Below, piece after piece: positions 1 to 64,000 of a stretch of DNA of 64,000 nt. The notes under the pieces were generated by a model, which was not told where the DNA came from, made no database searches, and worked only from the letters and a program-made list of their open reading frames with translations. The position numbers were made by a program, and so were the translations under genes. Positions within the stretch are counted from its first letter, which is position 1; each line of letters begins with the position of its first letter. The DNA comes from a virus, in the IMG/VR virus record IMGVR_UViG_3300045988_163359; one strand, given 5' to 3'.

Positions 1-2
1 AG

Positions 3-320
3 TCGGAAAAAATATACCAAAATAAAGAATTTATTATACTGAAAGTTAAAAGTAATAAAAAAATTGGATTTATTGTATATAATACGAAAAAAGAATGGGA
101 AAATGGTCATTCTCATTTAAATTCTAGAACTATTGCAGAAATAGTAATAAAAAATGTAATTTACAAAAGAAAACCTAAAACGAATAATTTATATATACTT
201 AAAAGTCATGCAAGAGTTTCAAATGATGAAAAATACATAAAATTTATTGAAGATTTAATAAAAGTTAAAAAAAGTAAAACTAAAAATAATTATATAAATA
301 AAAAAGGAGGCCGAAAATAA
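3..320 (+). CDS. C-terminal part of an upstream ORF, hypothetical (5' end outside window)
   Basis: Frame open from window edge to TAA 318-320. Stop overlaps the portal ATG (TAATG). No motif recognised. Confidence 0.4.
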   Translation, partial: SEKIYQNKEFIILKVKSNKKIGFIVYNTKKEWENGHSHLNSRTIAEIVIKNVIYKRKPKTNNLYILKSHARVSNDEKYIKFIEDLIKVKKSKTKNNYINKKGGRK

Positions 321-1732
321 TGCAGACTGTAGCAGAAATCGTAGATGGTCTAAAAAAAGGAATGGCTTTAGATTTGAATATTCCTGATCATTTAAATTTT
401 GTCAGATATATGTATCAATGTTTTGAGTCTGATTTACATAAATATCAAAAAATGTATGACTATTATAAAGGCAATACAGATGCTATGGCCGATTACAAAA
501 CAATTACACAAAGGTCGAATTTAAAAGTAAATACTAATTTTTTTAAAAAATTTGTAAAGGAAGAGGTCTCTTATACTGTAGGAAATCCTATTACTTATGA
601 AAGTAAAGAACAACCAGGTTTATTGGATGAATTAACATCAACTATGGCTTTATGGAATAAAAATCATGATAGTGACTTAATGAAATACATGGTTATATTT
701 ACAAAAGTATTTGAACTTTATCGATATGATGAAGAAGGTTTTAAAAGTGTTATTTCAACTCCTTTAACAGGATATGCATATCAAGATGAATATGACAATG
801 TTTTGTTTTATATGGATGTAAAAGTAGAACATTTAGATGTAGATGTTTATCATATAGATGTTTATACAAAAAAATGTATTTATCATTTAGATAGAGAGTT
901 TAATCAAGTTGAACCTCCAACAAACCATAGATTTGGTACAATACCTGTTTCAGTAGGAAAATTAACTGAAGAACTAACAGAAGATAGTTTATATAAAGAC
1001 TTAAAAGGTTTACAAGATGCTTATGAAACTAATTTATCTGATTTAGGAAATGAAATTTCAGACTTTAGAAACGCATATATGGTTATGACAGATTGTGAAT
1101 TTGAAGAAGAAAAAATAGTTGTTGATGAAGAAACCGGAAAAGAAATGAAAATAGATCCAATTTTAGAAATGAAGAAAAAAGGCATCTTAATGGTAGGTAA
1201 AGAAGGTAAAATTCAATGGTTAATTAAGCAAATTAACGATACTTTTGTACAAAATACGCTAGACAGATATAAAGATGATATGTATCAAATAAGTTGTCAT
1301 ATAAATCACAACGAAAGATTACAATCAAATTTAAGCGGAATTACACTTAGAAGTAGATTAATAGCACTGGAAAATAAATGTGCACTTCAAATAAATGCTC
1401 ACTCAAATATAGTTACAAATAGATTGAAATTTTGGTGCAATTATATAAATTACTTCAAAGCAAAGAATTTTGATTGGAAAAAAATAAAAATTATTTATAC
1501 TGCAAATATCCCTCAAGATGATTTAGCTACAGCTCAAATGCTTAGTCAAGTTCCTCCTGGAGTTATTTCCAAGAGAACAGCATCAAGTAGATTTGGATTT
1601 ATAGTAGATTTAGATGCTGAACAAAGACAAATTGCAAGAGAATATGAAGAAGAAATGAAGAGGGAAGATGAAAGTTTAGGTGAATTGTATGGCGACAAAC
1701 ACCAACACACAGAAGCAAACATCGAAGAATAG
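320..1732 (+). CDS. phage portal protein, SPP1 Gp6-like
   Basis: 470 aa. GGAGG RBS. N-terminal YYKGN...NLKVNTNF..VKEEVSYTVGNPITY pattern typical of SPP1-type portals. First gene of the head module. Confidence 0.85.
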   Translation: MQTVAEIVDGLKKGMALDLNIPDHLNFVRYMYQCFESDLHKYQKMYDYYKGNTDAMADYKTITQRSNLKVNTNFFKKFVKEEVSYTVGNPITYESKEQPGLLDELTSTMALWNKNHDSDLMKYMVIFTKVFELYRYDEEGFKSVISTPLTGYAYQDEYDNVLFYMDVKVEHLDVDVYHIDVYTKKCIYHLDREFNQVEPPTNHRFGTIPVSVGKLTEELTEDSLYKDLKGLQDAYETNLSDLGNEISDFRNAYMVMTDCEFEEEKIVVDEETGKEMKIDPILEMKKKGILMVGKEGKIQWLIKQINDTFVQNTLDRYKDDMYQISCHINHNERLQSNLSGITLRSRLIALENKCALQINAHSNIVTNRLKFWCNYINYFKAKNFDWKKIKIIYTANIPQDDLATAQMLSQVPPGVISKRTASSRFGFIVDLDAEQRQIAREYEEEMKREDESLGELYGDKHQHTEANIEE

Positions 1733-2435
1733 AAGTGCTGAAGAAACTAAAAGTTTCATGGAAAAAGCATATAATCAGGCCGAACAGGAACTTGAAAAAT
1801 ATCTTAAAAAGATGAATAAAACAGATAAGCAGATTAGAGAGTTGATGGAAACTGCTAATTTTGCTTATCAAATAGAAAAAACATCAAAAGATTACGAAAG
1901 TGCTGAAAGATTTATTGTTATAGCAGTTCTATCAATGCTTAATAACGAAGATGAATGGCTTGAAGATTTAATAGATAACTTCTTTGATGAAATGTTTGAA
2001 GAAATTGTAGAGTATTTTGGATATTTTGTAGACAATGAAGAAAAGCAGAAAATATTAAATAGAAAATACGAAGGTAAAACGTATAAGCAAAGAATACAAA
2101 GCAATATGGCTAAAATAAATAATCGAACTAAAAAAAGATTGAAAATAGCTTATAATAAGAAGAATTTATATAATATTGCATCATGGCTAACACAAAGACA
2201 AAAGATGAGTAGAAAAAGAGCAAGAGGAATATTGATATCTGAGCTTAGTAGAATAGCAAATGATATCTTTATTTATTGTAATAGAGATAAAAAATTTATG
2301 TATTGTTCAGTTTTAGAAGAAAGAACATGTAGTGATTGTGAAAGTATGCATGGTGTTACTTTAAGTGCTGAAGAAGCTTATGATTTAATACCGCAGCATA
2401 ACTTCTGTAAATGTTACTTTATAGTTATAAGATGA
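1689..2435 (+). CDS. head morphogenesis protein (SPP1 gp7 / Mu F-like)
   Basis: Follows the portal. C-terminal CSDCESMHG...IPQHNFCKCY resembles the conserved PxHxNCRC end of gp7-family proteins. ATG 1689 has an AGGTG RBS. Confidence 0.8.
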   Translation: MATNTNTQKQTSKNRSAEETKSFMEKAYNQAEQELEKYLKKMNKTDKQIRELMETANFAYQIEKTSKDYESAERFIVIAVLSMLNNEDEWLEDLIDNFFDEMFEEIVEYFGYFVDNEEKQKILNRKYEGKTYKQRIQSNMAKINNRTKKRLKIAYNKKNLYNIASWLTQRQKMSRKRARGILISELSRIANDIFIYCNRDKKFMYCSVLEERTCSDCESMHGVTLSAEEAYDLIPQHNFCKCYFIVIR

Positions 2436-2448
2436 TAGGAGAATGTTA

Positions 2449-2757
2449 ATGAAAAAAGTATTTATATCTCAACCAATGAGAGGATTAACCGATGAAGAAA
2501 TATTAGAAAAAAGAAGTGAAATAAAAAAAGATATAGAAACCAAAATAAACGAAGAAATAGAATTTATAGATTCGTTTTTACAAGATTATCCTGGAGAAAT
2601 TAATAAACATATACCAGTTTGGTACTTAGGTAAATCAATACAACTATTATCTCAAGCAGATATGATATATCTCGGAGAAGGTTGGGATAAAGCAAGAGGA
2701 TGTAAAATAGAATATGAAATAGCAAAAGCATACGGAATAAATATAATAGGTTGTTAG
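2449..2757 (+). CDS. DUF4406 / nucleoside 2-deoxyribosyltransferase-like protein
   Basis: About 100 aa. VFISQPMRG...DMIYLGEGWDKARGCKIEYEIAKAYG matches the DUF4406 pattern as I recall it. Confidence 0.5.
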   Translation: MKKVFISQPMRGLTDEEILEKRSEIKKDIETKINEEIEFIDSFLQDYPGEINKHIPVWYLGKSIQLLSQADMIYLGEGWDKARGCKIEYEIAKAYGINIIGC

Positions 2758-2766
2758 GAGGATAAT

Positions 2767-3024
2767 ATGGATAGACAAGAAGTTATAAATATATTTGCTC
2801 AAGAAATGGCTAAAACACAAAAGAAAGCAGATAAATTTTATTATAAACAAAATGACAAAGATATGGCTGCTTATTGTACAGACCATGCATTAGTTATAAA
2901 AGATTTAGCTGTTAAACTTGGTATATGTGACGAAGTTTACATAGAAGCTTATAAAATATATGATTTTAGAAATTCAGGTAAAACAGGATATACATTAAAA
3001 GATGGGAAAATAGTTAAGCTATAG
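2767..3024 (+). CDS. hypothetical protein
   Basis: AGGAGG RBS, 85 aa, no motif. Confidence 0.5.
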   Translation: MDRQEVINIFAQEMAKTQKKADKFYYKQNDKDMAAYCTDHALVIKDLAVKLGICDEVYIEAYKIYDFRNSGKTGYTLKDGKIVKL

Positions 3025-3039
3025 AATTGAAGGAGCAAC

Positions 3040-3192
3040 ATGAAAGATTTATTACTTAAAATAGGAGTAAGAATGGGCTGGGTTATAAGTCCAAACATCT
3101 TATTTAATTTAGCAACATATGGTGAAAACTCACCTTATTACAAAAGATATTATAAGAAATACCTAAAAAGAGATAAAAGGAGAAATTTATGA
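3040..3192 (+). CDS. small hypothetical protein (50 aa)
   Basis: Not in the ORF track. AGGAG RBS 5 nt upstream. Stop overlaps the next ATG (ATGA). Confidence 0.35.
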   Translation: MKDLLLKIGVRMGWVISPNILFNLATYGENSPYYKRYYKKYLKRDKRRNL

Positions 3193-3455
3193 ACGAACAA
3201 CAATTTTTAGATTGGTGTAAAGATGAAATTGTAAGTTATGTAAATCTAATGATAGATAAAACAGATAAAAATTACATAACAAAAGATGATGTATTTATGG
3301 TTTGGTGTTGCAAAACACTCCAAAATAATAAAGCATTACTAAGTACAACTTTATTTGACGGAATGTATTATGAATGTACATACAATGGAGATAAAAAAGA
3401 AATGTACATAGATGCTTATAAGAAATGGGAGAATTACAAAGTTGAGCAAAAATAA
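3189..3455 (+). CDS. conserved phage hypothetical protein
   Basis: 88 aa, translationally coupled. VWCCKTLQNNKALLSTT..YYECTYNGDKKEMYIDAYKK looks like a small family seen in Firmicute phages. Confidence 0.5.
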   Translation: MNEQQFLDWCKDEIVSYVNLMIDKTDKNYITKDDVFMVWCCKTLQNNKALLSTTLFDGMYYECTYNGDKKEMYIDAYKKWENYKVEQK

Positions 3456-3678
3456 GTATGGAAAAGAAGATTATGATTTCCTTTTAGGCATATATGCCTT
3501 TGTAGGAGTATACGCTCTAGCATACACAATATTTTCAATAGTATTAGCAATACTTCATATACATCTATCAAATGCTATAGACTGGATAGCAAGTATTGTT
3601 CTATCAATACTTAGTATTGTTTATGTAGTAAGAGTGAATATAAAAAGAACAGAATTGATAGAAAAAAAGAAGGAATAG
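3412..3678 (+). CDS. small membrane protein (start uncertain, possibly TTG 3442)
   Basis: Two hydrophobic helices (LLGIYAFVGVYALAYTIFSIVLAIL; WIASIVLSILSIVYVV). Confidence 0.45.
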   Translation: MLIRNGRITKLSKNKYGKEDYDFLLGIYAFVGVYALAYTIFSIVLAILHIHLSNAIDWIASIVLSILSIVYVVRVNIKRTELIEKKKE

Positions 3679-3679
3679 T

Positions 3680-3832
3680 ATGTTTGATATAAAACAATTA
3701 TTAGGACTATCTAAAGCAGGGGAGGTGAATTATATGTTACCATGCTATTGGAATGTAGAAAGTTTTAGTGAATATGTAAGAAGAATGCAAGGAATAAGTA
3801 AAAAGACTAAATGGAAAAGAAATAGAAGATAG
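3680..3832 (+). CDS. small hypothetical protein (50 aa)
   Basis: Not in the track. GAAGGA RBS. Fills the gap between neighbouring genes. Confidence 0.3.
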   Translation: MFDIKQLLGLSKAGEVNYMLPCYWNVESFSEYVRRMQGISKKTKWKRNRR

Positions 3833-3841
3833 GAGAATAAA

Positions 3842-4027
3842 ATGAGCGATTCTCAAAATAATACAAATCCTTTACATAAAGTTAGTATTAAAGGTACAAA
3901 AGAAGAATTTGAGTTAAAATTAGATGATTTTGAAATAAAAGGTATTACTGGTTATAAAATAACAAGTACTACAAATGATTTTACAAGGCTTGAACTTGAA
4001 TTAATTGTATCTGAAATAAATACATAA
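3842..4027 (+). CDS. hypothetical protein
   Basis: AGGAG RBS, 61 aa. Confidence 0.45.
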   Translation: MSDSQNNTNPLHKVSIKGTKEEFELKLDDFEIKGITGYKITSTTNDFTRLELELIVSEINT

Positions 4028-4146
4028 TTTTAACAAAGAGGTTTACATAATTCGACCTTCTAAAATCGATTTTAAGGTACTTGTAAAAAGTCCTTTGATA
4101 GTTTATACATTTGGAAATAAATAGAAATTACATAAAGGATGATTAA

Positions 4147-4338
4147 ATGGAAAAATTATTTAATTTTGTATCATTACCTTGTGATGCTATAGAAGTTAAA
4201 GTAATAAAAAGACCAAAACAGAAACCTTTAAAGAAACTAAAATTAAATGGTGCTACTTATTATTTATCTGAAGATGATGAAAATTATTATACTTTCATAT
4301 ATAAAAGTTTCGCTAAGGATAAAGCAAAAAGCAAGTAG
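4147..4338 (+). CDS. hypothetical protein (possibly the 5' part of a frameshifted gene, see findings)
   Basis: AAGGA RBS, 63 aa. Followed by a start-less open frame 4323-4498. Confidence 0.45.
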   Translation: MEKLFNFVSLPCDAIEVKVIKRPKQKPLKKLKLNGATYYLSEDDENYYTFIYKSFAKDKAKSK

Positions 4339-4500
4339 CAGCCAGTATATTCAACAAAGCAAAGTGTAAAAATGCAGATTGGTTTGAGTTAGCTCAATTA
4401 TACAACGATAAGATAAATGAGTATAATCAAAAATCTTATGTACATGAACAATATATCACAGATACAATATTTACCGAAATATATAAATTAACAAGATAAT

Positions 4501-4524
4501 AAAAGCCCGAGAGGGCTTATTTTT
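4501..4524 (+). terminator. rho-independent terminator
   Basis: AAGCCC-GAGA-GGGCTT hairpin followed by a T-run. Confidence 0.6.
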
Positions 4525-4558
4525 ATGCTCCGAAACGAGGGTAAACTAAGTACTTTGG

Positions 4559-4615
4559 GGGCTAGTACTTCGAGGGACTAAATTCTTATTTAAATACTAT
4601 GAGGGCTAGTACTTC
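4559..4615 (+). repeat. two perfect 13-nt direct repeats GGGCTAGTACTTC (4559-4571, 4603-4615) plus a partial copy at 4538-4555
   Basis: Read directly. Lies between the terminator and the scaffold gene RBS. Confidence 0.8.
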
Positions 4616-4633
4616 ATGGGGAAAGAGGTAAAA

Positions 4634-5320
4634 ATGATAATCAAAAAAGATTTGTTAGAAAAATTAAACGATATAGATGAAACTGCCGATGTTACTGAAG
4701 TTTTAAAAGGGATTGATGGAATAGCAGAAGTTAAAGAAATACCTTTTGATGTTAACAAATTAACTGTTGAAGATTATAAAAATATCCTTGAAACAAATAA
4801 AGCAATACAAGGATATAACCAATCTCAATTAGACAGTGCAGTATCTAAAGGAGTTGAAAGTTTTAAAACTAAAAAGATGCCAGGAATTATAGAAAGTGAA
4901 ATAAAAAAGGCAACTGCTCCAAAACACGAAACTCCTGAACAAAAGGCTCAAAGAGAACAAATGGAAGCTATGGAAACAAGACTTAAAGAAATGGAAGAAA
5001 AAAATGCTGCAACAGAAAAGAAAAATGCAGAGAATGAAGCTAAGTTAGCTCATGAAGGTAGAATCAAAGAAAGTCGTACTTATCTAGCAGAAATGAAATA
5101 TCCAAAACAAGTCGAAAATTTCTTAGAGTTTGTAGTTGGTGAGGATATGGATATCAGTAAACAGAATATAGATAAATTAGCTAATGCATTTAGCGAATAC
5201 GGACAAGAAGTCCTTAAAACTGATATGACAAATAATCCGTTTAATCCTAGTGGTGGGGGAAATGGAGATTCTGTTGATCCTGTTCAAGCTCAAGTAAATC
5301 AAATTTTAGGCTTGTCATAA
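4634..5320 (+). CDS. capsid scaffolding protein (DUF4355-like)
   Basis: Immediately upstream of the major capsid gene. Charged coiled-coil centre (QREQMEAMETRLKEMEEKNAATEKKNAENEAKL). Confidence 0.7.
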   Translation: MIIKKDLLEKLNDIDETADVTEVLKGIDGIAEVKEIPFDVNKLTVEDYKNILETNKAIQGYNQSQLDSAVSKGVESFKTKKMPGIIESEIKKATAPKHETPEQKAQREQMEAMETRLKEMEEKNAATEKKNAENEAKLAHEGRIKESRTYLAEMKYPKQVENFLEFVVGEDMDISKQNIDKLANAFSEYGQEVLKTDMTNNPFNPSGGGNGDSVDPVQAQVNQILGLS

Positions 5321-5347
5321 AAATAAATTAATTAGGAGGTGTTTAGC

Positions 5348-6298
5348 ATGGCTAACACAATATCATATGCTCAAATTTTACAAAATGCATTAGACAAACA
5401 AATGGTACATGAATCATTGACAGGCTGGATGGATGCCAATGCAGGTCAAGTTAAATATAACGGTGGTAAAGAAGTTAAAATACCTCAATTATCAATGGAC
5501 GGACTTGCTAACTATGACAGACAAGCTGATAGTGGATATACTAAAGGATCTATCAAATACGAATACAAAACTTACACAATGACACAAGATAGAGGACGTA
5601 AATTCCAAATAGATTCTCAAGATGTTGATGAAACTAACTTTGTATTAACAGCAACAACAATCATGGGTGAATTTCAAAGAACTAAAGTTATACCTGAAGT
5701 AGATGCTTATAGATTAAGTAAATTAGCAACAACTGCTATGGGTGTAGCTAATGATGAAAATGTAGAATATGGATATACTGTAGCAAATTCAACTGTTATA
5801 GCTAAAATAAAAAAAGGTATAAAAACATTAAGAGAAAAATGCCATAATGGAACACTAGTTATTATGTGTAACTATGATACACAACTAGCTATAGAAGAAG
5901 CTGCATTAGGTAAATTAGCATCTGTATCTTTTTCTCAAGGTGGAATAAACACTAAAGTTCCAGCTATTGATGGATGCCCAATTATACCAGTTCCACAAAA
6001 TAGATTATACAGTGCAATACAATTATATGATGGTTCGACTAGTGGTCAAACTACTGGCGGATACATTAAAGCAACTTCTGGATTAGATGTTAACTTTTTA
6101 ATCATGCCTTTAGATTTACCTTTAGCAGTAACTAAACAAGATATCATGAGAATATTTGACCCTGAAACTAACCAAAGTGCAAATGCATGGGCTATGGACT
6201 ACAGAAGATACCATGATTTATGGGTATTAGAAAGCAAAAAAGAGGGGGTATATGCTAATATAAAAGATGCAAAACCTACTCAATCTGAAAGTCATTAG
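5348..6298 (+). CDS. major capsid protein
   Basis: 316 aa, AGGAGG RBS. Position after the scaffold gene. N-terminal MANTISYAQ..LTGWMDANAG resembles Firmicute siphovirus coat proteins. Confidence 0.75.
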   Translation: MANTISYAQILQNALDKQMVHESLTGWMDANAGQVKYNGGKEVKIPQLSMDGLANYDRQADSGYTKGSIKYEYKTYTMTQDRGRKFQIDSQDVDETNFVLTATTIMGEFQRTKVIPEVDAYRLSKLATTAMGVANDENVEYGYTVANSTVIAKIKKGIKTLREKCHNGTLVIMCNYDTQLAIEEAALGKLASVSFSQGGINTKVPAIDGCPIIPVPQNRLYSAIQLYDGSTSGQTTGGYIKATSGLDVNFLIMPLDLPLAVTKQDIMRIFDPETNQSANAWAMDYRRYHDLWVLESKKEGVYANIKDAKPTQSESH

Positions 6299-6310
6299 TT
6301 TGATTCTTTC

Positions 6311-6556
6311 ATGTTTGAAATAAAAAAAGAAAATGTTCATAGAACAGTAGAAACCATAGAACAGGCAAAAAAATATATTGCTGAAGGTTATGAATTAGTT
6401 CAAAATATCGACAACTCAGAGGAAAAATCCGAAATAATAGATTTAGATTCTTTAAAATATAATGAGTTAAAGAATTTAGCTAAAGAAAAAAAAGTTAAAG
6501 GCTATACAACACTGACAAAATCAGATTTAGTTAAAATTTTAAAGGAGTTGTTTTAA
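6311..6556 (+). CDS. Rho N-terminal (SAP-like) domain protein
   Basis: LKYNELKNLAKEKKVKGYTTLTKSDLVKILKEL is the Rho_N helix-extended-helix pattern. Such genes are common just after capsid genes. Confidence 0.6.
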   Translation: MFEIKKENVHRTVETIEQAKKYIAEGYELVQNIDNSEEKSEIIDLDSLKYNELKNLAKEKKVKGYTTLTKSDLVKILKELF

Positions 6557-6898
6557 ATGACTAACTTGGATTTTATATTACAAAAAAAGTTTCCTAACGA
6601 AAGCGAATCAAGTTTAGTCATTCATAAACAACTTGCTACTCAAAAGCTATTACTTTATTTTAAGAATAGACTTAATAGAACTATAACAGCTGAACAATTA
6701 GAAACAGAGTATCAACCTGCTCTGTTTCTTTTAATTTCTAATGCAGTTAATTATTCAAGTGTGAGAGGTGTCAAATCAATTTCTCAAGGTAATAAGAAGA
6801 CTACGTTTGATGAAAGTATTAGTTCTAGCGGTGCTTATGATATAACTAACGAGATCAAGGAACTTTTACCTGTAGCAGTAGTTAAATTGAGAGGTTAG
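6557..6898 (+). CDS. head-tail connector protein (gp6-like), by position
   Basis: 113 aa; call rests on synteny. Confidence 0.45.
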   Translation: MTNLDFILQKKFPNESESSLVIHKQLATQKLLLYFKNRLNRTITAEQLETEYQPALFLLISNAVNYSSVRGVKSISQGNKKTTFDESISSSGAYDITNEIKELLPVAVVKLRG

Positions 6899-7330
6899 GT
6901 GGTAAATGTGTTCGGATATAACGAAGACAGTGCAACTTTATTCAATATATCTTTAGATGAAAATCGAAAACCCATTTATCACCGAACTTATTTAACGGGT
7001 ATCGATTGGCAACAAGCTACAGGAGTTAAATTTTTAAAGACAACCGGTTCATCTGCGGATATAGATAATAAAATATTAGTTTTTGTAAATTATGGGACTT
7101 ATGAAGGTAAAACTTACATAGGTCCTAAAGAATTTAGTAAACTTGAAGATAAAAGTAATTATTATACATTCAACGAAGGAGAAGATATTCTCTTAAAAGG
7201 AATACATGACATTGAAATTACAAATTCTCAAGAGTTTAATGATATTCAAAAAAACTATGATGATGTAGTTAAAATCATCAATGTTACTAAGTGTGAATTA
7301 ACAAAACACTTTGAACTAGGATGTGAGTAA
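6899..7330 (+). CDS. head-tail joining / head closure protein, by position
   Basis: 143 aa, GTG start; call rests on synteny only. Confidence 0.35.
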   Translation: MVNVFGYNEDSATLFNISLDENRKPIYHRTYLTGIDWQQATGVKFLKTTGSSADIDNKILVFVNYGTYEGKTYIGPKEFSKLEDKSNYYTFNEGEDILLKGIHDIEITNSQEFNDIQKNYDDVVKIINVTKCELTKHFELGCE

Positions 7331-7331
7331 A

Positions 7332-7706
7332 ATGGCAACTTTAAAAGCAAAAGTTACTGTTAATATAGACTATGACAAAATTGTAAATCAAAGTAAATTA
7401 AATAGAGCGCAAAAACAACTCGTAAACCTAGTAAGAACAAAAGCTGACCCATACGTACCTTATTTATCAGGAGACTTAAAAAACACCGCTCAAGAAAACA
7501 AAAAAAGTATTGTATATGCTAGTTATCATGGGGGTACAAAGTCATATGCTGCTATTAACTACTATACTAACAGAGGTATGGGTAGAGAAGGTTTAAACCG
7601 TGGTGGTAAAAGAGGTAAACAATGGATAAATCGTATGTGGGTTAATGAAGGAGATGCAATAGTAAATGAAATTGCAAATACAATAGGAGGGAAAGCAAGT
7701 AAATGA
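7332..7706 (+). CDS. minor capsid / head-tail adaptor protein
   Basis: ADPYVPYLSGDLKNTA motif as in minor-capsid families of Firmicute phages. Confidence 0.45.
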   Translation: MATLKAKVTVNIDYDKIVNQSKLNRAQKQLVNLVRTKADPYVPYLSGDLKNTAQENKKSIVYASYHGGTKSYAAINYYTNRGMGREGLNRGGKRGKQWINRMWVNEGDAIVNEIANTIGGKASK

Positions 7707-8152
7707 CACTTAATTTAAATGAAATAGAAAATAGAACTATTACAGATAAAATAATAGAATTTTTCTTAAAATGCCCTCTAATAGACGATAAATCTCCTAT
7801 TTCTGCTGATTACATAGGTGATGAAATAGGCACTTACTCAGTAGATGGTTCGCCTTCAGAAACCATTTTAAAAACTTATGTTGATGGTTCTACTGAAAGG
7901 CAATTAATTTTTGATTTTACTAGCAGAGAAAGTGTTGAAGCATATAACAATGAGAAAAATATTACTTTTTATGAAAAATTAGCCGAATGGGTAGAAACTC
8001 AAAATAATGAAGGTGTTTTACCTGAGTTAAGTTATCCTTTAATAGCTGAACAAATAAAAGTATTAACTCATGGCTATGTTGAACAAATGAGCGCAAATAA
8101 AGCAATTTATGTTATTCAAATGAAATTAGTGTACACTAAAATAGCTGAATAG
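7703..8152 (+). CDS. tail completion protein, by position
   Basis: 149 aa, 4-nt overlap with the previous gene. Confidence 0.4.
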   Translation: MTLNLNEIENRTITDKIIEFFLKCPLIDDKSPISADYIGDEIGTYSVDGSPSETILKTYVDGSTERQLIFDFTSRESVEAYNNEKNITFYEKLAEWVETQNNEGVLPELSYPLIAEQIKVLTHGYVEQMSANKAIYVIQMKLVYTKIAE

Positions 8153-8164
8153 GAGGTTGAAATT

Positions 8165-8698
8165 ATGGCATTAAAAAGAAAAGATTTTGCAGATTATCTT
8201 AATACTGCAGCAAAAGATACTGATGCATCATATGCTTTACTTGGTTATGGAGTTGAAAGTTTAGACGAAGAACCAGGTGCACAAACTGATACAACTTGTT
8301 ACATAAATGATGAAACATCATCTACAACAGTAACAAAATACGAAACACAATTTCCTTATACTTCTGAAATTATAATGGAACAAGAAGCAATAAAAAGTTT
8401 ATATTTAACTGGTAGAAATCATGAAACTGGGACAGATGCAGAAAGAGATTATGTTCGTGTAGATATGTTTGATCCTGTATCAGGAAGCGAAGGAACTTAT
8501 CAAGCAAGAAAGTTTAGAGTTGCAAATGAAGTTTCAAAATTCTCTGGTGAAGGTGGAGAAAAGATGAAAGTTGAAGGAGTTTTACATGCTATAGGAGATC
8601 CTATTCAAGGAACTTTCAATGTTACAACAAAAACTTTTACAGCAACTCAAGCAGCAACTCAAAGTGATACCAACAAAAATCAAAGTGTAACTAACTAA
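8165..8698 (+). CDS. major tail protein
   Basis: 177 aa, strong RBS. Position upstream of the chaperones and the tape measure gene. Confidence 0.55.
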   Translation: MALKRKDFADYLNTAAKDTDASYALLGYGVESLDEEPGAQTDTTCYINDETSSTTVTKYETQFPYTSEIIMEQEAIKSLYLTGRNHETGTDAERDYVRVDMFDPVSGSEGTYQARKFRVANEVSKFSGEGGEKMKVEGVLHAIGDPIQGTFNVTTKTFTATQAATQSDTNKNQSVTN

Positions 8699-8719
8699 AA
8701 AAAATAGGGAGGTTAAAAT

Positions 8720-9148
8720 ATGAATGATTATACAAAATTTAATATATTAGGTGTAGAATTAGAATTTGATTTTTTAGATTTAGATGAAAAAGAATTTTTT
8801 GAATCAGTTTTTTCAGAAACAAACAAGAAAATATCAGAAGTAGCTAAAGATGATAAAGATTTCTCTATTGAAAGCTCTAGAAAATATTGTGAAAGCATAA
8901 TTAGCTTGTTTGAAGAATTGTTCGGTGAGGAAAAAACTTATGATATTTTTTCAGGTAAATGCAATTTAATGAAATGTACTACAGCTATAAAGGAATTAAC
9001 AAAAGCTAAATTAGAACAAGATAAAGCATTTGCAACAGAATTAAAATCTGTTACTACTATTTCTGAAGAAGTATTCGGAGAGGAAGAAATTTCTCTTAAT
9101 AGACAACAACGTAGAGCTATTGAAAGAAATAAGAAAAAATATAACTAA
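8720..9148 (+). CDS. tail assembly chaperone
   Basis: 142 aa, acidic. Position between the major tail and tape measure genes. Confidence 0.5.
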   Translation: MNDYTKFNILGVELEFDFLDLDEKEFFESVFSETNKKISEVAKDDKDFSIESSRKYCESIISLFEELFGEEKTYDIFSGKCNLMKCTTAIKELTKAKLEQDKAFATELKSVTTISEEVFGEEEISLNRQQRRAIERNKKKYN

Positions 9149-9792
9149 TGAGTATAAGTATTTTAACCGATTTTTTACCTATTGAAGTTGAAATAGAAGG
9201 AGTGCGATATCCAATTAACTGGGATTTTCGCACTTCTATTTTATTTGAACAGTTAATGTTAAATAATAATATTAGTGAAAAAGAAAAATCAGATGAGGCT
9301 CTACAACTATATTATGGTTATGAAATAGATACAATTAAATATATTAATAATAATAATATTAATCAATTTGTTGAAGAAATGTTATTATTTTATAAGTGTG
9401 GGAAAAAAATTATTAGTACTAACGAAGATTCAGAAAAGAGCGAAAACTCTAGTAAAAATGAAATTATCTATAGCTTTGAACATGATGATTTTTACATTTA
9501 TAGTGCATTTATGCATGATTATCACATTGATTTACAAGATATTGAAGGATTACACTGGTGGAAATTTAAAGCATTATTTAATTCTTTATCAAGTGATTGT
9601 AAATTCATAAAAATATTAGAATATAGAAGTATTGATTTATCTGAGATACAAGATAAACAACAAAAGAATTTCTATAGAAAAATGAAAAAACTTTATACTT
9701 TACCTCAGTCATTAGAGGAAAAGGAAAAACAAGCATTAATAACAGAAATGCTATTGAAAGGTGAAGATCCTGGAGAATTATTAAGACAATAG
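9148..9792 (+). CDS. phage Gp15-family protein (A118 gp15-like)
   Basis: LPIEVEIEGVRYPINWDFRTSILFEQLM start typical of the Gp15 family found just upstream of tape measure genes. Confidence 0.55.
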   Translation: MSISILTDFLPIEVEIEGVRYPINWDFRTSILFEQLMLNNNISEKEKSDEALQLYYGYEIDTIKYINNNNINQFVEEMLLFYKCGKKIISTNEDSEKSENSSKNEIIYSFEHDDFYIYSAFMHDYHIDLQDIEGLHWWKFKALFNSLSSDCKFIKILEYRSIDLSEIQDKQQKNFYRKMKKLYTLPQSLEEKEKQALITEMLLKGEDPGELLRQ

Positions 9793-9834
9793 TTATGTTT
9801 TGTACTATAATATTATTATAGGGGGGAGTATAGT

Positions 9835-10365
9835 ATGAAAAGAACAGGAACTTTATTTTTAAAGGCTTTATTTATTCTCTGCATAGTATTTATTATAGGA
9901 GTGACATTAGGTATAAATAGTAAAAAGAGTAATGATACAGTTTATGAAGATACCTTAAAGGAAGAAAAACAAGAAACTGTTGTCAAAGCAAAACCTACAA
10001 CTGTGGAAGAATTAATAAACAAAGAAACAAAATTTAAACCAAATTATAATAAAAATTCAAAAGTTTTAACTCTAAATGGAAATTACACTAGTAATTTAGG
10101 TAGTGAAAAAGGTTTATTTTTAGCAAGATACTCAGCTTATGAATCTGTTAAATTATGTGAGGAAACCTTTCCTAATAATGTTGAAAGTTATGTAATAAAT
10201 TTTTATCATGATACTGTAGATAAATATGGAAACAAAAAAGATACAAAAGTTTATTCATTAGTTTTATGTGAAGATGAACTTTCTAAAATAAATTGGAATA
10301 ATATAGACAGTAGTATGTTATCAGATTTAGGAGAAGAATATATTAATCCAGTTATATTTAGATAA
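9835..10365 (+). CDS. membrane-anchored/secreted protein (moron)
   Basis: N-terminal signal-anchor MKRTGTLFLKALFILCIVFIIGVTLG. Has its own RBS and terminator. Confidence 0.55.
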   Translation: MKRTGTLFLKALFILCIVFIIGVTLGINSKKSNDTVYEDTLKEEKQETVVKAKPTTVEELINKETKFKPNYNKNSKVLTLNGNYTSNLGSEKGLFLARYSAYESVKLCEETFPNNVESYVINFYHDTVDKYGNKKDTKVYSLVLCEDELSKINWNNIDSSMLSDLGEEYINPVIFR

Positions 10366-10372
10366 ATTTTTA

Positions 10373-10400
10373 AACACTTACATTTTGTAGGTGTTTTTTT
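10373..10400 (+). terminator. rho-independent terminator
   Basis: AACACTTAC-loop-GTAGGTGTT followed by T7. Confidence 0.6.
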
Positions 10401-10423
10401 ATGCCTAAAAAGGAGGTGAGGGT

Positions 10424-11083
10424 ATGGCAGCAGATGGAAAAGTTGTTATAGAAGTTGAATTAAAATCTGATCAAGTTGAAGGTCAGTTAAATGAACTTAA
10501 AAATGCCTTTGCTGATTTAGGTGGTGTTGGTAAAGTATTTGGAGAAATGAGTTCTCTAGTTGGAACTTTTTCAAATACTTTTAAAGCATTAAGTGGAATT
10601 GTTGGACCAGTTGCAGCAGGAGTTGTTGCAGCAGTAACTACAATGGTAACTGCTTTTTCAAAATTATATGATGCTAGTAAACAAAATTTCTTTGAAAACT
10701 TGCAGAATATATCTGAAAAATTACAACCAGTTGTTGATATTGTTCAAAATGCTACAAACACCATTTTGGATTGCTTTAGTCAAGTTACAGATTTTTCATT
10801 TGATTTCAGCACTCTAATGGCAGATGCAATTGAATTTGAGAGTTCTATGGCTCGTGTGTCTGGTATAATGGGTGTTTTAGGTGATGATGCAAAGGTTTTG
10901 ACAGAAACAACAAGACAATACGGAGCTACCACTAGGTACACCAGTGTACAGGTGAGTGAAGCTTTTAGCTATATGGGTATGGCAGGATTTTCATTACAAG
11001 AGTCTCTTGCGTCAATACAAGATGTTTTAAATTTAACTACCATCGGTGCCACTGAACTCGGCATTGCCAGTGATATCGTGACT
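10424..11083 (+). CDS. tail tape measure protein, exon 1 of 3
   Basis: TP901-type TMP core begins here (..YGATTRYTSVQVSEAFSYMGMAGF..ASDIVT). The reading frame loses TMP character after 11083. Confidence 0.8.
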
Positions 11084-11377
11084 AAAAAATTGGTCGGTTT
11101 AGTAGAAATACTATTCAAAAAACATTCGGTGAATTGCTGGAAAGCTAAGTTAATATTGATACTACAAATTAATAATTAATATGCTAATCAGCAACCAAGC
11201 CATGGAAAGCCATAAAAGTACATGGAAGGTTCAGAGACTAGGAGAATGAATAGGCGAATAATAATTTCTCCCACGAGCGCCGAACACCTTAACAAGTAAA
11301 GTTGAAGGTGATGATATAGTCCCATCCTCTTATGAAAATAAGAGTTCTAGGATAAAGAGCCTAGATATAAGATAATG
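11084..11377 (+). ncRNA. group I intron 1 (ORF-less, 294 nt)
   Basis: 5' exon ends in U and can pair with GGTCG 11092-11096 (P1 with U:G). P7-like CAGAGACTAGG and GATATAGTC boxes. Ends in G. Shares the 16-mer TAGGATAAAGAGCCTA with intron 2. Confidence 0.7.
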
Positions 11378-11482
11378 GATGGTTTAACTGCAATGAACAT
11401 GTCTGCATCTCAAGCATCAAATTTCGTAGATTATATGGCAGCAACTATTACTCGTAGTAATACAACTGTTGAATTAATGGGT
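11378..11482 (+). CDS. tail tape measure protein, exon 2 of 3 (35 codons)
   Basis: DGLTAMNMSASQASNFVDYMAATITRSNTTVELMG continues the TMP core in frame with no start codon of its own. Confidence 0.75.
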
Positions 11483-12753
11483 AGACGTTTTGCCCATGTA
11501 AAAACTCTTTAATTCGGTGAAACACTAAGTTGACAAGATTAGTTAAGAACTTTATAATAATATTTAACAGTTTCCCCCATAAATTCAAAGGAGAGTGTTA
11601 AGTTGGTGAGAAGATTAACTGATGAAGAATTTAAAGAAAGATTATTAAATTATAATAATGGAGAATATGAAAATGTAGAACCATACATAAATAAAAGAAC
11701 TAAAATTTTATTTAAACATAAATGCGGAAAGAAATTTTATTCTTATCCAATGGATGTATTGTATGGGAAGAAACATTGCCCTGTATGTATTAAGAAAAAA
11801 ATAAGTGAATTAACTCGAAAACCAAAAGAAAAATTTCTTGAAGAATTTAATGAATTAGCAAAAGGAGAATATACACTTTTAACAGATTACGAAAAATCTA
11901 ATAAAAAAGTAATTATAAAACATAATGTTTGTGGGCATAAATTTGAAGTCACACCAAATAATTTTATAAGCAAGAAAAGTAGATGCCCATTATGTTTTGG
12001 TGGAAATATAAAAAAGACAAAAGAACAATTTAAACAAGAAATTTTAGAGTTAACAGATGGAGAATTAATAGTAATAGGTGATTATACAAACAAAAATACA
12101 TTAATAGAAGTATTACATACAGAATGTAATCAAGTTTTTATGGCATACCCTAAAAGCCTTCTAAGAGGTTGTAGTTGTTCTCATTGTAAAGAAAGTAAAG
12201 GGGAGAGGGAAGTCAAAAGGGTTTTAAAAAAATTAAATTTACAATTTAAAAAACAATATAGATTTAAAGATTGTAGAGGAAAAAAATATCCATTACCTTT
12301 TGATTTTGCTGTTATAAAAGATGATAAAATAGATTTTTTAATTGAATATGACGGAGAACAACACTTTAAACCTATACAATTTAGAGGTATAAATGATAAA
12401 AAAGCCCTTAAATTACATAAAGAAACGCTAGAAAGGGATAATATAAAAACAAAATATTGTCTTAATAAAAATATAAGCCTATTAAGAATACCTTATTATA
12501 ATTTTAATAAAATTGAAGAAATAATATGTCAATATGTCAATACCGAGCCAAGCTAGTTAGGAAACTACTAGAAGGTGTAACGACTAGGTAAAGTAACCTA
12601 AGAAAAAAGAACCTGTGTAGGTTCTTTTTTTATGGAAAAATACCCACGAACAGGAGTGATTTATTCTTAATTGAATAATGAAAGATATAGTCTAAACTAT
12701 ATGGAAACATATAGAGCATAGGATAAAGAGCCTATGGTTAATCACAAAAATTG
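11483..12753 (+). mobile_element. group I intron 2 with homing endonuclease ORF (1271 nt)
   Basis: Exon end ATGGGT pairs perfectly with GCCCAT 11492-11497 (U:G at the splice site). GACTAGG / GATATAGTC core boxes. Terminal G 12753. Confidence 0.75.
11603..12556 (+). CDS. intron-encoded homing endonuclease, Vsr/PD-(D/E)xK-like with three Zn-ribbon modules
   Basis: Three H..CG..F....P......CPxC repeats. C-terminal GEREVKRVL...FDFAV...IEYDGEQHF...RDNIK...LLRIPY resembles Vsr/DUF559/EDxHD-type nucleases. Confidence 0.6.
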   Translation: MVRRLTDEEFKERLLNYNNGEYENVEPYINKRTKILFKHKCGKKFYSYPMDVLYGKKHCPVCIKKKISELTRKPKEKFLEEFNELAKGEYTLLTDYEKSNKKVIIKHNVCGHKFEVTPNNFISKKSRCPLCFGGNIKKTKEQFKQEILELTDGELIVIGDYTNKNTLIEVLHTECNQVFMAYPKSLLRGCSCSHCKESKGEREVKRVLKKLNLQFKKQYRFKDCRGKKYPLPFDFAVIKDDKIDFLIEYDGEQHFKPIQFRGINDKKALKLHKETLERDNIKTKYCLNKNISLLRIPYYNFNKIEEIICQYVNTEPS

Positions 12754-15700
12754 GAAACAATGAAGTATGCCGGTTCAGTAGCTGGGACATTGGGCGTTTC
12801 TATGGATGATTTATCAGTTGCTATCGGTCTAATGGCGAATTCATCAGTAAAAGGAAGTCGTGCAGGGACTGCAATGAGAACATTGTTGGCAAATTTAAGT
12901 GCACCTACTGAAACCGTAGCAAAAGCTATGGATAAATACGGAATAGGACTTGTTACTGCGAAAGATGGTTCAGTTGACTTAGATAAAACATTAAGAAATT
13001 TAAGAAGTAGTTTAAAATCATTACCTTTAGTTGAACAAGCAGCTGCATGTAAAGATTTAGCTGGTAAAACAGGTATGACAGGTTTACTATCAATTGTCAA
13101 TGCTACGGATGATGCATATGATAGTTTAACTAATAGCGTACAAAACTCTACTCAGACAGTTTCTTATTGGAATCAAAATTTAGGAGAAGCAGGAGTTACT
13201 GGAAAAGAATGTAGTAAAAGAATAAACAACTTAAAAGAAGTTTTAAGTCAAACAGAATATTTAGGTGCTGCATTCAATATGACAACTCAAGATATGGCTT
13301 TAGCTTTACAAGTTTTAGGTTCTGATGCAAAAGTAACATCAAAGAATGTTGAAGATTTATTTGGCGTTTTAGATGCAATGAGAGACCCCACTCAATCACA
13401 GAAAAAAATTTTTAAAGAGTTAGGATTAAGTTATAGAGAAATTAAAGATGATGCTTTCGATTATAGTGCTACTTGCGATATGATCAATGAAAATACAAAA
13501 GGAATAGTAGATTCTTCTAAAGGTTTAAAAAACGTTGTATCTAAGAATGACTTAATAAAACAATTATATCCTAATATGTCACTTGAAAAAGCTAATGAAG
13601 TATTAAAAAAATATGGCATGACTGCTAAAACTCAATCTACTGGCCAAATAGATTTAATTGCAAATTTAAAAGAACTTAGAAGTGCTTTTAGTGGTATGGA
13701 TCAAGCTACTAGAGAACAAACGTTAAGTAACCTTGGATTATCAGATTCTTTAAGTGAAATAAATGAAGTATGTGGTTTATCTGACGAACAGTTTGATAAA
13801 TATTGCAAAAACTTAGAATTGGTAACAGGTTTATCTGAAAAAATGTCCCAAACAATGGACGAAACTACAAAATATTATTTATTAGTACTATCATCAGCAC
13901 TTCAAGATGTTGCTATACAAGGATTTGAATTTTTAAAACCATCTATACAATCTACAGCCGATGCATTAGCTAAATTTTTCACTGTATGGAGAAGTGGCAA
14001 TGAAGATGGTACTACAAAAAATAATCAAGCTTTATATACATTTGATAATTTTAAAAAAGCATTAGATAATTTACTCGAACATATAAAAAATGCAGATATA
14101 TCAGGAGCAATTCAACAGGCCTTTAGTGGAATTAATACTTTTATAACTCAAGGTGGATTGAGTAGAGTATTAGCTATCGGCAAAGAAATTATACATCAAA
14201 TTTGTCAAGGAATTATAAATAGTAAAGGCGATATAAGAGAAGGTATTTCAAGTGCTATTAAACAAATTTCAGAATTTGTAAAAGATGTTGCTCCAGAGAT
14301 AGAAGAGGCCGGTAAAGTTATTTTAGATGCATTAAGAGACGGAATAAAAAACAATTCAGACAATATACATGACGCTTTAGAGGCAGTGGCTTCTGTAATG
14401 AATACATGGATAGAAGGTAGCGAAGAAATAAAATCTTTAACGGGTAATTTCGCAGATATTTTCATTGACAGTTTTATTGAAAACTTAACTGACAGATTTA
14501 CTGGTAGAGCATCAGAACTTTGGCAAGCAATAACAAGTTGGCTTACTAATTCTGATTATAATTTTGATTTTCTTAGCCTTTTTAGTACTTCTTTAGGAAT
14601 GCCTAATTTCTTATATAAAAGCAATAAAGGTTTTATAGAAAGAATAAAAAAATGGTTTACTGGTGAATCTTATGCTGATGAAAAGACTGGTAATGAAAAA
14701 CCTCTTAATACTAAAGATTCTAATAGCAATAAAATAAACTCTAAACTTTCTAATATGGATACTAATGAAATAAAAGCATTACAAACACAATTAACAGCTT
14801 TACAGACAACAGTACAAAGTGTTTCAAATTCAATTTCTCAAGCATTTACATCATTACAAAATAATTTAAGAACTAGTTTAGTTGGATGTGCAAATATAGC
14901 AAGAAATCAATTTGTAAGTATATCAAACGTAGCTAGAAATCAATGCTTAAATGTATCTAATATAGTAAGAAACCAATTTCTATCTATTAGTAATATAATA
15001 CGTAATCAAATTACAAATGCTAGAAATGTTGTTACATCACAAATGATAAGCATGAAGAATGTTATATCAACTCAAGTTTCAGAGGCTAGGAATAAACTTA
15101 CATCTCAAATGATATCAATTAGAAATGTATCTAGAACACAGATTACACTTGCTAGAAATGCTGTTACATCTCAAATGATATCAATGAAAAGAGTTATAAC
15201 TACTCAATCAAGAGAAGCAAGAAATAACTTTACAAGACAAATGATAAGCATGAAAAATGTTGCTAGAACTCAATCAAGAGAAATCGGTCAACAAATGGCT
15301 AACGGTGTTACTCAAGGTATTCAAAGTGGTACATCAAGAGCAGTTAGTGCGGCAAGGAGTCTTGTTAATCAAGTTAATGCAGAAATGAAAAAGACTGCTA
15401 AAATAAATTCTCCTTCAAGAGTTACTACAGAATATGGTGAATTCATGGACGAAGGTTTAATTAACGGTTTAAAAAACAAATCAAAACAAGTATATGAAGC
15501 AGCTAAAAATGTAACTGCTGAAATGCAAAATGCAATGAAAATGGCTGTTCAATCTGAAACAACTAAGTTTTCATTAGAAGCTAGTAATAATAGTAATCTT
15601 AGAATTATAAATAGTGTAAGCAATAATACAGTAAAAGAAATCGCTAATTCATTAGGTGAAACCTTGAAAGAAACTATAGGAGATATAAGTGATAGACCTA

Positions 15701-15822
15701 TACAAGTCCAAGCTAACATGGATAAAGTAAAAGTTGTAGATATAATTGCAAAACCTATCGATGAAAAAAATAAACGAGATGAAAAAAGATTAAATAGATT
15801 GGAGGGAATAACAAGTGTTTAA
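12754..15822 (+). CDS. tail tape measure protein, exon 3 of 3
   Basis: ETMKYAGSVAGTLGVSMDDLSVAIGLMANSSVKGSRAGTAMRTLL is the conserved TMP core continuation. Long helical repeats follow. Confidence 0.85.
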   Translation, partial: ETMKYAGSVAGTLGVSMDDLSVAIGLMANSSVKGSRAGTAMRTLLANLSAPTETVAKAMDKYGIGLVTAKDGSVDLDKTLRNLRSSLKSLPLVEQAAACKDLAGKTGMTGLLSIVNATDDAYDSLTNSVQNSTQTVSYWNQNLGEAGVTGKECSKRINNLKEVLSQTEYLGAAFNMTTQDMALALQVLGSDAKVTSKNVEDLFGVLDAMRDPTQSQKKIFKELGLSYREIKDDAFDYSATCDMINENTKGIVDSSKGLKNVVSKNDLIKQLYPNMSLEKANEVLKKYGMTAKTQSTGQIDLIANLKELRSAFSGMDQATREQTLSNLGLSDSLSEINEVCGLSDEQFDKYCKNLELVTGLSEKMSQTMDETTKYYLLVLSSALQDVAIQGFEFLKPSIQSTADALAKFFTVWRSGNEDGTTKNNQALYTFDNFKKALDNLLEHIKNADISGAIQQAFSGINTFITQGGLSRVLAIGKEIIHQICQGIINSKGDIREGISSAIKQISEFVKDVAPEIEEAGKVILDALRDGIKNNSDNIHDALEAVASVMNTWIEGSEEIKSLTGNFADIFIDSFIENLTDRFTGRASELWQAITSWLTNSDYNFDFLSLFSTSLGMPNFLYKSNKGFIERIKKWFTGESYADEKTGNEKPLNTKDSNSNKINSKLSNMDTNEIKALQTQLTALQTTVQSVSNSISQAFTSLQNNLRTSLVGCANIARNQFVSISNVARNQCLNVSNIVRNQFLSISNIIRNQITNARNVVTSQMISMKNVISTQVSEARNKLTSQMISIRNVSRTQITLARNAVTSQMISMKRVITTQSREARNNFTRQMISMKNVARTQSREIGQQMANGVTQGIQSGTSRAVSAARSLVNQVNAEMKKTAKINSPSRVTTEYGEFMDEGLINGLKNKSKQVYEAAKNVTAEMQNAMKMAVQSETTKFSLEASNNSNLRIINSVSNNTVKEIANSLGETLKETIGDISDRPIQVQANMDKVKVVDIIAKPIDEKNKRDEKRLNRLEGITSV

Positions 15823-17809
15823 GTTTAATAACATTGATTTAGAAATGTTTGTCAAAGTTATTTCGATAGATACAACTTTGATGTCAGAAAGAGTAAATAA
15901 CTTTTTAGATCCTCCATCTAAAAACGGACGATATTATCAAAATTCAAAATATGATTATAAAGAAATAACGATTACTTTTGATATAAAATCAGATACAGAA
16001 GAAGATTGTAAAGATATTATTGATACTTTATCATCTATATTTGATGTTTCTGAGGAAAAAGAACTTGTTATAGATGACAATGAAAGAGTTTATCTAGCAA
16101 TTCCTGACGGCAAGTTTTCAAAAGAAAAAATTACTAAAGGTATGCGAAGAATAAAAACATCATTTATATGCCCAATACCTTTTTCGCACAACAGTGATGC
16201 AAAGATTTTCAATGGTGGAAAAAAGATAACTGTTACAAACGAAGGAAATACAAGCACTCCTGCTATAGTAGAAGTTGATTTCAACGGTGAAGCAACATAT
16301 TGCCAAATAGATGGTCAAGACGGAAAAGCAATACTTGTTGGTGAATATCCTAGTTTAGTTAACGAAAAGAAAGAAAAAAATTCTACTATTGTTGATGAAC
16401 CTTGTGAAACTACAGAAAAATTTGTATCAGTAACAGGGGAAGTTGATGCTAAAAGAACTATAACTGGTACTATTCAACCAAATGATGGTGGCTCTAGTTG
16501 GTGTATACAGGCGGCTGATTATGGCAGTGGGGACGATTGGCATGGGCCTGCATTAAGATATAATTTACCTTCTAATGTTACTGATTTCGAATGTAGTATG
16601 TATTTTTATCATGACAGTACAGGTAAACTTGAATATAACGAGTTTGGCTCTACTAATGTAACAGAAAAGACTAAATACAAAGTAACATCTACTACTGTAA
16701 AACTAAAGGAAAAAAGACTTTCTAGCAGTAAAACATTGCTAAGTATAAAAAAAGGTGTTTATTTAACTGCAGATGAAATTGTAAATGGATGGATAAAAAC
16801 TACATATAGTAGTCAAACTGGATGGATAAAAATTTCAACCGGTTTGAAAAAAGTTACAGTAACAACAGCAAATTATTACACAAAGCAATCAGTATCTTTA
16901 AGAGCAACTGGAAGCAAAAAAGCAAAACTTTTAGCTACAATTCCGAAAGGTACTTGTATTGTTGTATACCCAAATAGTAAACAAGGAAAGTATACGAAAG
17001 CAACTTATAAAGGGCAAACCGGATATGTTTACACCGATTACATTATAGAAGGGGATAAAGTTCAGATAGAAACGGATAAAGAAGTTGATACTGCAGAAGA
17101 TAAAATGGGTATTGTAGAATGTTATGGATTAGATCAAAAAGGTAATAAACTTTTCAAAGTTATGATTTGTGACGAAAATGAATACTTCGAAGCTACTTAT
17201 CCACTTGTGCAAATTGGAAATGTAGAGTTTTTAAAGGATTCAGAATTTAATATACCTAAGATTGACCCAATAATTACAACAAGTGGTTCTGATGACAGTT
17301 TAACTGTTACGAAAAAAACCCCTCGAAGTGGTAAAACAGGTAATTGGAACGAGTTTAAAGGCCATTTTACAGTAAGACGAGAAAATAACGAGTGGTATGC
17401 AGAAGTAGTAAAATACAATGAAGCTGGAGAAATAGTAAAAACATTGCCAAGTGAAAGAATGAAGAGTGACAAATTTCCTCTTGGTGATTTAAATCATATT
17501 GTTATCTTCTTTGGGAAATATGCTGATAAAAAAGTTGTTGATACTATGACTTTTAATAGATTAGTTATAGAAAAACTAAATGAAGATGGAGAAGATGAAA
17601 ATATTGATACTACTATATTTAAGCAAGGCGATACATTAAAAGTAGATTTTGCTAACAATGAGGTTTATATAAATAATGTAAAAAACATGGAACATGTTGA
17701 TATAGGCAGTAATTTCTTTGAAATCCTCCCAGGCGAATACAATTTAAAAATTTCAAGTGATGCAGATATTACAAGTTCTATAATTTTTAATGAAAGGTGG
17801 TTGGATTAG
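15815..17809 (+). CDS. distal tail protein (Dit) with C-terminal extension containing two SH3b-like repeats
   Basis: N-terminal Sipho_tail-like start directly after the TMP gene. GWIKTTYSSQTGWIKI and KATYKGQTGYVYTDYI are SH3b-type motifs. Confidence 0.7.
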   Translation: MFKFNNIDLEMFVKVISIDTTLMSERVNNFLDPPSKNGRYYQNSKYDYKEITITFDIKSDTEEDCKDIIDTLSSIFDVSEEKELVIDDNERVYLAIPDGKFSKEKITKGMRRIKTSFICPIPFSHNSDAKIFNGGKKITVTNEGNTSTPAIVEVDFNGEATYCQIDGQDGKAILVGEYPSLVNEKKEKNSTIVDEPCETTEKFVSVTGEVDAKRTITGTIQPNDGGSSWCIQAADYGSGDDWHGPALRYNLPSNVTDFECSMYFYHDSTGKLEYNEFGSTNVTEKTKYKVTSTTVKLKEKRLSSSKTLLSIKKGVYLTADEIVNGWIKTTYSSQTGWIKISTGLKKVTVTTANYYTKQSVSLRATGSKKAKLLATIPKGTCIVVYPNSKQGKYTKATYKGQTGYVYTDYIIEGDKVQIETDKEVDTAEDKMGIVECYGLDQKGNKLFKVMICDENEYFEATYPLVQIGNVEFLKDSEFNIPKIDPIITTSGSDDSLTVTKKTPRSGKTGNWNEFKGHFTVRRENNEWYAEVVKYNEAGEIVKTLPSERMKSDKFPLGDLNHIVIFFGKYADKKVVDTMTFNRLVIEKLNEDGEDENIDTTIFKQGDTLKVDFANNEVYINNVKNMEHVDIGSNFFEILPGEYNLKISSDADITSSIIFNERWLD

Positions 17810-20800
17810 TTGGAATTAGTTACTGAAATATATATTCTAAATAGAAATAAAAAAATAATAGACGTGCTATCTAATAACGGGGCTAATCCAAATAGTCCTT
17901 TTTTTGATGATATTTATAAAATTTATTTAAATACAGGAGCAGAAAGTTTTGAATTTTCTACAGTGACAAATAGCAGAACTTCGAGTTTACAAAAGGGCTG
18001 TTTTATTGCTTTTAAATATAAAAATAAAACAAAATTATTTCAAACAATAAATACATCAAGCGAACATTCTGATGGCCTAATCAAGAAAACCTGTTATTGC
18101 GAAACCATTGGACTTGAACTTTTAAATAAAGTTGTTAGAAAAAGTATTTTACAAGGTGATGTAACTACATTTTTTAATTTGATTTTACAAGATTCAAGTT
18201 TTGAACTTGGATATGTAGATCCTCAAATCAATGAATTTAGAAGTATTAATATTGAAAAGCCAACACCTATTTATACTGTAATACAAGATAATCTTGAAAA
18301 TTACAATATAGAAATAGAGTTTACGGTGGAAATAAAAAACAATAAAGTCTATAAACAATATATAAATGTCTATAGACAAAGAGGAAAAGTTACACATGAA
18401 AGATTTGAGTATTCAGAAAACGTAGATAACGTTAAGAAAAAAGAAGATTTATCTGAATTTTGTAGTGCTTTAATTGGATATGGCCAAAACGGAATTGATT
18501 TTAGAAATGTTGAATGGTTAACAGCTAACGGAAATCCAGCTGATAAACCTCTTAATCAAGATTTTATTTCAGATGAAGAAGCTCATATGTATTTTCACAA
18601 CGATGATGGAAGTTACATAATGGGCGTTTATGAATGTGATGCTAGCAACCAAGCAGACCTTCTAAATGAAACATGGAAAGAGTTACAACGAAGAAAAGAA
18701 CCTCAACTTGACTATGAAACAAATATAATTTATTTTTCTGATGACATTGATATAGGTGATACAGTTTATGTTATAGATAATGATTATGTAAAACCATTAC
18801 ATTTACAAGCTAGGGTAACAGAATTAGAAATATCATTTACCGATTGGGCAAAAAAAAGTAAATGTACATTAGCAAATTATAAAGAAGTAAAAAGTAAAAT
18901 AAAAAATCTTACAAAAAGTGATGATTTAATAAAAGAAATAATTGAATTTCTTGGCGGTATAGGTGTAGGGGACTTAACCGACGAGGATATTGCAAAAATA
19001 AGAGAATATCTTGAAAAAATGGGAGTAGAAAAAGAAGAAATTGATAAAATATTTGATGAAATTAGCAATATTATTAATCCTAAACCAACTCCGCCTGATG
19101 AAGGTGATGATGGCGACCCTATTTATATAACTGATTATAAAAATGGTGTATGGCTTGGTGATGATAGATTTTATCAAATAAAAAAATCTAATACAGTTTC
19201 AACTACAGACCCAGCTAATGACGAATATGCAGAAGCATTAGCACTATATGAAAAATATGACATAAGCAAATACCAAAATAAAGCAAATCTTAATAATTTA
19301 TCATCTACAGGAAATAAATATAAGTTATATCTTATAGTTGAATATTATGCTAGAAAATTTGGATTAGACCCCAACTTAGTATATGCAGTTATAATGGGAG
19401 AATCTAGGGGTGACCCTTACAGTACTACTGGTAGTAATGGTGGCTACGGCCTTATGCAATGTGAAAGAAGTACGTACTTCAAAGAGTGGGGGAATAAAGC
19501 TCAAACCATAAAATATATAGATGGCACAACTAAAACATTCCTTCCATCTTATTCCAACATGACTCCATACAAAGGAGGGAATGCTACTTTAAGTGGAATT
19601 ACAGTCGATAGAAATATCTTAAATCAAATAAGATTCGGCTGTTGGGAATTGAGACAATGCATAGATTATGCACACGGAAACATATTTGCTGGATTAGTAG
19701 CTAATAACATGGGACAAGGTTCACTTAACTGGATAGTATCAAAATATGTGTGCGATAAATACGGATATACATTTGTTGATTCTTACTATTTAAGTTCTCA
19801 ATCGAATCAAACAAAATTGAAAGTTTATGAGGAATTAGATAGCCTAAAATTTGATTTTGCAGCTTACAGACAAACACTTAAAGACCAAAAAGGATTAGGA
19901 ACACCGAACAACGTAGAGCTATATCTATGTTGGTACAAAGTAGTAGATGGTCAATTACCTTACTACAAAGATGCACAAGGAAATAAGCTAGGATATGGAG
20001 TAGGTGTATCTACTCCAAAAGGAACAGGCAAAGCAAGTTCAAGTGATACAAGACAAATAATAGTTGACACTGCAAAAGCTATAGTACAACAACACACCGA
20101 CAAATTGGCTACGTATGACCAATCATACAGAACATGGAACTTCAAGAAACCAAATAAACGTAGTGGGACATTCTATGGCATTAAGAATCCGATTTGCTAT
20201 GACTGCAGTTCTATGGTTACTTGTTGCTATGGTGAAGCTGGACTAAAAAGTATATTTCATAGTGATTCATATTGTGCATATGGTACATTGGTTAAATATG
20301 CAACGGCTAAAGATGGGTATAAAATGTTTAAAATCACTAAAACATCTATAGAAAATATGAAAGCTGGAGATATTATAATGATGTGCAATAATGAATGTCC
20401 TACAACATTAACTAGAGCGAAAGCTATGGCAAAGAACTTTACACATCATACGTTAATTTACTGCGGTAAAGAAAACGGAACACATATGGTAGCTCATGCT
20501 AGAAAGTGGGATTATTGGCCAAAGGCTATAAGGTATATGCCAGTATACAATGATATCTATAAATATGGATTCTGTTTACGACCTTATGACCTTGTCGAAG
20601 CTGATAACAATAATGTGGAGGACACTCCTATTATCGACAAGACAGATATGAATGAAGTGTATATAAAAGCTGTTAGAAAAGCAAATGCATATGATTTTTA
20701 TGATGACAACAATAATTTGTCAAATAAAGTAGAGGGGCTATTTGAAGATGATGATAAAGTTTATCCAAGTTCATCACCTTATGCACTTGTTCATTTTGGA

Positions 20801-22144
20801 TTGAATGATCTAACAGAAAAAGGTATAACAGGAATTAAAACTCTTACAAATATCTTAAAAACAAAATATAGAAATACACCGATTTTCATATTAAAGGAAT
20901 TACATGTTGGAACTGCTTATGCAGATTATACAACTGTAAATACTTCTATAGATGCATTTAACACTGAAATTAAAACATTCTGTGACAATGAAGAAAATGT
21001 ATTTTTATTAGATATTTCTAGTAAATTAGAAACTTATACAAGTGTATTAAACTCAAATTACACCAATGACGGTTATTCTTTTAAGGATGATACTAGCATC
21101 GGTGTTTTTTATGATGCAATAAAAGAAAAATTACTAGCTACCCCTATCGGCTATAAAAAGAAAGATGATAGTGGTAGCACTGGCGGTGGGAACGATGACG
21201 ATAGCAATGCATCGAAACGTGAAGGTAAAGTTATAGATATCGTATTAGAAAGCACAAAAACTTACACTTGGCCTAAAATGACAATAAAATCACTTACATT
21301 TAAACTGCAAAGTGATGTAGATAAAAGTTTTTACGCTAGAATGATATTTACTACTGCAGATGAAATAAGTTACTCACAAAGTAAAATTTGCTATCTTGAG
21401 GGCGTAGATTGTATTGCTGGGCAACTAGTACCAAAACCTAACACTGGATATAAAATCACAATAATGGCCAATGTAAATAGTTCAATAGATTATAAATATT
21501 ACGGCTCTGTGTCAGTAGACAAGGGCGAAGGATATGCAGACCCTTATACTTTTAAAGGTGGAGAAAAGGTAGCAGAAATAGCAAAAACATACCTTAATCA
21601 AACGGGACTTGAATACAGGGGACAATATTCTACAACAGCAGTAAAAACACCCGCATCATATTCGAATCCAGCTAAATATCTAGATAAATGGTACGATTCG
21701 AGCAGAAAAAAGGCACAAATAGACTGTAGTACACTAACAAAATTTGCATATATGGGATTAGATTATGACCATTCCCCTTATGCTAACCACAAGATGACAA
21801 GTCTAAAACGTAATACTGCTTATAGTTGGGCGTTTACATTCCCTCGTACTGCAGCAGAGCAAGCTGAATATTGTGTTAAGAACGGTTGGGTTTTACATGA
21901 TGTAGATATAATAAATTTCAGCAATTTAGAGCCTGGAGACATTGTATTTTGGGATAGAGATAACAAAGAAAACGGTCGTTATATGAATTGCTCACATGCA
22001 GCTATTGTTATTAAAAAAACAGAAGATGGTGGTTCGGTATATACAATAGAATCTACTCAATGTGAAAACGGTGTGAAGACAAGATTGATAACAGAAAACA
22101 AAACAGATAAGATACTATTCTGTGCTAGACCTAAGAAATTATAG
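17810..22144 (+). CDS. tail-associated lysin (Tal): SLT, NlpC/P60 x2 and SGNH-like domains
   Basis: N-terminal prophage-tail endopeptidase-like region. SLT motif VIMGESRGDP..GYGLMQ. Cys/His peptidase motifs CYDCSSMV..HHTLIY and IDCSTLTK..CSHAAIV. HFGLNDL (SGNH block). Confidence 0.75.
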   Translation: MELVTEIYILNRNKKIIDVLSNNGANPNSPFFDDIYKIYLNTGAESFEFSTVTNSRTSSLQKGCFIAFKYKNKTKLFQTINTSSEHSDGLIKKTCYCETIGLELLNKVVRKSILQGDVTTFFNLILQDSSFELGYVDPQINEFRSINIEKPTPIYTVIQDNLENYNIEIEFTVEIKNNKVYKQYINVYRQRGKVTHERFEYSENVDNVKKKEDLSEFCSALIGYGQNGIDFRNVEWLTANGNPADKPLNQDFISDEEAHMYFHNDDGSYIMGVYECDASNQADLLNETWKELQRRKEPQLDYETNIIYFSDDIDIGDTVYVIDNDYVKPLHLQARVTELEISFTDWAKKSKCTLANYKEVKSKIKNLTKSDDLIKEIIEFLGGIGVGDLTDEDIAKIREYLEKMGVEKEEIDKIFDEISNIINPKPTPPDEGDDGDPIYITDYKNGVWLGDDRFYQIKKSNTVSTTDPANDEYAEALALYEKYDISKYQNKANLNNLSSTGNKYKLYLIVEYYARKFGLDPNLVYAVIMGESRGDPYSTTGSNGGYGLMQCERSTYFKEWGNKAQTIKYIDGTTKTFLPSYSNMTPYKGGNATLSGITVDRNILNQIRFGCWELRQCIDYAHGNIFAGLVANNMGQGSLNWIVSKYVCDKYGYTFVDSYYLSSQSNQTKLKVYEELDSLKFDFAAYRQTLKDQKGLGTPNNVELYLCWYKVVDGQLPYYKDAQGNKLGYGVGVSTPKGTGKASSSDTRQIIVDTAKAIVQQHTDKLATYDQSYRTWNFKKPNKRSGTFYGIKNPICYDCSSMVTCCYGEAGLKSIFHSDSYCAYGTLVKYATAKDGYKMFKITKTSIENMKAGDIIMMCNNECPTTLTRAKAMAKNFTHHTLIYCGKENGTHMVAHARKWDYWPKAIRYMPVYNDIYKYGFCLRPYDLVEADNNNVEDTPIIDKTDMNEVYIKAVRKANAYDFYDDNNNLSNKVEGLFEDDDKVYPSSSPYALVHFGLNDLTEKGITGIKTLTNILKTKYRNTPIFILKELHVGTAYADYTTVNTSIDAFNTEIKTFCDNEENVFLLDISSKLETYTSVLNSNYTNDGYSFKDDTSIGVFYDAIKEKLLATPIGYKKKDDSGSTGGGNDDDSNASKREGKVIDIVLESTKTYTWPKMTIKSLTFKLQSDVDKSFYARMIFTTADEISYSQSKICYLEGVDCIAGQLVPKPNTGYKITIMANVNSSIDYKYYGSVSVDKGEGYADPYTFKGGEKVAEIAKTYLNQTGLEYRGQYSTTAVKTPASYSNPAKYLDKWYDSSRKKAQIDCSTLTKFAYMGLDYDHSPYANHKMTSLKRNTAYSWAFTFPRTAAEQAEYCVKNGWVLHDVDIINFSNLEPGDIVFWDRDNKENGRYMNCSHAAIVIKKTEDGGSVYTIESTQCENGVKTRLITENKTDKILFCARPKKL

Positions 22145-22155
22145 GAGGGATTATT

Positions 22156-25110
22156 ATGAGCAATATAGAGACTATAACTAGAGAGCATGATAATTTCTCC
22201 TCTAGTTATGATGAACTTGTTTCTTTACTTGAAAGAGTAATAACAAATAGAAAAATAACACAAGATGACAAATATGATTTAGAAAAGGCGCATGCCACTT
22301 ATTCAGAAAATTATAATGAAGTCAAAAGAATACTAGAAAATGAAAGACAGACTAATCTGAAAGAACAAATTAAAGCTGTAAGTGACAGTAAATTAGATGC
22401 AGATATAAAAAGCATAGTAAATATTCTTACGAATAATGGAGAAAAAACGACTTTATATTTAGATGAAGATGGAGTTTTATATATAGATGGGGAAAAAATT
22501 CCAGAAATACGTCAGACAAAACTTATAGTAGATGAACAAAATGGGAAAATTGAATCTTTAGTTGCTGATGGATTTGTAGAAGATGCCGAAGGGAATAAAG
22601 TTAAATTAAAAGTTCTATATTCAACATTATCTCAAACTGTAAATGGAATTGAGACAAATGTTGGTACTATAGAAGGGGTAGCCAATGACGCTAATTCAAA
22701 AGCAGAGGCTGCTATTACAAAAGCATCCCAATTAAAACAAACAGTGGATGGTATTAAGTCCACTGTAACAAGCACTAGTACTGTAGTAGATGGCTCTATA
22801 AAAGAAACTTATAACGAATTCTATTTATCTGACAGTAATACTTCTGCAACTGGAGGTGCTTGGTCTACAACTGCCCCTGCCCCACAATCGGGTAAGTACA
22901 TATGGTTAAGAGATGTGTATGTAACAAATAAAGGAGATAAAACTTATGGCAACCCTGTATGTATTACTGGGGCTAAAGGGGATAAAGGTGAACGAGGACT
23001 TCAAGGTTTACAAGGTGAAAAGGGAGAACAGGGAGTTCCTGGTAAAGACGGAGATGGGAGAACATCTTATTTCCATATAAAATATTCTAGTGTATCTAAC
23101 CCTACTTCATCTGACCAAATGTCAGAAACACCTAATATTTATATAGGAACTTACGTGGACTTTGACCCTTCAGATAGCACCGATCCTAATAAATATACTT
23201 GGTATAGATTCCAAGGTTTACAAGGTGAAAAGGGAGAACGAGGAATACCTGGAGTTGGGACAGATGGAAAAACAAGCTATCTACACATTAAATATTCTAA
23301 TGACGGTGGCCAAACTTTTACATCCTATAACGGTGAAACTGTAGGTACTTATATCGGAACTTATACAGATTTTAATCCAAGTGATTCACATGATGTAGGT
23401 AGTTATACTTGGGCTAAAATTAAGGGTGACCAAGGTAGTGAAGGTATTGGTGTAAAACAAGTGCAGATATTATACTATGTACACTATAGTAAAACATCAG
23501 CTCCAAGTACTTCATCTACAGGATGGACAACATATATTCCAGCTTATCAGACAGATAAATATTTATGGCAAGTTAATAAAATTACTTATACAGATAATTC
23601 GATAGCTTTTACTACTCCTGTATATCTAAGTAGTTGGGAGGCTAATAATAAAGCAGAAACTGCAATATCTATAGCTAACCAAACAAGTGAAAAATTTGAA
23701 TGGATAGTGCAAAAAGGCTCTACAAGTTCAAGCATAACTTTGACTGATAGCTTAATACAAGCAATAGCATCTTCTAACATTCAATTGTCAGCTAAGAAAA
23801 TATTAATCAACGGATTAATGGAAGGTTCTGGTTGGAAAATTACTGATGAAGGTGAATTAGATATTTTGGATCTAAATGTAAGAGGTAATTTTACATGTGA
23901 TTCTTTAAATGTAGATACTTTGATATCAGCAGATATTCCACCTGCGCTTTCTGAAAATAAAACTATCTATGTATCAAGTGGAGAAACAATTTCACAATAT
24001 TTAGATGATTTACCGTTGAATCTTAATGGTTTTACAGTAGAAATCTATCTAACTTCAAATACAACAGAAAATCTTGAGTTGAGAAGACATGCAAATGGAC
24101 TAGTCAATATATTTCTATGTGGTAACACAATAAAAGGAACTATACGAAGTATATATAATAATGCCAAATACAGTATTTATGGGGGTAATAGTACCACAGA
24201 CACTACGATGGGTTCTATAATGCCTTATACTAGTTATAATGTGGGAAGTTATTATTATACTACTATATTTTCTGATTGCCCTAACGTAAATCTATATAAC
24301 TTAAAAGTTTATGGCGACAGTGTAAATTCCAATTCTGTAGGAGTTGGAGCAACTCAAAAATCAAAAGTGTATATGGAAAATATATCATTTGTAGGTTGTA
24401 AATATAATTGTAGAACTTATTCGATGACTGAATTGTATTGTCAATCATCTTCTGGTCTTTCGACTGGAAATTCGTGGAATGCTGGTACAGGAGCAAAAAT
24501 TGTGTTATATCCAGGACAACAAGCAGGTGGAGGAAATAATACATTTACAAGTGGTAATGGACAAATAATTTCTACTGGAGTTACTTTTGCATCTTCAAAA
24601 GATAGCGGTTCAAATACAACTACTGTCAACCCAACAACAACTAGATTTGAAACATTTAAACCAAAATATGCAGACACTTATAGAAGTTCAAAATACAATA
24701 ACTGGGAAGGTAGAGGAAAATGTAGACAAGGTGATTGGGGTTATGGCGATTGTAATGGTTATTGGTTCTATGGTTCACAATTTGCTGAAGTGAAAGGCAA
24801 GAATATAACAAAAGTTGAAATAGATGTGACTAGAAGTAGCGATATAGGTTATTCTGCATCAACTTCTCATGTGTTTCAAGCACATACATATTCTGGAAGA
24901 CCTAGTTCAACACCTAGTTTTTATGCTAGTTGTAATAAAACACTATCACTAGCATGGGGCAAAAAAGGAACAGTTACAATTACAGATTCGACTGTTTTAA
25001 ATGGAATTAAAAGCGGAACGATAAAAGGCTTTGGTATTCAATCAACATACGATAAAAGTCATTACTCAGCACTAAGTAACGGAACAGTAAGAATTTACTA
25101 TACAGAATAG
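22156..25110 (+). CDS. tail fibre protein with collagen-like Gly-X-Y repeats
   Basis: GAKGDKGERGLQGLQGEKGEQGVPGKDGDG and GLQGEKGERGIPG. Repeated TSY(F/L)HIKYS...YIGTY(V/T)DF(D/N)PSDS modules. Confidence 0.75.
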   Translation: MSNIETITREHDNFSSSYDELVSLLERVITNRKITQDDKYDLEKAHATYSENYNEVKRILENERQTNLKEQIKAVSDSKLDADIKSIVNILTNNGEKTTLYLDEDGVLYIDGEKIPEIRQTKLIVDEQNGKIESLVADGFVEDAEGNKVKLKVLYSTLSQTVNGIETNVGTIEGVANDANSKAEAAITKASQLKQTVDGIKSTVTSTSTVVDGSIKETYNEFYLSDSNTSATGGAWSTTAPAPQSGKYIWLRDVYVTNKGDKTYGNPVCITGAKGDKGERGLQGLQGEKGEQGVPGKDGDGRTSYFHIKYSSVSNPTSSDQMSETPNIYIGTYVDFDPSDSTDPNKYTWYRFQGLQGEKGERGIPGVGTDGKTSYLHIKYSNDGGQTFTSYNGETVGTYIGTYTDFNPSDSHDVGSYTWAKIKGDQGSEGIGVKQVQILYYVHYSKTSAPSTSSTGWTTYIPAYQTDKYLWQVNKITYTDNSIAFTTPVYLSSWEANNKAETAISIANQTSEKFEWIVQKGSTSSSITLTDSLIQAIASSNIQLSAKKILINGLMEGSGWKITDEGELDILDLNVRGNFTCDSLNVDTLISADIPPALSENKTIYVSSGETISQYLDDLPLNLNGFTVEIYLTSNTTENLELRRHANGLVNIFLCGNTIKGTIRSIYNNAKYSIYGGNSTTDTTMGSIMPYTSYNVGSYYYTTIFSDCPNVNLYNLKVYGDSVNSNSVGVGATQKSKVYMENISFVGCKYNCRTYSMTELYCQSSSGLSTGNSWNAGTGAKIVLYPGQQAGGGNNTFTSGNGQIISTGVTFASSKDSGSNTTTVNPTTTRFETFKPKYADTYRSSKYNNWEGRGKCRQGDWGYGDCNGYWFYGSQFAEVKGKNITKVEIDVTRSSDIGYSASTSHVFQAHTYSGRPSSTPSFYASCNKTLSLAWGKKGTVTITDSTVLNGIKSGTIKGFGIQSTYDKSHYSALSNGTVRIYYTE

Positions 25111-25127
25111 GAAGGGGATGTGTTAAT

Positions 25128-26798
25128 TTGATTAAATACAACTACGAAGTATCTGTAAATGAAAATAGAGCAAAATTAAATAAAGACATTTTTTTATTTA
25201 GAGGTAATAGAAATATACATTATTATTTTTCAATAAAAGGTGCACGTTTTGCCTTTGAAAAAGAAGGAGATTTAATAGAAAATGCAAATGCGATTTATGC
25301 AGCAGTTACAGTAATAAAACCAAATGGGGTTGAAGTTGCAAATGCTATAGCTCCAGTTGAAAATGGTTTAATTCATTTAAAAGTTACAGAAGATCTAATA
25401 GATGAAGAAGTTGAGATAGGGGATTTTGATTTAGTATTTGACTTGTTTGATGACAGTGATGGTGCTGTGACAATTCCTAAGATAAAAGGTCAATTTCATG
25501 TTCAAGAAAGACCTTGTACAACTTCAATTGGAACATTATCAGGAAATGTAAATGTTGTTAATCAGGCGGTGGTAGATTTGGCAATAGCAACACAAGAAAA
25601 CGAACAATTAATCGTAGTAGATGATGATGGGAAATATGTTAAAACTACATGGGCAAAAGGAAATAAAATCAGTGTCGAAAGATTAAACAAAATGGAAGAA
25701 GGTATATACAACAATAGTTCTCAACTTAAAGATATTGAAGGTAAACAAATAATATTAGAAAAAGATGACACTTCTATGAATGGTATAGATGATACTACTC
25801 ATGATACCTTAACTACTACAGATAAAACTATTATAGGTGGGATTAATGAAGTTAATTCGCAATGTAAAGATATTGCGAAGAAAATAGAGCAAGGTGGGAC
25901 AGGTGGAGGAACTGCTACTATTCCAGATAATATTGTTTTATTTCAAGATGATAATTCTACTGAAACGACAGAAGACTATATACCATTATTATCGAGTAAT
26001 GGAACTGAATATAGGCTAACTATAAATGATAGTGGAATACCTGTTGTAAAAGATTCAAGCAATAAGGTGATATTTACTTGTGGCACTGGGGGTTCATCAA
26101 GTGGTGGAGGAACTGATATTCCAGGAACTCCTGAAGGAGAAATAGGAAAAATCACAAGTGGAGTTGCTTGTGATTTTGAATGGACTGTGGGTAAAGCTAT
26201 ATCTGACATAGATGGTTCTGAAACAAACTCTCCAGAATGGGTGGTGTCAAAATATTTACCTCTTACTAATATAAATTATTTAAAATGTAAAAATAGTACT
26301 GGTGGTCAACAAAAATTTAATGCTTTTTATGATTCTGATAAGACTTTTATATCTTCTTCTAGTATTGAAGCAAATACATCTTACAAGGATATTCCTGAAA
26401 ATGCTTATTATGTAAGAATTTCTTTATCCACAGTTAATAAAGATAAACTTACAATAATACCTTATACAAATCCGAGTCAATCATGGGTAGCTAATTCAAA
26501 CTATAATTTAAATTTAATATCAAATAAATATGTTAATGGTGATAATTTTACAGATTATGCAAATTGGAGTATGACTGATTATTTGGAATGTTTTGGAGTT
26601 ACTAAATTATCAATAACAGGAAATACAGCGCAAACCATTTACTGTGCATTTTACGACCAAGGAAAAGCAAGATTGAGCAGTTTTACTGTTACAGCCGATG
26701 ACCCTTGTGAAATAGAAGTCCCTAAATACGCTTGTTATTTTGTAATAAGTAATACGACAGATGCAATGAATTCAATTAATGTAACTCCGATAGTTTAG
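25128..26798 (+). CDS. baseplate/receptor-binding protein with BppU-like N-terminal domain
   Basis: TTG start. N-terminus KDIFLFRGNRNIHYYFSIKG resembles BppU_N. Gly-rich linkers. Confidence 0.55.
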   Translation: MIKYNYEVSVNENRAKLNKDIFLFRGNRNIHYYFSIKGARFAFEKEGDLIENANAIYAAVTVIKPNGVEVANAIAPVENGLIHLKVTEDLIDEEVEIGDFDLVFDLFDDSDGAVTIPKIKGQFHVQERPCTTSIGTLSGNVNVVNQAVVDLAIATQENEQLIVVDDDGKYVKTTWAKGNKISVERLNKMEEGIYNNSSQLKDIEGKQIILEKDDTSMNGIDDTTHDTLTTTDKTIIGGINEVNSQCKDIAKKIEQGGTGGGTATIPDNIVLFQDDNSTETTEDYIPLLSSNGTEYRLTINDSGIPVVKDSSNKVIFTCGTGGSSSGGGTDIPGTPEGEIGKITSGVACDFEWTVGKAISDIDGSETNSPEWVVSKYLPLTNINYLKCKNSTGGQQKFNAFYDSDKTFISSSSIEANTSYKDIPENAYYVRISLSTVNKDKLTIIPYTNPSQSWVANSNYNLNLISNKYVNGDNFTDYANWSMTDYLECFGVTKLSITGNTAQTIYCAFYDQGKARLSSFTVTADDPCEIEVPKYACYFVISNTTDAMNSINVTPIV

Positions 26799-26821
26799 AA
26801 GCTTAGAAAGGTGATGATGAT

Positions 26822-28171
26822 ATGACAAATAAAATTTTAATAGATAAAGATGGTAATCCAATAAAAATTAGAGGCATGTATAGTAATCCTACTAAAAAAC
26901 AACTACAAGATGCTGTTTTGAGTTTAGCATCAGATGGCAAAATAAATATAGAAAACGGTGTAATTACAGATGGAATATGGGGAGGATTATCTCCAGTTCA
27001 TAAACAAAATATAGACAATGGGTGCAAACTGCTAGATGAAGAAACTGTAAATAATGATTTTTCAAATATTCCTTTATTTTGTGTTGCTGATACCCATGGC
27101 GCATATGGAATAAATGAAATAGATAAAATACCTTATAGACTTGATAAAGTTGTAAATAATAGATGTCCTAAAGGGACTATGGCTATATTTTTAGGTGATT
27201 TGTGTGATACTGTGTATGCGGAGTATTATTTGAAGGGACAATCTCAAATGATAAATAATATGAAAAAAAGTATAAGTGTAGTTGGAAATCATGACAGAGC
27301 TACTCCAAAAGATACTACAATAAATCATAAAATGATAAATAATTGGTTTATAACAAAGGGATTTAAGAGAGTAGACGATGCATTATATGGATATTGGGAC
27401 GATTATGATTATAATGTAAGATATTTAATTTTAGACCCATATGAAATAATTCCTACGGAGAATGCTTCAGTTGGGCAAGGTGTTAGAATTGGTACAAAGC
27501 AAATGAAATTTTTATTACATAACCTCGAAACGTGTGATATGGATTTAATCATTTTAATGCATCAACCTTGGAATGACCTAAATATACACCGTGATGGAAC
27601 TATTCAAAATTGGGCAGATGCACCTGTAATATTTGAAAATACTTGGAATGTATTAAAAGACAGAAAAAATAAACGCTCCGGAACAATAACAGATAGCGAT
27701 AATATAGTCCATAAGTATGATTTTACTAAATGCGAAAGTGATTTAATATGTTCTTTACATGGGCATACCCATGAAGAATTATACTTACAAGATGAGGGAA
27801 TGCTAGAATATTGCTTCGATTATGGAAATACATATAAATGTTGTTCAGTTGTTAGTATTAATAGAAATGAAAATAAATTAAAGGTAAAATATTTTAATAC
27901 GGAAACGGTAAAAGATACGATAGAATTATCATTAAGTGGTAAAAATTCTATCGTAAATAAATTAACCAATGTAACAAGTAGTAATATGGCAACTAATGGA
28001 GTAGATACAAATTCAAGTTATACTACAACACTGACTGCTACAACTGGTACATTAGAAACGATAACAGTAAAAATGAATGGAACAGATATATCAAGTACAG
28101 CAGTAAGTGGAAATACTATAACAATAAATAATGTAGTGGGTAGAGTAGAAATCACAGCAAGTGCAAGTTAA
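26822..28171 (+). CDS. calcineurin-like metallophosphoesterase fused to a C-terminal Ig-like region
   Basis: Motifs CVADTHG, GDLCD, VVGNHD, MHQP, HGHTHEE in canonical order. Confidence 0.7.
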   Translation: MTNKILIDKDGNPIKIRGMYSNPTKKQLQDAVLSLASDGKINIENGVITDGIWGGLSPVHKQNIDNGCKLLDEETVNNDFSNIPLFCVADTHGAYGINEIDKIPYRLDKVVNNRCPKGTMAIFLGDLCDTVYAEYYLKGQSQMINNMKKSISVVGNHDRATPKDTTINHKMINNWFITKGFKRVDDALYGYWDDYDYNVRYLILDPYEIIPTENASVGQGVRIGTKQMKFLLHNLETCDMDLIILMHQPWNDLNIHRDGTIQNWADAPVIFENTWNVLKDRKNKRSGTITDSDNIVHKYDFTKCESDLICSLHGHTHEELYLQDEGMLEYCFDYGNTYKCCSVVSINRNENKLKVKYFNTETVKDTIELSLSGKNSIVNKLTNVTSSNMATNGVDTNSSYTTTLTATTGTLETITVKMNGTDISSTAVSGNTITINNVVGRVEITASAS

Positions 28172-28209
28172 TTCGTAATTTAAAAAAAAATAATAAAGGA
28201 GATGATTTA

Positions 28210-29292
28210 ATGAGTGATGAAATGAAAGTAAGTCTAGCAAAAGATTCTACGGTAGATAAAATGAGAGTGAGACAAGGGGAAGATGGTTATTCTTACCCTT
28301 ACACTTCTCCAGATTTAGTTGTTGATAAAACTGGAAAATCCACTACTACTAAATTTACTGAATTAGAAAATAAAATAGAAAAAGTTGGTAGTACTTCAAT
28401 AGATGATACAAATACTGCTACTGATAAGACTTGGTCATCAAGTAAAATTGATACACAATTTAAAGATATTGCGAACTTAAAAAATACAGGTTTAACTTTG
28501 ACACAAATAGATTTATTAAAAGATGTATTATATAAAATGGAATTCAGTACTGAAGAATTAGCAACTCAAGGAAAACAAGCTATAGATAAATTAATATCTT
28601 CATTAAAGAACACACAAAGTGAGGACAAAGTATTGATTTCAATTTATGCAGTTTATAATGGTGGAGATGTTTTAGTAGGAACTGATATTAATAGTCTTGA
28701 TATAAGTGTTACAGCTAATTATTCCGATAATACAACAGCTAATATAACAGATTTTGAAGTTAGTGGAGAAATTACAGAAGGTGAAAATATAATAACTATA
28801 ACATATAATGAAAAAATAACTACTGTGACGGTTAAAGGTTATGTTGAAGGATTAGTTGATATTAAAGGAGATGCTTTGCTTGAGGGTTATTATATCGCTA
28901 AAAATAAAGATTATTCATTTTATCAACTTACTTCAGAAGGTGGAAGAAGAAATTATTCAATTCCTATTAAGGCTAATACAAAATATACTATTGCTTGGGA
29001 TTTAGATAATCAATATAGAAATCCAAATATAGGTGCATCTAATTTTACTACAACAGTTGCAGATATTAGCTCTAACGTTTGGTTATTATGTACAACTTCT
29101 GATATGAAAGATGCTACAACCGAAAGAACCACTGCAACTTTTGAAAATCCAATAACTTTAAATAAATTATATGAACTACAAAAAGGTGACGATGACATAT
29201 ACCATAGTGCTTTAGAATTAACATGGGCAAATGCTGGATATTTTTCAATAGATGACACTGAAAATATACCTGTGCATATTTACGAAGGGTAG
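28210..29292 (+). CDS. tail fibre/adhesin-like protein with Ig-like (Big_2-type) domain
   Basis: DDTNTATDKTWSSSKID fibre-type motif. Ig-like segment ISIYAVYNGG...ITITYNEKITTVTVKG. Confidence 0.5.
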   Translation: MSDEMKVSLAKDSTVDKMRVRQGEDGYSYPYTSPDLVVDKTGKSTTTKFTELENKIEKVGSTSIDDTNTATDKTWSSSKIDTQFKDIANLKNTGLTLTQIDLLKDVLYKMEFSTEELATQGKQAIDKLISSLKNTQSEDKVLISIYAVYNGGDVLVGTDINSLDISVTANYSDNTTANITDFEVSGEITEGENIITITYNEKITTVTVKGYVEGLVDIKGDALLEGYYIAKNKDYSFYQLTSEGGRRNYSIPIKANTKYTIAWDLDNQYRNPNIGASNFTTTVADISSNVWLLCTTSDMKDATTERTTATFENPITLNKLYELQKGDDDIYHSALELTWANAGYFSIDDTENIPVHIYEG

Positions 29293-29301
29293 TGTGTTAT
29301 T

Positions 29302-30435
29302 ATGTATGATATAAATTCAAAAATAATAGAGGGTTTACCTTACAGATATAATGTATATAGTATGCCAATAAATTTTCCTTGTAATGAATACAATAATAGC
29401 ATAAGTAGTTCTGTTAATGCTCAAGGTTTAAATTCTATATCAGATGATTTTGGTACTTTGCAATATGTTGGCGGTATTTGCGTTAATAATAAAATTTATT
29501 GTACCCCTAACTGTGCTGATGATATATTAGTTTATGATATAACAGATAATTTAACTTATAAAATAGGTAGTGGTTTAGGCACTAATAAATTTAAATATAC
29601 AGGACAAATATATTACAAAGGTAAGATTTATATGTTACATAGGGGAGTTAACAATATGATAGAAGTTAATCCAAATGATGACACTTATAGATTAATTGAT
29701 TTAAAACTAGGATATACTGTTAATCCTTATGATGATTATAGAGATAGTTACCATTACAATGGGGCGTTGTCAGACCAAGGATATTTATATCAACCACCTG
29801 CTTATAATAATACCGATTTACTCAAAATAAATATGGAGGATTTTTCAATTGAAAAGATACCTTTTGCATCTGATAAAGTTGATACTTGGATAGGTTGTAT
29901 AAGACATCCAAGTGAAAATAAAATTATATTCTTATCAACAAAAGTTTTTAGGATATGGAACTGCGACAATGATACTTTTGTTGATATAATAAGTGAAAAC
30001 AATCAGTCTTGTTATGACATGGTTTACGATAGCAGATATAATTGTTTTATAGGTGTGTCAGCAAGAGAGGGTGTATTTCAAAAATGGATTGCAATAAATA
30101 TTGATGATTATACTATTACAGAATCTTCATGGGTAAACTATATGACAACTGGATATGGGGTTTGTATAGGACTTGACGGAAATTATTATCATTTGGAAGG
30201 TAATACTGCATTTGTTGCAAGTTATGACGGGAATAGTTTTAGTATAAAAAATTCTGTAACAACAAGTGATGATATGGGGAATGAATCTCCATATATCGCA
30301 GGACAATCAATAGATACGGAAGGTAACATATATGGTATACCTGCTAGTGGGAAAATGTGTGAAATTACATTTACTGGAGTTAGTATATCTTTACCCGAAT
30401 GGATTGTAAAAAGTCAATTTTATGGTAAATATTAG
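29302..30435 (+). CDS. hypothetical protein, possibly beta-propeller-like
   Basis: 377 aa with recurring G..Y/IY..P strand-like motifs. Last gene of the fibre block. Confidence 0.4.
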   Translation: MYDINSKIIEGLPYRYNVYSMPINFPCNEYNNSISSSVNAQGLNSISDDFGTLQYVGGICVNNKIYCTPNCADDILVYDITDNLTYKIGSGLGTNKFKYTGQIYYKGKIYMLHRGVNNMIEVNPNDDTYRLIDLKLGYTVNPYDDYRDSYHYNGALSDQGYLYQPPAYNNTDLLKINMEDFSIEKIPFASDKVDTWIGCIRHPSENKIIFLSTKVFRIWNCDNDTFVDIISENNQSCYDMVYDSRYNCFIGVSAREGVFQKWIAINIDDYTITESSWVNYMTTGYGVCIGLDGNYYHLEGNTAFVASYDGNSFSIKNSVTTSDDMGNESPYIAGQSIDTEGNIYGIPASGKMCEITFTGVSISLPEWIVKSQFYGKY

Positions 30436-30466
30436 TACGCAATTTAAAAATATTGCGTACTTATTT
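30435..30466 (+). terminator. rho-independent terminator
   Basis: GTACGCAAT-loop-ATTGCGTAC followed by a T-rich run. Confidence 0.65.
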
Positions 30467-30489
30467 ATATAAAAAATAGAGGTGTAAAA

Positions 30490-30675
30490 ATGTTTTATAA
30501 AGTAATGCATTATATTTCTAAATATAGTTTAATGTTGCTTATTTATAGTTTAGTAGTAGCTTTAGCTTTTAAAGTGTTTGGAATTAGTTACTCTGTACTA
30601 ATTTTAACAACTCTGATTTATATTTTTTTAATTATTAAAAAGATAATAAATTTTGATTCTAGCTGGTTACAATAA
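30490..30675 (+). CDS. small two-helix membrane protein
   Basis: 61 aa, GAGGTG RBS, two hydrophobic segments. Confidence 0.45.
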   Translation: MFYKVMHYISKYSLMLLIYSLVVALAFKVFGISYSVLILTTLIYIFLIIKKIINFDSSWLQ

Positions 30676-30685
30676 GTAAGATCAT

Positions 30686-30717
30686 AGAGCAGTTATTAAT
30701 TTAGCTGCTCTTTTTAT
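30686..30717 (+). terminator. rho-independent terminator
   Basis: AGAGCAG-loop-CTGCTCT followed by T5. Confidence 0.6.
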
Positions 30718-30816
30718 TTGAAAAAATAAAGGGTATGAAACTATAACTGTGGATTAATAAGAAAACGTACTTTGACAAGTGAATATAAAATTTATTACTT
30801 AAAATAACTTTAACTG

Positions 30817-30846
30817 TGGACTATATAACTTTAACTATGGTATAAT
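30817..30846 (+). promoter_or_regulatory. putative promoter with extended -10 (TGGTATAAT)
   Basis: TGGACT, 18-nt spacer, TGgTATAAT. Overlaps two internal IR-like boxes AACTTTAACT(G/A)TGG (30806-19, 30827-40). Confidence 0.4.
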
Positions 30847-30874
30847 GAGGTATATTTATAAGAAGGAGGTTATT

Positions 30875-31381
30875 ATGAATTTTAAACAAGCATTAGAAGA
30901 AATGAAAAAAGGGAACAAAGTTAAACTACCTTCATGGGGTGGTTATTGGTGTTGGGATGACACTAAGCAAACTATTATGATGCACTGTAGACCAAAAGAT
31001 GCAGATAAAGGACAAGGTCCTATATTAGATATAAGAGAAACACAAAGAGTTGAATATACTCTAAGTAATGTTTTATCTGATGAATGGGTAATTGCTAATA
31101 ATGAAAACTGTACTTTATTAGGTGGAACTCCTACTTTTAACTTTGGTGAAGCCATAAAATATTTAAAACGAGGATTAAAAGTATGTAGACAAGGTTGGAA
31201 TGGTAAAAGAATGTATTTAGCTTACGTAAATCCTTATCAATACAAAGTAGATGGAGAAGTACATAAAGATAGTTTATTTTTATCACCTTGGATAGGCATG
31301 AAAACAGCAGATAATAAATTTGTCCCTTGGCTAGCAAGTCAAACCGATATGTTAGCAGAAGATTGGATGTTTGCTGAATAG
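30875..31381 (+). CDS. tandem DUF2829 protein (Tad2-like, candidate anti-Thoeris sponge)
   Basis: Second half FNFGEAIKYLKRGLKVCRQGWNGK..GMKTADNKFVPWLASQTDMLAEDW is a canonical DUF2829 signature. First half FKQALEEMKKGNKVKLPSWGGYW...LSDEW is a shorter copy. Confidence 0.7.
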   Translation: MNFKQALEEMKKGNKVKLPSWGGYWCWDDTKQTIMMHCRPKDADKGQGPILDIRETQRVEYTLSNVLSDEWVIANNENCTLLGGTPTFNFGEAIKYLKRGLKVCRQGWNGKRMYLAYVNPYQYKVDGEVHKDSLFLSPWIGMKTADNKFVPWLASQTDMLAEDWMFAE

Positions 31382-31390
31382 GAGGTAAAA

Positions 31391-31612
31391 ATGGAGCAAT
31401 TGGTCAAAAGTAGTTTTGAAGAAAATATAGATTGGATTTTTGAAAATAATCGTAAAAGAAGAATAGAGGCATATAAAAAAGAGCATGAAAAGAAAGAAAT
31501 AGAATCTAAGAAAGTAATAGGCGAACAAATTGAAGAATTTATGGAAGCATATTATAATGACTTAGAAATAGATTATGAAGCTCTTTTTAAAGCATTAACC
31601 AAAAATAGTTAA
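31391..31612 (+). CDS. hypothetical protein
   Basis: 73 aa, AGGAGG RBS, helical and charged. Confidence 0.45.
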   Translation: MEQLVKSSFEENIDWIFENNRKRRIEAYKKEHEKKEIESKKVIGEQIEEFMEAYYNDLEIDYEALFKALTKNS

Positions 31613-31638
31613 AATTATCAGAAAGAGAAAAAGACAAC

Positions 31639-32952
31639 ATGAATATACTAAATTTACCAGAATTTGAAGTTTTAGACACAATACAAGATGACCACGATAT
31701 GACGGTAATAGTAAGACCAGTTAAAGAGCCTGTGGCTTGCCCAGAGTGTGGTGGAGTTGAATATTATAAGCATGGCAAATCCAAACGATTTGTAAGGGAT
31801 TTAAATAGCTTTGGGAAACGTGTAGGGATTGAAATACATACACATAGATATAAATGCAGATACTGCGGTACTACATTTAGTCAGCATTATAAGAGCATTG
31901 ACGATAGAGATAAAATCACTATACGTTTAAGAGAGCAAATAGAAAAAGAATCCCTTAAAAAGCCATTTGCCAATATAGCAGAAGAATATAGTGTTTCTCC
32001 TACCACAGTAAAGCGAATATTTAATGCTTACATAGAAAGGCTAGAAAAGGATATAACTTTCCTTACTCCAGTTATATTAGGTATAGACGAAGCACATCTT
32101 AACAAGAATATGAGAGCCGTTTACACCGATATAATTGGACGTAAGGTATTGGATATCCAGCCAAGCCGTAAGAAGGGCGATGTAAAGGATTTTCTAAATA
32201 AATTGCCTAACAAGGAGAACATAGAAGTAGTAACCATAGATATGTGGAGATACTACAAAGAGGCAGTATATGAGGAGTTGCCAAATGCTCAGGTAATCGT
32301 TGATAGATTCCATGTAATACAATTAGTCAACAATGCATTAGAAGGCGAGAGAAAGTCGTTTAAAGGCTCATTAGATAAGAAACAAAGGTCTAAACTGTTA
32401 AAAGATAGATTCTTGCTACTGAGGAACAAAGAGGATTTAAATGCTAGACAGATTTGGGATATGCAACTAATGTTTCTAGATTTTCCACAGTTAAAGTTAG
32501 CCTATGAGTTAAAGGAACAATTCCGAGATATCTATAAACACGATAACCGAGAAGATGCTTTAAAGGCTTATGAGGACTGGAAGAAGGCTGTTCCAAAAGA
32601 TATGAAATACTATCAAGATGTAATCAAAACAGTTGATAACTGGCAGTATGAGATATTTAACTATTTTACATGTAGAATTACAAATGCTTATACAGAGAGT
32701 TTAAATAACTTGATTAAGAACATAGAGAAAGCTGGCAGAGGTTACTCTTTTGAGGTACTTAGGGCAAAGGTCTTATTCGGTACAAGTGCTACTAGAAAAC
32801 CTAAATATGCAAGAGCAAATACAAGTAACAAAACATATACATTTACTACGGCATTTAGTTGGAATGATTTCGTAGGAAGTACAAAATTAATAGAAGGGTT
32901 TGGAGTAGATATTCCACAATTACTAGAGGTATTAGAGAGTGATAAATTTTAA
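31639..32952 (+). CDS. ISL3 family transposase
   Basis: N-terminal Zn-finger CPECGG...YKCRYCG. DDE region GIDEAHL.., IDMWRYYKEAV..VIVDRFHVIQL, TNAYTESLNNLIK..GRGY. Confidence 0.85.
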   Translation: MNILNLPEFEVLDTIQDDHDMTVIVRPVKEPVACPECGGVEYYKHGKSKRFVRDLNSFGKRVGIEIHTHRYKCRYCGTTFSQHYKSIDDRDKITIRLREQIEKESLKKPFANIAEEYSVSPTTVKRIFNAYIERLEKDITFLTPVILGIDEAHLNKNMRAVYTDIIGRKVLDIQPSRKKGDVKDFLNKLPNKENIEVVTIDMWRYYKEAVYEELPNAQVIVDRFHVIQLVNNALEGERKSFKGSLDKKQRSKLLKDRFLLLRNKEDLNARQIWDMQLMFLDFPQLKLAYELKEQFRDIYKHDNREDALKAYEDWKKAVPKDMKYYQDVIKTVDNWQYEIFNYFTCRITNAYTESLNNLIKNIEKAGRGYSFEVLRAKVLFGTSATRKPKYARANTSNKTYTFTTAFSWNDFVGSTKLIEGFGVDIPQLLEVLESDKF

Positions 32953-33234
32953 TTCACTCTCTTTTCTTTTCCACAATTAAAGTTGTATACCCAAAATAAA
33001 TAAAAACTAATTTAGATTGGTCCGGTGTATTATATAAAAATATATTATCTTGTATTTTTTCTTTATTTAAACCTTGCAGTTGGACAACCCCAAAACTAGT
33101 GAAATACTTATTTTAAGGTGTGAACTAGAAAAAACCTACTTTACATTAGTTATCACACGATAAATCATATATTTTTTAAAAGGTTATCACATATTTAATA
33201 CCTTATACATATCATATATGTAAGAGGTGATATT

Positions 33235-33810
33235 ATGACAAATAGAGATATGGAGATTTTAGAATTTTTAACATTAAGTAGAATATGTACTAGAAAACAA
33301 GTGCAAGAATTATTGTTTGAAAATAAGCATCAAAATGTACCTTTGAGAAGATTGAAAAGATTAGCTGATGATGGTTATGTAAATAGAAAAATGTTTAAAG
33401 TAGAAAATACTAGAAGTGTTTATGTTTATTATTTAGACAAAAAGCCAAGTAAGAAATTAGTGGAACACGATCTTTATATAACTGATTTTCTTGTAAAATT
33501 AATTAAAAACAATTATGAAATTATAGAGTTTAAGAGAAATTTTTCTTTAGGGAATATAATTTCTGATGGTTATATAAAGGTAAAAAAGAATAATAGAATA
33601 AAAAGAATACTGCTAGAAGTACAATTAAGCCCACATGATTGTATTAGTAAGTACTACAATTTTAAAGAGAATGTAATAAATAATACAAATTGGGAGGTCA
33701 TGCCTTTGCTTTACGTTATTAATAATCAAGGTTTAGATAAAAAATTAATAGACATGAAAGTTATTTATGATAATGTAAAGATTGAAAAGGTGGGTGAGAT
33801 AATTGGTTAA
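33235..33810 (+). CDS. replication-relaxation family protein
   Basis: RDMEILEFLTLSRICTRKQVQELLF...PLRRLKRLADDGYVNR matches the wHTH N-terminus of Replic_Relax proteins, which are usually paired with an FtsK-like ATPase. Confidence 0.5.
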   Translation: MTNRDMEILEFLTLSRICTRKQVQELLFENKHQNVPLRRLKRLADDGYVNRKMFKVENTRSVYVYYLDKKPSKKLVEHDLYITDFLVKLIKNNYEIIEFKRNFSLGNIISDGYIKVKKNNRIKRILLEVQLSPHDCISKYYNFKENVINNTNWEVMPLLYVINNQGLDKKLIDMKVIYDNVKIEKVGEIIG

Positions 33811-34813
33811 ATTATTTGTAAATAGCATTTTTAATGCTGTTAATTCTTTATATAATATGATTTTTAAAATAGATCAATGGGATAGATTGTTTTATGAAAT
33901 GAAATTATGTAATAGAAGTGAAGAATATCCTTTGTTAATTTATCAGTCTGAAGATAAAGAAAAATATTATTTTACCATTCCAATAGGTTTAAATATAGAT
34001 GATTTTAGAAAACACAAGTTAGATATAAGTACTTTTCTTAAAGTTCCAAAGACTAATTTAAAAATTGAATATAAAAATAACTTAGCTTTAATTAGCGTTA
34101 CAGATAGCAAAATTAATAATAATTATAATGATTACTTGTTTAATGATAAAAAAGGTGTTCCAATAGGGATAGATTTAAATAATGGAGATATAGTTTATTG
34201 GAAATATTATTCGTCTAATGAATGTCATTTATTAATTGCAGGTGCAACAGGTAGTGGCAAATCAGTCTGTCTAAATGTTGTTATAAATAATCTCATTAAA
34301 AGAAAAGATGTTGAATTGTATCTTCAAGATACTAAGTATGTTGACTTATATAAATATAAAGATAAAGTTAAATACTATGGTGAAGGTATTAATGGAATAG
34401 AAGAAATACTAAACAGGTTAATTAATGAAATGAATAAACGATATATTGAAATAAGAAAAAACAATAAAAATTTTAACTCAATATTTTTAGTTATTGAAGA
34501 ATTAGCTACTTTTGACCCTAAAGAAGATAAAACTATTTATAAGTTGCTAGGTGAATTATTATCTAAGGGCAGAGCAGCAAGTATTTATGTAATATTAACA
34601 ACACAAACACCATATGCGGAAATATTACCTGGACTATTAAAATCTAATATAAACACTAAAATCGGATTAAAAGTTAATACCAAAGAAGCATCAAAAGTGA
34701 TAAGCGGTGATTATGATGCTTTAACCGATCTTAGAGGTAAAGGACATGGTAAAATATTTACAGCTACAGATGTAAAAGAAATACAATGTTTTTATATACC
34801 TAATAGCAATTAG
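33803..34813 (+). CDS. FtsK/SpoIIIE-family DNA translocase-like ATPase
   Basis: Walker A LLIAGATGSGKSV, Walker B FLVIEELA. YVILTTQTP and GKGH motifs. Confidence 0.7.
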   Translation: MVKLFVNSIFNAVNSLYNMIFKIDQWDRLFYEMKLCNRSEEYPLLIYQSEDKEKYYFTIPIGLNIDDFRKHKLDISTFLKVPKTNLKIEYKNNLALISVTDSKINNNYNDYLFNDKKGVPIGIDLNNGDIVYWKYYSSNECHLLIAGATGSGKSVCLNVVINNLIKRKDVELYLQDTKYVDLYKYKDKVKYYGEGINGIEEILNRLINEMNKRYIEIRKNNKNFNSIFLVIEELATFDPKEDKTIYKLLGELLSKGRAASIYVILTTQTPYAEILPGLLKSNINTKIGLKVNTKEASKVISGDYDALTDLRGKGHGKIFTATDVKEIQCFYIPNSN

Positions 34814-34828
34814 GAATATGTTCCGATT
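34811..34828 (+). repeat. 18-bp repeat TAGGAATATGTTCCGATT, copy 1
   Basis: Perfect copy. Its TAG is the stop codon of the FtsK-like gene. Confidence 0.9.
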
Positions 34829-35142
34829 GCAAATTACAAATTGGGAAATTAAAATTAAATTGTAGATAAAATAATTTCTCATTTTTGAACCCCAACAAGC
34901 AGGAATCGGTTTAATAACCTTTCCCACGAAAAGGACTTACTTTTAAAGTGGGTCCTTTTATTGTTTTAGGGCGAATTTGAAAGAGGGTGATTCCAATGTG
35001 GACTTAAGAAAAACATTTATATTTTAATTGAATTTTAATTATTAAACATTATGTGTGTATATAGTATTTAAGGCAATTTTCCATTTTTAAAGGGGTTACT
35101 AATTTGTAGTCCCTTTTATTTTGCAAAGGAGTTTGAAAAAAT

Positions 35143-35412
35143 ATGAAATTAAATGTAAAAACTCCAGAAGGAGTTCATGTAGAACAAAGAGAAATCGAAG
35201 CTTACATAAAACATATTCATAAAAAATATCCAAATCGAGAAATTGATTATTTAAATATAACAATAGACGATAAAGGGTATGTAGATTTAGAATATAAACT
35301 TGTTCCTGTTTCATTTGAAAGAATCAGAAGAATTACAGGTTATTTAAGTGAAGTTCGACAATTTAACGATGGTAAAAAAGGAGAACTTAGAGATAGAGTA
35401 AAACATACTTAA
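35143..35412 (+). CDS. stand-alone NrdD-like glycyl-radical domain protein
   Basis: C-terminus RIRRITGYLSEVRQFNDGKKGELRDRVKH matches the class III RNR glycyl-radical loop (RxxGY...N.GK..E...R.KH). Only 89 aa. Confidence 0.55.
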   Translation: MKLNVKTPEGVHVEQREIEAYIKHIHKKYPNREIDYLNITIDDKGYVDLEYKLVPVSFERIRRITGYLSEVRQFNDGKKGELRDRVKHT

Positions 35413-35432
35413 GAAAATTGAGAGGTATTAAT

Positions 35433-35666
35433 ATGCAAACAGAAATAATTGTTGCTATTATAGCATTTATAGGGACTTTAGCTGGTTCTTATTTTGCAAA
35501 TAGTAAAACTACTGCAGTAATGCAAGAACAAATAAAAAGTTTAAAAGAAGATATAAATATTTTGTCAACTAGAGTTGATAAACATAATAATTTAGTAGAA
35601 AGAATGTCTGCAGTTGAACAATCAACAAAGTCAGCACATCATAGAATAGATCATTTAGAAGGATAG
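35433..35666 (+). CDS. XhlA-like lysis-associated membrane protein
   Basis: One N-terminal TM helix plus a coiled coil ending HHRIDHLE. Position just before the holin gene. Confidence 0.45.
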   Translation: MQTEIIVAIIAFIGTLAGSYFANSKTTAVMQEQIKSLKEDINILSTRVDKHNNLVERMSAVEQSTKSAHHRIDHLEG

Positions 35667-35676
35667 GAGGTTCATC

Positions 35677-35937
35677 ATGATAGATTTAAATGTTATTAAC
35701 AGTTATTTAGTCATTGGAGTTGTATTAGGTTGTTGTGGAATAGGATATGTTATAAAAACTAGCTTTGACTTTATTCCAAACAAGTATATTCCTTTCATAA
35801 TGGCTGTATTAGGTGTTGTATTAAACATAGCAATATCTAAGTCATTTGATATGAATATTTTCTTAGGAGGGCTTTTAAGTGGGCTTTCTAGTGTAGGATT
35901 GCACCAAAGTTTCAAGGCTTTAATTGAAAATAAATAG
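35677..35937 (+). CDS. holin
   Basis: 86 aa with 2-3 TM helices, directly upstream of the endolysin gene. Confidence 0.6.
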   Translation: MIDLNVINSYLVIGVVLGCCGIGYVIKTSFDFIPNKYIPFIMAVLGVVLNIAISKSFDMNIFLGGLLSGLSSVGLHQSFKALIENK

Positions 35938-35948
35938 GAGATGATATA

Positions 35949-36764
35949 ATGTCAATAGTAAAACCAACAATCGTTGAAAAATGGCAAAAGAAAAACAAAT
36001 ATGGTAGACCTGGAACTCCATTAAATTATACAAAAGTAGCAATTCACTATACTGGTGAAGCAGATGTTAAAGGTTCTGCTACAGTTAACTATTTTAACAA
36101 TGTAGTTGCAAATGGAACAAAAGTTAATGGTAAATATGTATATGCATCAGCACATTTTGTTATTGATCTAAACGGAACAATATATCAATTAATACCTCTA
36201 AATGAAATGTGTTATTGTACAAATTCAGCTAATAGTTACGCTATTGGAGTTGAAGTTGCAACAACAGGAAAAGATAATCATTACACAGATGCTACATATA
36301 AAAGTATGGTTCATTTATGTGCATGGTTATGCGACAGAAAAGGATTAGACTGTAAAAAAGATATAATAAGACATACAGATGTGGTGGGTAGAGCATATAA
36401 ATTATGCCCAATATATATGGTTCTTAATCCTTCAAAATACACTCAATTCAAATTAGATTGTGCTAATTTAAAAGCTGGTAAGATAAAAACATCAAATATA
36501 ATTAATTGTACTAATGGAAAAGGAAAAGTCACAGTTATACCTACTACTGCTACTACTAAAACTAAATACATTAGAATATTAAAAGATGTAAATATACATA
36601 GCAAAGCTGATTTTAATTCAAGCAGTGTGGTAGGTAAAGTTACCGCTGGTGGAGCTTATACTGTAGTAGAAACTATAAAAAGAACTGGAACAGATATGTA
36701 TAAATTAAAATCAGGAGTATATATCACTGCCAGCCCAAAATATGTAGAAGTATTTGAAAAATAA
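35949..36764 (+). CDS. endolysin: N-acetylmuramoyl-L-alanine amidase (Amidase_2) with SH3b-like C-terminus
   Basis: HYTGE..SAHFVID..AIGVEV..RHTDV..KLCP amidase_2 motifs. C-terminal YIRILKDVNIHSKADF..GAYTVVE..MYKLKSGVYI. Confidence 0.8.
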   Translation: MSIVKPTIVEKWQKKNKYGRPGTPLNYTKVAIHYTGEADVKGSATVNYFNNVVANGTKVNGKYVYASAHFVIDLNGTIYQLIPLNEMCYCTNSANSYAIGVEVATTGKDNHYTDATYKSMVHLCAWLCDRKGLDCKKDIIRHTDVVGRAYKLCPIYMVLNPSKYTQFKLDCANLKAGKIKTSNIINCTNGKGKVTVIPTTATTKTKYIRILKDVNIHSKADFNSSSVVGKVTAGGAYTVVETIKRTGTDMYKLKSGVYITASPKYVEVFEK

Positions 36765-36775
36765 TTCTATCGGAC

Positions 36776-36829
36776 GCGACCGATAAGCGACCGATAAGCG
36801 ACCGATAAGCGACCGATAGCGACCGATAA
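36776..36829 (+). repeat. tandem repeat, 5 copies of GCGACCGATAA (11 bp; copy 4 is 10 bp)
   Basis: Read directly. GC-rich island in AT-rich DNA. Inverted half-site TATCGG at 36768-73. Confidence 0.9.
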
Positions 36830-36836
36830 TATTAAA

Positions 36837-36866
36837 AGCTAGGGGATACTCTCCTCTAGCTTTTTT
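36837..36866 (+). terminator. rho-independent terminator of the lysis operon
   Basis: AGCTAGGGGA-loop-TCCTCTAGCT followed by T6. Confidence 0.65.
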
Positions 36867-36878
36867 GTTTTAGACAGC

Positions 36879-36910
36879 AAAAAACCACTCAAACGCCAAT
36901 AAGAGTGGTT
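36879..36910 (-). terminator. minus-strand rho-independent terminator downstream of the CRISPR array
   Basis: On the minus strand: AACCACTC-TTATTGGCGTTT-GAGTGGTT followed by a T-run. Confidence 0.6.
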
Positions 36911-37042
36911 CTGATGATAAATAAAACTATTAAAGAACTTCCACTCTAGCGCAAATAGAATGTAGTTCTTTGATTACTCAAATGGCGATAAGGGTGGTTT
37001 TTAACATAAGTTTATAATCATTTTTCAAATTGTGATATTATA

Positions 37043-37299
37043 GTTTTAATCCTTGTTCAACTGGAATATATTCTGTTACTGTTACAAACTTTGGCCGAGT
37101 GTTCTCCAGTAAATAGTTTTAATCCTTGTTCAACTGGAATATATTCTGTTACTTAAATTGGATTGTTATAATTTAAAAGCAGGAAAGAGTTTTAATCCTT
37201 GTTCAACTGGAATATATTCTGTTACATTTCTATTGTTTTTTCTGTTACAATGAACATAACAAGTTTTAATCCTTGTTTAATTAGAATATATTCTGTTAC
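37043..37299 (-). CRISPR. mini CRISPR array: 4 repeats of 37 nt, 3 spacers of 36-37 nt
   Basis: Plus-strand repeat GTTTTAATCCTTGTTCAACTGGAATATATTCTGTTAC at 37043, 37116 and 37189 (all identical), and at 37263 (3 transitions). Spacers are unique. Strand inferred from the anti-repeat wobble pattern and the terminator. Confidence 0.85.
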
Positions 37300-37439
37300 T
37301 CGTATTGACTGGAATTGAGTAATTCCAATACTTGTAACAATTGATTCAATTTCAAATATGTTTGAAAAACAATTATTATTTTGAAAATAACATATTCAAC
37401 AAGGTATTAACATATACTCCTAATTTAGTAATATCAATC

Positions 37440-37618
37440 AATACAAGGATTGAACTAATATATATCAATAATCTTGTAATAACAGAACATATTCCAATTA
37501 ACAAGGTTCCTTCTTCAAGGGATTCCCTTTTGCCTAAGCTACTTGGGTTTGTGTAATCCTCCAAAGGCATCAATTCGGGGTTAAACCTCCCTACATACCG
37601 AATTAATCTTGCTAGTGA
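37440..37618 (-). ncRNA. putative tracrRNA / omega-RNA-derived scaffold with anti-repeat (37476-37508); boundaries uncertain
   Basis: Segment complementary to the CRISPR repeat (23/26 core identities, 2 G:U-compatible changes, 1 bulge). 7-bp hairpin AATTCGG/CCGAATT at 37572-37604. Immediately 3' of tnpB. Confidence 0.55.
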
Positions 37619-38761
37619 TTATTGTTCGGTTTGATAATTTGCTAAATTTATAGCAGCATTTAAATCCCTATCAATTACAGTACCACATTCAGGACAAGTA
37701 TATGTTCTATCACTTAATTTCAAGTCCTTCTTAATATGTCCACAATTAGAACAAGTTTTACTACTTGGATACCATCTATCTGCTTTTACTAGCTCAATAC
37801 CTTTATATTTACATTTATATTCAAGCTGTTTTGTTATTTCATATAAACCTTGTTTCCCTATTGATTCTGATAGATGTTTGTTTTTCATCATACCTTTTAT
37901 ATTTAAATCTTCTATTACGATTTTAGAAGGATTCATATTAACTATATCAGCAGTTATATTGTGATTATAGTTATTTCTAATATTAGCAAGTCTTTTGTGT
38001 AGTTTATTAATTTCCTTTTCAAGTTTCACTATATTATTTGTTTTATTATAGATTTTTCCTTGTCTATTTTGTTCATATTTTCTGCTCACCTGTCTTTGTA
38101 GTTTTTTTAGTCTTTTTTCTATTCTCTTTATATGAGCAGTTTTATTAATATTTTTATATTTTTTGCCTGTACTAAGTATTGCAGTATCTTTCAACCCTAA
38201 ATCAATTCCTATTGTTCCATTAAGTTCTGAACTAGTGTAATCTTCTTCATCTACTCCAACTGATATATACCAATTAAGTCCGTCAAAAGTAACTCTAGGA
38301 TTACTATATTTTTTCACAATAGGTACATAGTTTTTCCTACTTAGTTTCACTATCCCAATTTTCGGCAATTTAACTTGATTTTCGTTAAATCTAATTGCTT
38401 GATAATTAGGCATGAATGAAGGTGTTGAGTGTTTTTTGCTTTTAAATTTTGGATAACCTATTTTCTGACCTTTTTTACAACCTCGAAAAAAGTTTTTGAA
38501 TGATGTACAGGCATCTGTATATGCTCCAACAAGTGCTATACTATCAACTTCCTTTAGCCAACTATACTCATCTTGTTTTTTTAGTGCAGTTAAATGTTTA
38601 CTCATACCCATAGCACTTACAAATTTTTCCCCTTGTTCTCGTCTTTCCTTTTGGAAAGCTAAGCACCAGTTGTATACGAATCTAGTACACCCAGCAGTCC
38701 TGAACATCAATTCCATTTGTTCTTTTGTAGGTTCTAGTCTTACTTTATAACTTTTTATCAT
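37619..38761 (-). CDS. tnpB: TnpB-type RNA-guided RuvC nuclease (IS605 OrfB family), 380 aa
   Basis: MIKSYKVRLEPTKEQ N-terminus. RuvC-I GIDLGLKD, RuvC-II VIEDLNIKG. Zn ribbon CSNCGH..CPECG. RuvC-III DRDLNAAINL. Confidence 0.85.
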   Translation of the reverse strand: MIKSYKVRLEPTKEQMELMFRTAGCTRFVYNWCLAFQKERREQGEKFVSAMGMSKHLTALKKQDEYSWLKEVDSIALVGAYTDACTSFKNFFRGCKKGQKIGYPKFKSKKHSTPSFMPNYQAIRFNENQVKLPKIGIVKLSRKNYVPIVKKYSNPRVTFDGLNWYISVGVDEEDYTSSELNGTIGIDLGLKDTAILSTGKKYKNINKTAHIKRIEKRLKKLQRQVSRKYEQNRQGKIYNKTNNIVKLEKEINKLHKRLANIRNNYNHNITADIVNMNPSKIVIEDLNIKGMMKNKHLSESIGKQGLYEITKQLEYKCKYKGIELVKADRWYPSSKTCSNCGHIKKDLKLSDRTYTCPECGTVIDRDLNAAINLANYQTEQ

Positions 38762-38883
38762 TTTTCGTCACCTCCTTATATATCTATTATATAACTTTTA
38801 TATATAAAAAACAAGTAAAAAGTTATATAACTTGACTATAATTTTTATATATAGTAAGATTTTATAAAAAAGGAAGTGATACT

Positions 38884-39030
38884 ATGGCAGTTAAACAAAG
38901 TAAAGTCGGAGTGCTTATAAATATGGATAGGGAATTAAAATCCAAATTAGAAGAATTAGCAAAAAACGATTGTAGGTCTTTAACAAATTTAATTAATAAA
39001 ATTTTAAATGATTATATTAATAGTAAATAA
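38884..39030 (+). CDS. ribbon-helix-helix (CopG/Arc-like) protein, 48 aa
   Basis: Not in the track. VGVLINMDRELKSKLEELAKNDCRSLTNLINKIL is a beta-strand plus two helices, the RHH pattern. Confidence 0.55.
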   Translation: MAVKQSKVGVLINMDRELKSKLEELAKNDCRSLTNLINKILNDYINSK

Positions 39031-39036
39031 ACAAAA

Positions 39037-39064
39037 AAGCTAAGGCTATCTGAAACCTTAGCTT
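39037..39064. terminator. bidirectional terminator hairpin
   Basis: AAGCTAAGG-loop-CCTTAGCTT flanked by an A-run and a T-run, between convergent genes. Confidence 0.6.
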
Positions 39065-39070
39065 ATCTTT

Positions 39071-39361
39071 TTAATCAGGCATTTCTTCTTCCATTTTAAG
39101 AAGACTTTCTCTTACAATTCTTTGATCTTCATCTTCTTCTATTTGTTCTGTATTTTTTATTTGTTTAGCAACTTGTGAAACATCACCAAGAGTTACATTA
39201 ACTTGTATATTGTTGAAGTCAATTTGTTTTAGGATATTCCACTCACTTAATATTACTTGTATTGCATCATTTCTGCTTGATAAATCTCTTTCTGCTTGAA
39301 ACTTGCTTATCATATCCCAAAAATTTTCTTCTATATATACTGTACTTGATTTTTTTGCCAT
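39071..39361 (-). CDS. parR: ParR-like centromere-binding adaptor
   Basis: 96 aa, directly downstream of the parM-like gene. RHH-like N-terminus, acidic C-terminus. Confidence 0.5.
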   Translation of the reverse strand: MAKKSSTVYIEENFWDMISKFQAERDLSSRNDAIQVILSEWNILKQIDFNNIQVNVTLGDVSQVAKQIKNTEQIEEDEDQRIVRESLLKMEEEMPD

Positions 39362-39373
39362 AATTAATCACCT

Positions 39374-40297
39374 TTAAAATTTTAATTTTGCAAACTTAAA
39401 TAATCCAATTGCAGTAGCCATTTGAGAATTATCAACTCTATCAAAGTCATCAGAAGGTTCAAGATTTAAAGAAGTTCCACCTGCTAAATATAACTTCATT
39501 TCATCTTTGTTTATCCAATTTTCTTCTACTATTTGATTTACTTTTTCAGAACCTAATTTATATGCTTTCTTTTTAAGTAGATCATAATCATCAGAACTAT
39601 CTATTTCGTTTACACTTTTTGCAATTCCACTTGCCATTAAATTATCTTGTATTATTTTTAGCATTGTACTGTTTCCGTATTCAACAGTATTAGATAATCT
39701 GTCATTAAATTGGAAACCTTTATCAAAATATGATAGTTCCATAGTTCTGAAACCAACGTTAACAAGTCCTACTGGCTTATCTTTATTTACCTTTCCATTA
39801 ATAGCATAGTATAAAGCCGCATCGCCCTCTCTAGCGATTGTTACATCTTCTATAAATATTTTCTTAGTTGCATTTGTTATATTGTCTTTTATAGTGATTG
39901 TTTCGCCTTTATATGTATTTACTATGTCAGCTAATACTGATTTCTTATAGTTTTTATATGGTACTCCAAATACTACTTTTACAGTATCTTTTACTGCTAT
40001 ATCGTTTAGTGCTGATGCAAATAATATCTTCATAGTATCACTTGTTTTTGAATCTTGTGAATTTCTTATAGAAGAATAAGATTCTCTTTCTGCTAATAAA
40101 CCAACGAAATAGTCTTCACCTTCTATATTTAAGTATTTAGGTTTTTCGTAATTTTCAAAGTCAACTTTACCTGAACGTCCATCACCATATACTGACTTAA
40201 ATATTGTTTGTTTTGCCTCTCCATCTACTTCTGTATAAGCCTTAATGTAACCTCTACCGCCATCAAAACCTATAAATTGAACATCTTTTTTAGCCAT
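39374..40297 (-). CDS. parM: ParM/Alp-type actin-like plasmid segregation ATPase
   Basis: FIGFDGGRGYIKAY phosphate-1 motif, VNVGFRTMEL, YLAGGTS adenosine motif. 307 aa. Confidence 0.7.
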   Translation of the reverse strand: MAKKDVQFIGFDGGRGYIKAYTEVDGEAKQTIFKSVYGDGRSGKVDFENYEKPKYLNIEGEDYFVGLLAERESYSSIRNSQDSKTSDTMKILFASALNDIAVKDTVKVVFGVPYKNYKKSVLADIVNTYKGETITIKDNITNATKKIFIEDVTIAREGDAALYYAINGKVNKDKPVGLVNVGFRTMELSYFDKGFQFNDRLSNTVEYGNSTMLKIIQDNLMASGIAKSVNEIDSSDDYDLLKKKAYKLGSEKVNQIVEENWINKDEMKLYLAGGTSLNLEPSDDFDRVDNSQMATAIGLFKFAKLKF

Positions 40298-40330
40298 ATA
40301 TAAATCCCTCCTAATGTTAGTTGATATTTT

Positions 40331-40502
40331 AATAATATCTTAATTAAAGTATATGATAAAAAAATACAAAAGTCAATAAAATAGTTTAAATATTAATAAC
40401 ATCTTAATTATTGTTTAAATTTTGTTAATATGTTAATATATATTTTAGTTAATATTTTATTAAAATGTTGTTTATAGTTAAAATAATGTTAATATCTTAA
40501 CC
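40331..40502. promoter_or_regulatory. parC-like repeat region upstream of parM
   Basis: AATAATATCTTAATTA (40331-46), AATAACATCTTAATTA (40395-410), GTTAATATCTTAACC (40488-502) and the related GTTAATATGTTAATAT. Confidence 0.5.
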
Positions 40503-40544
40503 AATATTATTATTTTAGAATTATATATTGATTTTTGTTTTTTA

Positions 40545-40582
40545 AAGTGATACACTTTTTAAAAAGAGAAGTGACACACTTT
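40545..40582 (+). promoter_or_regulatory. direct repeats AAGTGA(T)ACACTTT x2, putative operator
   Basis: 40545-58 and 40569-82, just upstream of the RHH gene RBS. Confidence 0.4.
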
Positions 40583-40602
40583 ACAGATAGGAGGTTTTTT
40601 AT

Positions 40603-40758
40603 TTGGCTGTTTCAAAAGACAATACAAGAATAAATGTGAAACTCTCAAAAGCAGACAAGGCTCTTTTAAAAGAGTTAATGGAAAAGGAAGGATATAAATC
40701 AATGTCAAAATTTGCAGAGAATATCCTTATTAATTACATGAAAAATAAAGAAAAATAA
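40603..40758 (+). CDS. CopG-like ribbon-helix-helix protein, 51 aa
   Basis: Not in the track. TTG start with AGGAGG RBS. TRINVKLSKADKALLKELMEKEGYKSMSKFAENIL fits the RHH pattern. Sits upstream of rep. Confidence 0.55.
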   Translation: MAVSKDNTRINVKLSKADKALLKELMEKEGYKSMSKFAENILINYMKNKEK

Positions 40759-40950
40759 ACATAAAAAAACCTACTTTTTTGATCGCGCCAACAATCAAAT
40801 TGTACAGAAACTGTAGCAAAGTAGGTCTATCTTGTATCACATATATCAATATTGTATTTATATTATATCATGCATTTATTATATTTTCAATTCTTTAAGA
40901 TAGATAAAACTTGCTACAAATCGATAAAATTCAACAGGAGGAAAAGAAAT

Positions 40951-42045
40951 ATGTCTAAATTTAAAAGCAGTAATGAATCTATATTTATAGCAAGTTCAAA
41001 ATTAGCACAAGGTTTTACTGTTATACCTAATGAAATTATGAATGACATGAAGTTGATGGGTCCAGATGCTTATTTTGTATTCGGTAAAATTTTACAATAC
41101 ATAACCAATCCTGATCATAAAATTACAATACAGGGTTTATCTACTCAATTAGGAGTAAGTAAAACAAGAGTATCTAACGGTCTAAATAAACTTATAGAAA
41201 TCGGTTACATAAAAAGAACACCTCTAAAAAACGGTAACCTTACAAATGGTTATTTATACGAAGTTTTTAGCGAAAAACAAAACGTAGATATTACGAACGT
41301 AAACGATAACGTAAATACGAACGTAAGCGAAAAAACTAATAACGATGAAAGCGTTGAAAACACTACATCTCACCGTAATCCTAAAAACTGGGATACCGAA
41401 AATAGGGATACCAATTTCTGCGATACCGATTTTCGATACGCTAATAAAGAAAATAATAATAACAACTATATTAATAAAGAAAATGAAGTTGTTGTTGGTG
41501 TTGAAAAAGAAACAAAACTTATAGAATTATATAAGTCTTTTAAAATTGAAAAAAGATTTATGCCACATACTAAAAAACTACTTTTAGAATATGCAAATAA
41601 ATTTGATTTAGATGTATTTGAACAAGTTTTTATAGCAGCAAGTGAAGAAAGTGTTAGTAAAAAATATGCTTATATGAAACAAGTTTTTGAAAATCTAGAT
41701 AAAAAAAATATAGTAACTTTAGATGATTATCAAAAGGATCAAGCAGAATTTAAAAATAAAAAACAAAATAAAAAAGACAAAGGAAAAACTGTTACAAAAG
41801 ATACTGGAAAAGAAAATAAAAAACCTTTAACAAAGTATCACGATACATTTAATGAACACTATAAAAATTATACATCTGATGAATTAGACGATAAGCTTAG
41901 ACAGTCTAAATCTAATAACAATAATAATTTAGAAGAACAATTATATTTAGCAGCAGTTGAAAATGGTTTTAATTCTTTAAGCGATTTGTCACAAAGTAGA
42001 GTATTACATTATGCTACAGAAAATAATTTAGATATTCCAAAATAA
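40951..42045 (+). CDS. replication initiator (N-terminal wHTH, C-terminal DnaD-like domain)
   Basis: FTVIPNEIMNDM..GPDAYFVFGKILQYI..LSTQLGVSKTRVSNGLNKLIEIGYIKR. C-terminal ..LLLEYANKFDLDVFEQVFIAA..KKYAYMKQVFENL. Confidence 0.65.
   Translation: MSKFKSSNESIFIASSKLAQGFTVIPNEIMNDMKLMGPDAYFVFGKILQYITNPDHKITIQGLSTQLGVSKTRVSNGLNKLIEIGYIKRTPLKNGNLTNGYLYEVFSEKQNVDITNVNDNVNTNVSEKTNNDESVENTTSHRNPKNWDTENRDTNFCDTDFRYANKENNNNNYINKENEVVVGVEKETKLIELYKSFKIEKRFMPHTKKLLLEYANKFDLDVFEQVFIAASEESVSKKYAYMKQVFENLDKKNIVTLDDYQKDQAEFKNKKQNKKDKGKTVTKDTGKENKKPLTKYHDTFNEHYKNYTSDELDDKLRQSKSNNNNNLEEQLYLAAVENGFNSLSDLSQSRVLHYATENNLDIPK
41281..41441 (+). repeat. iteron-like repeats inside rep
   Basis: ACGAACGTAA x2, GATAACGTAA, then GGGATACCGAAAAT / GGGATACCAATTT / GCGATACCGATTTT / CGATACGC. 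Confidence 0.6.
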
Positions 42046-42058
42046 GGGTGGTGATAAT

Positions 42059-42178
42059 ATGCTAAAGATAAGAATTACATATAACTATGAAAGACCAGAA
42101 GAATTGGAAGAGGCTTATAAAAGCAGAGGTAAAAGTAAGTATTCTAGCATCTATTTAGATGTTGAAATAAAAAAATAA
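42059..42178 (+). CDS. small hypothetical protein (39 aa)
   Basis: Not in the track. GGTGGTG RBS. Confidence 0.3.
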   Translation: MLKIRITYNYERPEELEEAYKSRGKSKYSSIYLDVEIKK

Positions 42179-42293
42179 AATAAAAAAGTCGCCCACACAA
42201 AGATGAGCGACCCTGGAAGTTACAACTATGTTATAACTAACCGTAGCAAGTAAATTATAACATAGTTTTTCTCCAGGAGGAAGGGGAAGAATA

Positions 42294-42488
42294 ATGAGAA
42301 GACATAAAGTCAAAATGTTCGACGATAATATGAATTTAGAAAAAATATTTTTTGTCGATGTATTGTCAGATGAAGAAAAGGCAATAAAAAGAAAAGAGGA
42401 AGAAATAAAAGATTTTTTGTATTCTAATCCAATTTTAAGAATACTTGTAATTAAGATATTAGATTGGAGGGGTTGGAATGCAAAATGA
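42294..42488 (+). CDS. hypothetical protein
   Basis: GGAGGAAGGGGA RBS region, 64 aa. Confidence 0.45.
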   Translation: MRRHKVKMFDDNMNLEKIFFVDVLSDEEKAIKRKEEEIKDFLYSNPILRILVIKILDWRGWNAK

Positions 42489-43128
42489 TAGTATAGAAAT
42501 ATTAGATAGAGATAGAAAAACAAAAGCAACTTATATTTTAAGTAAAGAAGAACATTTAGAAGGATATAAAGAAAAAACTGAATATAATTCATGGATTGAG
42601 GTTGTATTTGCCCTTGTAATAAAATTTTGTAGATTTAGCTTGTATTTAGTCATTAATCTTTTGAAAATGTTTATAAAAGCCATAGAGGGGATATTTTTAA
42701 GAGATTATGAACCTTTTAAACCTATTAGTGATGCATATAAAAAAAATCAAGATAAAAAAGCAGAAGATTATATTAAAAGAAATACAAAACCACATGCAGT
42801 AACTTCACATAACTATGAGTTCATCAGAAGCAAAGTATTTGCAAGAAACTATTTAAAAATAGATAAATTACTTTCTAATTGTGCAAAACACGATGCAGAA
42901 ATGAACGAAGATCTATATAAAGATATTATGAAAAGACTAGATATTATTATCACAGAAGCAGAAAGACAGGCTCATGCAGAGGGATATAAATTTGCAAAGA
43001 AAACTAGATATAAATTTGAAAGCACAGAGGAATTTGACAAATATATTGAAGATAGAGTTTTAAGAGGGGAGGATTATCGTGAGTATAACAGAGAACAACT
43101 GGAAGAACTTGATGAAAGATACAATTAA
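42478..43128 (+). CDS. hypothetical membrane-associated protein
   Basis: 216 aa. One hydrophobic segment (WIEVVFALVIKFCRFSLYLVINLL). Confidence 0.45.
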   Translation: MQNDSIEILDRDRKTKATYILSKEEHLEGYKEKTEYNSWIEVVFALVIKFCRFSLYLVINLLKMFIKAIEGIFLRDYEPFKPISDAYKKNQDKKAEDYIKRNTKPHAVTSHNYEFIRSKVFARNYLKIDKLLSNCAKHDAEMNEDLYKDIMKRLDIIITEAERQAHAEGYKFAKKTRYKFESTEEFDKYIEDRVLRGEDYREYNREQLEELDERYN

Positions 43129-43423
43129 AGATTATTTATTTATAGGTGAAGATGCTGTTCCAGTTACAAACTTTGATGATTATTACATAACAAGTTTTGG
43201 AAGAGTATTTAGCAGCAAGAAAAGATTTGAACATCAAACACTAGATAAAATTGATTATGGAAGTGTTGTTTGGAAAGAGTTGAAAGTTTTTTATACTCAT
43301 AGATATAAAACTGTAACATTGGTCCAAAATGGTAAGAGAAAAAATATTCCAGTTCATAAATTGGTTTACGAAGGATTCTTTGGAGCATATAATACAAGAT
43401 TTTTAAATAATGATAGTGGGTAA
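43079..43423 (+). pseudogene. truncated NUMOD4/HNH_3-type homing endonuclease remnant
   Basis: YYITSFGRVFS (NUMOD4-like) and VHKLVYEGFFG are present, but the ORF stops before the H-N-H catalytic box. Confidence 0.4.
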
Positions 43424-43517
43424 GAGTGACAGGGACAATCGACATGACAGGGACTATTTTTGCCGACTATTTAGGTTTTAAAGTTGAATGATATTAATTA
43501 GAGAAGGGGTAAGAAAA

Positions 43518-43820
43518 ATGAAAAATAATAACATTAAAAAATTAGTTGAACAATGGGAAATTAAAAAATTTCTAGAGCCATTTGAAGGAGAAAAAGTTAG
43601 TGTATATGTATTAACTATTTCTGGAGTGGATTTTAGCATGTCAAATGCAACTGTAAAATATACAGATGATATTATTGAATTTAAAACTAAAAACTGTAAA
43701 ACAAATATGGTTATTCAAGCAATTAAAAGTTTAGAAATAGATGAAACAACAGAAGTTGCCAGAGTTAAGGCTAAAACTGAAAACGGAACTTTTGTAAAAT
43801 TTACTTATAAAAATATATAG
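43518..43820 (+). CDS. hypothetical protein
   Basis: GAAGGGG RBS. The stop codon TAG is the first triplet of 18-bp repeat copy 2. Confidence 0.5.
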   Translation: MKNNNIKKLVEQWEIKKFLEPFEGEKVSVYVLTISGVDFSMSNATVKYTDDIIEFKTKNCKTNMVIQAIKSLEIDETTEVARVKAKTENGTFVKFTYKNI

Positions 43821-43835
43821 GAATATGTTCCGATT
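43818..43835 (+). repeat. 18-bp repeat TAGGAATATGTTCCGATT, copy 2
   Basis: Perfect copy. Confidence 0.9.
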
Positions 43836-43923
43836 GTAATTGGAAATGAAAGGTGTTAATCTTATATTGTATAAGACTTAAAGTTTTAGCTATATTACTA
43901 ATATAAGTACTCCTTTCTTAAAG

Positions 43924-43959
43924 AATAACTACCTTTCCATCTGTGAGGTAGTTATTTTT
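43924..43959 (+). terminator. rho-independent terminator
   Basis: AATAACTACCT-loop-AGGTAGTTATT followed by a T-run. Confidence 0.6.
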
Positions 43960-44018
43960 AGTTAAACTTTAAGTGTAGTACGATAAAGTTATATACCTAA
44001 AATTTGTAGGAGAAAATC

Positions 44019-44906
44019 ATGAAAGAAACTTGTATTATTCAATTAAATTCTTTTCCAGTGCAAACCACTTTAAAAACTTTGCTAAAAGATAGAACAACTC
44101 AAAAAAATATAATTTGGGCAACTAATAGTTATAATGAATTAGGACAACAATACGAATGTGATAAACAAATCACAATAGATTCATTAAGTAAACTTGATTC
44201 TTTAATCATACAACCAAGAATTACAAAAAAATCAAGTGAAAAACAAAAAAGAACTAGAAAGTATGCTGAGGTATTTACACCATCATGGGTTTGTAATCAA
44301 ATGATTAACTTGATAGACGATTCATGGTTTGGATATAAAGGAACATTTAATACTGAAACTTATAAAAATTGGAAAACATCAGAAAATAAGATTAAATTTC
44401 CAATATATAATAAGACTTGGAAAGATTATGTTGAGTTAAATAGACTTGAAGTAACGTGTGGAGAAGCACCTTATTTAGTTAGCAGATATGACAGTTCTAC
44501 AGGGACTCCTATTGATATAAAGAACAGAATAGGAATGCTTGATAGAAAACTTAGAATTATCAATGAAAATACTGATAATGAAAACGAATGGCATAAATGG
44601 GTTATAAAAGCATTCCAAAGCATTTATGGTTATGAATATCAAGGAGACAACTTATTAATTGCTAGAATCAACATTCTAATGACTTTTGTAGATTATTTTG
44701 AAAATAAATGGCATTTAAATCCAACTATACAAGAATTAGAACAAATAGCAAATATAATTTCTTGGAATATATGGCAAATGGATGGATTAACAGATAGAGT
44801 ACCTTTAAGTAATGAAGGTGAAAATACTGTAAATACAAAATGTAAAATATATAATTGGAAAGATAAAAAAATTGTTTTATATGAAAGTTTAAAAACAAAA
44901 GAATAG
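44019..44906 (+). CDS. hypothetical protein with methyltransferase-like boxes only
   Basis: KYAEVFTPSWVCNQM and LEVTCGEAPYL recall boxes of N6-adenine MTase / type IIG enzymes. No GxGxF or (N/D)PPY motif is visible. Confidence 0.3.
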   Translation: MKETCIIQLNSFPVQTTLKTLLKDRTTQKNIIWATNSYNELGQQYECDKQITIDSLSKLDSLIIQPRITKKSSEKQKRTRKYAEVFTPSWVCNQMINLIDDSWFGYKGTFNTETYKNWKTSENKIKFPIYNKTWKDYVELNRLEVTCGEAPYLVSRYDSSTGTPIDIKNRIGMLDRKLRIINENTDNENEWHKWVIKAFQSIYGYEYQGDNLLIARINILMTFVDYFENKWHLNPTIQELEQIANIISWNIWQMDGLTDRVPLSNEGENTVNTKCKIYNWKDKKIVLYESLKTKE

Positions 44907-44933
44907 ATATTCAACTTAATGCTGCAAAACTAT

Positions 44934-44951
44934 TAGGAATATGTTCCGATT
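44934..44951 (+). repeat. 18-bp repeat TAGGAATATGTTCCGATT, copy 3
   Basis: Perfect copy. Confidence 0.9.
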
Positions 44952-45075
44952 GAAGTTTTGAAAAAACAGTAGTATCATTAATAATATAGTTATCTAAGAT
45001 TATATTTTTTTATTCCTAAAATATTTCTAGTATATTGTTTATCATTAGAATTTATGGTATGAAACAATACTCCCT

Positions 45076-45114
45076 AACCGCTCTTAACCCTCATCAAGAG
45101 CGGTTGTTTTTTTT
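45076..45114 (+). terminator. rho-independent terminator
   Basis: AACCGCTCTT-loop-AAGAGCGGTT followed by T8. Confidence 0.7.
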
Positions 45115-45122
45115 GTAAAAGT

Positions 45123-45140
45123 TAGGAATATGTTCCGATT
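45123..45140 (+). repeat. 18-bp repeat TAGGAATATGTTCCGATT, copy 4
   Basis: Perfect copy, about 25-35 nt upstream of the IscB element left end. Confidence 0.9.
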
Positions 45141-45515
45141 TTCAAATAAGTATTGGAATGTTATAAGTCAATAACCCCTCCTAAATCACCTACGGAGATT
45201 ATAGAAGGGGCTTGTATTTCAATATAAGCCCCAGTATGACTCTAGATTTGGGGGTAAGGCTTTTGCCTTAATATTGTCTAGCCTTAGCTTGTCGGGATGT
45301 GCAATTTAGCACAGCGAATAAGCTACGTTAAGTATATCAATACAGCTTGGTGTGATTCCCTAGCACCTTTTGTTGTTCGGGCTCTGTAAACAGTTCTGTG
45401 AGGTAGGAACAGTCAACCTGGTGCAAGAAGTATACTTAACATTGGCGAAGGGAAAACTTCGTGTCGCCAACCACTTTTGGTCGGTGACTCAAATAACTCG
45501 AAGGAGGTATACTTT
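45141..45515 (+). ncRNA. putative IscB omega-RNA (guide plus scaffold; 5' end not mapped)
   Basis: ORF-free, visibly GC-richer than the flanks, many local hairpins (e.g. GGGGCTT/AAGCCCC, TAAGGC/GCCTTA). Directly 5' of iscB. Confidence 0.6.
45175..45210 (+). repeat. left-end imperfect hairpin
   Basis: CCCCTCCTAAATCACCTACGGAGATTATAGAAGGGG. Confidence 0.75.
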
Positions 45516-46898
45516 ATGGTAGTATACGTACTTAATAAAAATAATAAGCCGTTGATGCCTTGTAAGCCTCAACGTGCTAGAAAATTAATAAAAGAAAAGA
45601 AAGCAAAGATAGTAAATTATAAACCATTTACAATAAAACTTATTTACGGTTCTTATGGATATACACAAAACACAAATTTAGGTGTCGATTTAGGTTCTAA
45701 AAACATTGGTATAGCTGTAACTACCCAAAATAAAGTATTAGCAAAAGGTGAAATAGAACTTAGACAAGATGTAAGTAGTTTAATAGAAACTAAAAAAATT
45801 CTAAGAAGAGGTAGACGTTCTAGAAAAACTAGATATAGAAGATGTAAATTTAACTTTAGAAATAAAAGAGTTTTTAATGCTCCAAAAGGAGCAAAACTAA
45901 AAACTCTTAAAAAAGGTAGTGATTCCAAAAAGAACTGGAGAACACTATCTACAAACATAGATTCAAATAGACCTGTTGGTTGGCTGCCGCCAAGCATACA
46001 GTCTAAAATAGATAATACATTTTTCTGGATTGATAAATATTATAATTTACTTCCAAAATGCAATTTAAGTATTGAAGTAGGTAAATTTGATATGGCTAAA
46101 ATGATAAATCCAGAAATAGAAGGTGCTGATTATCAACAAGGCGAAGCCTTCGGCTTTTATAATACGAGATACTTTGTCTTTGCAAGAGATAATTACACTT
46201 GCCAGGTTTGTAAAAAAAATAAAGATAAAGTACTTCATACACATCATGTAATTTATAAAAGTAAAGGTGGAAGCGATAGAGCTGACAACTTAGCTACAAT
46301 TTGTACTGATTGTCACACATCTGAGAATCATAAACCAGGCGGCATACTTTATGAATGGATGATAAAAAAGAAAAAGATGAAAACTTATAAAGAACCACCG
46401 TTTATGAACTCAATGAGGGTAAAAGTATTTAAAAAATATCCTCAAGCTAACATAACTTATGGTTCTATAACAACACCAAGAAGAAAAGAACTTGGACTTG
46501 AGAAAACTCATTATAACGATGCTATTGCAATAAGTAAAGTTGAATGTATAAATCAAAACTGTGATGAAGTTTTTAAAATAAAGCAGTTTAGAAAGAAAAA
46601 ACGTTCACTGCATGAAGCGACAGCTAGAAAAGGTAGAAAAACTAAAAACACTGAAAGCAAAAGAAATGAGAAAAATACAAGTTTTGCAAATGGTTTTTAC
46701 CTTAATGATAAAGTAGAAATCTTTGGTCAAATTGGTTATATTACAGGTTTTTCTGGCAAATCATCTGCTTATGTAAAAAATATAAATGATGAGTATATAA
46801 CTATACCAGGCAAAAAATATAAACAAGTTTCAATTTCTGCCTTGAAATTCATAAATCATAATAATAATTGGCAATACGAAAGTAATTTTGCGATATAA
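45516..46898 (+). CDS. iscB: IscB RNA-guided nuclease (PLMP, RuvC, bridge helix, HNH)
   Basis: NKPLMPCKPQRARKL; GVDLGSKNIG; RRGRRSRKTRYRR; SIEVGKFD; CQVC..HTHHVIYKSKGGSDRADNLATICTDCH; HYNDAIAI. 460 aa. Confidence 0.85.
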   Translation: MVVYVLNKNNKPLMPCKPQRARKLIKEKKAKIVNYKPFTIKLIYGSYGYTQNTNLGVDLGSKNIGIAVTTQNKVLAKGEIELRQDVSSLIETKKILRRGRRSRKTRYRRCKFNFRNKRVFNAPKGAKLKTLKKGSDSKKNWRTLSTNIDSNRPVGWLPPSIQSKIDNTFFWIDKYYNLLPKCNLSIEVGKFDMAKMINPEIEGADYQQGEAFGFYNTRYFVFARDNYTCQVCKKNKDKVLHTHHVIYKSKGGSDRADNLATICTDCHTSENHKPGGILYEWMIKKKKMKTYKEPPFMNSMRVKVFKKYPQANITYGSITTPRRKELGLEKTHYNDAIAISKVECINQNCDEVFKIKQFRKKKRSLHEATARKGRKTKNTESKRNEKNTSFANGFYLNDKVEIFGQIGYITGFSGKSSAYVKNINDEYITIPGKKYKQVSISALKFINHNNNWQYESNFAI

Positions 46899-46932
46899 AA
46901 TTCTATATTACTTCAACATCAGAGAAATTCAT

Positions 46933-46971
46933 CCCCTCCTAAATTTGCCTACGGCTAAATTATAGAAGGGG
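46933..46971 (+). repeat. right-end imperfect hairpin
   Basis: CCCCTCCTAAATTTGCCTACGGCTAAATTATAGAAGGGG, a direct copy of the left-end hairpin. Confidence 0.75.
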
Positions 46972-47044
46972 ACTTCTTTCTCGAAAAGGTTAAATTGTTA
47001 AAAGTATTTCTATATTTTATATATGACCTATGATTATTTAGAAG

Positions 47045-47076
47045 AAAATCCATCTTGCGGAAGGTGGATTTTTTTT
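47045..47076 (+). terminator. rho-independent terminator
   Basis: ATCCATCTT-GCGG-AAGGTGGAT followed by T8. Confidence 0.65.
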
Positions 47077-47154
47077 CTTTTCTAGTGTTTTTGTGGAATA
47101 TTAACCAAATATTTTACATTTACGAGAAAAAGAAGTTATTTTAGAATAAATTTT

Positions 47155-47355
47155 ATGATAATCAACAATATTTCAAAGGTAAGAAACGAGAAAAATCATA
47201 GTCTTAGAAAGTTAGCATACAAAACTAAACTAAGCAAAAGTACTCTTTTCAGGCTGGAGAACAACGATACAGTACTTGATCTAGTAAAGCTAGAAAAAAT
47301 TGCTATAGCTTTAGATTGTAGAATAACTGACTTATTTGATTCTGAATACAAATAG
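47155..47355 (+). CDS. XRE-family HTH protein
   Basis: SLRKLAYKTKLSKSTLFRLENN...LEKIAIALDCRITDLF. Confidence 0.65.
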   Translation: MIINNISKVRNEKNHSLRKLAYKTKLSKSTLFRLENNDTVLDLVKLEKIAIALDCRITDLFDSEYK

Positions 47356-47502
47356 TGTCCCGCAATGTGGGACAAATAGACAAAATGGCAATAAATGGAA
47401 GTATAATATAAATAAGGTATAGAATTTTATGAAAATTAGTATTATAATATATCTACATAGAACGTAAGTTCGATATTATTAAGCTGTTTTGGGGGAGATG
47501 CT

Positions 47503-47634
47503 ATGGACTATATAACAAAATTAAAAGAAGAAATAATAATTTTGTTAAAACAAAATAAAGATATTGATACACTGGGGTTAGTTTATCAATATTTAACAAA
47601 GAAAAATAAAAAAAACGAGGAAAATAAAAAGTAG
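47503..47634 (+). CDS. small hypothetical protein (43 aa)
   Basis: Not in the track. GGGGGAG RBS 6 nt upstream. Confidence 0.35.
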   Translation: MDYITKLKEEIIILLKQNKDIDTLGLVYQYLTKKNKKNEENKK

Positions 47635-47656
47635 GTGCATAGCACCTATTTTTTTT
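47621..47656. terminator. bidirectional terminator
   Basis: TAGGTGC-ATA-GCACCTA flanked by an A-run and T8, between convergent genes. Confidence 0.6.
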
Positions 47657-48032
47657 CTGATTCTTTAAACACATCTATTAAATCTTTAATTACCTCAATT
47701 TGTCTATCATTTAGATCTAGAAGCATTTCTGTTAATTCAAATAGATTTTCTTCTTTTTCTAAATTTCCAACTATATTTGCAAGTCTAATATGTTTGGAAT
47801 TAGTTTCATACATACCATCCTCTCCATTAATCAGCCAATCTTTATTAATGTGGAAAATATTACATATGCTATAAATAATATCATCACTTATTTTAGCTCT
47901 AGCTTTCTCAATATTATATACAGCATCTTCACTTTTATTTACTATTTTTCCAAACTCTCGTCTTGAAAGCTTTTCTTTCTTTCTTATGAATTCAATTCTT
48001 TTACCAATATCTTTTTCATTTACATCATTCAT
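47646..48032 (-). CDS. CI-like repressor (XRE HTH)
   Basis: IGKRIEFIRKKEKLSRREFGKIVNKSEDAVYNIEKARAKIS. GGAGG RBS before ATG 48032. Divergent from the cro-like gene. Confidence 0.7.
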   Translation of the reverse strand: MNDVNEKDIGKRIEFIRKKEKLSRREFGKIVNKSEDAVYNIEKARAKISDDIIYSICNIFHINKDWLINGEDGMYETNSKHIRLANIVGNLEKEENLFELTEMLLDLNDRQIEVIKDLIDVFKESEKK

Positions 48033-48197
48033 ATCTTGCCTCCAATTATATTTAAAAGTTTTTATTTTATTAATATACAATAATTGTAACATATTAATAG
48101 AAAAAAATAAACGAGAAAATTGTAAGAAGTCGTTAATGAGATAAAAATATCAACGACACAAAACGAGAAATAATAATTAAAAATGTTTAAAAATCCG

Positions 48198-48226
48198 TTG
48201 ACTAACGTAAAAAAATGGAATATAAT
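48198..48226 (+). promoter_or_regulatory. sigma-A type promoter for the early rightward operon
   Basis: TTGACT, 17-nt spacer, TATAAT. Confidence 0.6.
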
Positions 48227-48263
48227 GTATATATAAACGAAAAACAACGAAGGAGGTAATTAG

Positions 48264-48446
48264 ATGACTAGATATGAAGAAAGACTAAAAATAGCATCAG
48301 ATTTACAAGGACTTAATAAAGAAAATTACAATACGGTTCTTAAAATTATAAAAGCTTTTCAAGTTTCTGAATCAGCAAAAATTTTAGGGATAGACCCATC
48401 TAAACTTTCTGAATTAGTAAAAGAAAAAGAAAGCCAGCAAGTTTAA
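48264..48446 (+). CDS. Cro/excisionase-like small HTH protein
   Basis: 60 aa. SESAKILGIDPSKLSELVK. First gene of the rightward operon. Confidence 0.5.
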   Translation: MTRYEERLKIASDLQGLNKENYNTVLKIIKAFQVSESAKILGIDPSKLSELVKEKESQQV

Positions 48447-48461
48447 GGTTAGGTGATTATC

Positions 48462-49379
48462 ATGACAGAATCAATGGAAGTAAAATACAACAAAAATAGT
48501 ATTTTACGTGCTGGGTATGGAATAATACCCAAAGTTGTTATGAGAGATAAAAATCTTTCAATAGAAGCAAAAGCAATTTATGCATATTTAACAGCTTTTG
48601 CTGGAGATAAAAAAACATGCTATCCAAGTCGAGATTTAATGTGTGAAGAGTTAGGAATATCTATTAATAGATTTACTAAACATCTAAAAACATTAAAAGA
48701 ATCGGGATACATAAAAGTAGAAAGAATAAAATCAGGCAATTTAAAGGCAAAAAACATATATGAAATAATAATGGATGAAAGAGACCGATGTATTAATTTT
48801 AGAGATATCGAAAATAAATATCACGAAAATAAAGATATCGAAAATGAATATCTCGAAAACGAATACACTAATAATAACAGTCTTAATAATAACAGTCTTA
48901 ATAATAACAGTGTTAATAATAACAGTATCAATAAAAAAGAAAAAAAGAAAAAAAAGACTGATTTAGATATTCTTATAAATGAATATACTTCTAACTCTTT
49001 CTTACAGGAAACAATAATAGATTTTATGAAAATGCGAAAGAGCATTAAAAAGCCTGTTACAGAAAGAGGCCTTAAAGGAATACTAAATAAATTAGATAAG
49101 TTAGCAACAACAGATGATATCAAAATTAAAATACTGGAAAACTCAATAGAAAACTGTTGGCGAGGAGTTTTTCCACTAAAAGACAACTTCGGCAATTACA
49201 ACTCAAATAAATATCAAGATAACAACAATTCAAACTCAGTAGAGGACTTACAAAAACACCAAGGTTATATAGATCCCGAAAAAATGAAACCAGTAAGTCA
49301 AGATGACTTAGATGAAATAGACGAATTACAAAGAGAATTAGATGAAATGGGAGGCGGCAAAATAGAAGAATGGCTATAG
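48462..49379 (+). CDS. phage replication initiator / replisome organiser (HTH_36-type N-terminus)
   Basis: GYGIIPKVVMRDKNLSIEAKAIYAYLTAFAG..CYPSRDLMCEELGIS..LKESGYIKVER. Confidence 0.65.
   Translation: MTESMEVKYNKNSILRAGYGIIPKVVMRDKNLSIEAKAIYAYLTAFAGDKKTCYPSRDLMCEELGISINRFTKHLKTLKESGYIKVERIKSGNLKAKNIYEIIMDERDRCINFRDIENKYHENKDIENEYLENEYTNNNSLNNNSLNNNSVNNNSINKKEKKKKKTDLDILINEYTSNSFLQETIIDFMKMRKSIKKPVTERGLKGILNKLDKLATTDDIKIKILENSIENCWRGVFPLKDNFGNYNSNKYQDNNNSNSVEDLQKHQGYIDPEKMKPVSQDDLDEIDELQRELDEMGGGKIEEWL
48804..48930 (+). repeat. origin-like iterons inside the initiator gene
   Basis: Four ATATC(n)CGAAAA boxes, then 4 tandem 15-bp units ATAATAACAGT(C/G/A)T(T/C)A at 48871-48930. Confidence 0.7.
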
Positions 49380-50053
49380 AATATCAATGCAAGAAGTGTA
49401 GAGATTTAGGATACATTTTTCAGGAAGATGAAAAAGGCTATACTGTAGCTACTCCTTGTGAGTGCATTGAAAAAAGACAAATAAAAGAGAAGCTAGAAGG
49501 ATGTGGCCTAACAGATTCTTTTAAAAAGAAAACTTTTTCTACTTTTAAAACAGATACAGAGCATCAGAAACAGGCAAAATTACGAGCTATGAGCTACTGT
49601 AAGAAGTTTAAAGAAGAAAAAGGTAGTTTCTTATTAACTGGAAATCCTGGAACAGGGAAAACACATTTAGGAATTGCAATAATTATGCAACTTGTAAATC
49701 AAAATGTAGGATGTAGATATGCTGAATATATCAGTTTAATTATGCGTTTAAAACAATGTTGTATGGATCCAATTAATTACAATAAAGAGATAAACGAATA
49801 TAAAAATTGCACTGTACTATTTTTAGATGATTTACTTAAAGGTCAGACAAGTGAAGCTGATAGAAAGTATATCTATGAAATAATAAATTATCGTTACATG
49901 ACAGAAAAATCAATTATAGTAAGCACAGAAAAATCATTAAATGAATTAATGGATTATGATGCTGCTATAACTAGTAGAATTATAGAAATGTGTGGAAAAA
50001 ATATAATTGACTTTAAAAATGTACCGAATATGAGATTACAAAAGGGGGTTTAA
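49370..50053 (+). CDS. DnaC/DnaI-like AAA+ helicase loader
   Basis: Walker A LTGNPGTGKTHL, Walker B LFLDDL. N-terminal Cys cluster. Confidence 0.75.
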   Translation: MAIEYQCKKCRDLGYIFQEDEKGYTVATPCECIEKRQIKEKLEGCGLTDSFKKKTFSTFKTDTEHQKQAKLRAMSYCKKFKEEKGSFLLTGNPGTGKTHLGIAIIMQLVNQNVGCRYAEYISLIMRLKQCCMDPINYNKEINEYKNCTVLFLDDLLKGQTSEADRKYIYEIINYRYMTEKSIIVSTEKSLNELMDYDAAITSRIIEMCGKNIIDFKNVPNMRLQKGV

Positions 50054-50056
50054 GAA

Positions 50057-50299
50057 GTGCCACGCAACACATTGGGTGACCTAAACAATCATTTATTCGC
50101 TCAATTAGAACGTTTAAATGATGAAGAGATAACTGGAGAAAAATTAGAAGATGAAATTATAAGAAGTAAAGCAGTTATAGGAGTTTCAAAACAAATTATT
50201 GCCAATGCAAATGTTGTATTAAAAGCAAAATCCATAGAATTAGAATATGGTAAAAACAATGAAAAAGAAATGCCTAAAATGCTAGAAGGTGGTGAATAA
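50057..50299 (+). CDS. hypothetical protein
   Basis: 80 aa, GTG start, coupled to its neighbours. Confidence 0.45.
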   Translation: MPRNTLGDLNNHLFAQLERLNDEEITGEKLEDEIIRSKAVIGVSKQIIANANVVLKAKSIELEYGKNNEKEMPKMLEGGE

Positions 50300-50907
50300 T
50301 GAGCGAAAAACCACATAAATGGAGTGAAGAAGAAAAAAAGTATCTTGGAGAAATTACTCCAGGGAAACATCGTAAGGAAATATTAGACTTAATGAACGAA
50401 AAGTTTGAGTATAATTTTAATTTAGCTCAAATAGAAAGTGCAATTAAAAGATTTGGCTATAATACAGGATTTAACGGCCAATTTAAAAAAGGACATAAAA
50501 CCTGGAATAAAGGCACAAAAGGGCTTACAGGAATAAATAAAACTTCTTTTAAAAAAGGGCATAAACCTTGGAATAAAAAAGAAGTGGGCAGTGAAAGAAC
50601 TGACGTTGAAGGATATATCTTAGTTAAAGTAGATGAACCTAGTGTATGGAAATTAAAACATAGAATTATGTATGAAAAATATCATAATGTTAAGTTAACA
50701 CAGGATGATGTAATAATATTTGCAGATCAAAATAAATCAAATTTAGAAAAGGATAATTTAATTTTGATTACTAAAAATCAATTATTAAAAATGAATCAAG
50801 ATAAATTGATTTTCAATGATAAAGAATTAACTAAGACAGGTGTAAATATAGCAAAGTTAATAATAAAGACAAAAGAAAAGATGGAAGGGAAAAAAGAAAA
50901 TGAATAA
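50299..50907 (+). CDS. free-standing HNH (HNH_3-type) endonuclease
   Basis: FKKGHKTWNKG / FKKGHKPWNK repeats. GYILVKV...KHRIMYEKYH...IIFADQNKSNLEKDNLILI. Confidence 0.65.
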   Translation: MSEKPHKWSEEEKKYLGEITPGKHRKEILDLMNEKFEYNFNLAQIESAIKRFGYNTGFNGQFKKGHKTWNKGTKGLTGINKTSFKKGHKPWNKKEVGSERTDVEGYILVKVDEPSVWKLKHRIMYEKYHNVKLTQDDVIIFADQNKSNLEKDNLILITKNQLLKMNQDKLIFNDKELTKTGVNIAKLIIKTKEKMEGKKENE

Positions 50908-51310
50908 TGTGGTTTTAGTAGGTCGATTAACAAAGGACCCAGAGTTAAGATACATACCAAATTCTGGAACACCTGTTGCTACTTTTACGATGGCAATAGA
51001 CAGAGACTATAAGAAAAAAGATGGGACAAAAGAAACAGACTTTATACCAATAGAAGTTATAGGGAAAGCAGCTGAATTTTGTGCTAACTATTTATCAAAA
51101 GGAAGATTAATAGCAGCACAAGGAAGTATCAAAGTAGACAGATATCAAACTCAAGAAGGGGAAAATAGAACATTTACAAAAGTCAGTGCAAGAAATGTAC
51201 AAGCATTGGATTATGTAAAAGACAATAGTAGTAAACCAAATTTTGAACCAACTGCAGGTCTAGATCCTAATGGTTTCCAAGCAATAGATGACGAGGATAT
51301 ACCATTTTAG
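50900..51310 (+). CDS. ssb: single-stranded DNA-binding protein
   Basis: MNNVVLVGRLTKDPELRY OB-fold start and acidic tail DDEDIPF. Confidence 0.9.
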   Translation: MNNVVLVGRLTKDPELRYIPNSGTPVATFTMAIDRDYKKKDGTKETDFIPIEVIGKAAEFCANYLSKGRLIAAQGSIKVDRYQTQEGENRTFTKVSARNVQALDYVKDNSSKPNFEPTAGLDPNGFQAIDDEDIPF

Positions 51311-51325
51311 AAGGGAGTAAGTAAA

Positions 51326-51508
51326 ATGATGAAAGATAAAGCATGTTGTTATGACTGCTTATACATGAAAAATGAAAGAGGAATAAAAAGTTGTAAAAAA
51401 ACAAACAAGGAAATAGTAAATCCATTTGATAATGTTTGCAAGAAGTTCAAATGCTTTCAATGTACTAAACATGAAAGAGAGGAATGTCAATGTTATACGA
51501 ACTTTTAA
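51326..51508 (+). CDS. Cys-rich small protein
   Basis: 60 aa with 9 Cys. Confidence 0.45.
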   Translation: MMKDKACCYDCLYMKNERGIKSCKKTNKEIVNPFDNVCKKFKCFQCTKHEREECQCYTNF

Positions 51509-51588
51509 AAATATTGACAGCTTTTTATGCTGGATTTTTCTTAGGAGTTTGTTGGTTTGCAATGAATGATGATTAAGGGGGAAGGTAA

Positions 51589-51784
51589 ATGAGTATAGGG
51601 GGATTTCGTTAGAGAAAAAAGACTTTATATGAAGAAAAGCAGAAGTAATTTAGCAAAAGATGTAGGGGTTACAGAAAGCTATATAGCAAAACTAGAGAAT
51701 GGAGTTATAACAAATCCTACCCTAATGGTGTTAAAAGGACTTTCAAAAGCTTTAAATGTATCACCATTAGAGTTTTTTAAATAA
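51589..51784 (+). pseudogene. XRE-family HTH gene interrupted by a frameshift in a G5 run
   Basis: ATG 51589 runs into TAG 51610. The distal frame (ATG 51629..51784) encodes LAKDVGVTESYIAKLENG..NPTLMVLKGLSKALNV. Removing one G of 51598-51602 fuses them. Confidence 0.55.
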
Positions 51785-51797
51785 GAGAAAGGATGTA

Positions 51798-52238
51798 ATG
51801 TATATCATGGTAAAACAAACAATTGATTTTTTATCAAATACATTTCCTGAAATTTACTCTAATTTTTATTTGAACTATTTAAAACAATATTCTGAAATTC
51901 ATAATATTAAAAAGACTGAATTAAAAGCATTAGTTTTTTTAAAAGGTAATGAAAAAATAAATATGACAGAATTATGTTCAAAGTTAAATATAGAAAAAGG
52001 CAGTTTAACTAGTTTAATAGATAATTTAAGTAAAAAAGGATATGTTTGTAGAAAGAAAACTATTAAAGATAGAAGGAAATATATAATAGTGCTAACTGAA
52101 CAAGGAAATGAAATCGCTATTGATTTTATAGAAAAGCTGAGTACTAACTTAGAGAAAAAATTTAAAAAATTAAATAAAAAAGATAGAAACAATTATTTAG
52201 TTGCTATAAAAGTTCTAGAAAAATTAGCAGATATTTAG
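51798..52238 (+). CDS. MarR-family transcriptional regulator
   Basis: ELCSKLNIEKGSLTSLIDNLSKKGYVCRKKTIKDRRKYIIVLTEQG. Confidence 0.75.
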   Translation: MYIMVKQTIDFLSNTFPEIYSNFYLNYLKQYSEIHNIKKTELKALVFLKGNEKINMTELCSKLNIEKGSLTSLIDNLSKKGYVCRKKTIKDRRKYIIVLTEQGNEIAIDFIEKLSTNLEKKFKKLNKKDRNNYLVAIKVLEKLADI

Positions 52239-52258
52239 ATTAAATAGGGGGATAAAAT

Positions 52259-54496
52259 TTGAAAGAGATAAAATTAAAACAACTAACAATAAGTAATTTT
52301 AAAGGCATATCAAAATTAGACATAAATTTCAAAGACATCACAACAATATCAGGCCAAAATGCAACTGGAAAATCAAGTATATTTGATGCTTTTACATGGT
52401 TATTATTCGATAAAAACAGTAAAGGAGATAGCAAATTTGAGTTAAAACCTTTAGATGAAAATAACGAATATATAAGAGGTTTAAATCCTCATGTAACAGG
52501 CATCTTAGAAGTAGATGGATTAGAAGTAAAACTATCAAAAGAATATAAAGAAAAATGGACCTCTAGAAGAGGAGAAAGCGAAAAAGTATTTGATGGGAAT
52601 ACAACAAAATATGAAATTGATGATATTCCAGTTAAAAAATCAGATTATAACAAGCAAATAAATGAAATAGCAGACGAAGAAACATTTAAATTATTAACTA
52701 ACCCTTTTCATTTTCCTTCTCTTAGTTGGAAAGAACAAAGAAAAGTCATCTTAGAAGTTGCTGGAGGGAATATATCAGTATATGATGTTGTAAAAACTGA
52801 TAAAGATTTAAATTTAGTAAAACAAGATCTAGAAAAAGAAGATGTATCAAAGCTAATAGACAGTAAAAAAGGTAGCATTAAAAAACTAAGAGAAAATAAA
52901 AAGTCAATTCCTTACAAAATCGAGGAATTAATGGAAACAGTAGTTGATTTAGATGTAAAAGAAGTTGAAAAAGAAATAGCATTTAAAGAAAGTAAGTTAA
53001 AAGATATAGACAATAAAATAAGCGATATAGCTAATAGTAGTAAAGAATTATTAGCTAAAAGAAATGAAGTAATGAAAAAAATAAGTGAAAATGAAAACTT
53101 AATCGAAGAAGAAAGACAAGCTGACAGAAAAGGTTATGACAATAAAGTAAGAATATTAGAAGAAGAAAGAAGAAAAGAAGAAAAAGATTTATATTCACAA
53201 CAACAAAAGAAAAATGAATGTGAATATAAAATAGATGGACTAACTAGAAAGTTTGAAATGTTAAAAAATGAAGCTGCTAAATTAAGAGAAGAATTTAGTG
53301 GAATTCAAGCTGAGAAAGTTGATTTTAGTAGTATAAAAACAGAGTGCCCTACTTGTAAACGACCTTTTGATGAATCAGACATAGAAGAAAAACAAGCAGA
53401 ATTAGAGAAAAACTTCAATCTTGATAAAGCTAGAAGAAAAGAAGAAGTAATAGAAAAAGGCAAAATAAAAGTTAAAGAACAAGAAGATATACAAGAAGAT
53501 ATCGAAAATTATACTTTAAAGCTTTCTGAGATAGAAAATAATATAAACATCAAGAAAGAAAAAATAAATCAGCTAGAAAGCCAAATAGGAGGTATTTCTT
53601 ATACGCCTAGTGATGCAACGAAAGAAAAAATATTAAAACTTAAAAGAGAAAACAACAAGCTTTTAGAAAGTTTACAAGAAGATGATACATATCCAGATAA
53701 ATCAGGACTTTTAATTGAAAAAGGAGAAATTAATACACAACTAAAAGGGTTATATAGTCAATTAGGAGCAGTTAAAAATAACAAGAAAGTAAATCAAAGA
53801 ATAGAAGATCTAAAAGCAGAGGAAAAACAAATCGGAGTAGAAATAGCAAGACAAGAAGGTCTTATAATGCTATATGAAAAGTTTATTACTAAGAGAGTAG
53901 AACTTTTAGAAAAAAATATAAATAAGCATTTTAAGAACGTAAGCTTTAAATTATTCTCTACTCAAGTTAACGGAGCTATTGCAGAAACCTGTGAGGCAAC
54001 TATAAATGGAGTACCATTTTCTAATGCAAATACTGCAGGTCAAATAAATGCTGGTATAGATATAATAAACACTTTATCCGAGTATTTCGAATTAGTCGCA
54101 CCTATATTCATTGATAATAGTGAATGTGTAAATAAAATAGCAGATACTAAAGGTCAGTTAATTAAATTGGTAGTTACAGAGGATAAAAAAATAAAAATAG
54201 ATGCCATAGAAATTGCTACAGAAGAAGAAAGAAAATTCTTTGAAGAGAAAATTCAAGAAGCTAAAAATAGAATAGACGAGTTTAGTAATAGTTGTGATAT
54301 TGAAGATATTTTATATGAATTAATTCCAGATATATACCAAATGGAAGAAGAATTTATAGAAAGTAATAGATGGTCAAATACCATGTCACAAGAATATCGA
54401 TGGAAAAACTTAAAAGCTTGTGTAGTTTGGAATGAACCTGCTACAGAAGTACAATCAGGTCAACCTACAGACCCGACAATATCTATAATTGAATAG
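52259..54496 (+). CDS. SMC/Rad50-like AAA ATPase with coiled coil and CxxC hook
   Basis: LTISNFKGI...ISGQNATGKSSIFDA Walker A. Long coiled coil with CPTCKRPF in the centre. C-terminal IFIDNSE Walker B-like. Confidence 0.65.
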   Translation: MKEIKLKQLTISNFKGISKLDINFKDITTISGQNATGKSSIFDAFTWLLFDKNSKGDSKFELKPLDENNEYIRGLNPHVTGILEVDGLEVKLSKEYKEKWTSRRGESEKVFDGNTTKYEIDDIPVKKSDYNKQINEIADEETFKLLTNPFHFPSLSWKEQRKVILEVAGGNISVYDVVKTDKDLNLVKQDLEKEDVSKLIDSKKGSIKKLRENKKSIPYKIEELMETVVDLDVKEVEKEIAFKESKLKDIDNKISDIANSSKELLAKRNEVMKKISENENLIEEERQADRKGYDNKVRILEEERRKEEKDLYSQQQKKNECEYKIDGLTRKFEMLKNEAAKLREEFSGIQAEKVDFSSIKTECPTCKRPFDESDIEEKQAELEKNFNLDKARRKEEVIEKGKIKVKEQEDIQEDIENYTLKLSEIENNINIKKEKINQLESQIGGISYTPSDATKEKILKLKRENNKLLESLQEDDTYPDKSGLLIEKGEINTQLKGLYSQLGAVKNNKKVNQRIEDLKAEEKQIGVEIARQEGLIMLYEKFITKRVELLEKNINKHFKNVSFKLFSTQVNGAIAETCEATINGVPFSNANTAGQINAGIDIINTLSEYFELVAPIFIDNSECVNKIADTKGQLIKLVVTEDKKIKIDAIEIATEEERKFFEEKIQEAKNRIDEFSNSCDIEDILYELIPDIYQMEEEFIESNRWSNTMSQEYRWKNLKACVVWNEPATEVQSGQPTDPTISIIE

Positions 54497-54505
54497 GTGA
54501 AAATA

Positions 54506-54748
54506 ATGAAATGGAGCATAGAAGAAGAAAAGTTTTTAGAAGAAAATTATAAATTAATATCAGATGAAGAAATAGCAAAATATTTAGGGCGAACATTATC
54601 TTCAGTTAGAGGAAAGGTTAATTTTGAAAAAGCTAAGAGACATAAACAAGATAGATTGACTAAGAAAAATAACTATCTGACAGAAGAACAAAGGAAAGAA
54701 AAAGTTAAACGCATATTGTTACTAGCAACAGGAATTTTATTAGATTAG
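54506..54748 (+). CDS. SANT/Myb-like small protein
   Basis: WSIEEEKFLEENY...DEEIAKYLGRTLSSVRGK. Confidence 0.4.
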   Translation: MKWSIEEEKFLEENYKLISDEEIAKYLGRTLSSVRGKVNFEKAKRHKQDRLTKKNNYLTEEQRKEKVKRILLLATGILLD

Positions 54749-54762
54749 GAGAGTGACGAGTA

Positions 54763-55674
54763 TTGAAAAATCAAATAATTAAACAATCTCAAAATATTGC
54801 AGAAAAACCTAAAACTGTTACAGACGAAGTTTTAGAAAGGGTAAGAGAGTTACAAGCAAGTAAAGAATTAGTAATACCAGAGAATTATGCAGCACAAAAC
54901 GCTTTAAAATCAGCTTATCTAATCTTACAAGAAACAAAAGATAAAAATAAAAGATGTGTATTAGAAACTTGTACAAAAGTAAGTATAGCAAATTCTCTTT
55001 TAGATATGATTATTCAAGGATTAAGTCCTTCGAAAAAGCAATGTTACTTTATTCCACATGGAAATAAACTCCAACTAACTAAAAGCTATATGGGAACTAT
55101 AGCTGCAGCGAAAAGAAGTAAATATATAAAAGATGTGAAAGCTTATTGTATCTATGAAGGTGATGAAGTTGAGTTTGAGTATAAAAATGGAAATATAAAT
55201 GTAATAGATTATAAACCTGATTTAAAAAATATAGATAACTCAAAGATAATAGGAGCATTTGCTGTTGTTATAGGAGAAGAAGGGGTTTTACATACGGAAT
55301 ATATGAGTATGGCACAAATAAAAACATCATGGGCGCAAGGACCAACAAAAGGTAAAAGTCCTTCACATATAAATTTCCCAGATCAAATGGCTAAAAGAAC
55401 TGTTATAAATAGAGCTTGTAAATTATATATAAATACATCAGATGATAGTGAGTTATTTGCAAGTGCATTTAATAGAAGCCCTTATTCAGATGATGAAGAT
55501 GTTGTGACATTCCAAAATGAAGCTTTTGAAAGTGAAATAACAGAAAAAGCTAATAAAAAAACAATAGATATAGATGAAGTAGAGCAAATGGAAGCAGAAA
55601 TAATTGATGAAGATACGAAAATAGATGCTGAAGTTGTAGAAGAAACTCAAGAGGAAGAAGATTGTCCGTTTTAA
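54763..55674 (+). CDS. recT: RecT-family single-strand annealing recombinase
   Basis: CTKVSIANSLLDMIIQGLSPSKKQCYFIPHGNKLQLTKSYMG pattern. Acidic C-terminus. Confidence 0.7.
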   Translation: MKNQIIKQSQNIAEKPKTVTDEVLERVRELQASKELVIPENYAAQNALKSAYLILQETKDKNKRCVLETCTKVSIANSLLDMIIQGLSPSKKQCYFIPHGNKLQLTKSYMGTIAAAKRSKYIKDVKAYCIYEGDEVEFEYKNGNINVIDYKPDLKNIDNSKIIGAFAVVIGEEGVLHTEYMSMAQIKTSWAQGPTKGKSPSHINFPDQMAKRTVINRACKLYINTSDDSELFASAFNRSPYSDDEDVVTFQNEAFESEITEKANKKTIDIDEVEQMEAEIIDEDTKIDAEVVEETQEEEDCPF

Positions 55675-56375
55675 AAGTTTTAGCAAGTGGGAGCAGGGGT
55701 AATTGCTATTTACTTATTACTCCTGATGAAACTCTAATAATTGAAGCAGGTATCAAATATAAAGAAATTTTAAAAGGTCTTAATTACAAAATTGACAAAG
55801 TTGTTGGATGTTTAGTTACTCATGAACATAAAGATCACTCTAAATCAATTAAAGACTTAACAGAAAATGGAATAGATGTATATTCAGCTAAGGGGACTTT
55901 TGAAAAGTTAAACATAAAAAACTATAGGACTAAAATAGTAAAAGCTAACAAAAGGCAACAAATAGGAAATTTTACTATTTTACCGTTTGATGTTCTTCAC
56001 GATGCAGAAGAACCTTTAGGATTTCTTATAAAACATCAGGACATAGGAACTTTGTTATTTATAACTGATACTTGCTACTGTGAATACAACTTCAAGAATG
56101 TAAATAGTATCTTGGTTGAATGTAACTATATCAAAGAAAATTTAGAAGAATACTGCATAGAAACAAGTTTAAGTGCTCGTATAAAAGAATCACATTTTGA
56201 ACTTGAAAATGTAATTGACTTTCTAAAAGCTAGTGATTTAAGTAAGACAAGAAATTTGATGTTATTACATTTAAGTGACAAACACGGAGATAGTCAAATA
56301 ATGAAAGAAAAGGTAGAAGAAGCTACTGGAATACCTGTTTTAATAGCAGAAAAAAGCACAGAAATTATATTTTAG
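55662..56375 (+). CDS. metallo-beta-lactamase fold hydrolase
   Basis: HEHKDH motif. LASGSRGNCYL start. Confidence 0.7.
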   Translation: MSVLKVLASGSRGNCYLLITPDETLIIEAGIKYKEILKGLNYKIDKVVGCLVTHEHKDHSKSIKDLTENGIDVYSAKGTFEKLNIKNYRTKIVKANKRQQIGNFTILPFDVLHDAEEPLGFLIKHQDIGTLLFITDTCYCEYNFKNVNSILVECNYIKENLEEYCIETSLSARIKESHFELENVIDFLKASDLSKTRNLMLLHLSDKHGDSQIMKEKVEEATGIPVLIAEKSTEIIF

Positions 56376-56385
56376 GGGGTAAAAG

Positions 56386-56688
56386 ATGATAAAAGCAATC
56401 GTAAATAATGGAAAAGTAGAGGTAAACATAAAAGGTGAAGACAGAGCAAAAATGTTGACTGAACTAGCATATTTAAACTATGGAGTTCTAAAAGGAATGG
56501 CAGATGAATGTGATATAAGTGAAACAAAATTATTAAAAATCTTAACTACATCAATAGAAAAAATAATACAACTAAGAAGTAAAGATATAAAAATCAAATC
56601 ACATACTGAAACAGAAGAAACAAACATAGAAGAAGCTTTAAAAGGTGCAATAGAAAAGCTTGCAGAGTTATTAAAAGACAAGGAGTAA
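56386..56688 (+). CDS. hypothetical protein
   Basis: 100 aa, GGGGG RBS. Confidence 0.45.
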   Translation: MIKAIVNNGKVEVNIKGEDRAKMLTELAYLNYGVLKGMADECDISETKLLKILTTSIEKIIQLRSKDIKIKSHTETEETNIEEALKGAIEKLAELLKDKE

Positions 56689-56690
56689 CT

Positions 56691-56858
56691 ATGAAAGAAA
56701 GAGTAGGAAATATAAGAAAGATAGATAAATTAGGAAGAGTATCTATACCTGCAGAATTAAGAAGATTGTTACACATAAATAGAGAAACTCTTCTGACAGT
56801 AGAGTATGATTCAATTTTAAAAGAAATAAGAATTATACCTTTAAAAGAAGAAAATTAA
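56691..56858 (+). CDS. AbrB/SpoVT-domain protein (55 aa)
   Basis: Not in the track. IDKLGRVSIPAELRRLL is the SpoVT-AbrB signature. Confidence 0.6.
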   Translation: MKERVGNIRKIDKLGRVSIPAELRRLLHINRETLLTVEYDSILKEIRIIPLKEEN

Positions 56859-56914
56859 CTAATAAATATCCTAGGAGGCGTAAAACCTCCTGGGGCTATG
56901 AAAAGGTGATGAAT

Positions 56915-57064
56915 ATGGGAGGCAAAATAGCAACTGATTTAGAAATAAGAAAGTTAAAAAGATTGTATAAAAAAGGTTATAGTGCATTAGAAATAGCTTA
57001 CAACATAAACAGACCTGTTTCCTTTGTAAAAAAATATATAAAGAAAATAGAAAATAAAAAATAG
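56915..57064 (+). CDS. small HTH protein (49 aa)
   Basis: Not in the track. LKRLYKKGYSALEIAYNINRPVSFVKKYI. Confidence 0.4.
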   Translation: MGGKIATDLEIRKLKRLYKKGYSALEIAYNINRPVSFVKKYIKKIENKK

Positions 57065-57089
57065 TAAAATCTTGAAGGGGGTTAATATA

Positions 57090-57461
57090 ATGGGAAGACC
57101 TTTTGAAAAAGTTGACAAACAAGATTTAGTAGGAAAGAAAATAGGAAAGCTTACAGTTGTAGAGTATGCTGGAAAAAGAAATAGAGGAAAAATAAAATAC
57201 GATTATTACTTATGTAAATGTGAGTGTGGAAATGAAAAATTAGTAGTTAGATCCAGTTTACTAAAAAAGAAAGTAAAAAGTTGTGGATGCTTAAGAACAA
57301 GTAAAAATATTAAAAATGCATTTGTACCAAAAGTACAAAAATTAGAAAAAACTAATGGAAATACAATTAAAGTTTATAAACTTAATCCAAATGAGCTAGA
57401 TGCATATTTAAAAGAGTTAAAGACGAAAGAAGTTCAATATGCTGGAGTTAGAGGATGGTGA
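57090..57461 (+). CDS. hypothetical Cys-cluster protein
   Basis: GKKIGKLTVVEY...YLCKCECGNE...SCGC. Confidence 0.45.
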   Translation: MGRPFEKVDKQDLVGKKIGKLTVVEYAGKRNRGKIKYDYYLCKCECGNEKLVVRSSLLKKKVKSCGCLRTSKNIKNAFVPKVQKLEKTNGNTIKVYKLNPNELDAYLKELKTKEVQYAGVRGW

Positions 57462-57714
57462 TAAAGTGAAAGTTTTTCAATACGTAGCTCTTATGAGTAA
57501 AGGCAGAATAGAGAGTGATAAAGACCAGGTATTTAAATATTTAGTTGAAAACTTAAAAAGCTCTTGTGATGTTATAACTGATTTAATACAAATAGACTTA
57601 TGTAAAAGTGATTTTTATATAAAAAATTGTACAAAATTTAAAAGTTGCAAAGATTGTTTAAATTACTTTTTAGACTGGGAGGTTGATTATGAAGAAGTGC
57701 AAAGAATGCAATAG
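57439..57714 (+). CDS. hypothetical protein (start uncertain)
   Basis: 91 aa. Confidence 0.4.
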   Translation: MLELEDGDKVKVFQYVALMSKGRIESDKDQVFKYLVENLKSSCDVITDLIQIDLCKSDFYIKNCTKFKSCKDCLNYFLDWEVDYEEVQRMQ

Positions 57715-58087
57715 AGAATATGAAGATCCTCAAACTGTTGGAGACTTCTTTGGAATATGCGATGAGTGTTATAAAGAAGAGTACAAAAAAATAGAATACA
57801 ACAAATATATAATGCCTCTTCTAGCTGAAAATCATCTTTCTACTATAGAACAAATGATGAAAGTAACAGAAGAACAAGCTGAATTTATTGGAGCGGTAGC
57901 AAAATTCGAAGCAGAAAGTGGAACAAATGAAGAAAAAGAACATATAATCGAAGAATTCTTTGATATGATTCAAGCATCTTTAGGGCTTTTAGACAAAATG
58001 GGGTTAATTAATCTCTTAGAAGAAGGTCGAATAAAACATATAGCAAAGTTAATCGAAAGAGGTTGGGAGTTCAAGAAAATGCTATAA
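57689..58087 (+). CDS. MazG-like pyrophosphohydrolase-domain protein with N-terminal Zn ribbon
   Basis: CKECN..CDEC, then EEQAEFIGAV...EHIIEEFFDMIQASLGLL. Confidence 0.4.
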   Translation: MKKCKECNREYEDPQTVGDFFGICDECYKEEYKKIEYNKYIMPLLAENHLSTIEQMMKVTEEQAEFIGAVAKFEAESGTNEEKEHIIEEFFDMIQASLGLLDKMGLINLLEEGRIKHIAKLIERGWEFKKML

Positions 58088-58130
58088 ACATTCAATAAAA
58101 TTATTTTATCTACAATATAAAAATAATGAG

Positions 58131-58604
58131 GTGGAATGTTTGAATAAAGATGTTATGGAAGAAACAGAAATGATTTTAAAAAACATGAAATTTATAACTA
58201 TCTATATACAGCAAAAGGAAGAACATATAAAAAAGATAAAGGACGGAGATAGGGGGGCGATAAAGGCAGTTTGTAATGATATGGTTAAATCTTCTCCAAC
58301 TCATGCAATTAATAGACCTATAGAAAATGAAGTTATAAGAATAGATGATTTAATTGCAAAAGTTGAGGGAGATATATTTGAACATAAAAAAAACAGAAAG
58401 GTGATATCAGAAGTGTTTAAAAGCATGAGTGAAAAACAAAGAAAGATATTTAAATATATTTACTTTGAAGAAAAAACTCTTAAAGATATTGCCGAGGAGT
58501 TTGATTGTACAATAGCAAATGTACATTACATTAAAAAGAAAATAATCGAAAAAATGGCGGTGGCTTTATTTGGCCAAGATGCATTGAAAGGGGAAGAAAA
58601 ATGA
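58131..58604 (+). CDS. ArpU-like late transcriptional regulator (sigma region-4-like)
   Basis: MSEKQRKIFKYIYFEEKTLKDIAEEFDCTIANVHYIKKKIIEKM. About 150 aa. Confidence 0.55.
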   Translation: MECLNKDVMEETEMILKNMKFITIYIQQKEEHIKKIKDGDRGAIKAVCNDMVKSSPTHAINRPIENEVIRIDDLIAKVEGDIFEHKKNRKVISEVFKSMSEKQRKIFKYIYFEEKTLKDIAEEFDCTIANVHYIKKKIIEKMAVALFGQDALKGEEK

Positions 58605-59605
58605 TAATACATAAAACAATAATACATGTACTAGATACAAATAGTGATGCTCCAATATTAAATGACTATGAATGTAAAAATAGTTTAGAAGTAGATAAGT
58701 TTTTTCAAAAGATAATAACTAGAGTTTTAAAAGATGATGATCTAAGAAAAGCAAAATTCAAAGATTACAACGATAATATTGTAAAAAATTGTTGTGAACA
58801 AATAATCTACGATGAAAAGACATTCCTACCAAATTCAAAAGAGATAGCAGCATATTTATTTGAAGTAATGCAACGAAATGGTGAAATAGATTCTTGTGAT
58901 TTAGCAATATGTTTATACAGTGTTAAAGATGAAAAAAATGTAGCAATTATAAAACTTGATTATAAAAAACTTTACACTCATTCAATAGAATATGTAGAAG
59001 ATAAATTCAACATACAAATAGCATCAAATGAGATAGGCATACCTGAAACAGGTCGACAAAAACAATGTGTAATAGTTGGACCTAATGGAGTGAACGATTA
59101 TTATCACTTTAGATTATTAGACAAAGATGCAGAAAAGGACCAACTAGAAACTAAATTTTTAACAGAGTTTCTAAATGCTGAAAAGATAGAAGATGATAAA
59201 TATAAAACAAAAGTATTTAAGAAAACTGCAGACAACTGGATAACAAATGCAATATCAGAAGATATGAAAATGGCCGAAGATATAAGAAGTATGCTTAATT
59301 ATACTTTAAAAGAAAAAGAAACTGTAGATGTTAAAAAATTTGCTGAAAATAGTATTCAAGATAAAGAATTACAAGAAAGCTTTAATGAACATATGGAGGA
59401 TAGAGGTTTAACTGAAAACTTTGAAATAGACAAGAAATGGATTGAAAAGAAACTTAAAAACAGAAATATAAAAACTGATACTGGCTTTAGTATAAAAGGA
59501 AAGTTAACAGATTTTGAAGATCCAATGAAATACAGCTTTAGAAAAAATGAAAATGGAACATTCGATATAGTATTAAAAAATATAACTTTTTATGAGGAAA
59601 AATAA
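58601..59605 (+). CDS. nucleoid-associated protein (NdpA/YejK-like)
   Basis: MIIHKTIIHVLDTNSD start and size typical of the 37-kDa NAP family. Confidence 0.45.
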   Translation: MIIHKTIIHVLDTNSDAPILNDYECKNSLEVDKFFQKIITRVLKDDDLRKAKFKDYNDNIVKNCCEQIIYDEKTFLPNSKEIAAYLFEVMQRNGEIDSCDLAICLYSVKDEKNVAIIKLDYKKLYTHSIEYVEDKFNIQIASNEIGIPETGRQKQCVIVGPNGVNDYYHFRLLDKDAEKDQLETKFLTEFLNAEKIEDDKYKTKVFKKTADNWITNAISEDMKMAEDIRSMLNYTLKEKETVDVKKFAENSIQDKELQESFNEHMEDRGLTENFEIDKKWIEKKLKNRNIKTDTGFSIKGKLTDFEDPMKYSFRKNENGTFDIVLKNITFYEEK

Positions 59606-59606
59606 A

Positions 59607-60146
59607 ATGACAAGTGAAGAAAAAAACAAATTAGCAGAAGAAAATTTAGGATTAGTTTATTTAGTTGTAAACAAAGAATTTACTTATGAAAAAACTACAG
59701 AAAGCGATAGAGAAAACTACATAGAAGAAGGTATGATTGGATTAGCAAAAGCTATTAATACATTTAATCCAAGTAAAGGTGCTAAATTTAGTACATATGC
59801 TTATACATGCATAAAATTTGAAATAAATAGCTATGTAAGAAAGAAAAACAATCATAAAAGAAAAATAAACTATGTTTGTAAAAATTCAATAGATGAATAT
59901 ATAAAAACTCACAAAGATATTTTAATGGATACGAAAGATGCTTATTCTTCTTTAGTAAATAGAGATGAAATATTAAATATACTTGGAAAGATGAAGATAA
60001 AAAATATAAAGTATATCACTTTAAAACGTGCAGAAGGTTATACGTATGAAAAAATAGGTAATAAAATTGGAGTTAGTAAAGAAACAATACGAGCAAGATT
60101 GAATAAAGCTAAAAAAGAATTAATCGAATTAGGAATAACTGCATAA
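59607..60146 (+). CDS. sigma-70 family RNA polymerase sigma factor
   Basis: Region 2 NLGLVYLVVNKEF...EEGMIGLAKAINTFNPSKGAKFSTYAYTCIKFEI. Region 4 YITLKRAEGYTYEKIGNKIGVSKETIRARLNKAKK. Confidence 0.75.
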   Translation: MTSEEKNKLAEENLGLVYLVVNKEFTYEKTTESDRENYIEEGMIGLAKAINTFNPSKGAKFSTYAYTCIKFEINSYVRKKNNHKRKINYVCKNSIDEYIKTHKDILMDTKDAYSSLVNRDEILNILGKMKIKNIKYITLKRAEGYTYEKIGNKIGVSKETIRARLNKAKKELIELGITA

Positions 60147-60157
60147 GGGAGGATAGT

Positions 60158-60379
60158 ATGGACGATTATACATATAAATGTGAATATTGCGGGAAAGTTT
60201 ACGACTGCAGAAAGCAAAAACATTATACGATTGACATTCCTGGAGAAAAGTTTTTAAAACAAACTTGCAGTTTGAAATGTGCAGAAAAGTATAAAGACAG
60301 ATTAATAGAAGATGCTGAAAAAAGATGCTTAAATCTAAGACAAAATACTAAAATTGTTGAATACAAGGAGGAAATATGA
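60158..60379 (+). CDS. Cys-rich small protein
   Basis: 73 aa. CEYCG...CSLKC. Confidence 0.45.
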   Translation: MDDYTYKCEYCGKVYDCRKQKHYTIDIPGEKFLKQTCSLKCAEKYKDRLIEDAEKRCLNLRQNTKIVEYKEEI

Positions 60380-60551
60380 ACAAAGAAGAATTACAAGGAC
60401 TAAAAAGGGGGTGATAAGCTTTGCTATTAAGCAGAGTGAATGAAATTGTAGAACTGGCTAGAATCTACATGATAGCTTACAAGTTAGAACCTATGGAGGC
60501 TATCGAATGTGCAATAAAAGATATAGAAGAACATGATAAGGGGGACTATTG

Positions 60552-60932
60552 ATGGAAGAAAGAAAATTGGTATATCCAGCGATATACCAACATTTTAAAG
60601 GAAAAGAGTATATTGTATTAGCTATTTCAACTCCAAAGAGTTCTGGAGAATTACGAGATTATAAAAAAATAACTTGGTATCCAGTTATGGCAAGATATAC
60701 AGAATGTGCAGACCCTAAGCTGGAAAACATTCCAACTTATAGACTTCCAGATGGCACTAGAGTACATCCTAAAATGTATGCAGATACAAAATTAGTTATA
60801 TACATGGCTTTATATGATGATTATCAAATATATGCAAGACCATATGATATGTTTATGAGTGAAGTGGATAAAGAAAAATATCCAAATGCAAAACAAAAGT
60901 ATAGATTTGAATTAGAAACCGAGTATTATTAA
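60552..60932 (+). CDS. DUF1653-like protein
   Basis: [15 protein letters not shown]...[17 protein letters not shown]. Confidence 0.5.
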
Positions 60933-60943
60933 AGGGGAAAACA

Positions 60944-61327
60944 ATGAGAGAAATGAAAGTAAGAGGCTATTCTTTAGATGAAGGACAATGGATAAAAGGA
61001 TTCGGAGCAGAATATAACGATGATCTAGAAAAATATTTAGTACATAACTCACGCGGATTCTTTGAAGTAGATGAAAAAAGCATCGGAGAATATACAGGTG
61101 AAGAAGATGTTAACGGGAAAGAAATATATGAAGGTGACATAGTAGAAACAACTAGAGAATTAAATCATACAATCGGAGTAGTTACTTATTATAAGGCATC
61201 TTGGTATATTAAGACAAATAAAGGTAATCACACAAGACTTATACCTAGATTTTCTACTGTTGAAAATAAAGTAATTGGGAATGTATTTGAAGAAAATAAA
61301 AAAATATTGGAGGAACGATATGAATAG
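60944..61327 (+). CDS. YopX-family protein
   Basis: GKEIYEGDIVE...GVVTYYKASWYI...VIGNVFEN. Confidence 0.65.
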   Translation: MREMKVRGYSLDEGQWIKGFGAEYNDDLEKYLVHNSRGFFEVDEKSIGEYTGEEDVNGKEIYEGDIVETTRELNHTIGVVTYYKASWYIKTNKGNHTRLIPRFSTVENKVIGNVFEENKKILEERYE

Positions 61328-61739
61328 AAAAATTAAGTTTAGAGCATGGGATAAAGAAGAAAATAAAATGTATTATGATGTACAGAATACATATGACTTT
61401 ATGATTAATAATGGTGGTTGTTTTGAAGAAAGTTTTAAAGATGTTTTAGAATATGATAATTATGTAGTAATGCAATATACCAATAATAAAGATATAACTG
61501 GAAAAGAAATTTATGAAGGGGATATAGTTGAAAGTCAGAGAGGTCAAAATGTTTATATAGGTGAAGTAGTTTGGTTTGATGTTGGTTGGTATATTCATAC
61601 TGAATTAACTAATATTAAAAAAGATGGATCAAAATATAAATATCCTGATTATATAAGATTAAAACCTAGATATAGCACTTGTGTTAATAAAGTAATAGGA
61701 AATAAATTTGAAAATTCAGAGTTATTGGAGGGGAAATAA
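61320..61739 (+). CDS. YopX-family protein (paralogue)
   Basis: IKFRAWDKEENKMYY...GKEIYEGDIVES...VIGNKFENSELLE. Confidence 0.7.
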   Translation: MNRKIKFRAWDKEENKMYYDVQNTYDFMINNGGCFEESFKDVLEYDNYVVMQYTNNKDITGKEIYEGDIVESQRGQNVYIGEVVWFDVGWYIHTELTNIKKDGSKYKYPDYIRLKPRYSTCVNKVIGNKFENSELLEGK

Positions 61740-61909
61740 TGAAAGAAGAATTAATAAAAAAAGCATTACTAACAATAAAAAAAGAATGTATTAGCAATGA
61801 AGATTGTGAAGGATGCAAAATATTGGATATTTTAGGATTGATAGCTTGCCCATGTGATTCAGCTACTTTTCCAGAAGATTGGGAAATAGAAAGGGAAAAA
61901 GATGAATAG
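61739..61909 (+). CDS. small Cys-rich protein (56 aa)
   Basis: Not in the track. ATGA overlap with the previous gene. Confidence 0.35.
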   Translation: MKEELIKKALLTIKKECISNEDCEGCKILDILGLIACPCDSATFPEDWEIEREKDE

Positions 61910-61985
61910 AGCAATAGCAGATGCAATAATTATAATTGTTATTGGGGCATGGATAGTAAGTAAGTTATATATGTAAGGTGAAAAT

Positions 61986-62183
61986 ATGAAGAAAATCTTA
62001 GGAGGAAAAGAGAATGCCTGCCCTCTTTGTGGGGGTATGGTGTTCTTCTTAGAAATAGATTATGGAGTAGTCAGTCAATGCAAAGATTGTGGCTGTTTAA
62101 CCAAAGGCAAAATGAGGGAGGAAGTTAAAATTTATGAAATGCAAACATGCAACAAAAATGGGGAAGGAAATAAAATGTTCTAA
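61986..62183 (+). CDS. Zn-ribbon small protein
   Basis: CPLCGG...CKDCGC. Confidence 0.4.
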   Translation: MKKILGGKENACPLCGGMVFFLEIDYGVVSQCKDCGCLTKGKMREEVKIYEMQTCNKNGEGNKMF

Positions 62184-62457
62184 AATTAATGACTTATGTA
62201 TGTTTTTAGATCCTGATGAAAAGAAATGTAGACAACTTAATGGCCAAGGACCTATAAAACAAACTAAACCTGTAGATACAAAGGAAAAGAAAATTGTAAA
62301 AAGTACATATTTAGCATTAGCTTTATCATGGTTAAAAATTAAATTCACAAGAGATTATCAAGGAAATTATGTATTTGAAAGAACAGAAAAATTTAACTAT
62401 GCATGGGCAAAATTAAATCATTTGAGAAAAGAATTAGAAGAATGGGAGGAAAAATAA
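62134..62457 (+). CDS. hypothetical protein
   Basis: 107 aa. Confidence 0.4.
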   Translation: MKCKHATKMGKEIKCSKINDLCMFLDPDEKKCRQLNGQGPIKQTKPVDTKEKKIVKSTYLALALSWLKIKFTRDYQGNYVFERTEKFNYAWAKLNHLRKELEEWEEK

Positions 62458-62458
62458 T

Positions 62459-63154
62459 ATGTTCACACTAAAAGATTTTGATATAAAATTAGTCAATGGA
62501 GAAGAAGTAAAAAACTTTGTAAAAAGACATGGAGAATTTAGTAAAGTGTGTTATGATACTCCAAAAGAAAAAGCAGAAAAAGTAGGAGAACATTGCTTAG
62601 AAAGTGGACATCTAAGTGGAAGTAGACACTTATATATGGTATTTGAATTAAAAAATATACCACGTTCGACTGCAGACCAACTTGTAAGACATACACAAGG
62701 ATTTGTTACAAATGTGCAAAGCCTTAGATATTGCAATAAAGACGGAAAGGTAAGTTTATATGCATCAACTGAAATAGTGCAAAATTCTCATACAATAAAA
62801 GCAATAAAAGATATGGAAAATATAGCAAATGCAACTTATAACTATATTCAAACTTATCTTGAGGATGGAGGAATAAAGGGTGAAAAAGCAAATGAAATAG
62901 CAAGAACAGTTTTACCTATAGGAATAGCAACTAGTTGTAATATAGCAGTAAACTTAGAATGTCTTATACATCTAGCAAACGTAAGATTATGCACAAGGGC
63001 AGAGTTACCTATTAGAAATATAGTACAAAGAATGGTAAATCAAGTAGTAGAGGTAGAACCTAGATATAAACCTTATCTAGTACCTCAATGTACAAAATTA
63101 GGATATTGTCCAGAAGGTAATAAAGAATGTATAAGATATAAAGGAGTAAAATAA
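62459..63154 (+). CDS. thyX: FAD-dependent thymidylate synthase ThyX
   Basis: ThyX signature [17 protein letters not shown] (RHRxxSxxxxSxRY-type). Confidence 0.8.
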
Positions 63155-63156
63155 TT

Positions 63157-63603
63157 ATGAGACCGACATGGGATGAGTATTTTATGGAAATTGCTGAAAT
63201 AGTAAAGAAACGTTCAACATGTATTAGAAGACAAGTAGGAGCAGTTATTGTAAAAGATAAACAAATTCTAGCGACTGGTTATAATGGAGCACCTAAAAAA
63301 TTAAAACATTGTGAAGAAATAGGATGCAAAAGAGAACAACTAAAAGTTCCTTCAGGACAAAGACATGAACTTTGTAGAGCTTTGCATGCTGAACAAAATG
63401 CTATAATTCAAGCAGCATATAATGGAGTTAACATAAATCATTCAACATTGTATGTAACTACAAAACCTTGTGTATTATGTGCAAAGATGTGTATAAATGC
63501 AGGAATAGAAAAAATAGTTTATTTAGGAGATTATCCTGATGAATTATCAAGTGAAATACTAGAAGAAGCAGAAATTGAATTAGTTAATTTTAAAGTTGAA
63601 TAA
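63157..63603 (+). CDS. dCMP deaminase (ComEB-like)
   Basis: HAEQNAI and PCVLCAKM zinc-binding motifs. [18 protein letters not shown] start. Confidence 0.85.
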
Positions 63604-63611
63604 ATTTACAT

Positions 63612-63648
63612 AAACAGGCTGGTTACTAACATCTAGCCTGTTTTTTTA
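63612..63648 (+). terminator. rho-independent terminator
   Basis: AAACAGGCT-loop-AGCCTGTTT followed by T7. Confidence 0.7.
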
Positions 63649-63751
63649 TTTGTTAAAAAATAAAATAAAAAAGTTTTCAAATTCACTTGACTATTGGTAA
63701 CCAATAGTATATTATATAAGTATAATAAATAATAAGAAAGGGGTAAGAAAG

Positions 63752-64000
63752 ATGAAAAGAAATTTAATGAAAGAAGCTCATAAAATGACAAAGGAAATAA
63801 AAGAACAATATCCAGAAGTAGATTATCAAGCTCAATTAGGTTTATGCTTATCTTTCTTAGCTCAAGAAGGGGAACAAGAAATGAAAATAGAAGGAAAAAG
63901 TGAAAAACAAATAAGATACGCGTTAAATTGTAGAGAAAGCAGAATAGCACAATTTGAAAGAAAAATAGAAAGATTAGGCGCAAGTGAAGTGAAAACAACT
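63752..64000 (+). CDS. hypothetical protein, 5' part (runs off the window)
   Basis: GGGGTAAG RBS. TTGACT promoter-like box at 63687. Open to the window end. Confidence 0.45.
   Translation, partial: MKRNLMKEAHKMTKEIKEQYPEVDYQAQLGLCLSFLAQEGEQEMKIEGKSEKQIRYALNCRESRIAQFERKIERLGASEVKTT

Follow-up and report, generated by a model that had tools for sequence, protein, structure and literature searches.

The window, which is the whole stretch of 64,000 nt that was analysed, belongs to a siphophage of the human gut, whose genome of ~66 kb it covers nearly completely. To judge by how one MAG is named, the host of the phage is probably a member of the Peptostreptococcaceae, such as Intestinibacter; no related prophage was found in the GTDB representative genomes. 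Within this genome, the tail tape-measure gene is interrupted twice and comprises the following segments:

10424–11083, + strand: tape-measure exon 1 (220 codons; last base U 11083; from translation)
11084–11377, + strand: intron 1, an ORF-less group I intron (294 nt; Rfam RF00028; terminal G 11377)
11378–11482, + strand: tape-measure exon 2 (35 codons, DGLTAMNMSASQASNFVDYMAATITRSNTTVELMG; last base U 11482; from translation)
11483–12753, + strand: intron 2, assigned to group I, with a putative homing-endonuclease cassette in L5 (1271 nt; terminal G 12753)
12754–15822, + strand: tape-measure exon 3 (1022 codons plus stop; from translation)

Translation of the three joined exons (3834 nt) yields 1277 amino acids with no internal stop codon. 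The boundaries coincide with those given by an intron-less allele of the gene (96–97% identity), carried by the sibling phage L001, which aligned by blastn as three exactly abutting pieces. Exon 1 corresponds to L001 positions 3001–3660 (97.1% identity, the alignment ending exactly at 11083), exon 2 to 3661–3765 (97.1%), and exon 3 to 3766–6837 (95.8%, the alignment starting exactly at 12754), and the empty site of L001 is identical to the window exons from −19 to +11 at junction 1 and from −42 to +14 at junction 2.

The protein data agree with this arrangement. All 35 residues of exon 2 are identical in the intron-less protein P0001, and database proteins of nearly the same sequence run uninterrupted through DIVT|DGLT and ELMG|ETMK. 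The spliced product is covered over 100% of its length by 22 protein clusters (1257–1278 aa, 89–97% identity), and both junctions are crossed uninterrupted in the three cluster sequences that were read (P0001, P0004 and P0022). When a 259-aa query including both junctions was used in tblastn, a single piece covered at least 80% of it in 812 phage records. The Pfam profile PF10145 (PhageMin_Tail) matched the spliced protein in one stretch, from profile position 2 to 201 of 201, with 156 bits (cut-off 33.2 bits), and five PHROG tape-measure profiles stopped at the end of exon 1 and restarted at exon 3, leaving a gap of exactly 35 positions that exon 2 fills. The gene is directly followed by that of Dit (PHROG 202, E = 2.8e-69) and then by that of Tal, and both domain match and gene position place the product among the TP901-type tail tape-measure proteins.

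The preliminary description had proposed precisely such a TP901-type gene in three exons, joined at 11083/11378 and 11482/12754 into one frame of 1277 codons, and had suggested aligning it with intron-less homologues; that alignment confirms the junctions, and all coordinates and sequence strings of the description were found in the window. Both introns interrupt the PhageMin_Tail core, where the gene is most strongly conserved. As a separate observation, skipping of exon 2 in the window would keep the reading frame.

Two group I introns

The conserved core helices P3 to P9, including the P3/P7 pseudoknot with its G-binding P7, can be assigned in both introns, and P7 is formed by GACUA and UAGUC in each. 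The elements of intron 1, whose helix coordinates derive from a manual reading of the sequence, the Rfam alignment and the MFE fold, are:

11079–83/11092–96, + strand: P1 (UGACU pairs with GGUCG, U·G at the splice site)
11089–91/11378–80, + strand: P10 (AUU with GAU, 3 bp, weak)
11100–04/11109–13, + strand: P2
11125–31/11278–84, + strand: P3
11135–40/11188–93, + strand: P4
11144–84, + strand: P5
11194–95/11229–30, + strand: P6
11200–04/11221–25, + strand: P6a
11236–40/11317–21, + strand: P7
11241–46/11266–71, + strand: P7.1
11286–93/11301–09, + strand: P8
11327–33/11338–44, + strand: P9
11347–51/11360–64, + strand: P9.1

The elements of intron 2 are:

11477–82/11492–97, + strand: P1 (AUGGGU pairs with GCCCAU, U·G at the splice site)
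11487–91/12754–58, + strand: P10 (GUUUU with GAAAC, 5 bp)
11504–09/12652–57, + strand: P3
11514–19/12541–46, + strand: P4
11530–35/12527–32, + strand: P5
12547–48/12575–76, + strand: P6
12553–60/12565–71, + strand: P6a
12582–86/12688–92, + strand: P7
12602–31, + strand: P7.2
12661–66/12673–78, + strand: P8
12697–12703/12708–14, + strand: P9
12717–22/12731–36, + strand: P9.1

Each intron has a P1 with a U·G pair at a splice position fixed independently by the intron-less allele, and each ends in a G (ωG) accompanied by P10. The U·G pairs and terminal Gs had already been noted in the preliminary description, and its distinction between an ORF-less intron of 294 nt and an ORF-bearing one of 1271 nt also holds. 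The MFE folds, computed for intron 1 and for the ORF-deleted intron 2, recovered P1, P3, P5, P6a, P7.1, P8, P9 and P9.1.

The Rfam model Intron_gpI (RF00028, gathering threshold 50 bits), whose use the preliminary description had recommended, recognised intron 1 directly (106 bits, E = 1.6e-26, span 11073–11344), and its alignment draws the same P1 as that read from the sequence. Intron 1 has an MFE z-score of −3.97, with most helices recovered in the fold, and shows one clear hairpin, P7.1, in the segment that separates P7 from the 3' P3 strand. Since the same loop holds an HNH endonuclease in a homologue of ~90% identity from sibling phages, the intron of the window appears to be a derivative without endonuclease.

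The window copy of intron 2 gave no match to this model, even at E ≤ 10, because its P5 loop is occupied by a 0.99-kb homing-endonuclease cassette; the intron's ORF-less allele in L015 (6179–6421) scored 59.8 bits. The 5' 51 nt and the 3' 232 nt of intron 2 align to the 272-nt ORF-less L015 allele, and the ORF-deleted intron 2 (MFE z-score −5.94) shares 81% global identity with it, or 88% relative to the shorter sequence. When the P6a helices of the window, L015 and L121 are compared, all seven pairs differ and all are still paired, with a constant bulged U; compensatory changes between intron 2 alleles are also seen in P5, partly by our own reading. In the corresponding segment, intron 2 presents two hairpins, one short and the other long (12602–31). 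Homology to the ORF-less allele and the manual helix assignment together argue that intron 2 is a group I intron, and both introns appear to be of phage type, with an architecture resembling subgroup IA.

The splicing steps can be inferred from what is established for group I introns. Each transcribed intron would fold into the P3–P9 ribozyme core, the internal guide would form P1 by pairing with the last bases of the upstream exon, and exogenous guanosine would cut the 5' splice site at the U·G pair. The guide would then position the downstream exon through P10, by 3 bp in intron 1 and 5 bp in intron 2, and the exons would be ligated after the terminal G. The two reactions would generate the 3834-nt ORF of the 1277-aa tape-measure protein.

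The putative endonuclease cassette of intron 2

The P5 loop of intron 2 would constitute an expression cassette, with a consensus promoter, an RBS and an endonuclease ORF, followed by a terminator-like hairpin:

11530–11558, + strand: promoter-like site, perfect sigma-70 consensus TTGACA-17-TATAAT (12/12 matches; consensus match only)
11603–12556, + strand: putative intron-encoded homing endonuclease (317 aa; PHROG, Pfam and predicted structure)
12602–12631, + strand: terminator-like hairpin at the P7.2 position (A-run, GAACCU, GUGU loop, AGGUUC, U-run; from sequence)

The promoter-like site lies upstream of the endonuclease ORF, and its TTGACA doubles as the 5' strand of P5. The ORF starts at TTG 11603 or GTG 11606, with the RBS AAAGGAGAG upstream, and its 3' end overlaps P5', P4' and P6a, the stop codon (TAG, 12554–56) being located inside the 5' strand of P6a. 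In the MFE fold, the hairpin at 12602–12631 appears as a stem of 13 bp; Rfam families of sRNAs that contain terminators match it weakly, and similar hairpins are found in the introns of L070 and L041. Promoter and terminator functions are predicted from these sequence features, and the hairpin could lower read-through into exon 3.

The putative endonuclease matched PHROG 559 (E = 1.3e-74), further PHROGs annotated as 'homing endonuclease' and 'intron encoded nuclease', and Pfam DUF4379 (26.2 bits). A Vsr signature has been reported for intron-encoded PHROG 559 proteins (PMC11878797). The protein has 1487 homologues. Three H..C..C..C motifs and residues D234, E248, H254 and K282 are invariant, and conservation reaches at least 90% at D250 and D279. 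No sequence-level match was found in the PDB. AF2 modelled the C-terminal domain with a pLDDT of 95.2, and its best Foldseek match was Vsr (1cw0_A, probability 1.00, TM 0.70), with modest E-values for the nuclease domain (6.6e-3). The protein has three zinc-finger repeats and a C-terminal Vsr-like nuclease domain. Presumably, the enzyme would cut intron-less tape-measure alleles during co-infection, and recombinational repair of such cuts would copy the intron in (homing); both activity and target are predicted. Intact empty sites in sibling phages and the variable presence of the introns speak indirectly for such cleavage.

Origin of the introns and alternative readings

Sibling phages display all four combinations of intron presence and absence: neither intron (L001), both (L003, L004, L015 and L091), intron 2 alone (L123) and intron 1 alone (L132 and L133). 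Intron 1 is missing from L001 and L123, and intron 2 from L001 and L132. We consider it highly probable that the locus is a tape-measure gene which acquired its two phage-type group I introns independently, the second of them bearing a cassette.

The preliminary description had taken the two introns for paralogues and called them 'twin' introns; on this reading, one would derive from the other by duplication or transposition within the tape-measure gene. The shared core boxes and hairpin on which it relied are indeed present: in the 64 kb, GATATAGTC occurs solely at 11313–21 and 12684–92, and GGATAAAGAGCC solely at 11350–61 and 12721–32 (chance expectation 0.17), and in both introns P9 is capped by GAAA and the 16-mer hairpin is identical. 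Their 57% identity also exceeds the 49 ± 1.6% of shuffled controls, and P1-retargeted related tape-measure introns of 80% identity have been published (PMC2504315). However, their mutual local alignment score of 82 is below those obtained with introns from unrelated phage contigs, namely 387, 228, 208, 179 and 159 for intron 1 against L095, L074, L069, L036 and L016, and 221–236 for intron 2 against L037, L055, L121 and L096. The 16-mer is a class-wide motif: of its 128 exact matches among all loci collected, five of them tape-measure loci, 77 directly follow a GATATAGTC-type P7 strand on the 3' side. Moreover, P2 is found in intron 1 and is absent from intron 2, the common AUUCGGUGAA falls in different helices of the two introns, the endonuclease families differ (HNH in the relatives of intron 1, Vsr-like in intron 2), and the introns come and go independently among the sibling phages. 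Paralogy is thus improbable, and introns 1 and 2, members of one large class of introns, appear to have colonised the gene separately.

Even less likely is a gene that is truly split or dead, in which decayed, non-splicing remnants would leave separate tape-measure fragments or a defective phage. Gene callers do annotate separate ORFs (251 and 1023 aa), an in-frame TTG at 12751 is available for exon 3, and intron 2 contains the terminator-like hairpin. Nevertheless, exon 2 has no start context of its own and is fully conserved relative to intron-less alleles, both introns keep all core helices, P1, P10 and the terminal G, and the intron-bearing layout recurs in several independent assemblies of 24–78 kb. 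Among the matches listed, ~55 of 120 clusters at 90% identity begin at the exon-3 methionine, and the endonuclease ORF is intact and falls in a cluster that unites 40 sequences at 99% identity. Assembly errors, chimeras, inteins or insertion elements of another kind can practically be dismissed as explanations of the interruptions: the data do come from metagenomes and the nuclease-gene insert might be a free-standing mobile cassette, but the same structure appears in ENA, Logan and IMG/VR assemblies of different samples, the covariance-model matches and the exact pairing in P1 and P10 point specifically to group I introns, and the inserts hold stop codons in the tape-measure frame and therefore cannot be inteins.

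Comparison with known systems

The prototype of the EDxHD homing endonucleases, I-Bth0305I (PDB 3r3p; PMC3239194), is likewise encoded in P5 of a phage group I intron and has a C-terminal Vsr-like domain. It shows no sequence similarity to the window endonuclease by phmmer or hmmsearch, and in Foldseek the C-terminal domain matched 3r3p_B with a probability of 0.99 and TM 0.57/0.69. The predicted structure combines the Vsr-like fold with E, D, H and D residues, and E248, D250, H254 and D279 are the candidate equivalents of the EDxHD set. Whereas the N-terminus of I-Bth0305I contains NUMOD/HTH, that of the window protein consists of three DUF4379-type zinc-finger repeats; therefore, we call the protein Vsr-like in its nuclease domain and keep it out of the I-Bth0305I architecture.

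Closely spaced group I introns in a single tail structural gene are also known from orf142 of Staphylococcus phage Twort, a tail tube gene with three such introns, in which experiments demonstrated exon skipping (Landthaler & Shub 1999, cited by PMC11878797). Its 3' core (P7', P9 and 16-mer hairpin) is 86% identical to that of intron 2, although the gene is a different one and Twort is a myovirus.

The nearest matches in isolated phages were JCL1032 (82% over 44% of intron 2), CPQ4 (77%) and phiCP13O (70% over 63% of intron 1), all inside tape-measure genes. The Lactobacillus delbrueckii phage JCL1032 (EU409559) has an annotated tape-measure intron, its CDS being a two-piece join, and the Clostridium perfringens phages phiCP13O, phiCP34O and CPQ4 have split tape-measure genes. 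In JCL1032 and the C. perfringens phages, a single intron lies ~40 codons downstream, in a G(S/A)(R/K)|(A/G)GTA(L/M)R motif that is uninterrupted in the window.

A close parallel is offered by the Bacillus cereus-group prophages, whose tape-measure genes carry group I introns at three sites, two per gene (TMP-IVS1, IVS2, IVS3a and IVS3b; Tourasse & Kolstø 2008, PMC2504315), as in E33L, with IVS1 and IVS3a. These IA-type introns resemble those of the window, whose architecture is IA-like, in host gene and lifestyle: they sit in the conserved tape-measure protein, up to two per gene, with ORF-less and endonuclease-bearing forms, a patchy presence among related prophages and different endonuclease families in related introns. 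The window differs in being a gut Clostridia-type phage of 29% GC, in the spacing of its introns (105 nt apart) and in its Vsr-like endonuclease, the Bacillus enzymes being HNH or GIY-YIG. The view that such a pair stands out in a tail length-ruler gene does not survive this comparison, since tape-measure group I introns, two per gene and P1-retargeted, have been known since 2008; twin tape-measure introns are a known kind of phage feature, well documented here.

Exon junctions of the tape-measure gene

The preliminary description had joined three exons of the tape-measure gene into one frame, and translation of the joined exons confirmed an ORF of 3834 nt (1277 aa) with no internal stops. As read from the sequence, each upstream exon ends in U and each intervening sequence in G, and the proposed internal guides pair as described: UGACU (11079-83) with GGUCG (11092-96) for intron 1, and AUGGGU (11477-82) with GCCCAU (11492-97) for intron 2, both placing a U·G pair at the junction.

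Exons of the tape-measure gene in the window and the matching pieces of the intron-less allele L001
10424-11083, + strand: exon 1, 220 codons (L001 3001-3660)
11378-11482, + strand: exon 2, 35 codons (L001 3661-3765)
12754-15822, + strand: exon 3, 1022 codons plus stop (L001 3766-6837)

The junctions were fixed by four independent lines of evidence, namely protein profiles, other phages, near-identical proteins and intron-less DNA. The spliced protein matched Pfam PF10145 (PhageMin_Tail) in a single stretch (residues 161-359, profile positions 2-201 of 201, E = 1.4e-45), and in five PHROG tape-measure profiles the match to exon 1 stopped at position N and that to exon 3 resumed at N+36, the 35-position gap corresponding to exon 2. 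Among GenBank phages, megablast of the region returned no match; tblastn with a 259-aa junction-spanning query gave a single piece over at least 80% of the query in 812 records, the best being C. difficile phage phiMMP02 (48.6% identity). The spliced product was 100% covered by 22 protein-database clusters (1257-1278 aa, 89-97% identity), and the three of these that were read (P0001, P0004 and P0022) contained ASDIVTDGLTAMN and VELMGETMKYAG unbroken. Finally, L001, a 65.9-kb ENA scaffold, aligned with the window in three exactly abutting pieces, exon 2 included, that were 96-97% identical; its empty sites are identical to the window exons around both junctions, and one of these sites reads GAATTAATGGGT↓GAAACAATGAAG (arrows mark junctions or insertion sites throughout). 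Therefore, the splice sites proposed in the preliminary description are right to the nucleotide.

Gene callers break this gene up into ORFs of 251 aa, 45 aa and 1021-1023 aa and an "HNH endonuclease", and about 80 of the best 120 database clusters are truncated tape-measure fragments of this kind. Tail-length predictions, protein clustering and tape-measure-based taxonomy are therefore distorted in these gut phages. The practical weight of the case thus lies in annotation, and current understanding of phage introns is left unchanged.

Internal repeats are typical of tape-measure genes. In the C-terminal third of this one (14981-15273), tandem-like repeats with NxARNxxTSQMISxKxV units form neighbouring blocks of 130-160 nt that are 72-73% identical by blastn, and alleles vary in length there (1262 vs 1278 aa).

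Intron folds and the endonuclease cassette

Intron 1 (11084-11377, 294 nt) scored 106 bits with Rfam Intron_gpI (threshold 50, E = 1.6e-26), the match being full-length. The window's own intron 2 (11483-12753, 1271 nt) was undetected by Rfam in standard and permissive modes, a permissive E-value run on 11380-12800 yielding chance or terminator-like matches only. An IMG/VR scan with the 16-mer shared by both introns retrieved sibling phages L015, L091 and L123, which carry a 272-nt intron 2; this ORF-less allele was recognized by Rfam (59.8 bits, E = 2.4e-12). The group I identity proposed for both introns was thus recovered by the covariance model for intron 1 and for the ORF-less allele, and not for the window copy of intron 2. 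The latter aligns with the 272-nt allele over its first 51 nt and last 232 nt, with 0.99 kb where the allele has some 11 nt of P5 loop, and this homology assigns it to group I.

The elements of intron 2, taken from the Rfam alignment and our own reading, comprise P3 (ACUCUU/AGGAGU), J3/4 (AAU), P4 (UCGGUG/UACCGA), P5 (UUGACA/UGUCAA) and P7 (GACUA/UAGUC), together with P1, P6/P6a, P7.1/P7.2, P8, a GAAA-capped P9, P9.1 and a terminal G. P2 is absent from intron 2 and present in intron 1; P10 spans 5 bp in intron 2 (GUUUU 11487-91 with GAAAC 12754-58), against 3 bp for intron 1. MAFFT misaligned P1/P2 and P8 among the intron 2 relatives, and compensatory changes were therefore scored helix by helix, by inspection. 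In P6a, all pairs differ between the window (CUAGU(U)AG/CUACUAG), L015 (ACUU(U)ACA/UGUAAGU) and L121, another ORF-less intron (UCAA(U)AAG/CUUUUGA), while pairing is intact and the bulged U retained; P5 is also compensated across alleles. These changes support the predicted fold. Furthermore, unconstrained MFE folds recovered most helices of intron 1 (z = -3.97) and of ORF-deleted intron 2 (z = -5.94). Both introns are predicted to splice.

The P5 loop of intron 2 holds what looks like an expression cassette, followed by a terminator-like hairpin:

11530-58: promoter-like site, perfect TTGACA-17-TATAAT (12/12 sigma-70 consensus matches)
11603-12556: predicted homing endonuclease ORF, 317 aa, with an RBS between the promoter-like site and the ORF
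12602-31: terminator-like hairpin (A-run/stem/U-run)

The cassette is interwoven with the ribozyme: the -35 hexamer of the putative promoter is also the 5' strand of P5, the final codons of the ORF overlap P5', P4' and P6a, and the hairpin occupies the P7.2 position. This hairpin looks like a putative bidirectional intrinsic terminator. Similar hairpins are present in the endonuclease-bearing introns L070 and L041 and absent from the ORF-less L015 and L121.

The 317-aa protein belongs to PHROG 559 (E = 1.3e-74) and also matches PHROGs named "homing endonuclease" and "intron encoded nuclease"; NCBIfam holds no family for it. Its 1487 homologues include proteins in introns of Twort, AR9/PBS1 and Lactococcus phage 949, and an alignment of 36 of them revealed three invariant H..C..C..C zinc motifs, D234, E248, H254 and K282. 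N-terminally, Pfam identifies a zinc finger of the DUF4379 family. Phmmer and profile searches against PDB sequences returned nothing meaningful, and a Foldseek search with the model of the full three-domain protein gave weak, scattered matches only. The AlphaFold model of residues 196-317 (pLDDT 95.2) was best matched by E. coli Vsr (1cw0_A, Foldseek probability 1.00, TM 0.70), and the I-Bth0305I catalytic domain (3r3p_B) was also found (probability 0.99). The modelled Vsr-like fold is in line with a published Vsr signature of intron-encoded members of PHROG 559 (PMC11878797), and endonuclease activity is predicted. I-Bth0305I is likewise encoded in P5 of its own intron, but its N-terminal region is of the NUMOD/HTH type (PMC3239194); therefore, the window protein is Vsr-like in its nuclease domain and differs in its DNA-binding module. 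The case adds a widespread, biochemically uncharacterised architecture that combines zinc fingers with a Vsr-like endonuclease.

Sibling phages and the origin of the two introns

All presence/absence combinations of the two introns occur among sibling phages.

Intron content of the tape-measure gene in sibling phages
No intron: L001, L002
Both introns, endonuclease in intron 2: window, L003, L004
Both introns, no ORF in either: L015, L091
Intron 2 only: L123
Intron 1 only: L132, L133
Group II intron: L005 4365-5045 (also L006), GUACG...AU, Rfam RF00029, 64 bits on domains V/VI

In L132 (1665-2784) and L133, the same site is occupied by a homologue of intron 1, about 90% identical, whose P5 loop carries an HNH endonuclease cassette (321 aa, Pfam HNH 29.6 bits) complete with promoter-like site and terminator hairpin. 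Thus, the window intron 1 is the endonuclease-free version of a mobile intron. L005 and L006 have neither group I intron; an ORF-less 681-nt group II intron lies about 100 nt upstream, at YMGM↓AGF, and the corresponding N-terminus, MEIIHKVYQSFTYRY↓AGFSLQ, is found at the start of some 27 of the 120 clusters listed. Such a set of combinations would be expected from gain and loss that are independent and driven by endonucleases. The natural series (empty site, single introns, both, with and without endonuclease, and group II at a third site) suits studies of how introns and endonucleases are gained and lost and of co-conversion between neighbours. Protein clusters P0105 and P0107, which start MEPQIS↓GTASDIV, were read as marking a further intron site. 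The DNA of L134 (2382-6093) has no insert there and is an intron-less allele with two overlapping ORF calls of 215 aa and 1030 aa, so this reading was rejected; the exon-1 alignment has a 3-nt length difference, and the split apparently reflects a frameshift or an error of assembly.

The preliminary description had taken the two introns for paralogues. Their shared strings are real, the core box GATATAGTC occurring in the 64 kb only at 11313-21 and 12684-92 and the hairpin string GGATAAAGAGCC only at 11350-61 and 12721-32. Global identity between the introns is 57% (shuffles 49 ± 1.6%), and their local alignment score of 82 compares with 159-387 for intron 1 against introns in L095, L074, L069, L036 and L016, and 221-236 for intron 2 against L037, L055, L121 and L096. 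The 16-mer has 128 exact matches over the loci then collected, five of them tape-measure loci, and in 77 cases the match sits a short way 3' of a GATATAGTC-type P7 strand, within introns that belong to many different genes; by this distribution, it is a hallmark of the whole intron class. A common 10-mer, AUUCGGUGAA (11124-11133 and 11512-11521), falls in different registers of the Rfam alignments (P3 for intron 1, J3/4 plus P4 for intron 2), and the associated endonucleases belong to different families (HNH with the intron 1 homologue, Vsr-like with intron 2). Given these differences, along with that in P2, the introns are paralogous only in the loosest sense. Our conclusion is that the gene was colonised twice, independently, by separate members of a single large class of phage introns.

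We regard as improbable the broader reading that the PhageMin_Tail core is a general, heavily used intron landing pad of Firmicutes and gut phages with interdependent neighbours. Group I introns do occupy at least five distinct positions within about 150 codons of this core (YM↓AG, DIVT↓DGL, ELMG↓ETMK, ANSG↓IKAS and around KGSR↓AGTA), and the ORF-less group II intron of the siblings occupies the YMGM↓AGF position. Closely spaced introns there may not be independent: ORF-less intron 1, 105 nt from the intron 2 cleavage site, could spread by co-conversion when its neighbour's endonuclease cuts. Exon skipping of the kind seen in Twort would, if it removed exon 2, give an in-frame tape-measure variant because this exon is exactly 35 codons long. 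Independent colonisation by two class members remains our reading of the pair.

An Intestinibacter-like host is indicated by one MAG label. A scan of GTDB representative genomes with the tape-measure protein returned only distant relatives (33% identity, Veillonella and Bacillus) and no integrated copy, so the host is unconfirmed. An actin-like segregation protein (39374-40297, - strand; Pfam ALP_N, E = 3.8e-18; PHROG "partition protein"), together with this lack of integrated relatives, hints at a plasmid-like prophage state. Elsewhere in the window, an Rfam RAGATH-18 RNA (62 bits, 37567-37507) lies directly 3' of a TnpB gene (37507-38761, - strand; Pfam OrfB_IS605, HTH_OrfB_IS605 and Cas12f1-like TNB; PHROG 506, E = 1.7e-126); the pair looks like a phage-borne TnpB of the IS605/IS607 type and its accompanying 3' RNA. 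In the middle of the head module (2443-4340), a run of about eight small ORFs (50-104 aa) separates the gene for the minor head protein from the scaffold gene.

Comparison with known tape-measure introns

Tourasse & Kolstø (2008) described group I introns at three tape-measure sites in B. cereus-group prophages, sometimes two per gene, with IA1/IA2 structures, related introns retargeted via P1 and, in some copies, an HNH or GIY-YIG endonuclease (PMC2504315). Among isolated phages, the closest relatives of each window intron are again found within tape-measure genes. JCL1032 has a tape-measure intron in a gene annotated as a joined CDS, and C. perfringens phages phiCP13O, phiCP34O and CPQ4 carry a single intron at a G(S/A)(R/K)↓(A/G)GTALR motif in a gene annotated as two CDSs. 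Introns related to intron 2 in metagenomes, bearing an endonuclease of the same family in the same loop, occur at LMANSG↓IKASQAGT and IKAS↓QAGT. In the more divergent tape-measure gene of L095 (8955-10740), a pair of group I introns is separated by about 100 nt, the ORF-less one lying at YM↓AGW (Rfam 65.8 bits) and the other, intron-1-like and carrying an HNH endonuclease, at DILT↓DDLT; closely spaced pairs therefore recur in this domain. The Twort tail tube gene, as cited in PMC11878797, has three group I introns and exon skipping. The earlier view that introns stand out when they lie in the gene for the tail length ruler is unsupported, given these published, annotated and metagenomic cases, and the window case is a well-resolved new instance of a type already known in phages.

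Follow-up and report, generated by a model that had tools for sequence, protein, structure and literature searches.

A phage-borne, probable ISL3-family transporter insertion sequence with a Tad2-family passenger gene in a cargo slot

Introduction

Insertion sequences of the ISL3 family are characterized by a transposase with a DDE_Tnp_ISL3 domain preceded by a Zn-ribbon and a helix-turn-helix (HTH), by terminal inverted repeats (IRs) of about 15-39 bp, and by duplication of an 8-bp, usually A/T-rich, target; their left ends are usually no more than about 100 bp away from the transposase gene. Members that enclose non-transposition genes within the IRs and move them along are termed transporter ISs. 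Transposition in this family is reported to proceed via an excised circular intermediate, by a copy-out-paste-in route (10.1101/2023.06.07.543989). For example, ISPst2 is an ISL3 element with two passenger genes (ArsR plus a permease), an IR beginning with GGGTATCCGG and the direct repeat TTTTTAAA (PMC6305408). Known transporter ISs reside on bacterial plasmids and chromosomes and have one fixed passenger set. A second type of system with passenger genes, the mobile insertion cassettes (MICs, e.g. IS231-MIC231 of Bacillus cereus) and cargo-bearing MITEs, lacks a transposase and consists of a passenger gene between both IRs; MIC231 belongs to IS4/IS231.

The window analysed here is a 64,000-nt stretch of viral DNA (IMG/VR record IMGVR_UViG_3300045988_163359), in which a first-pass annotation had noticed an ISL3-type IS with IRs around two passenger genes. 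Like the ISPst2/ISPpu12-type transporter ISs, this element has a DDE_Tnp_ISL3 transposase that carries a Zn-ribbon and an HTH at its N-terminus. It also shares with them IRs of about 22-24 nt that open with GGGTAT, A/T-rich 8-bp duplications, and passengers within the IRs. By contrast, it resides in a phage genome, and in its clade the passengers lie upstream of the transposase gene in what is probably one operon, whose promoter overlaps additional IR-core copies, with about 30 alternative passenger families on near-identical backbones. Sequence comparisons support the first-pass reading as right but understated: the passenger position is a hyper-variable slot common to a phage-borne clade, and the DUF2829 passenger is a Tad2-family gene. 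The limited literature collection searched contained no account of this element family or of cargo slots in phage ISL3 elements.

Boundaries of the element and its empty site

Positions 30731-32992 of the window (2262 bp from IR to IR; features are on the plus strand unless stated otherwise) very probably constitute an intact ISL3-family IS with passenger genes. The left IR (IRL, GGGTATGAAACTATAACTGTGG, 30731..30752) contains the first copy of a 14-nt core at 30739-52; it is exact in almost all related loci, and homology between loci opens at its first base. The reverse complement of the right IR (IRR, CCACAATTAAAGTTGTATACCC, 32971..32992, minus strand) agrees with IRL at 18/22 positions, and a repeat search gives 23 nt at 83%. 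The IRs are thus 22-23 nt long, within the ISL3 range, and coincide with exact homology boundaries in more than 50 copies. Immediately outside them stand two copies of the octamer AAAATAAA, at 30723..30730 and 32993..33000 (no strand assigned), of the size and A/T-rich composition usual for ISL3 target duplications. The IRs, octamers, transposase ORF and extra core copies all lie at the coordinates first given for them, and the proposed 2262-bp unit with two passenger genes is borne out by the distal IRL being the left boundary in more than 50 copies and by duplications that flank the whole unit. An IR directly upstream of the transposase ATG, which would have contradicted this unit, is seen in no copy of this transposase.

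The uninterrupted target was looked for in related phages and found in four contigs (L252-L255), all of which contain AAAATAAA once; in L254 the two flanks of the window element map contiguously, with an overlap of 8 bp. The first-pass annotation had cautioned that an octamer made up of A and T alone might be a chance match, a caveat that these four exact empty sites with a single octamer remove. The host of the window copy is a Clostridia-type siphophage, in which the element was inserted by transposition with duplication of 8 bp (AAAATAAA). The insertion point is the A/T-rich tail of the intrinsic terminator of an upstream 61-aa ORF (30686..30711, from a terminator scan), which lies outside the element and whose hairpin also precedes the empty site in L252-L255. 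The flanks are 99-100% identical to the empty-site contigs on the left (57-299 nt compared) and about 89-93% identical on the right, and the high left-flank identity together with the clean single-octamer junction suggests that the insertion in this phage is recent.

The transposase

The transposase gene (31639..32952, with a weak ribosome-binding site) encodes a 437-aa ISL3-family DDE transposase with Zn-ribbon, HTH and DDE_Tnp_ISL3 regions, matching PF01610 (1.2e-62, over 239/240 model positions), PF14690 (4.5e-12) and PF13542 (1.8e-09). The motifs GIDE, IDMW and YTESLNNLIK, picked out by eye, are consistent with a D, D, E(+7 K) triad. Its stop codon is separated from IRR by 18 nt. More than 30 copies of the transposase are 95-97% identical. 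A search of solved structures with the transposase gave no match.

The cargo of the window copy

The first cargo gene (30875..31381; ribosome-binding site AAGGAGG, 30862-68) encodes a 168-aa tandem Tad2-like (DUF2829) protein, which matches PF11195 as a whole with E = 1.1e-30. When its halves are searched separately, both exceed the Pfam cut-off of 25 bits, the C-terminal half at 87.8 bits and the N-terminal half barely, at 27.2 bits. The C-terminal half (residues 87-167) aligns end-to-end with ModTad2 (9eib), Tad2 (8v3e) and SPO1 Gp34.65 (8sme), at E = 1e-14 to 1e-16, and also matches the AcrIIA7 structure 9kzr. On these matches, the protein is assigned to the Tad2 (Thoeris anti-defence 2) family, whose members are sponges that sequester gcADPR or other immune signals and rescue phage from Thoeris (10.1101/2023.05.01.538930; PMC10680739), the signals bound varying among homologues (PMC12393519). 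Tad2 proteins of solved structure have a single domain in a chain of about 90 aa, whereas the window protein fuses two domains, of which the N-terminal one is a divergent copy. AcrIIA7 (9kzr, 158 aa) likewise matches the window protein in two stretches.

The second cargo gene (31391..31612; ribosome-binding site AGGAGG) encodes a 73-aa protein with no Pfam or PHROG match. Both genes have counterparts in phages free of the IS. The same Tad2 gene is found there at 92-96% nucleotide identity as an ordinary phage gene, at other loci and without IRs or transposase, and homologues of the 73-aa protein are encoded about 250 nt downstream of it. Since both are also ordinary neighbouring genes in IS-free phages, the window cargo has been captured. 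The homology of these phages to the window covers only 30864-31395, starting at the ribosome-binding site and running to shortly beyond the stop codon, which shows capture into the element and not a false boundary. No relative carries the DUF2829 gene at this locus without the transposase or IRs, an arrangement that the first-pass annotation had named as a possible refutation.

The left-end module, promoter and terminator

IRL, a spacer, two subterminal core repeats and a promoter make up a left-end module of 116 nt (30731..30846), which is almost unaltered even in copies whose transposase is only 79% identical. In an alignment of 25 left ends, its conservation stops at or shortly past TATAAT. 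Subterminal repeat 2 (AACTTTAACTGTGG, 30806..30819), a putative transposase-binding site, overlaps the -35 region, and repeat 3 (AACTTTAACTATGG, 30827..30840), 21 nt past repeat 2, ends in the TG of the extended -10; two extra core copies overlapping a TGnTATAAT promoter had been proposed, and both the copies and the overlap are confirmed. The predicted promoter (TGGACT-18 nt-TATAAT, 30817..30846, with TG at 30839-40) is the best match in the region (10/12 plus TG), is kept in all copies and in the C. difficile phage type phiCD211, and is the sole conserved promoter of the unit; cargo and transposase genes are probably both driven by it. At the other end, a terminator-like hairpin (32934..32970) has a 9-bp stem across the transposase stop codon, followed by UUUUCUUUU. 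It folds with a dG of -13.8 kcal/mol (z = -3.2), its sequence is kept in relatives, and it would end the transcription unit just inside IRR.

A fifth core copy, exact and inverted, which the first-pass annotation did not list, lies within the transposase gene (32485..32498, minus strand; codons F-P-Q-L-K-L). Allowing up to 2 mismatches, the 64-kb window contains 6 matches to the 14-mer, 5 of them inside the element, compared with 0.72 expected by chance; none of 100 shuffles reached 6. The internal copy at 32485-98 shows no extra constraint (rank 292 of 1300 sequence windows, indistinguishable from coding background), and may therefore be non-functional.

Sister copies and the cargo slot

The first-pass annotation had proposed a search for other copies with different flanks, and a census of related loci found 63 instances at 59 sites with differing flanks; most belong to a single large metagenome data set (3300045988), and their independence is judged by distinct flanks, not by distinct samples. 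Perfect 8-bp duplications flank the element at 39 of the 55 sites having both flanks, comprising 34 different A/T-rich octamers with almost nothing but A or T at positions 2-7. At the remaining 16/55 sites a perfect duplication is absent, and shared flanks account for only some of these.

Full-length copies range from 1743 to 2641 bp. The left 116 nt, the transposase gene, the terminator-like hairpin and IRR are conserved across copies, while the DNA from the -10 box to the transposase ATG is unrelated among them, homology returning 20 nt or less before the ATG. These comparisons show this interval to be a fixed cargo slot, which is a new observation. In all copies the cargo sits between IRL and the transposase gene; the slot is loaded in every full-length copy, with zero empty, and its content over the sister copies amounts to about 30 unrelated protein families. 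Counter-defence-type functions are included (Tad2, orphan DNA methyltransferases, nucleases), and for most small cargo genes PHROG and Pfam give no function. Other cargo families include a 275-aa deoxyribosyltransferase-like protein, a 154-aa phrog_2715 protein, a PAPS-reductase-like protein, 84-aa proteins and a pair of 96 and 86 aa.

The slot is like integron cassettes and phage 'moron' hot-spots in that one resident promoter is combined with interchangeable, mostly small accessory genes. Its diversity might thus be created by active site-specific cassette exchange, either integron-like or with the 14-mers as alternative ends, and not by passive recombination. Such an exchange would fit the strikingly constant slot edges (the -10 box or leader on one side, the ribosome-binding site of the transposase gene on the other), the extra end-motif copies at the left edge and within the transposase gene, the loading of every copy, and the loss of 67 bp from one transposase-less copy (L039), in which the IRL core has recombined with repeat 2. 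We nevertheless consider it unlikely. The 3' edge of the cargo contains no repeat or attC-like site, and a second recombinase is absent; the junctions vary by a few to tens of nt among cargo types and fall at ribosome-binding sites, as expected from selection on expression after illegitimate joins, and the mosaic transposase genes reflect ordinary homologous recombination. An integron-type system was rejected, as the DDE transposase is the only recombinase and the 3' cargo boundary lacks a repeat. Unlike integrons, the clade has neither integrase nor attC, the platform is mobilized as a whole by DDE transposition, duplicating its target, and genes in the slot are apparently exchanged through general recombination, both at ribosome-binding sites and via the conserved arms.

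Passive recombination, the preferred source of the cargo diversity, is also indicated by the transposase genes. Their nucleotide divergence (0-9.7%) does not track cargo type, and this disagreement between cargo type and transposase similarity points to recombination between copies. Copies without a duplication have one flank in common with other copies, and in L014 the two flanks are reverse complements. The comparisons show copies that have evidently recombined with one another, some leaving behind transposase-less cargo mini-elements or relics.

Mini-elements and relics

Transposase-less mini-elements keep cargo, promoter, both IRs and 8-bp duplications of their own. Examples occur in L012 (8152-8886, 735 bp, duplication AAAATATA), L035 (843 bp, CTAATTTT), L036 (633 bp, TAAATTAA), L039 (666 bp, ATAATAAA) and L124 (729 bp, carrying Tad2, AATAATTA). 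Their own duplications imply mobilization in trans. These relatives, and not the window copy, qualify as mobile insertion cassettes or cargo-bearing MITEs: like MICs they have both IRs and a passenger gene and no transposase, but unlike MIC231 they belong to the ISL3 family, reside in phages, and arose when loaded full-length elements lost their transposase gene through an internal deletion.

Other relatives have decayed further. Relics with a truncated transposase occur in L060, L085 and L086, and C. difficile phages of the phiCD211 type keep the promoter, repeats, cargo and transposase (63% identical); terminal IRs were looked for around the phiCD211 copy and none were found, so that it is treated as a relic. 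Such cases raise the question of whether the unit transposed once and is now immobile in this lineage, its transposase domesticated, e.g. as a regulator of the cargo promoter, a role that transposase-site-like repeats over the promoter would suit. For the window copy this is improbable, given its intact IRs, perfect duplication and full-length ORF, the flank identity and clean single-octamer junction that suggest recent insertion, and the presence of near-identical elements (transposase divergence 0-0.2%) at different sites. A shorter IS, with its left end close to the transposase gene, a distal IRL and octamer that match by chance in A/T-rich DNA, and ordinary phage genes (DUF2829 and 73-aa) upstream of it, would accommodate the 18/22 IR match, the A/T-only octamer and the usual position of ISL3 left ends, but is virtually excluded, as no IR-core copy lies between 30841 and the transposase ATG, the homology of more than 50 copies begins exactly at the distal IRL with duplications around the whole unit, and the exact empty sites lack the entire 2262 bp and one octamer. 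That the unit is a composite of two elements was also considered and rejected.

Proposed mechanism and significance

In the transposition-competent element favoured here, the order IRL, two core copies over an extended -10 promoter, cargo, transposase gene, terminator-like hairpin and IRR forms a self-contained unit. The transposase may bind the 14-nt core at both ends as well as the two promoter-overlapping copies, and this binding would synapse the ends and repress the element's own operon. Movement would follow the copy-out-paste-in route via a circle that has been reported for the ISL3 family. The Tad2 cargo may sequester TIR- or cGAS-type immune signals, a benefit that could pay for the stay of the element in a size-limited phage genome, with spread between co-infecting phages. 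Illegitimate or microhomology recombination may bring new cargo in at ribosome-binding sites, after which homologous recombination between the conserved arms would spread it.

Insertion sequences are generally held to be scarce in phage genomes, and anti-defence genes are thought to move among phages mainly by recombination. We tentatively propose, as a possibility somewhat short of even, that this ISL3 clade is a phage-specialized 'plug-in' platform, which survives in size-limited phage genomes only when its promoter-proximal slot holds a phage-useful gene and which carries genes for counter-defence and host takeover from one co-infecting phage to another. If so, the platform would leave cargo (Tad2, orphan methyltransferases, nucleases) behind as mini-elements or relics, the roughly 20 cargo families without an assigned function would constitute a guilt-by-association catalogue of new anti-defence genes, and ISL3 elements of Bacillus, Lysinibacillus, C. 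difficile and Vibrio phages would follow the same logic, with cargo placed directly in front of the transposase gene. Methyltransferase pairings in BSP9, vB_LspM-01 and Vibrio phages suggest that phage-borne ISL3 transposases often have such a gene immediately upstream within the IRs. The window locus represents an active-looking phage-resident transposon lineage, whose passenger here is of a known immune-signal sponge type, and the element may thus be a concrete vehicle by which counter-defence genes spread horizontally between phages. Its natural pairing of promoter and slot is a design that phage engineering could adopt; it also gives a short list of small cargo genes for direct anti-defence screening, and its copies act as portable homology that reshuffles phage genomes.

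Reservoir and distant relatives

The 3-kb region gave no match by megablast against GenBank phages and PLSDB plasmids, and a distant search of plasmids with the neighbouring Replic_Relax/FtsK genes likewise gave none. In one-genome-per-species bacterial contigs, a transposase scan found no relatives, and the exact IRL occurs once, as a relic in a Clostridia MAG; on these results, a chromosomal reservoir was not found. Among distant relatives of the element, the L192 type, for which tRNA and Rfam scans were empty, carries an odd G+C-rich non-coding cargo.

Boundaries, copies and surroundings of the element

The element (window 30731-32992, 2262 bp) is, with very high confidence, a bona fide cargo-carrying ISL3 insertion. 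Its left terminal inverted repeat (IRL, 30731-52, GGGTATGAAACTATAACTGTGG) pairs with the right one (IRR, 32971-92, CCACAATTAAAGTTGTATACCC) at 18 of 22 positions, a repeat search giving 23 nt at 83%, and the octamer AAAATAAA directly adjoins the element at both ends. These coordinates had been proposed by the first-pass annotation from sequence alone, and all were correct on re-checking. A gapped pattern made from the window's two flanks retrieved four viral contigs (L252-L255) with the uninterrupted target (...GCTGCTCTTTTTATTTGAAAAAATAAA/TAAAAACTAATTTAGATTGG...) and a single AAAATAAA; in L254, the matches to window 30447-30730 and to 32993-36872 are contiguous, overlapping by 8 bp. Such a site in related phages had been suggested as a check, and finding it removes the worry that an A/T-only octamer might match by chance. 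On sequence grounds, the element is a real insertion with the boundaries as stated. The window's site is also unoccupied in the related phage L027, though ~50 nt of adjoining sequence differs; there, a Tad2-bearing copy with a different duplication lies 4 kb from the equivalent site.

A transposase-guided scan of viral contigs found 38 loci with 95-97% identical transposases, in nearly all of which IRL is exact, while the IRR end always lies 40 nt past the transposase stop. Perfect 8-bp duplications, of many different A/T-rich octamers, flank 25 of the 34 complete elements. A fuller census, which also drew on scans of viral, genome and metagenome collections for the IRL pattern, comprises 63 distinct instances at 59 sites, with sizes of 535 to 2641 bp and perfect duplications at 39/55 sites (34 different octamers). 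Insertion is of the DDE type, with 8-bp duplication at A/T-rich sites. Duplications, copies and empty site confirm the annotated ISL3 element with its enclosed passenger genes, which is of more interest than the annotation stated.

The window element is inserted at an intrinsic terminator (30686-30711), within its T/A tail. In L026, L030, L045 and L053, compared with window 30675-30730, a differently loaded element, with a 275-aa deoxyribosyltransferase-like gene as cargo and the duplication AAAAATTA, follows this terminator a few bases off; the tail is a repeatedly used target.

The elements are surrounded by phage genes (terminase, portal, lysin, CI repressor, integrase), the window portal being 46% identical to C. 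perfringens siphophage portals, and contig titles give human and pig gut, bioreactor and fermentation metagenomes as sources. One-genome-per-species bacterial contigs contained no transposase relatives and a single IRL, a relic in a Clostridia MAG. Directly right of the insertion (window 33235-34813) lie a Replic_Relax-domain gene and an FtsK/SpoIIIE-like ATPase gene, plasmid- or ICE-type functions within a phage; these genes have no nucleotide match in PLSDB.

Genes and signals

The window element contains three genes, all on the + strand: a tandem Tad2 gene (30875-31381, 168 aa), a 73-aa gene (31391-31612), whose protein has no family match in Pfam or PHROG, and the transposase gene (31639-32952, 437 aa), with the complete ISL3 domain set. 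The Tad2 protein as a whole is a match to Pfam's Tad2-like domain (the former DUF2829; E = 1e-30), and each half alone exceeds the curated cut-off (27.2 and 87.8 bits); end-to-end alignments link the C-terminal half to the solved Tad2 proteins 9eib, 8v3e and SPO1 Gp34.65 (8sme), and to AcrIIA7.

A 14-nt core within IRL (30739-52) and IRR recurs in two direct subterminal copies (30806-19 and 30827-40), 21 nt apart, both overlapping a TGGACT-18-TATAAT promoter with TG upstream, the region's top-scoring promoter match. A fifth copy, exact and inverted (- strand, 32485-32498), lies 486 nt from the IRR core, within the coding sequence of the transposase; 79%-identical relatives retain it, with no constraint demonstrable beyond that on coding sequence. 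At ≤2 mismatches, the core has six matches in the 64-kb window, five of them inside the element (chance expectation 0.72). One conserved promoter precedes cargo and transposase, and a terminator-like hairpin, with a 9-bp stem across the transposase stop followed by UUUUCUUUU (32934-70; dG -13.8 kcal/mol, z -3.2), closes the unit immediately inside IRR.

This anatomy suggests that the transposase recognizes the 14-nt core, and the copies over the -35 box and spacer, two helical turns apart, would let it repress the operon. ISL3 elements are reported to move through copy-out-paste-in, via a circle (10.1101/2023.06.07.543989), which the window element would be expected to share. Tad2 proteins act as sponges for immune signals, gcADPR among them (10.1101/2023.05.01.538930; PMC10680739; PMC12393519), and by family analogy the window cargo may do the same. 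Confidence in these regulatory and functional readings (binding, repression, Tad2 action) is moderate.

The cargo slot

Aligned left ends are conserved over 116 nt, from IRL through TGGTATAAT, as is a short leader past it in many copies; beyond, the sequences are unrelated. At the right edge, conserved sequence begins at most ~20 nt ahead of the transposase ATG, with a weak, purine-rich ribosome-binding site, and some copies have a cargo stop codon that touches or overlaps this ATG. The distance from IRL to the transposase gene ranges from 390 to ~1290 nt, and the slot ORFs cluster into ~30 unrelated protein families. Of these, Pfam identifies tandem Tad2, a nucleoside-deoxyribosyltransferase-like protein, PAPS-reductase-like proteins, XRE and excisionase-type HTH proteins, GIY-YIG/NUMOD and HNH endonucleases, and YopX; the remainder are mostly small proteins without assigned function. 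A 316-aa slot ORF (L214) resembles, on inspection by eye, a C5 DNA methyltransferase. No full-length copy in the census has an empty slot; perhaps only loaded elements persist in phages, since these can afford little useless DNA.

Elements with 79%-identical transposases have the same ends and promoter and always carry a YopX gene, at ≥4 different sites with duplications. Those with 51-59% identical transposases are laid out likewise (IRL GGGTAT..., two subterminal repeats, small cargo, transposase). In some at ~57% identity (L192 5020-5385; also L204, L218, L226), the slot opens with ~360 nt of G+C-rich non-coding DNA, including a tRNA-like part (GGTGGCGGAATAGGTAGACGC...GCAGGGTGCAAATCCCTGCCCACA), upstream of a 71-aa gene; this stretch, which has no match with ARAGORN or Rfam, may be a structured-RNA cargo.

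Capture, recombination and decay

Besides having a variable slot, the element captures resident genes, recombines between copies and yields non-autonomous derivatives. A protein scan found 346 relatives of the tandem Tad2 protein in viral contigs. The closest (92-96% nt identity) mostly lack IRL, repeats and transposase and occur in varied phage contexts; their homology to the window is confined to 30864, the ribosome-binding site and left joint of the captured cargo, to ~31395, and several have a 73-aa gene homologue ~250 nt further downstream. Both window passengers are therefore resident genes of this phage population, captured together. A DUF2829 gene at this locus without transposase or IRs would, according to the first-pass annotation, have contradicted its reading; the IS-free Tad2 genes lie at other loci, and the window's own locus in relatives is empty rather than holding one. 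One Tad2-bearing copy (L055/L115, contig 3300045988_122513) has a 169-aa gene instead of the 73-aa gene, and in L012 and L027 the middle third of the Tad2 C-terminal domain has been replaced; remodelling therefore occurs within one cargo type too.

Transposase genes diverge by 0-9.7% (nt) among copies, and cargo type does not track their similarity: three Tad2-bearing copies are 5.8-8.6% apart, and one is only 3.1% from an HTH-bearing copy. This mismatch indicates, at the sequence level, recombination between copies. Duplication-less copies have one flank in common with another copy (L012/L023; L013/L019 and L024; L037/L250). The octamers that flank L014 4554-6354, TAAAAAAT and ATTTTTTA, are mutual reverse complements, the footprint of an inversion, in that phage, between two copies lying in opposite orientations.

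Mini-elements lacking the transposase (535-843 bp) retain ends, promoter and a cargo gene, several with their own duplications, and the tandem Tad2 gene is present in one decaying copy of 729 bp. In the L039 mini-element (4441-5106), the IRL core is joined straight to the second subterminal copy (repeat 3), the 67-nt spacer being gone; its duplication (ATAATAAA) is nevertheless perfect, and therefore the spacer, including a perfect TTGACA, may be dispensable for transposition. In the relics L060, L085 and L086 (the last from a Clostridia MAG), a solo IRL and a 128-aa cargo gene precede a 40-codon transposase stub (MNILNLPEFEVIYPNN...), which leads directly into a 700-aa phage gene; here the cargo became fixed once the element had decayed.

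Known systems and distant relatives

An integron-like system was rejected, integrase and attC-like site both being absent. The window element shows every testable ISL3 feature; like it, ISPst2, an ISL3 element with passenger genes, has IRs starting GGGTAT and A/T-rich 8-bp repeats (PMC6305408), and mobile insertion cassettes are the counterpart of the clade's mini derivatives. What is new is that the element lives in phages, with an upstream promoter-coupled slot, additional IR-core copies across the promoter, a wide cargo range on a near-constant backbone and an anti-defence payload; no description of this family or its features was found in the literature searched.

The big C. difficile plasmid-phages phiCD211 (L001, LN681537.2, 62.4-64.7 kb), phiCDIF1296T and LIBA6276 carry a 63%-identical ISL3 transposase, with an ExoX-like exonuclease gene upstream and the same double repeat and TGGTATAAT promoter. 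Terminal IRs were not found around the phiCD211-type copy, which appears to be a relic with this architecture that has become immobile. More distant ISL3 transposases (35-43% identity) occur in Bacillus phage BSP9 (L256), Lysinibacillus phage vB_LspM-01 (L257) and Vibrio phage K256 (L258), in each case immediately preceded by a DNA methyltransferase gene. In BSP9 the two genes lie between IRs, flanked by the duplication GGTAAAGA; vB_LspM-01 has an IRL, a subterminal repeat, the TGGTATAAT promoter and flanking octamers matching at 7/8 positions. The plan of cargo upstream of transposase may be general for phage ISL3 elements.

What the first reader, a model, noticed from the sequence alone, without database searches (positions are those of the whole stretch)
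37476..37508. Anti-repeat whose differences from the repeat are G:U-compensated only if both RNAs come from the tnpB strand
Plus-strand text 37476-37508 is GTAATAACAGAACATATTCCAATTAACAAGGTT. It is the inverted counterpart of the repeat (reverse complement of the repeat: GTAACAGAATATATTCCAGTTGAACAAGG...). Over the 26-nt core ACAGAA..CAAGG there are 23 identities, two substitutions and one single-nt gap, and a further GTA pairs beyond a 3-nt bulge. Both substitutions are transitions. They give U:G and G:U wobble pairs if crRNA and anti-repeat are both transcribed from the minus strand, but A:C mismatches if transcribed from the plus strand. This is the signature of a selected RNA duplex. It assigns the array to the tnpB strand independently of the minus-strand terminator at 36879-36910. 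A shorter second match (37443-37452, ACAAGGATTG) may be a relic of duplication.
Basis: seen in the sequence. Interest (0 to 1): 0.8.

Follow-up and report, generated by a model that had tools for sequence, protein, structure and literature searches.

The report
Phage TnpB tracrRNA anti-repeat, mini-CRISPR
The flagged 33 bases are the anti-repeat of a tracrRNA that lets a transposon-type TnpB nuclease in a gut phage use a four-repeat CRISPR array against rival phages; this kind of system (TranC / type V-U) is already described, but close relatives here preserve the stages before and after the guide RNA split.

Summary
Window 37476-37508 is, outside the array, the best partner of the CRISPR repeat on either strand. 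On the minus strand it forms 28 bp with one bulge and four G:U pairs (-36.5 kcal/mol; background -8.5±3.0). It directly abuts a full-length Rfam RAGATH-18 match on the minus strand (37567-37507, 62 bits), downstream of a 380-aa TnpB (E 1e-82 to ISFba1 IS607 TnpB, PDB 8IAZ).

The window's two transitions alone are weak evidence (p≈0.25). Twenty-eight distinct anti-repeat/repeat combinations from IMG/VR relatives are stronger. They give 97% pairing, nine compensatory pairs, and G:U at 12 positions on the tnpB strand against 3 on the other.

Relatives 88% identical carry the unsplit reRNA. The anti-repeat is its terminal hairpin, and the repeat's 3' end (ACAAGGATTAAAAC) is its scaffold end.

All three window spacers match other phage contigs next to 5'-TTTA. 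Phages that carry a parM-targeting spacer have seed mismatches in their own parM. No Cas1, Cas2 or Cas4 was found.

This is a TnpB-derived, tracrRNA-dependent mini-CRISPR of the TranC / type V-U kind, in the IS607/RAGATH-18 lineage: a new member of a known kind.

The parts
37619..38761 (-). Effector gene: a 380-aa TnpB-type RuvC nuclease of the IS607 lineage.
   Evidence: Pfam finds HTH_OrfB_IS605, OrfB_IS605 and Cas12f1-like_TNB domains. phmmer against PDB gives 8iaz_A (ISFba1 IS607 TnpB) at E 1.2e-82 over the full length. The catalytic residues D187, E284 and D364 and the CxxC...CxxC zinc finger align with it.
37568..37632 (-). Predicted 5' part of the tracrRNA. It has two stem-loops and overlaps the last codons of tnpB.
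   Evidence: It is conserved in all related loci, including clade B, where it stands apart from tnpB behind its own promoter-like site. It is colinear with the L004 reRNA scaffold. The 5' end is inferred.
37507..37567 (-). RAGATH-18 motif, the core of the tracrRNA scaffold.
   Evidence: Rfam RF03064: 62.3 bits against a gathering score of 44.9, E 5.7e-10, model positions 1-71 of 71.
37479..37506 (-). Anti-repeat: 28 nt that pair with repeat positions 1-29.
   Evidence: RNAduplex gives -36.5 kcal/mol, 28 bp, one bulge and four G:U pairs. It is the best partner of the repeat in the window outside the array. Covariation across related loci supports the pairing.
37465..37478 (-). Decayed remnant of the ancestral reRNA 3' end: UACAAG-AUUAUUGA in the window against ACAAGGAUUAAAAC in the unsplit form.
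   Evidence: The window's tracrRNA end aligns with the unsplit L004 reRNA end at 37 of 41 positions. The cis hairpin is no longer significant: -5.2 kcal/mol, z -0.1, against -10.1, z -2.6 in L004.
37443..37454 (-). Second short element complementary to the repeat's 3' handle (ACAAGGAUU). Its function is unresolved.
   Evidence: It appears as inverted repeats I16-I19. Counterparts are visible in clade A and clade B leaders by inspection. The local hairpin is not significant.
37395..37416 (-). Third element: a partly deleted copy of the anti-repeat inside the leader.
   Evidence: It appears as inverted repeats I7 and I8 and is present in the clade A leader alignment.
37300..37464 (-). AT-rich leader between the tracrRNA and the array.
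   Evidence: It aligns across the sibling loci. The promoter scan was not informative.
37263..37299 (-). Repeat 1, the variant type GTAACAGAATATATTCTAATTAAACAAGGATTAAAAC.
   Evidence: The same variant is the standard repeat in part of the L013 and L007 arrays. Its C-to-U change again gives a U:G pair on the minus strand.
37226..37262 (-). Spacer 1 (37 nt).
   Evidence: It matches 37/37 next to 5'-TTTA in L166, a different phage contig.
37189..37225 (-). Repeat 2.
37153..37188 (-). Spacer 2 (36 nt).
   Evidence: It matches 36/36 next to 5'-TTTA in the lysin gene of sibling phage L024. By inspection, the window's own lysin allele matches only about 29/36.
37116..37152 (-). Repeat 3.
37080..37115 (-). 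Spacer 3 (36 nt), the oldest spacer. Variant forms of it occur in L001 and L009.
   Evidence: It matches 31/36 next to 5'-TTTA in L166; the L001 variant matches 33/36.
37043..37079 (-). Repeat 4, the one farthest from tnpB.
36879..36910 (-). Terminator-like hairpin followed by a U-tract, closing the tnpB-tracrRNA-array unit.
   Evidence: The fold is -12.8 kcal/mol, z -2.6, with a 10-bp stem followed by UUUUUUG. The simple terminator scan missed it, probably because the long loop exceeds that scan's loop limit (my inference).
38884..39030 (+). A 48-aa ribbon-helix-helix (Arc-like) gene transcribed divergently from tnpB. It may be a regulator, but it is not shown to belong to the system.
   Evidence: Pfam RHH_5 (weak) and PHROG 582, Arc-like repressor. 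It is 100% identical and syntenic in all sibling loci.

Best explanation
The flagged segment is the anti-repeat of a tracrRNA that belongs to a TnpB-derived mini-CRISPR system. The system is carried by a roughly 64-kb phage, possibly a phage-plasmid, of a gut Peptostreptococcaceae-type host.

Proposed mechanism:
1. The minus strand is transcribed through tnpB (38761-37619).
2. The 3' end of that transcript yields an RNA of about 155 nt, made of two stem-loops, the RAGATH-18 core and the anti-repeat (about 37632-37479). This is the old IS607 right-end guide RNA (reRNA) scaffold with its 3' end decayed.
3. The array (37299-37043) is transcribed on the same strand and ends at the hairpin at 36910-36879.
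4. Each repeat pairs through its first 29 nt with the anti-repeat. The resulting 28-bp duplex replaces the ancestral terminal hairpin.
5. The last 8 nt of the repeat (AUUAAAAC) and the spacer then sit exactly where the scaffold end and guide sit in the single-molecule reRNA.
6. The TnpB-tracrRNA-crRNA complex cleaves DNA that matches the spacer next to a 5'-TTTA motif.
7. The targets are rival phages and sibling elements, at their lysin, parM, parR-like, replication and ISL3 transposase genes.

Shown here: the pairing, its strand, its conservation and covariation, the homology to the unsplit reRNA, the spacer matches with their TTTA flank, and the seed mismatches in the carriers' own copies.

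Inferred: transcription and processing (probably RNase III acting on the 28-bp duplex), nuclease activity, and how spacers are acquired without Cas1-Cas2.
For: Pairing: the duplex energy is -36.5 kcal/mol on the minus strand and -26.9 on the plus strand. The site is the best partner of the repeat in the window outside the array.

Scaffold: RAGATH-18 on the minus strand abuts the anti-repeat. Ren et al. 2024 (PMC11061315) show that RAGATH-18-derived reRNAs guide IS607 TnpBs.

Protein: the match to 8IAZ is full length at E 1.2e-82, and the catalytic residues are conserved.

Conservation and covariation: 27 pairs over 28 distinct rows give 97.2% paired cells, nine compensatory pairs and a covariation score of 0.42 against 0.18 in shuffles. 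G:U occurs at 12 positions on the tnpB strand and A:C at 3. The tnpB-strand duplex is the more stable one in every locus.

Origin: the unsplit reRNA of L004 and L052 is colinear with the window's tracrRNA at 37 of 41 positions and ends in ACAAGGATTAAAAC followed by its guide. The cis hairpin has decayed in the split loci.

Function: all three window spacers have protospacers flanked by TTTA. Over 15 spacers, position -3 is T in 14, -2 is T in 13 and -1 is A in 13, while TTTA has a background frequency of 0.015. Phages that carry the parM spacer have mismatches at guide positions 2 and 5 in their own parM, whereas some non-carriers match perfectly.
Against: There is no expression data, so the transcript ends, the processing and the nuclease activity are all inferred.

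The tracrRNA folded alone is no more stable than shuffled sequence.

The side on which the TTTA motif lies cannot by itself decide the strand. The same geometry would fit a type II-like reading on the plus strand.

The rows used for covariation fall into a few lineages (clade A, L010, clade B, L019), so the compensatory changes represent few independent events.

One protospacer site has CTTG instead of TTTA.

In ISFba1, the apical loop of the equivalent hairpin forms pseudoknot PK2, which is needed for RNP assembly. How a long intermolecular duplex could replace PK2 is unknown.
Confidence: 0.85

Rival explanations
1. The complementarity is only inherited. The repeat arose by duplicating the self-complementary terminal hairpin of the reRNA. 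On this view TnpB still works with a single-molecule RNA or not at all, and the array is an inert by-product.
For: The 3' part of the tracrRNA and the repeat resemble each other directly on the same strand (local alignment). Relatives L003 and L005 keep an intact reRNA end with its guide, followed directly by repeats.
Against: The window's own scaffold end is decayed and its cis hairpin is no longer significant. In clade B the fold predicted for the tracrRNA end alone does not use the CUUGU segment and is not significant, yet that end pairs with the repeats over about 28-29 bp at -32 to -38 kcal/mol. Nine pairs changed on both sides between lineages. Spacers are diverse and flanked by TTTA. 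Carriers have seed mismatches in their own copies.
Confidence: 0.07
2. The array is transcribed from the plus strand and is used by a host-encoded Cas system, for example a type II-like system with a 3' TAAA PAM. It would then be a virus-borne orphan mini-array that happens to lie next to a TnpB.
For: The plus-strand repeat begins GTTTTA, like many type II repeats. The position of the PAM is mirror-consistent with a 3' PAM for a spacer-then-repeat crRNA (reasoning).
Against: No Cas9, Cas1, Cas2 or Cas4 appeared among the 25 families listed for 69 window ORFs scanned against PADLOC, a list that reached down to E 3.9e-9; 49 further families were not shown. The G:U/A:C asymmetry and the duplex energies favour the minus strand. 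The anti-repeat is fused to a minus-strand RAGATH-18. The repeat's end equals the reRNA scaffold end of sibling TnpBs. The array travels with this TnpB lineage in both gene orders.
Confidence: 0.03
3. The match is a chance inverted repeat in AT-rich DNA.
For: The region is AT-rich, and many weak inverted repeats are listed there.
Against: The 19-mer search found 5 matches against 0.12 expected. The duplex energy lies more than 9 standard deviations beyond the window background. The pairing is conserved with covariation in more than 20 loci.
Confidence: 0.01

Closest known systems
TranC (transposon-CRISPR intermediates; Jin et al. 2025, Cell 188:6283; known here only through citing papers)
   Same: A protein of TnpB size and architecture sits next to a short CRISPR array. 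Its reRNA is functionally split into a tracrRNA and a crRNA. IS607-derived lineages are reported, there are no adaptation genes, and some members are phage-borne (CauTranC9).
   Different: I could not place this protein in the published clade numbering. The structurally characterised LaTranC matches only over the C-terminal RuvC part (E 5.5e-29). The protein here has 380 aa, shorter than the 414-aa average of the smallest clade described. No activity data exist for it.
IS607 TnpB with RAGATH-18-derived reRNA (ISFba1; PDB 8IAZ; Ren et al. 2024, PMC11061315)
   Same: The protein is homologous over its full length (E 1.2e-82) with the same catalytic residues. The RAGATH-18 core lies downstream of tnpB. 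The guide sits 3' of a scaffold that ends in a terminal hairpin.
   Different: Here the guide comes from a CRISPR repeat-spacer unit that pairs in trans. No serine-recombinase tnpA is adjacent. The inferred target motif is TTTA rather than AGGAG or GAGGG. The TAM-reading residues K80, K83 and N121 of ISFba1 align with I75, V78 and a gap.
Type V-U* candidate subtypes (Altae-Tran et al. 2023, PNAS, PMC10691335) and Cas12n (type V-U4 to my recollection, not checked here)
   Same: TnpB-like effectors are linked to arrays without Cas1, Cas2 or Cas4, and the array usually lies downstream of the effector. That paper proposed that arrays arise by serial duplication of ωRNA segments.
   Different: Membership in a particular V-U branch was not testable here. 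The structure cited as Cas12n (9J09, 540 aa) matches only at E 6e-28 over the RuvC part. In the clade B relatives the array lies upstream of the effector, which that paper describes as uncommon.
Cas12f (type V-F)
   Same: It is a miniature tracrRNA-dependent type V effector. PADLOC Cas12f and Cas12u4 models match one window ORF, presumably this one.
   Different: Solved Cas12f structures match far more weakly (E 1e-10 to 1e-15) than TnpBs do. The protein lacks the size increase typical of Cas12f, whose average is 481 aa.

Membership tests
TranC / tracrRNA-dependent type V (V-U-like) CRISPR | A TnpB/Cas12-type RuvC effector encoded next to a CRISPR array. | tested here: met
   The 380-aa TnpB gene (37619-38761, minus strand) lies about 320 nt upstream of four 37-nt repeats on the same strand. 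The association is conserved in more than 20 related loci.
TranC / tracrRNA-dependent type V (V-U-like) CRISPR | The guide RNA is split: a tracrRNA homologous to the reRNA scaffold, with an anti-repeat complementary to the repeat. | tested here: met
   RAGATH-18 is followed directly by the anti-repeat on the minus strand. The duplex has 28 bp. Covariation supports it. The tracrRNA is colinear with the unsplit reRNA of L004.
TranC / tracrRNA-dependent type V (V-U-like) CRISPR | Variable spacers that match mobile elements next to a consistent PAM. | tested here: met
   Sixty distinct spacers were collected. Eleven credible target sites lie in phage contigs, nearly all flanked by 5'-TTTA.
TranC / tracrRNA-dependent type V (V-U-like) CRISPR | Demonstrated crRNA- and tracrRNA-guided DNA cleavage, and use of both crRNA and reRNA. 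| not testable with these tools
   This needs biochemistry. The only indirect support is the seed mismatches in the carriers' own parM copies.
TranC / tracrRNA-dependent type V (V-U-like) CRISPR | Placement in one of the published TranC clades or V-U branches. | not testable with these tools
   The Jin et al. paper and the supplements of the 2026 preprint are not held.
IS607 TnpB / RAGATH-18 reRNA (OMEGA) element | A RAGATH-18 RNA downstream of a TnpB homologous to ISFba1. | tested here: met
   Rfam gives 62.3 bits against a gathering score of 44.9. 8iaz_A matches at E 1.2e-82 over the full length.
IS607 TnpB / RAGATH-18 reRNA (OMEGA) element | A single-molecule reRNA whose scaffold end abuts the guide at the transposon's right end. 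| tested here: not met
   The window's scaffold end is decayed (UACAAG-AUUAUUGA) and is followed by a leader and an array. The feature is met in relatives L004 and L052.
IS607 TnpB / RAGATH-18 reRNA (OMEGA) element | An associated serine-recombinase TnpA, or mobility. | tested here: not met
   The neighbours are an RHH gene, parM/parR-like genes and a lysin gene. The position is fixed and syntenic in the sibling phages. The only transposase in the window is of the ISL3 family and lies elsewhere.
IS607 TnpB / RAGATH-18 reRNA (OMEGA) element | A G-rich TAM (AGGAG or GAGGG). | tested here: not met
   The protospacer flanks give TTTA. The residues that contact the TAM in ISFba1 are not conserved.
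Canonical adaptive CRISPR-Cas locus | Cas1-Cas2 (with or without Cas4) adaptation genes. | tested here: not met
   A PADLOC scan of 69 window ORFs listed no Cas1, Cas2 or Cas4 among its 25 shown families, which reached down to E 3.9e-9; 49 further families were not shown.
Cas12f (type V-F) | Closer sequence relationship to Cas12f than to TnpB. | tested here: not met
   TnpBs match at E 1e-55 to 1e-82, while Cas12f structures match at 1e-10 to 1e-15.

The most novel reading that the evidence does not exclude
This family of gut phages may preserve every stage in the birth of a CRISPR system from an IS607 guide RNA. Among effectors 86-96% identical to each other, and in sister lineages 60-69% identical, four architectures are found:
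- an unsplit reRNA (L004, L052);
- an intact reRNA with its guide fused to a few repeats (L003, L005, L020);
- a split tracrRNA with a decayed end, followed by a leader and an array (the window);
- a re-ordered tracrRNA-array-effector operon with its own promoter-like site (L011-L018).

Alongside these stages the target motif changed from G-rich to TTTA. Spacers turn over in a PAM-aware way without Cas1-Cas2. The arrays are used for warfare between sibling phage-plasmids, which escape through synonymous seed mutations.

If this series has not already been described, it would let each evolutionary step be rebuilt and tested with natural sequences.
Probability: 0.3. Interest if true: 0.7.

Novelty: new member of a known kind. 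Interest (0 to 1): 0.5.

Why it matters
The finding gives a clear natural example of how a transposon guide RNA becomes a tracrRNA plus crRNA. The 'before' form (88% identical protein, unsplit RNA) and the 'after' form sit in related phage contigs, and the homology can be read base by base.

At 380 aa, the effector would be among the smallest CRISPR-associated nucleases. Its inferred PAM is a simple TTTA, unlike the restrictive AGGAG TAM of characterised IS607 TnpBs. That is relevant to the search for compact genome editors.

Biologically, it shows phages using a TnpB-CRISPR system against rival and sibling phages. Seed mutations in the carriers' own genes appear to distinguish self from non-self.

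Public records label these proteins only as 'transposase' or 'TnpB'.

Tried and rejected
- BLAST of the array and tracrRNA region against GenBank phages found nothing. Megablast of 20 kb around the locus against phages and plasmids found only a 47-nt match to C. difficile phiCD211-type phages.
- The scan of GTDB representative genomes gave no relative above 56% identity, so it provided no host locus and no extra covariation.
- The sigma-70 promoter scan found no more sites than shuffled sequence, so it says nothing about tracrRNA or array promoters. The terminator scan missed the 36910-36879 hairpin.
- The minimum-free-energy fold of the tracrRNA alone is no better than shuffles (z -0.4) and did not reproduce the RAGATH-18 fold. 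I relied on the covariance model instead.
- I first took the TTTA flank as evidence for the strand, then rejected that. The geometry is mirror-symmetric with a type II reading, so it shows only which end of the spacer is PAM-proximal.
- I considered whether expansion of the 11-nt tandem repeat at 36775-36829 lets the window escape the L002/L007 spacer. I rejected this because the 24 PAM-proximal nt still match perfectly.
- A hairpin formed by the second short element (37443-37454) is not significant (z -1.1). By eye, the stems do not covary cleanly between siblings.
- The Jin et al. 2025 paper and the supplements of the 2026 preprint are not held. Assignment to a published clade was therefore impossible.

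Full report
**1. The observation**

The quoted text and coordinates are correct.
- Four 37-nt repeats lie at 37043-37079, 37116-37152, 37189-37225 and 37263-37299. The spacers between them are 36, 36 and 37 nt.
- The plus-strand text at 37476-37508 is the inverted counterpart of the repeat.
- A 19-mer from the repeat, allowing up to 3 mismatches, finds only the four repeats and this site. Chance would give 0.12 matches.
- I scored every 45-nt stretch of both strands outside the array for duplex formation with the repeat RNA. The minus strand at about 37469-37522 is the best partner at -36.5 kcal/mol. The background is -8.5±3.0 and the next best is -23.3.
- The minus/minus duplex has 28 bp, one bulged A and four G:U pairs (-36.5 kcal/mol). 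The plus/plus duplex scores -26.9.
- The G:U argument is weak within the window alone. Two of two transitions gives p = 0.25, and four G:U against zero A:C gives p of about 0.06.

**2. What surrounds it**

- The ORF at 38761-37619 (minus strand) encodes a 380-aa TnpB with HTH_OrfB_IS605, OrfB_IS605 and Cas12f1-like TNB domains.
- Its best solved relative is 8iaz_A, the IS607 TnpB ISFba1, at E 1.2e-82 over the full length. ISDra2 TnpB follows at 1.5e-55. LaTranC (5.5e-29), the structure cited as Cas12n (9J09) and Cas12f match only over the RuvC part.
- The catalytic residues D187, E284 and D364 and the zinc finger are conserved.
- Rfam finds a complete RAGATH-18 on the minus strand at 37567-37507 (62.3 bits, E 5.7e-10). 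Its last base lies one base before the first paired base of the anti-repeat.
- RAGATH-18 is the core of the guide RNA (reRNA) of IS607 TnpBs (Ren et al. 2024, PMC11061315).
- A 10-bp stem followed by a U-tract closes the unit at 36910-36879 on the minus strand.
- No Cas1, Cas2, Cas4 or Cas9 appears among the 25 families listed for 69 window ORFs scanned against PADLOC. That list reached down to E 3.9e-9, and 49 further families were not shown.
- The context is a phage. A lysin gene lies at 35949-36764, with holin-sized ORFs, structural genes, parM/parR-like genes and a DnaD-like replication gene nearby.
- The exact protein occurs on many 64-77-kb contigs. Cluster members are labelled only 'transposase' or 'TnpB'. 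One comes from Romboutsia timonensis and others from Caudoviricetes MAGs.

**3. Related loci**

IMG/VR holds 76 loci with relatives of the TnpB. The repeat itself was found in 8 contigs. Four groups are relevant.

*Clade A (86-96% identical).*
- Most have the window's layout: tnpB, tracrRNA, a leader of about 190 nt, then an array of 2-8 repeats with different spacers.
- L004 and L052 (88% identical) have no array. After RAGATH-18 they read AACCTTGTTTAATTGGAATAT[A/G]TTCTGTTATACAAGGATTAAAAC, followed by unique sequence. This is an ordinary single-molecule reRNA with a significant terminal hairpin (-10.1 kcal/mol, z -2.6).
- The window's tracrRNA is colinear with that reRNA at 37 of 41 positions. 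Its end is decayed (UACAAG-AUUAUUGA), and its cis hairpin is no longer significant (-5.2 kcal/mol, z -0.1).
- The anti-repeat is therefore the ancestral terminal hairpin. The repeat's 3' end, ACAAGGATTAAAAC, is the ancestral scaffold end that abuts the guide.
- L003 and L005 keep an intact reRNA end with a guide, followed directly by repeats.

*Clade B (L011-L018, 64-69% identical).*
- The repeat is different: GTACAAATGTAATATACAATATAACAAGTATTGAAAC.
- The gene order is different too: a promoter-like site, then the tracrRNA with RAGATH-18, a leader, the array, and finally tnpB. No RAGATH-18 lies downstream of the gene.

*L019 (60% identical)* has tnpB, an reRNA-like RNA, a leader and an array. 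*L020* has short 21-nt repeats after an reRNA end.

*Relatives at 56% identity or less* showed no array in the k-mer screen, with the single exception of L074; the GTDB loci were not screened for arrays.

**4. Conservation and covariation of the pairing**

- I joined each anti-repeat to each repeat variant of the same locus. This gave 28 distinct rows (alignment A1).
- For a 27-pair helix, 97.2% of cells form standard pairs. The figure is 82.1±1.0% when the 3' letters are shuffled and 30-49% when the partners are slid by 1-3 columns.
- Nine pairs show changes on both sides, for example C:G, A:U and G:C at the closing pair. The covariation score is 0.42 against 0.18.
- Departures that are transitions are G:U on the tnpB strand at 12 pair positions (66 cells). 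They are A:C, which would be G:U on the other strand, at 3 positions (10 cells). A one-sided binomial test over positions gives about 0.018 (my calculation).
- In every locus the tnpB-strand duplex is more stable than the opposite-strand duplex, often by about 10 kcal/mol.
- In clade B, the fold predicted for the tracrRNA end alone does not use the CUUGU segment and is not significant. Trans pairing is therefore the best explanation for its conservation.
- Caveat: the rows fall into few lineages, so the number of independent compensatory events is small.

**5. Evidence of function**

- Sixty distinct spacers were collected from the related loci.
- All three window spacers have targets. Spacer 1 matches 37/37 in L166, a different phage contig with primase-helicase, HNH and major-capsid genes. 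Spacer 2 matches 36/36 in the lysin gene of sibling L024, whereas the window's own allele matches about 29/36. Spacer 3 matches 31/36 in L166.
- Spacers from relatives hit this window in five places: the parM-like gene (39670-39705), the 96-aa ORF next to it (39178-39213), the DnaD-like gene (41716-41750), the ISL3 transposase (32666-32701) and the tandem-repeat region at 36763-36832.
- Over 15 spacers (11 credible sites), the flank on the repeat-proximal side is T at -3 (14/15), T at -2 (13/15), A at -1 (13/15) and T at -4 (11/15). TTTA has a background frequency of 0.015. One site has CTTG instead.
- The PAM-proximal end of the spacer is the end joined to ...AUUAAAAC. That is the geometry expected for TnpB and Cas12.
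- This geometry cannot decide the strand, because a type II-like reading on the plus strand is its mirror image. No such effector was found in the window.
- TTTA differs from the AGGAG or GAGGG TAM of characterised IS607 TnpBs. The residues that read the TAM in ISFba1 (K80, K83, N121) align with I75, V78 and a gap.
- Phages that carry the parM spacer (L007, L009) have mismatches at guide positions 2 and 5 in their own parM, right next to TTTA. L006, L008 and L024 match perfectly. The ParM proteins are 99.7-100% identical to the window's, except L002's at 92%. This is the pattern expected if the system really cuts.

**6. Mechanism**

The steps are set out under the best explanation. In short, the old reRNA scaffold serves as the tracrRNA. 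Each repeat supplies the 3' arm and scaffold end in trans. The 28-bp duplex replaces the 13-bp hairpin. The spacer occupies the position of the guide.

Transcription, RNase III processing, cleavage and spacer acquisition are inferred. One point remains open. In ISFba1 the apical loop of the equivalent hairpin forms a pseudoknot (PK2) needed for RNP assembly, and it is unclear what replaces it here.

**7. Comparison with what is known**

- The concept is published. TranC systems, derived from IS605 or IS607 TnpBs with the reRNA split into tracrRNA and crRNA, were described by Jin et al. 2025. I know that work only through citing papers.
- Forty TnpB-like V-U* branches with arrays and without adaptation genes were described by Altae-Tran et al. 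2023, who proposed that arrays arise by duplication of ωRNA segments.
- A phage-borne, domain-unexpanded member, CauTranC9, was reported in a 2026 preprint.
- I could not test membership in a particular published clade.
- The locus fails three of the five defining features I tested for a mobile IS607 OMEGA element: no tnpA, no single-molecule guide, and no G-rich TAM. It meets all testable features of a tracrRNA-dependent TnpB-derived CRISPR system.

**8. Verdict**

The locus is a new member of a known kind, with interest of about 0.5.

The added value is threefold. The unsplit, fused, split and re-ordered forms occur among closely related effectors. The PAM is TTTA. Sibling phages target each other and escape through seed mutations.

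Noticed in passing
L011-L018 (for example L012 2000-4134): In relatives 64-69% identical, the order is: a promoter-like site, the tracrRNA (RAGATH-18, with no tnpB upstream), a leader, an array of 2-8 repeats, then tnpB. No RAGATH-18 lies downstream of the gene. The last repeat is truncated into the tnpB ribosome-binding site. Altae-Tran et al. 2023 say arrays lie downstream of the effector in almost all conserved Cas12 associations.
   Followed up: partly
L003 4246-4509, L005 1508-1703, L020 4290-4440: These loci look like intermediates. An intact reRNA scaffold end with its own guide is followed directly by 2-3 repeats, with no leader. In L020 the repeats are only about 21 nt (the 3' arm plus the tail), and the locus has three RAGATH-18 copies.
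   Followed up: partly
window 36775-36829: Five tandem copies of an 11-nt unit (AGCGACCGATA) lie between the lysin gene and the array terminator. A version of this region with fewer copies is the protospacer of a spacer carried by L002 and L007. The copy number differs among siblings. In the window the 24 PAM-proximal nt still match, so the expansion is probably not an escape.
   Followed up: partly
window 39670-39705 (parM-like gene) and the same site in L006-L024: There are two alleles that differ at guide positions 2 and 5 next to TTTA. The phages that carry the matching spacer have the mismatched allele. The window and L013 have it too, although they lack the spacer.
   Followed up: yes
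window 36876-36922 and 36976-37009: The terminator-like element matches an unannotated intergenic stretch among small ORFs in C. difficile phiCD211-type phages and phage-plasmids (47 nt, 91.7%). A decayed second copy lies 89 nt away in the window. It is the only near-identical match of 20 kb of this window to GenBank phages or PLSDB plasmids.
   Followed up: partly
window 37443-37454 and 37395-37416: Two further short elements in the leader are complementary to the repeat. One matches the 3' handle ACAAGGAUU, and the other is a partly deleted copy of the anti-repeat. Counterparts exist in clade A siblings and, by eye, in clade B leaders. They may be relics of duplication or alternative pairing sites.
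   Followed up: partly
window 11073-11344 (+): A group I intron (Rfam RF00028, 106 bits) lies between ORFs 10424-11179 and 11603-12556 in the structural gene region.
   Followed up: no
window 31639-32952 (+) and 30845-31381 (+): There is an ISL3-family DDE transposase, whose gene is hit by a spacer of sibling L021 at 32666-32701. Next to it is a Tad2-like (anti-Thoeris) gene.
   Followed up: no
L007 4445-5026: This array looks like a recombinant. Its first units are L021-type and L013-type. A 63-nt 'spacer' then equals the end of the L002 leader, and the L002 array follows. The window's repeat 1 is likewise the variant used in L013. Arrays seem to be reshuffled between co-infecting siblings.
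   Followed up: partly
L074 3839-4363: A distant relative (42% identical, truncated match, GC-richer) is followed by about 8 repeats of roughly 36 nt (GATTCGATTCGTGAAAACGTACGAATTGGGAA...). No RAGATH-18 reaches the gathering score there. It may be an independent TnpB-array association.
   Followed up: no
window 38884-39030 (+): A 48-aa Arc/RHH-type gene is transcribed divergently from tnpB. It is 100% identical in all syntenic siblings, even though the neighbouring genes vary. It may regulate tnpB.
   Followed up: partly
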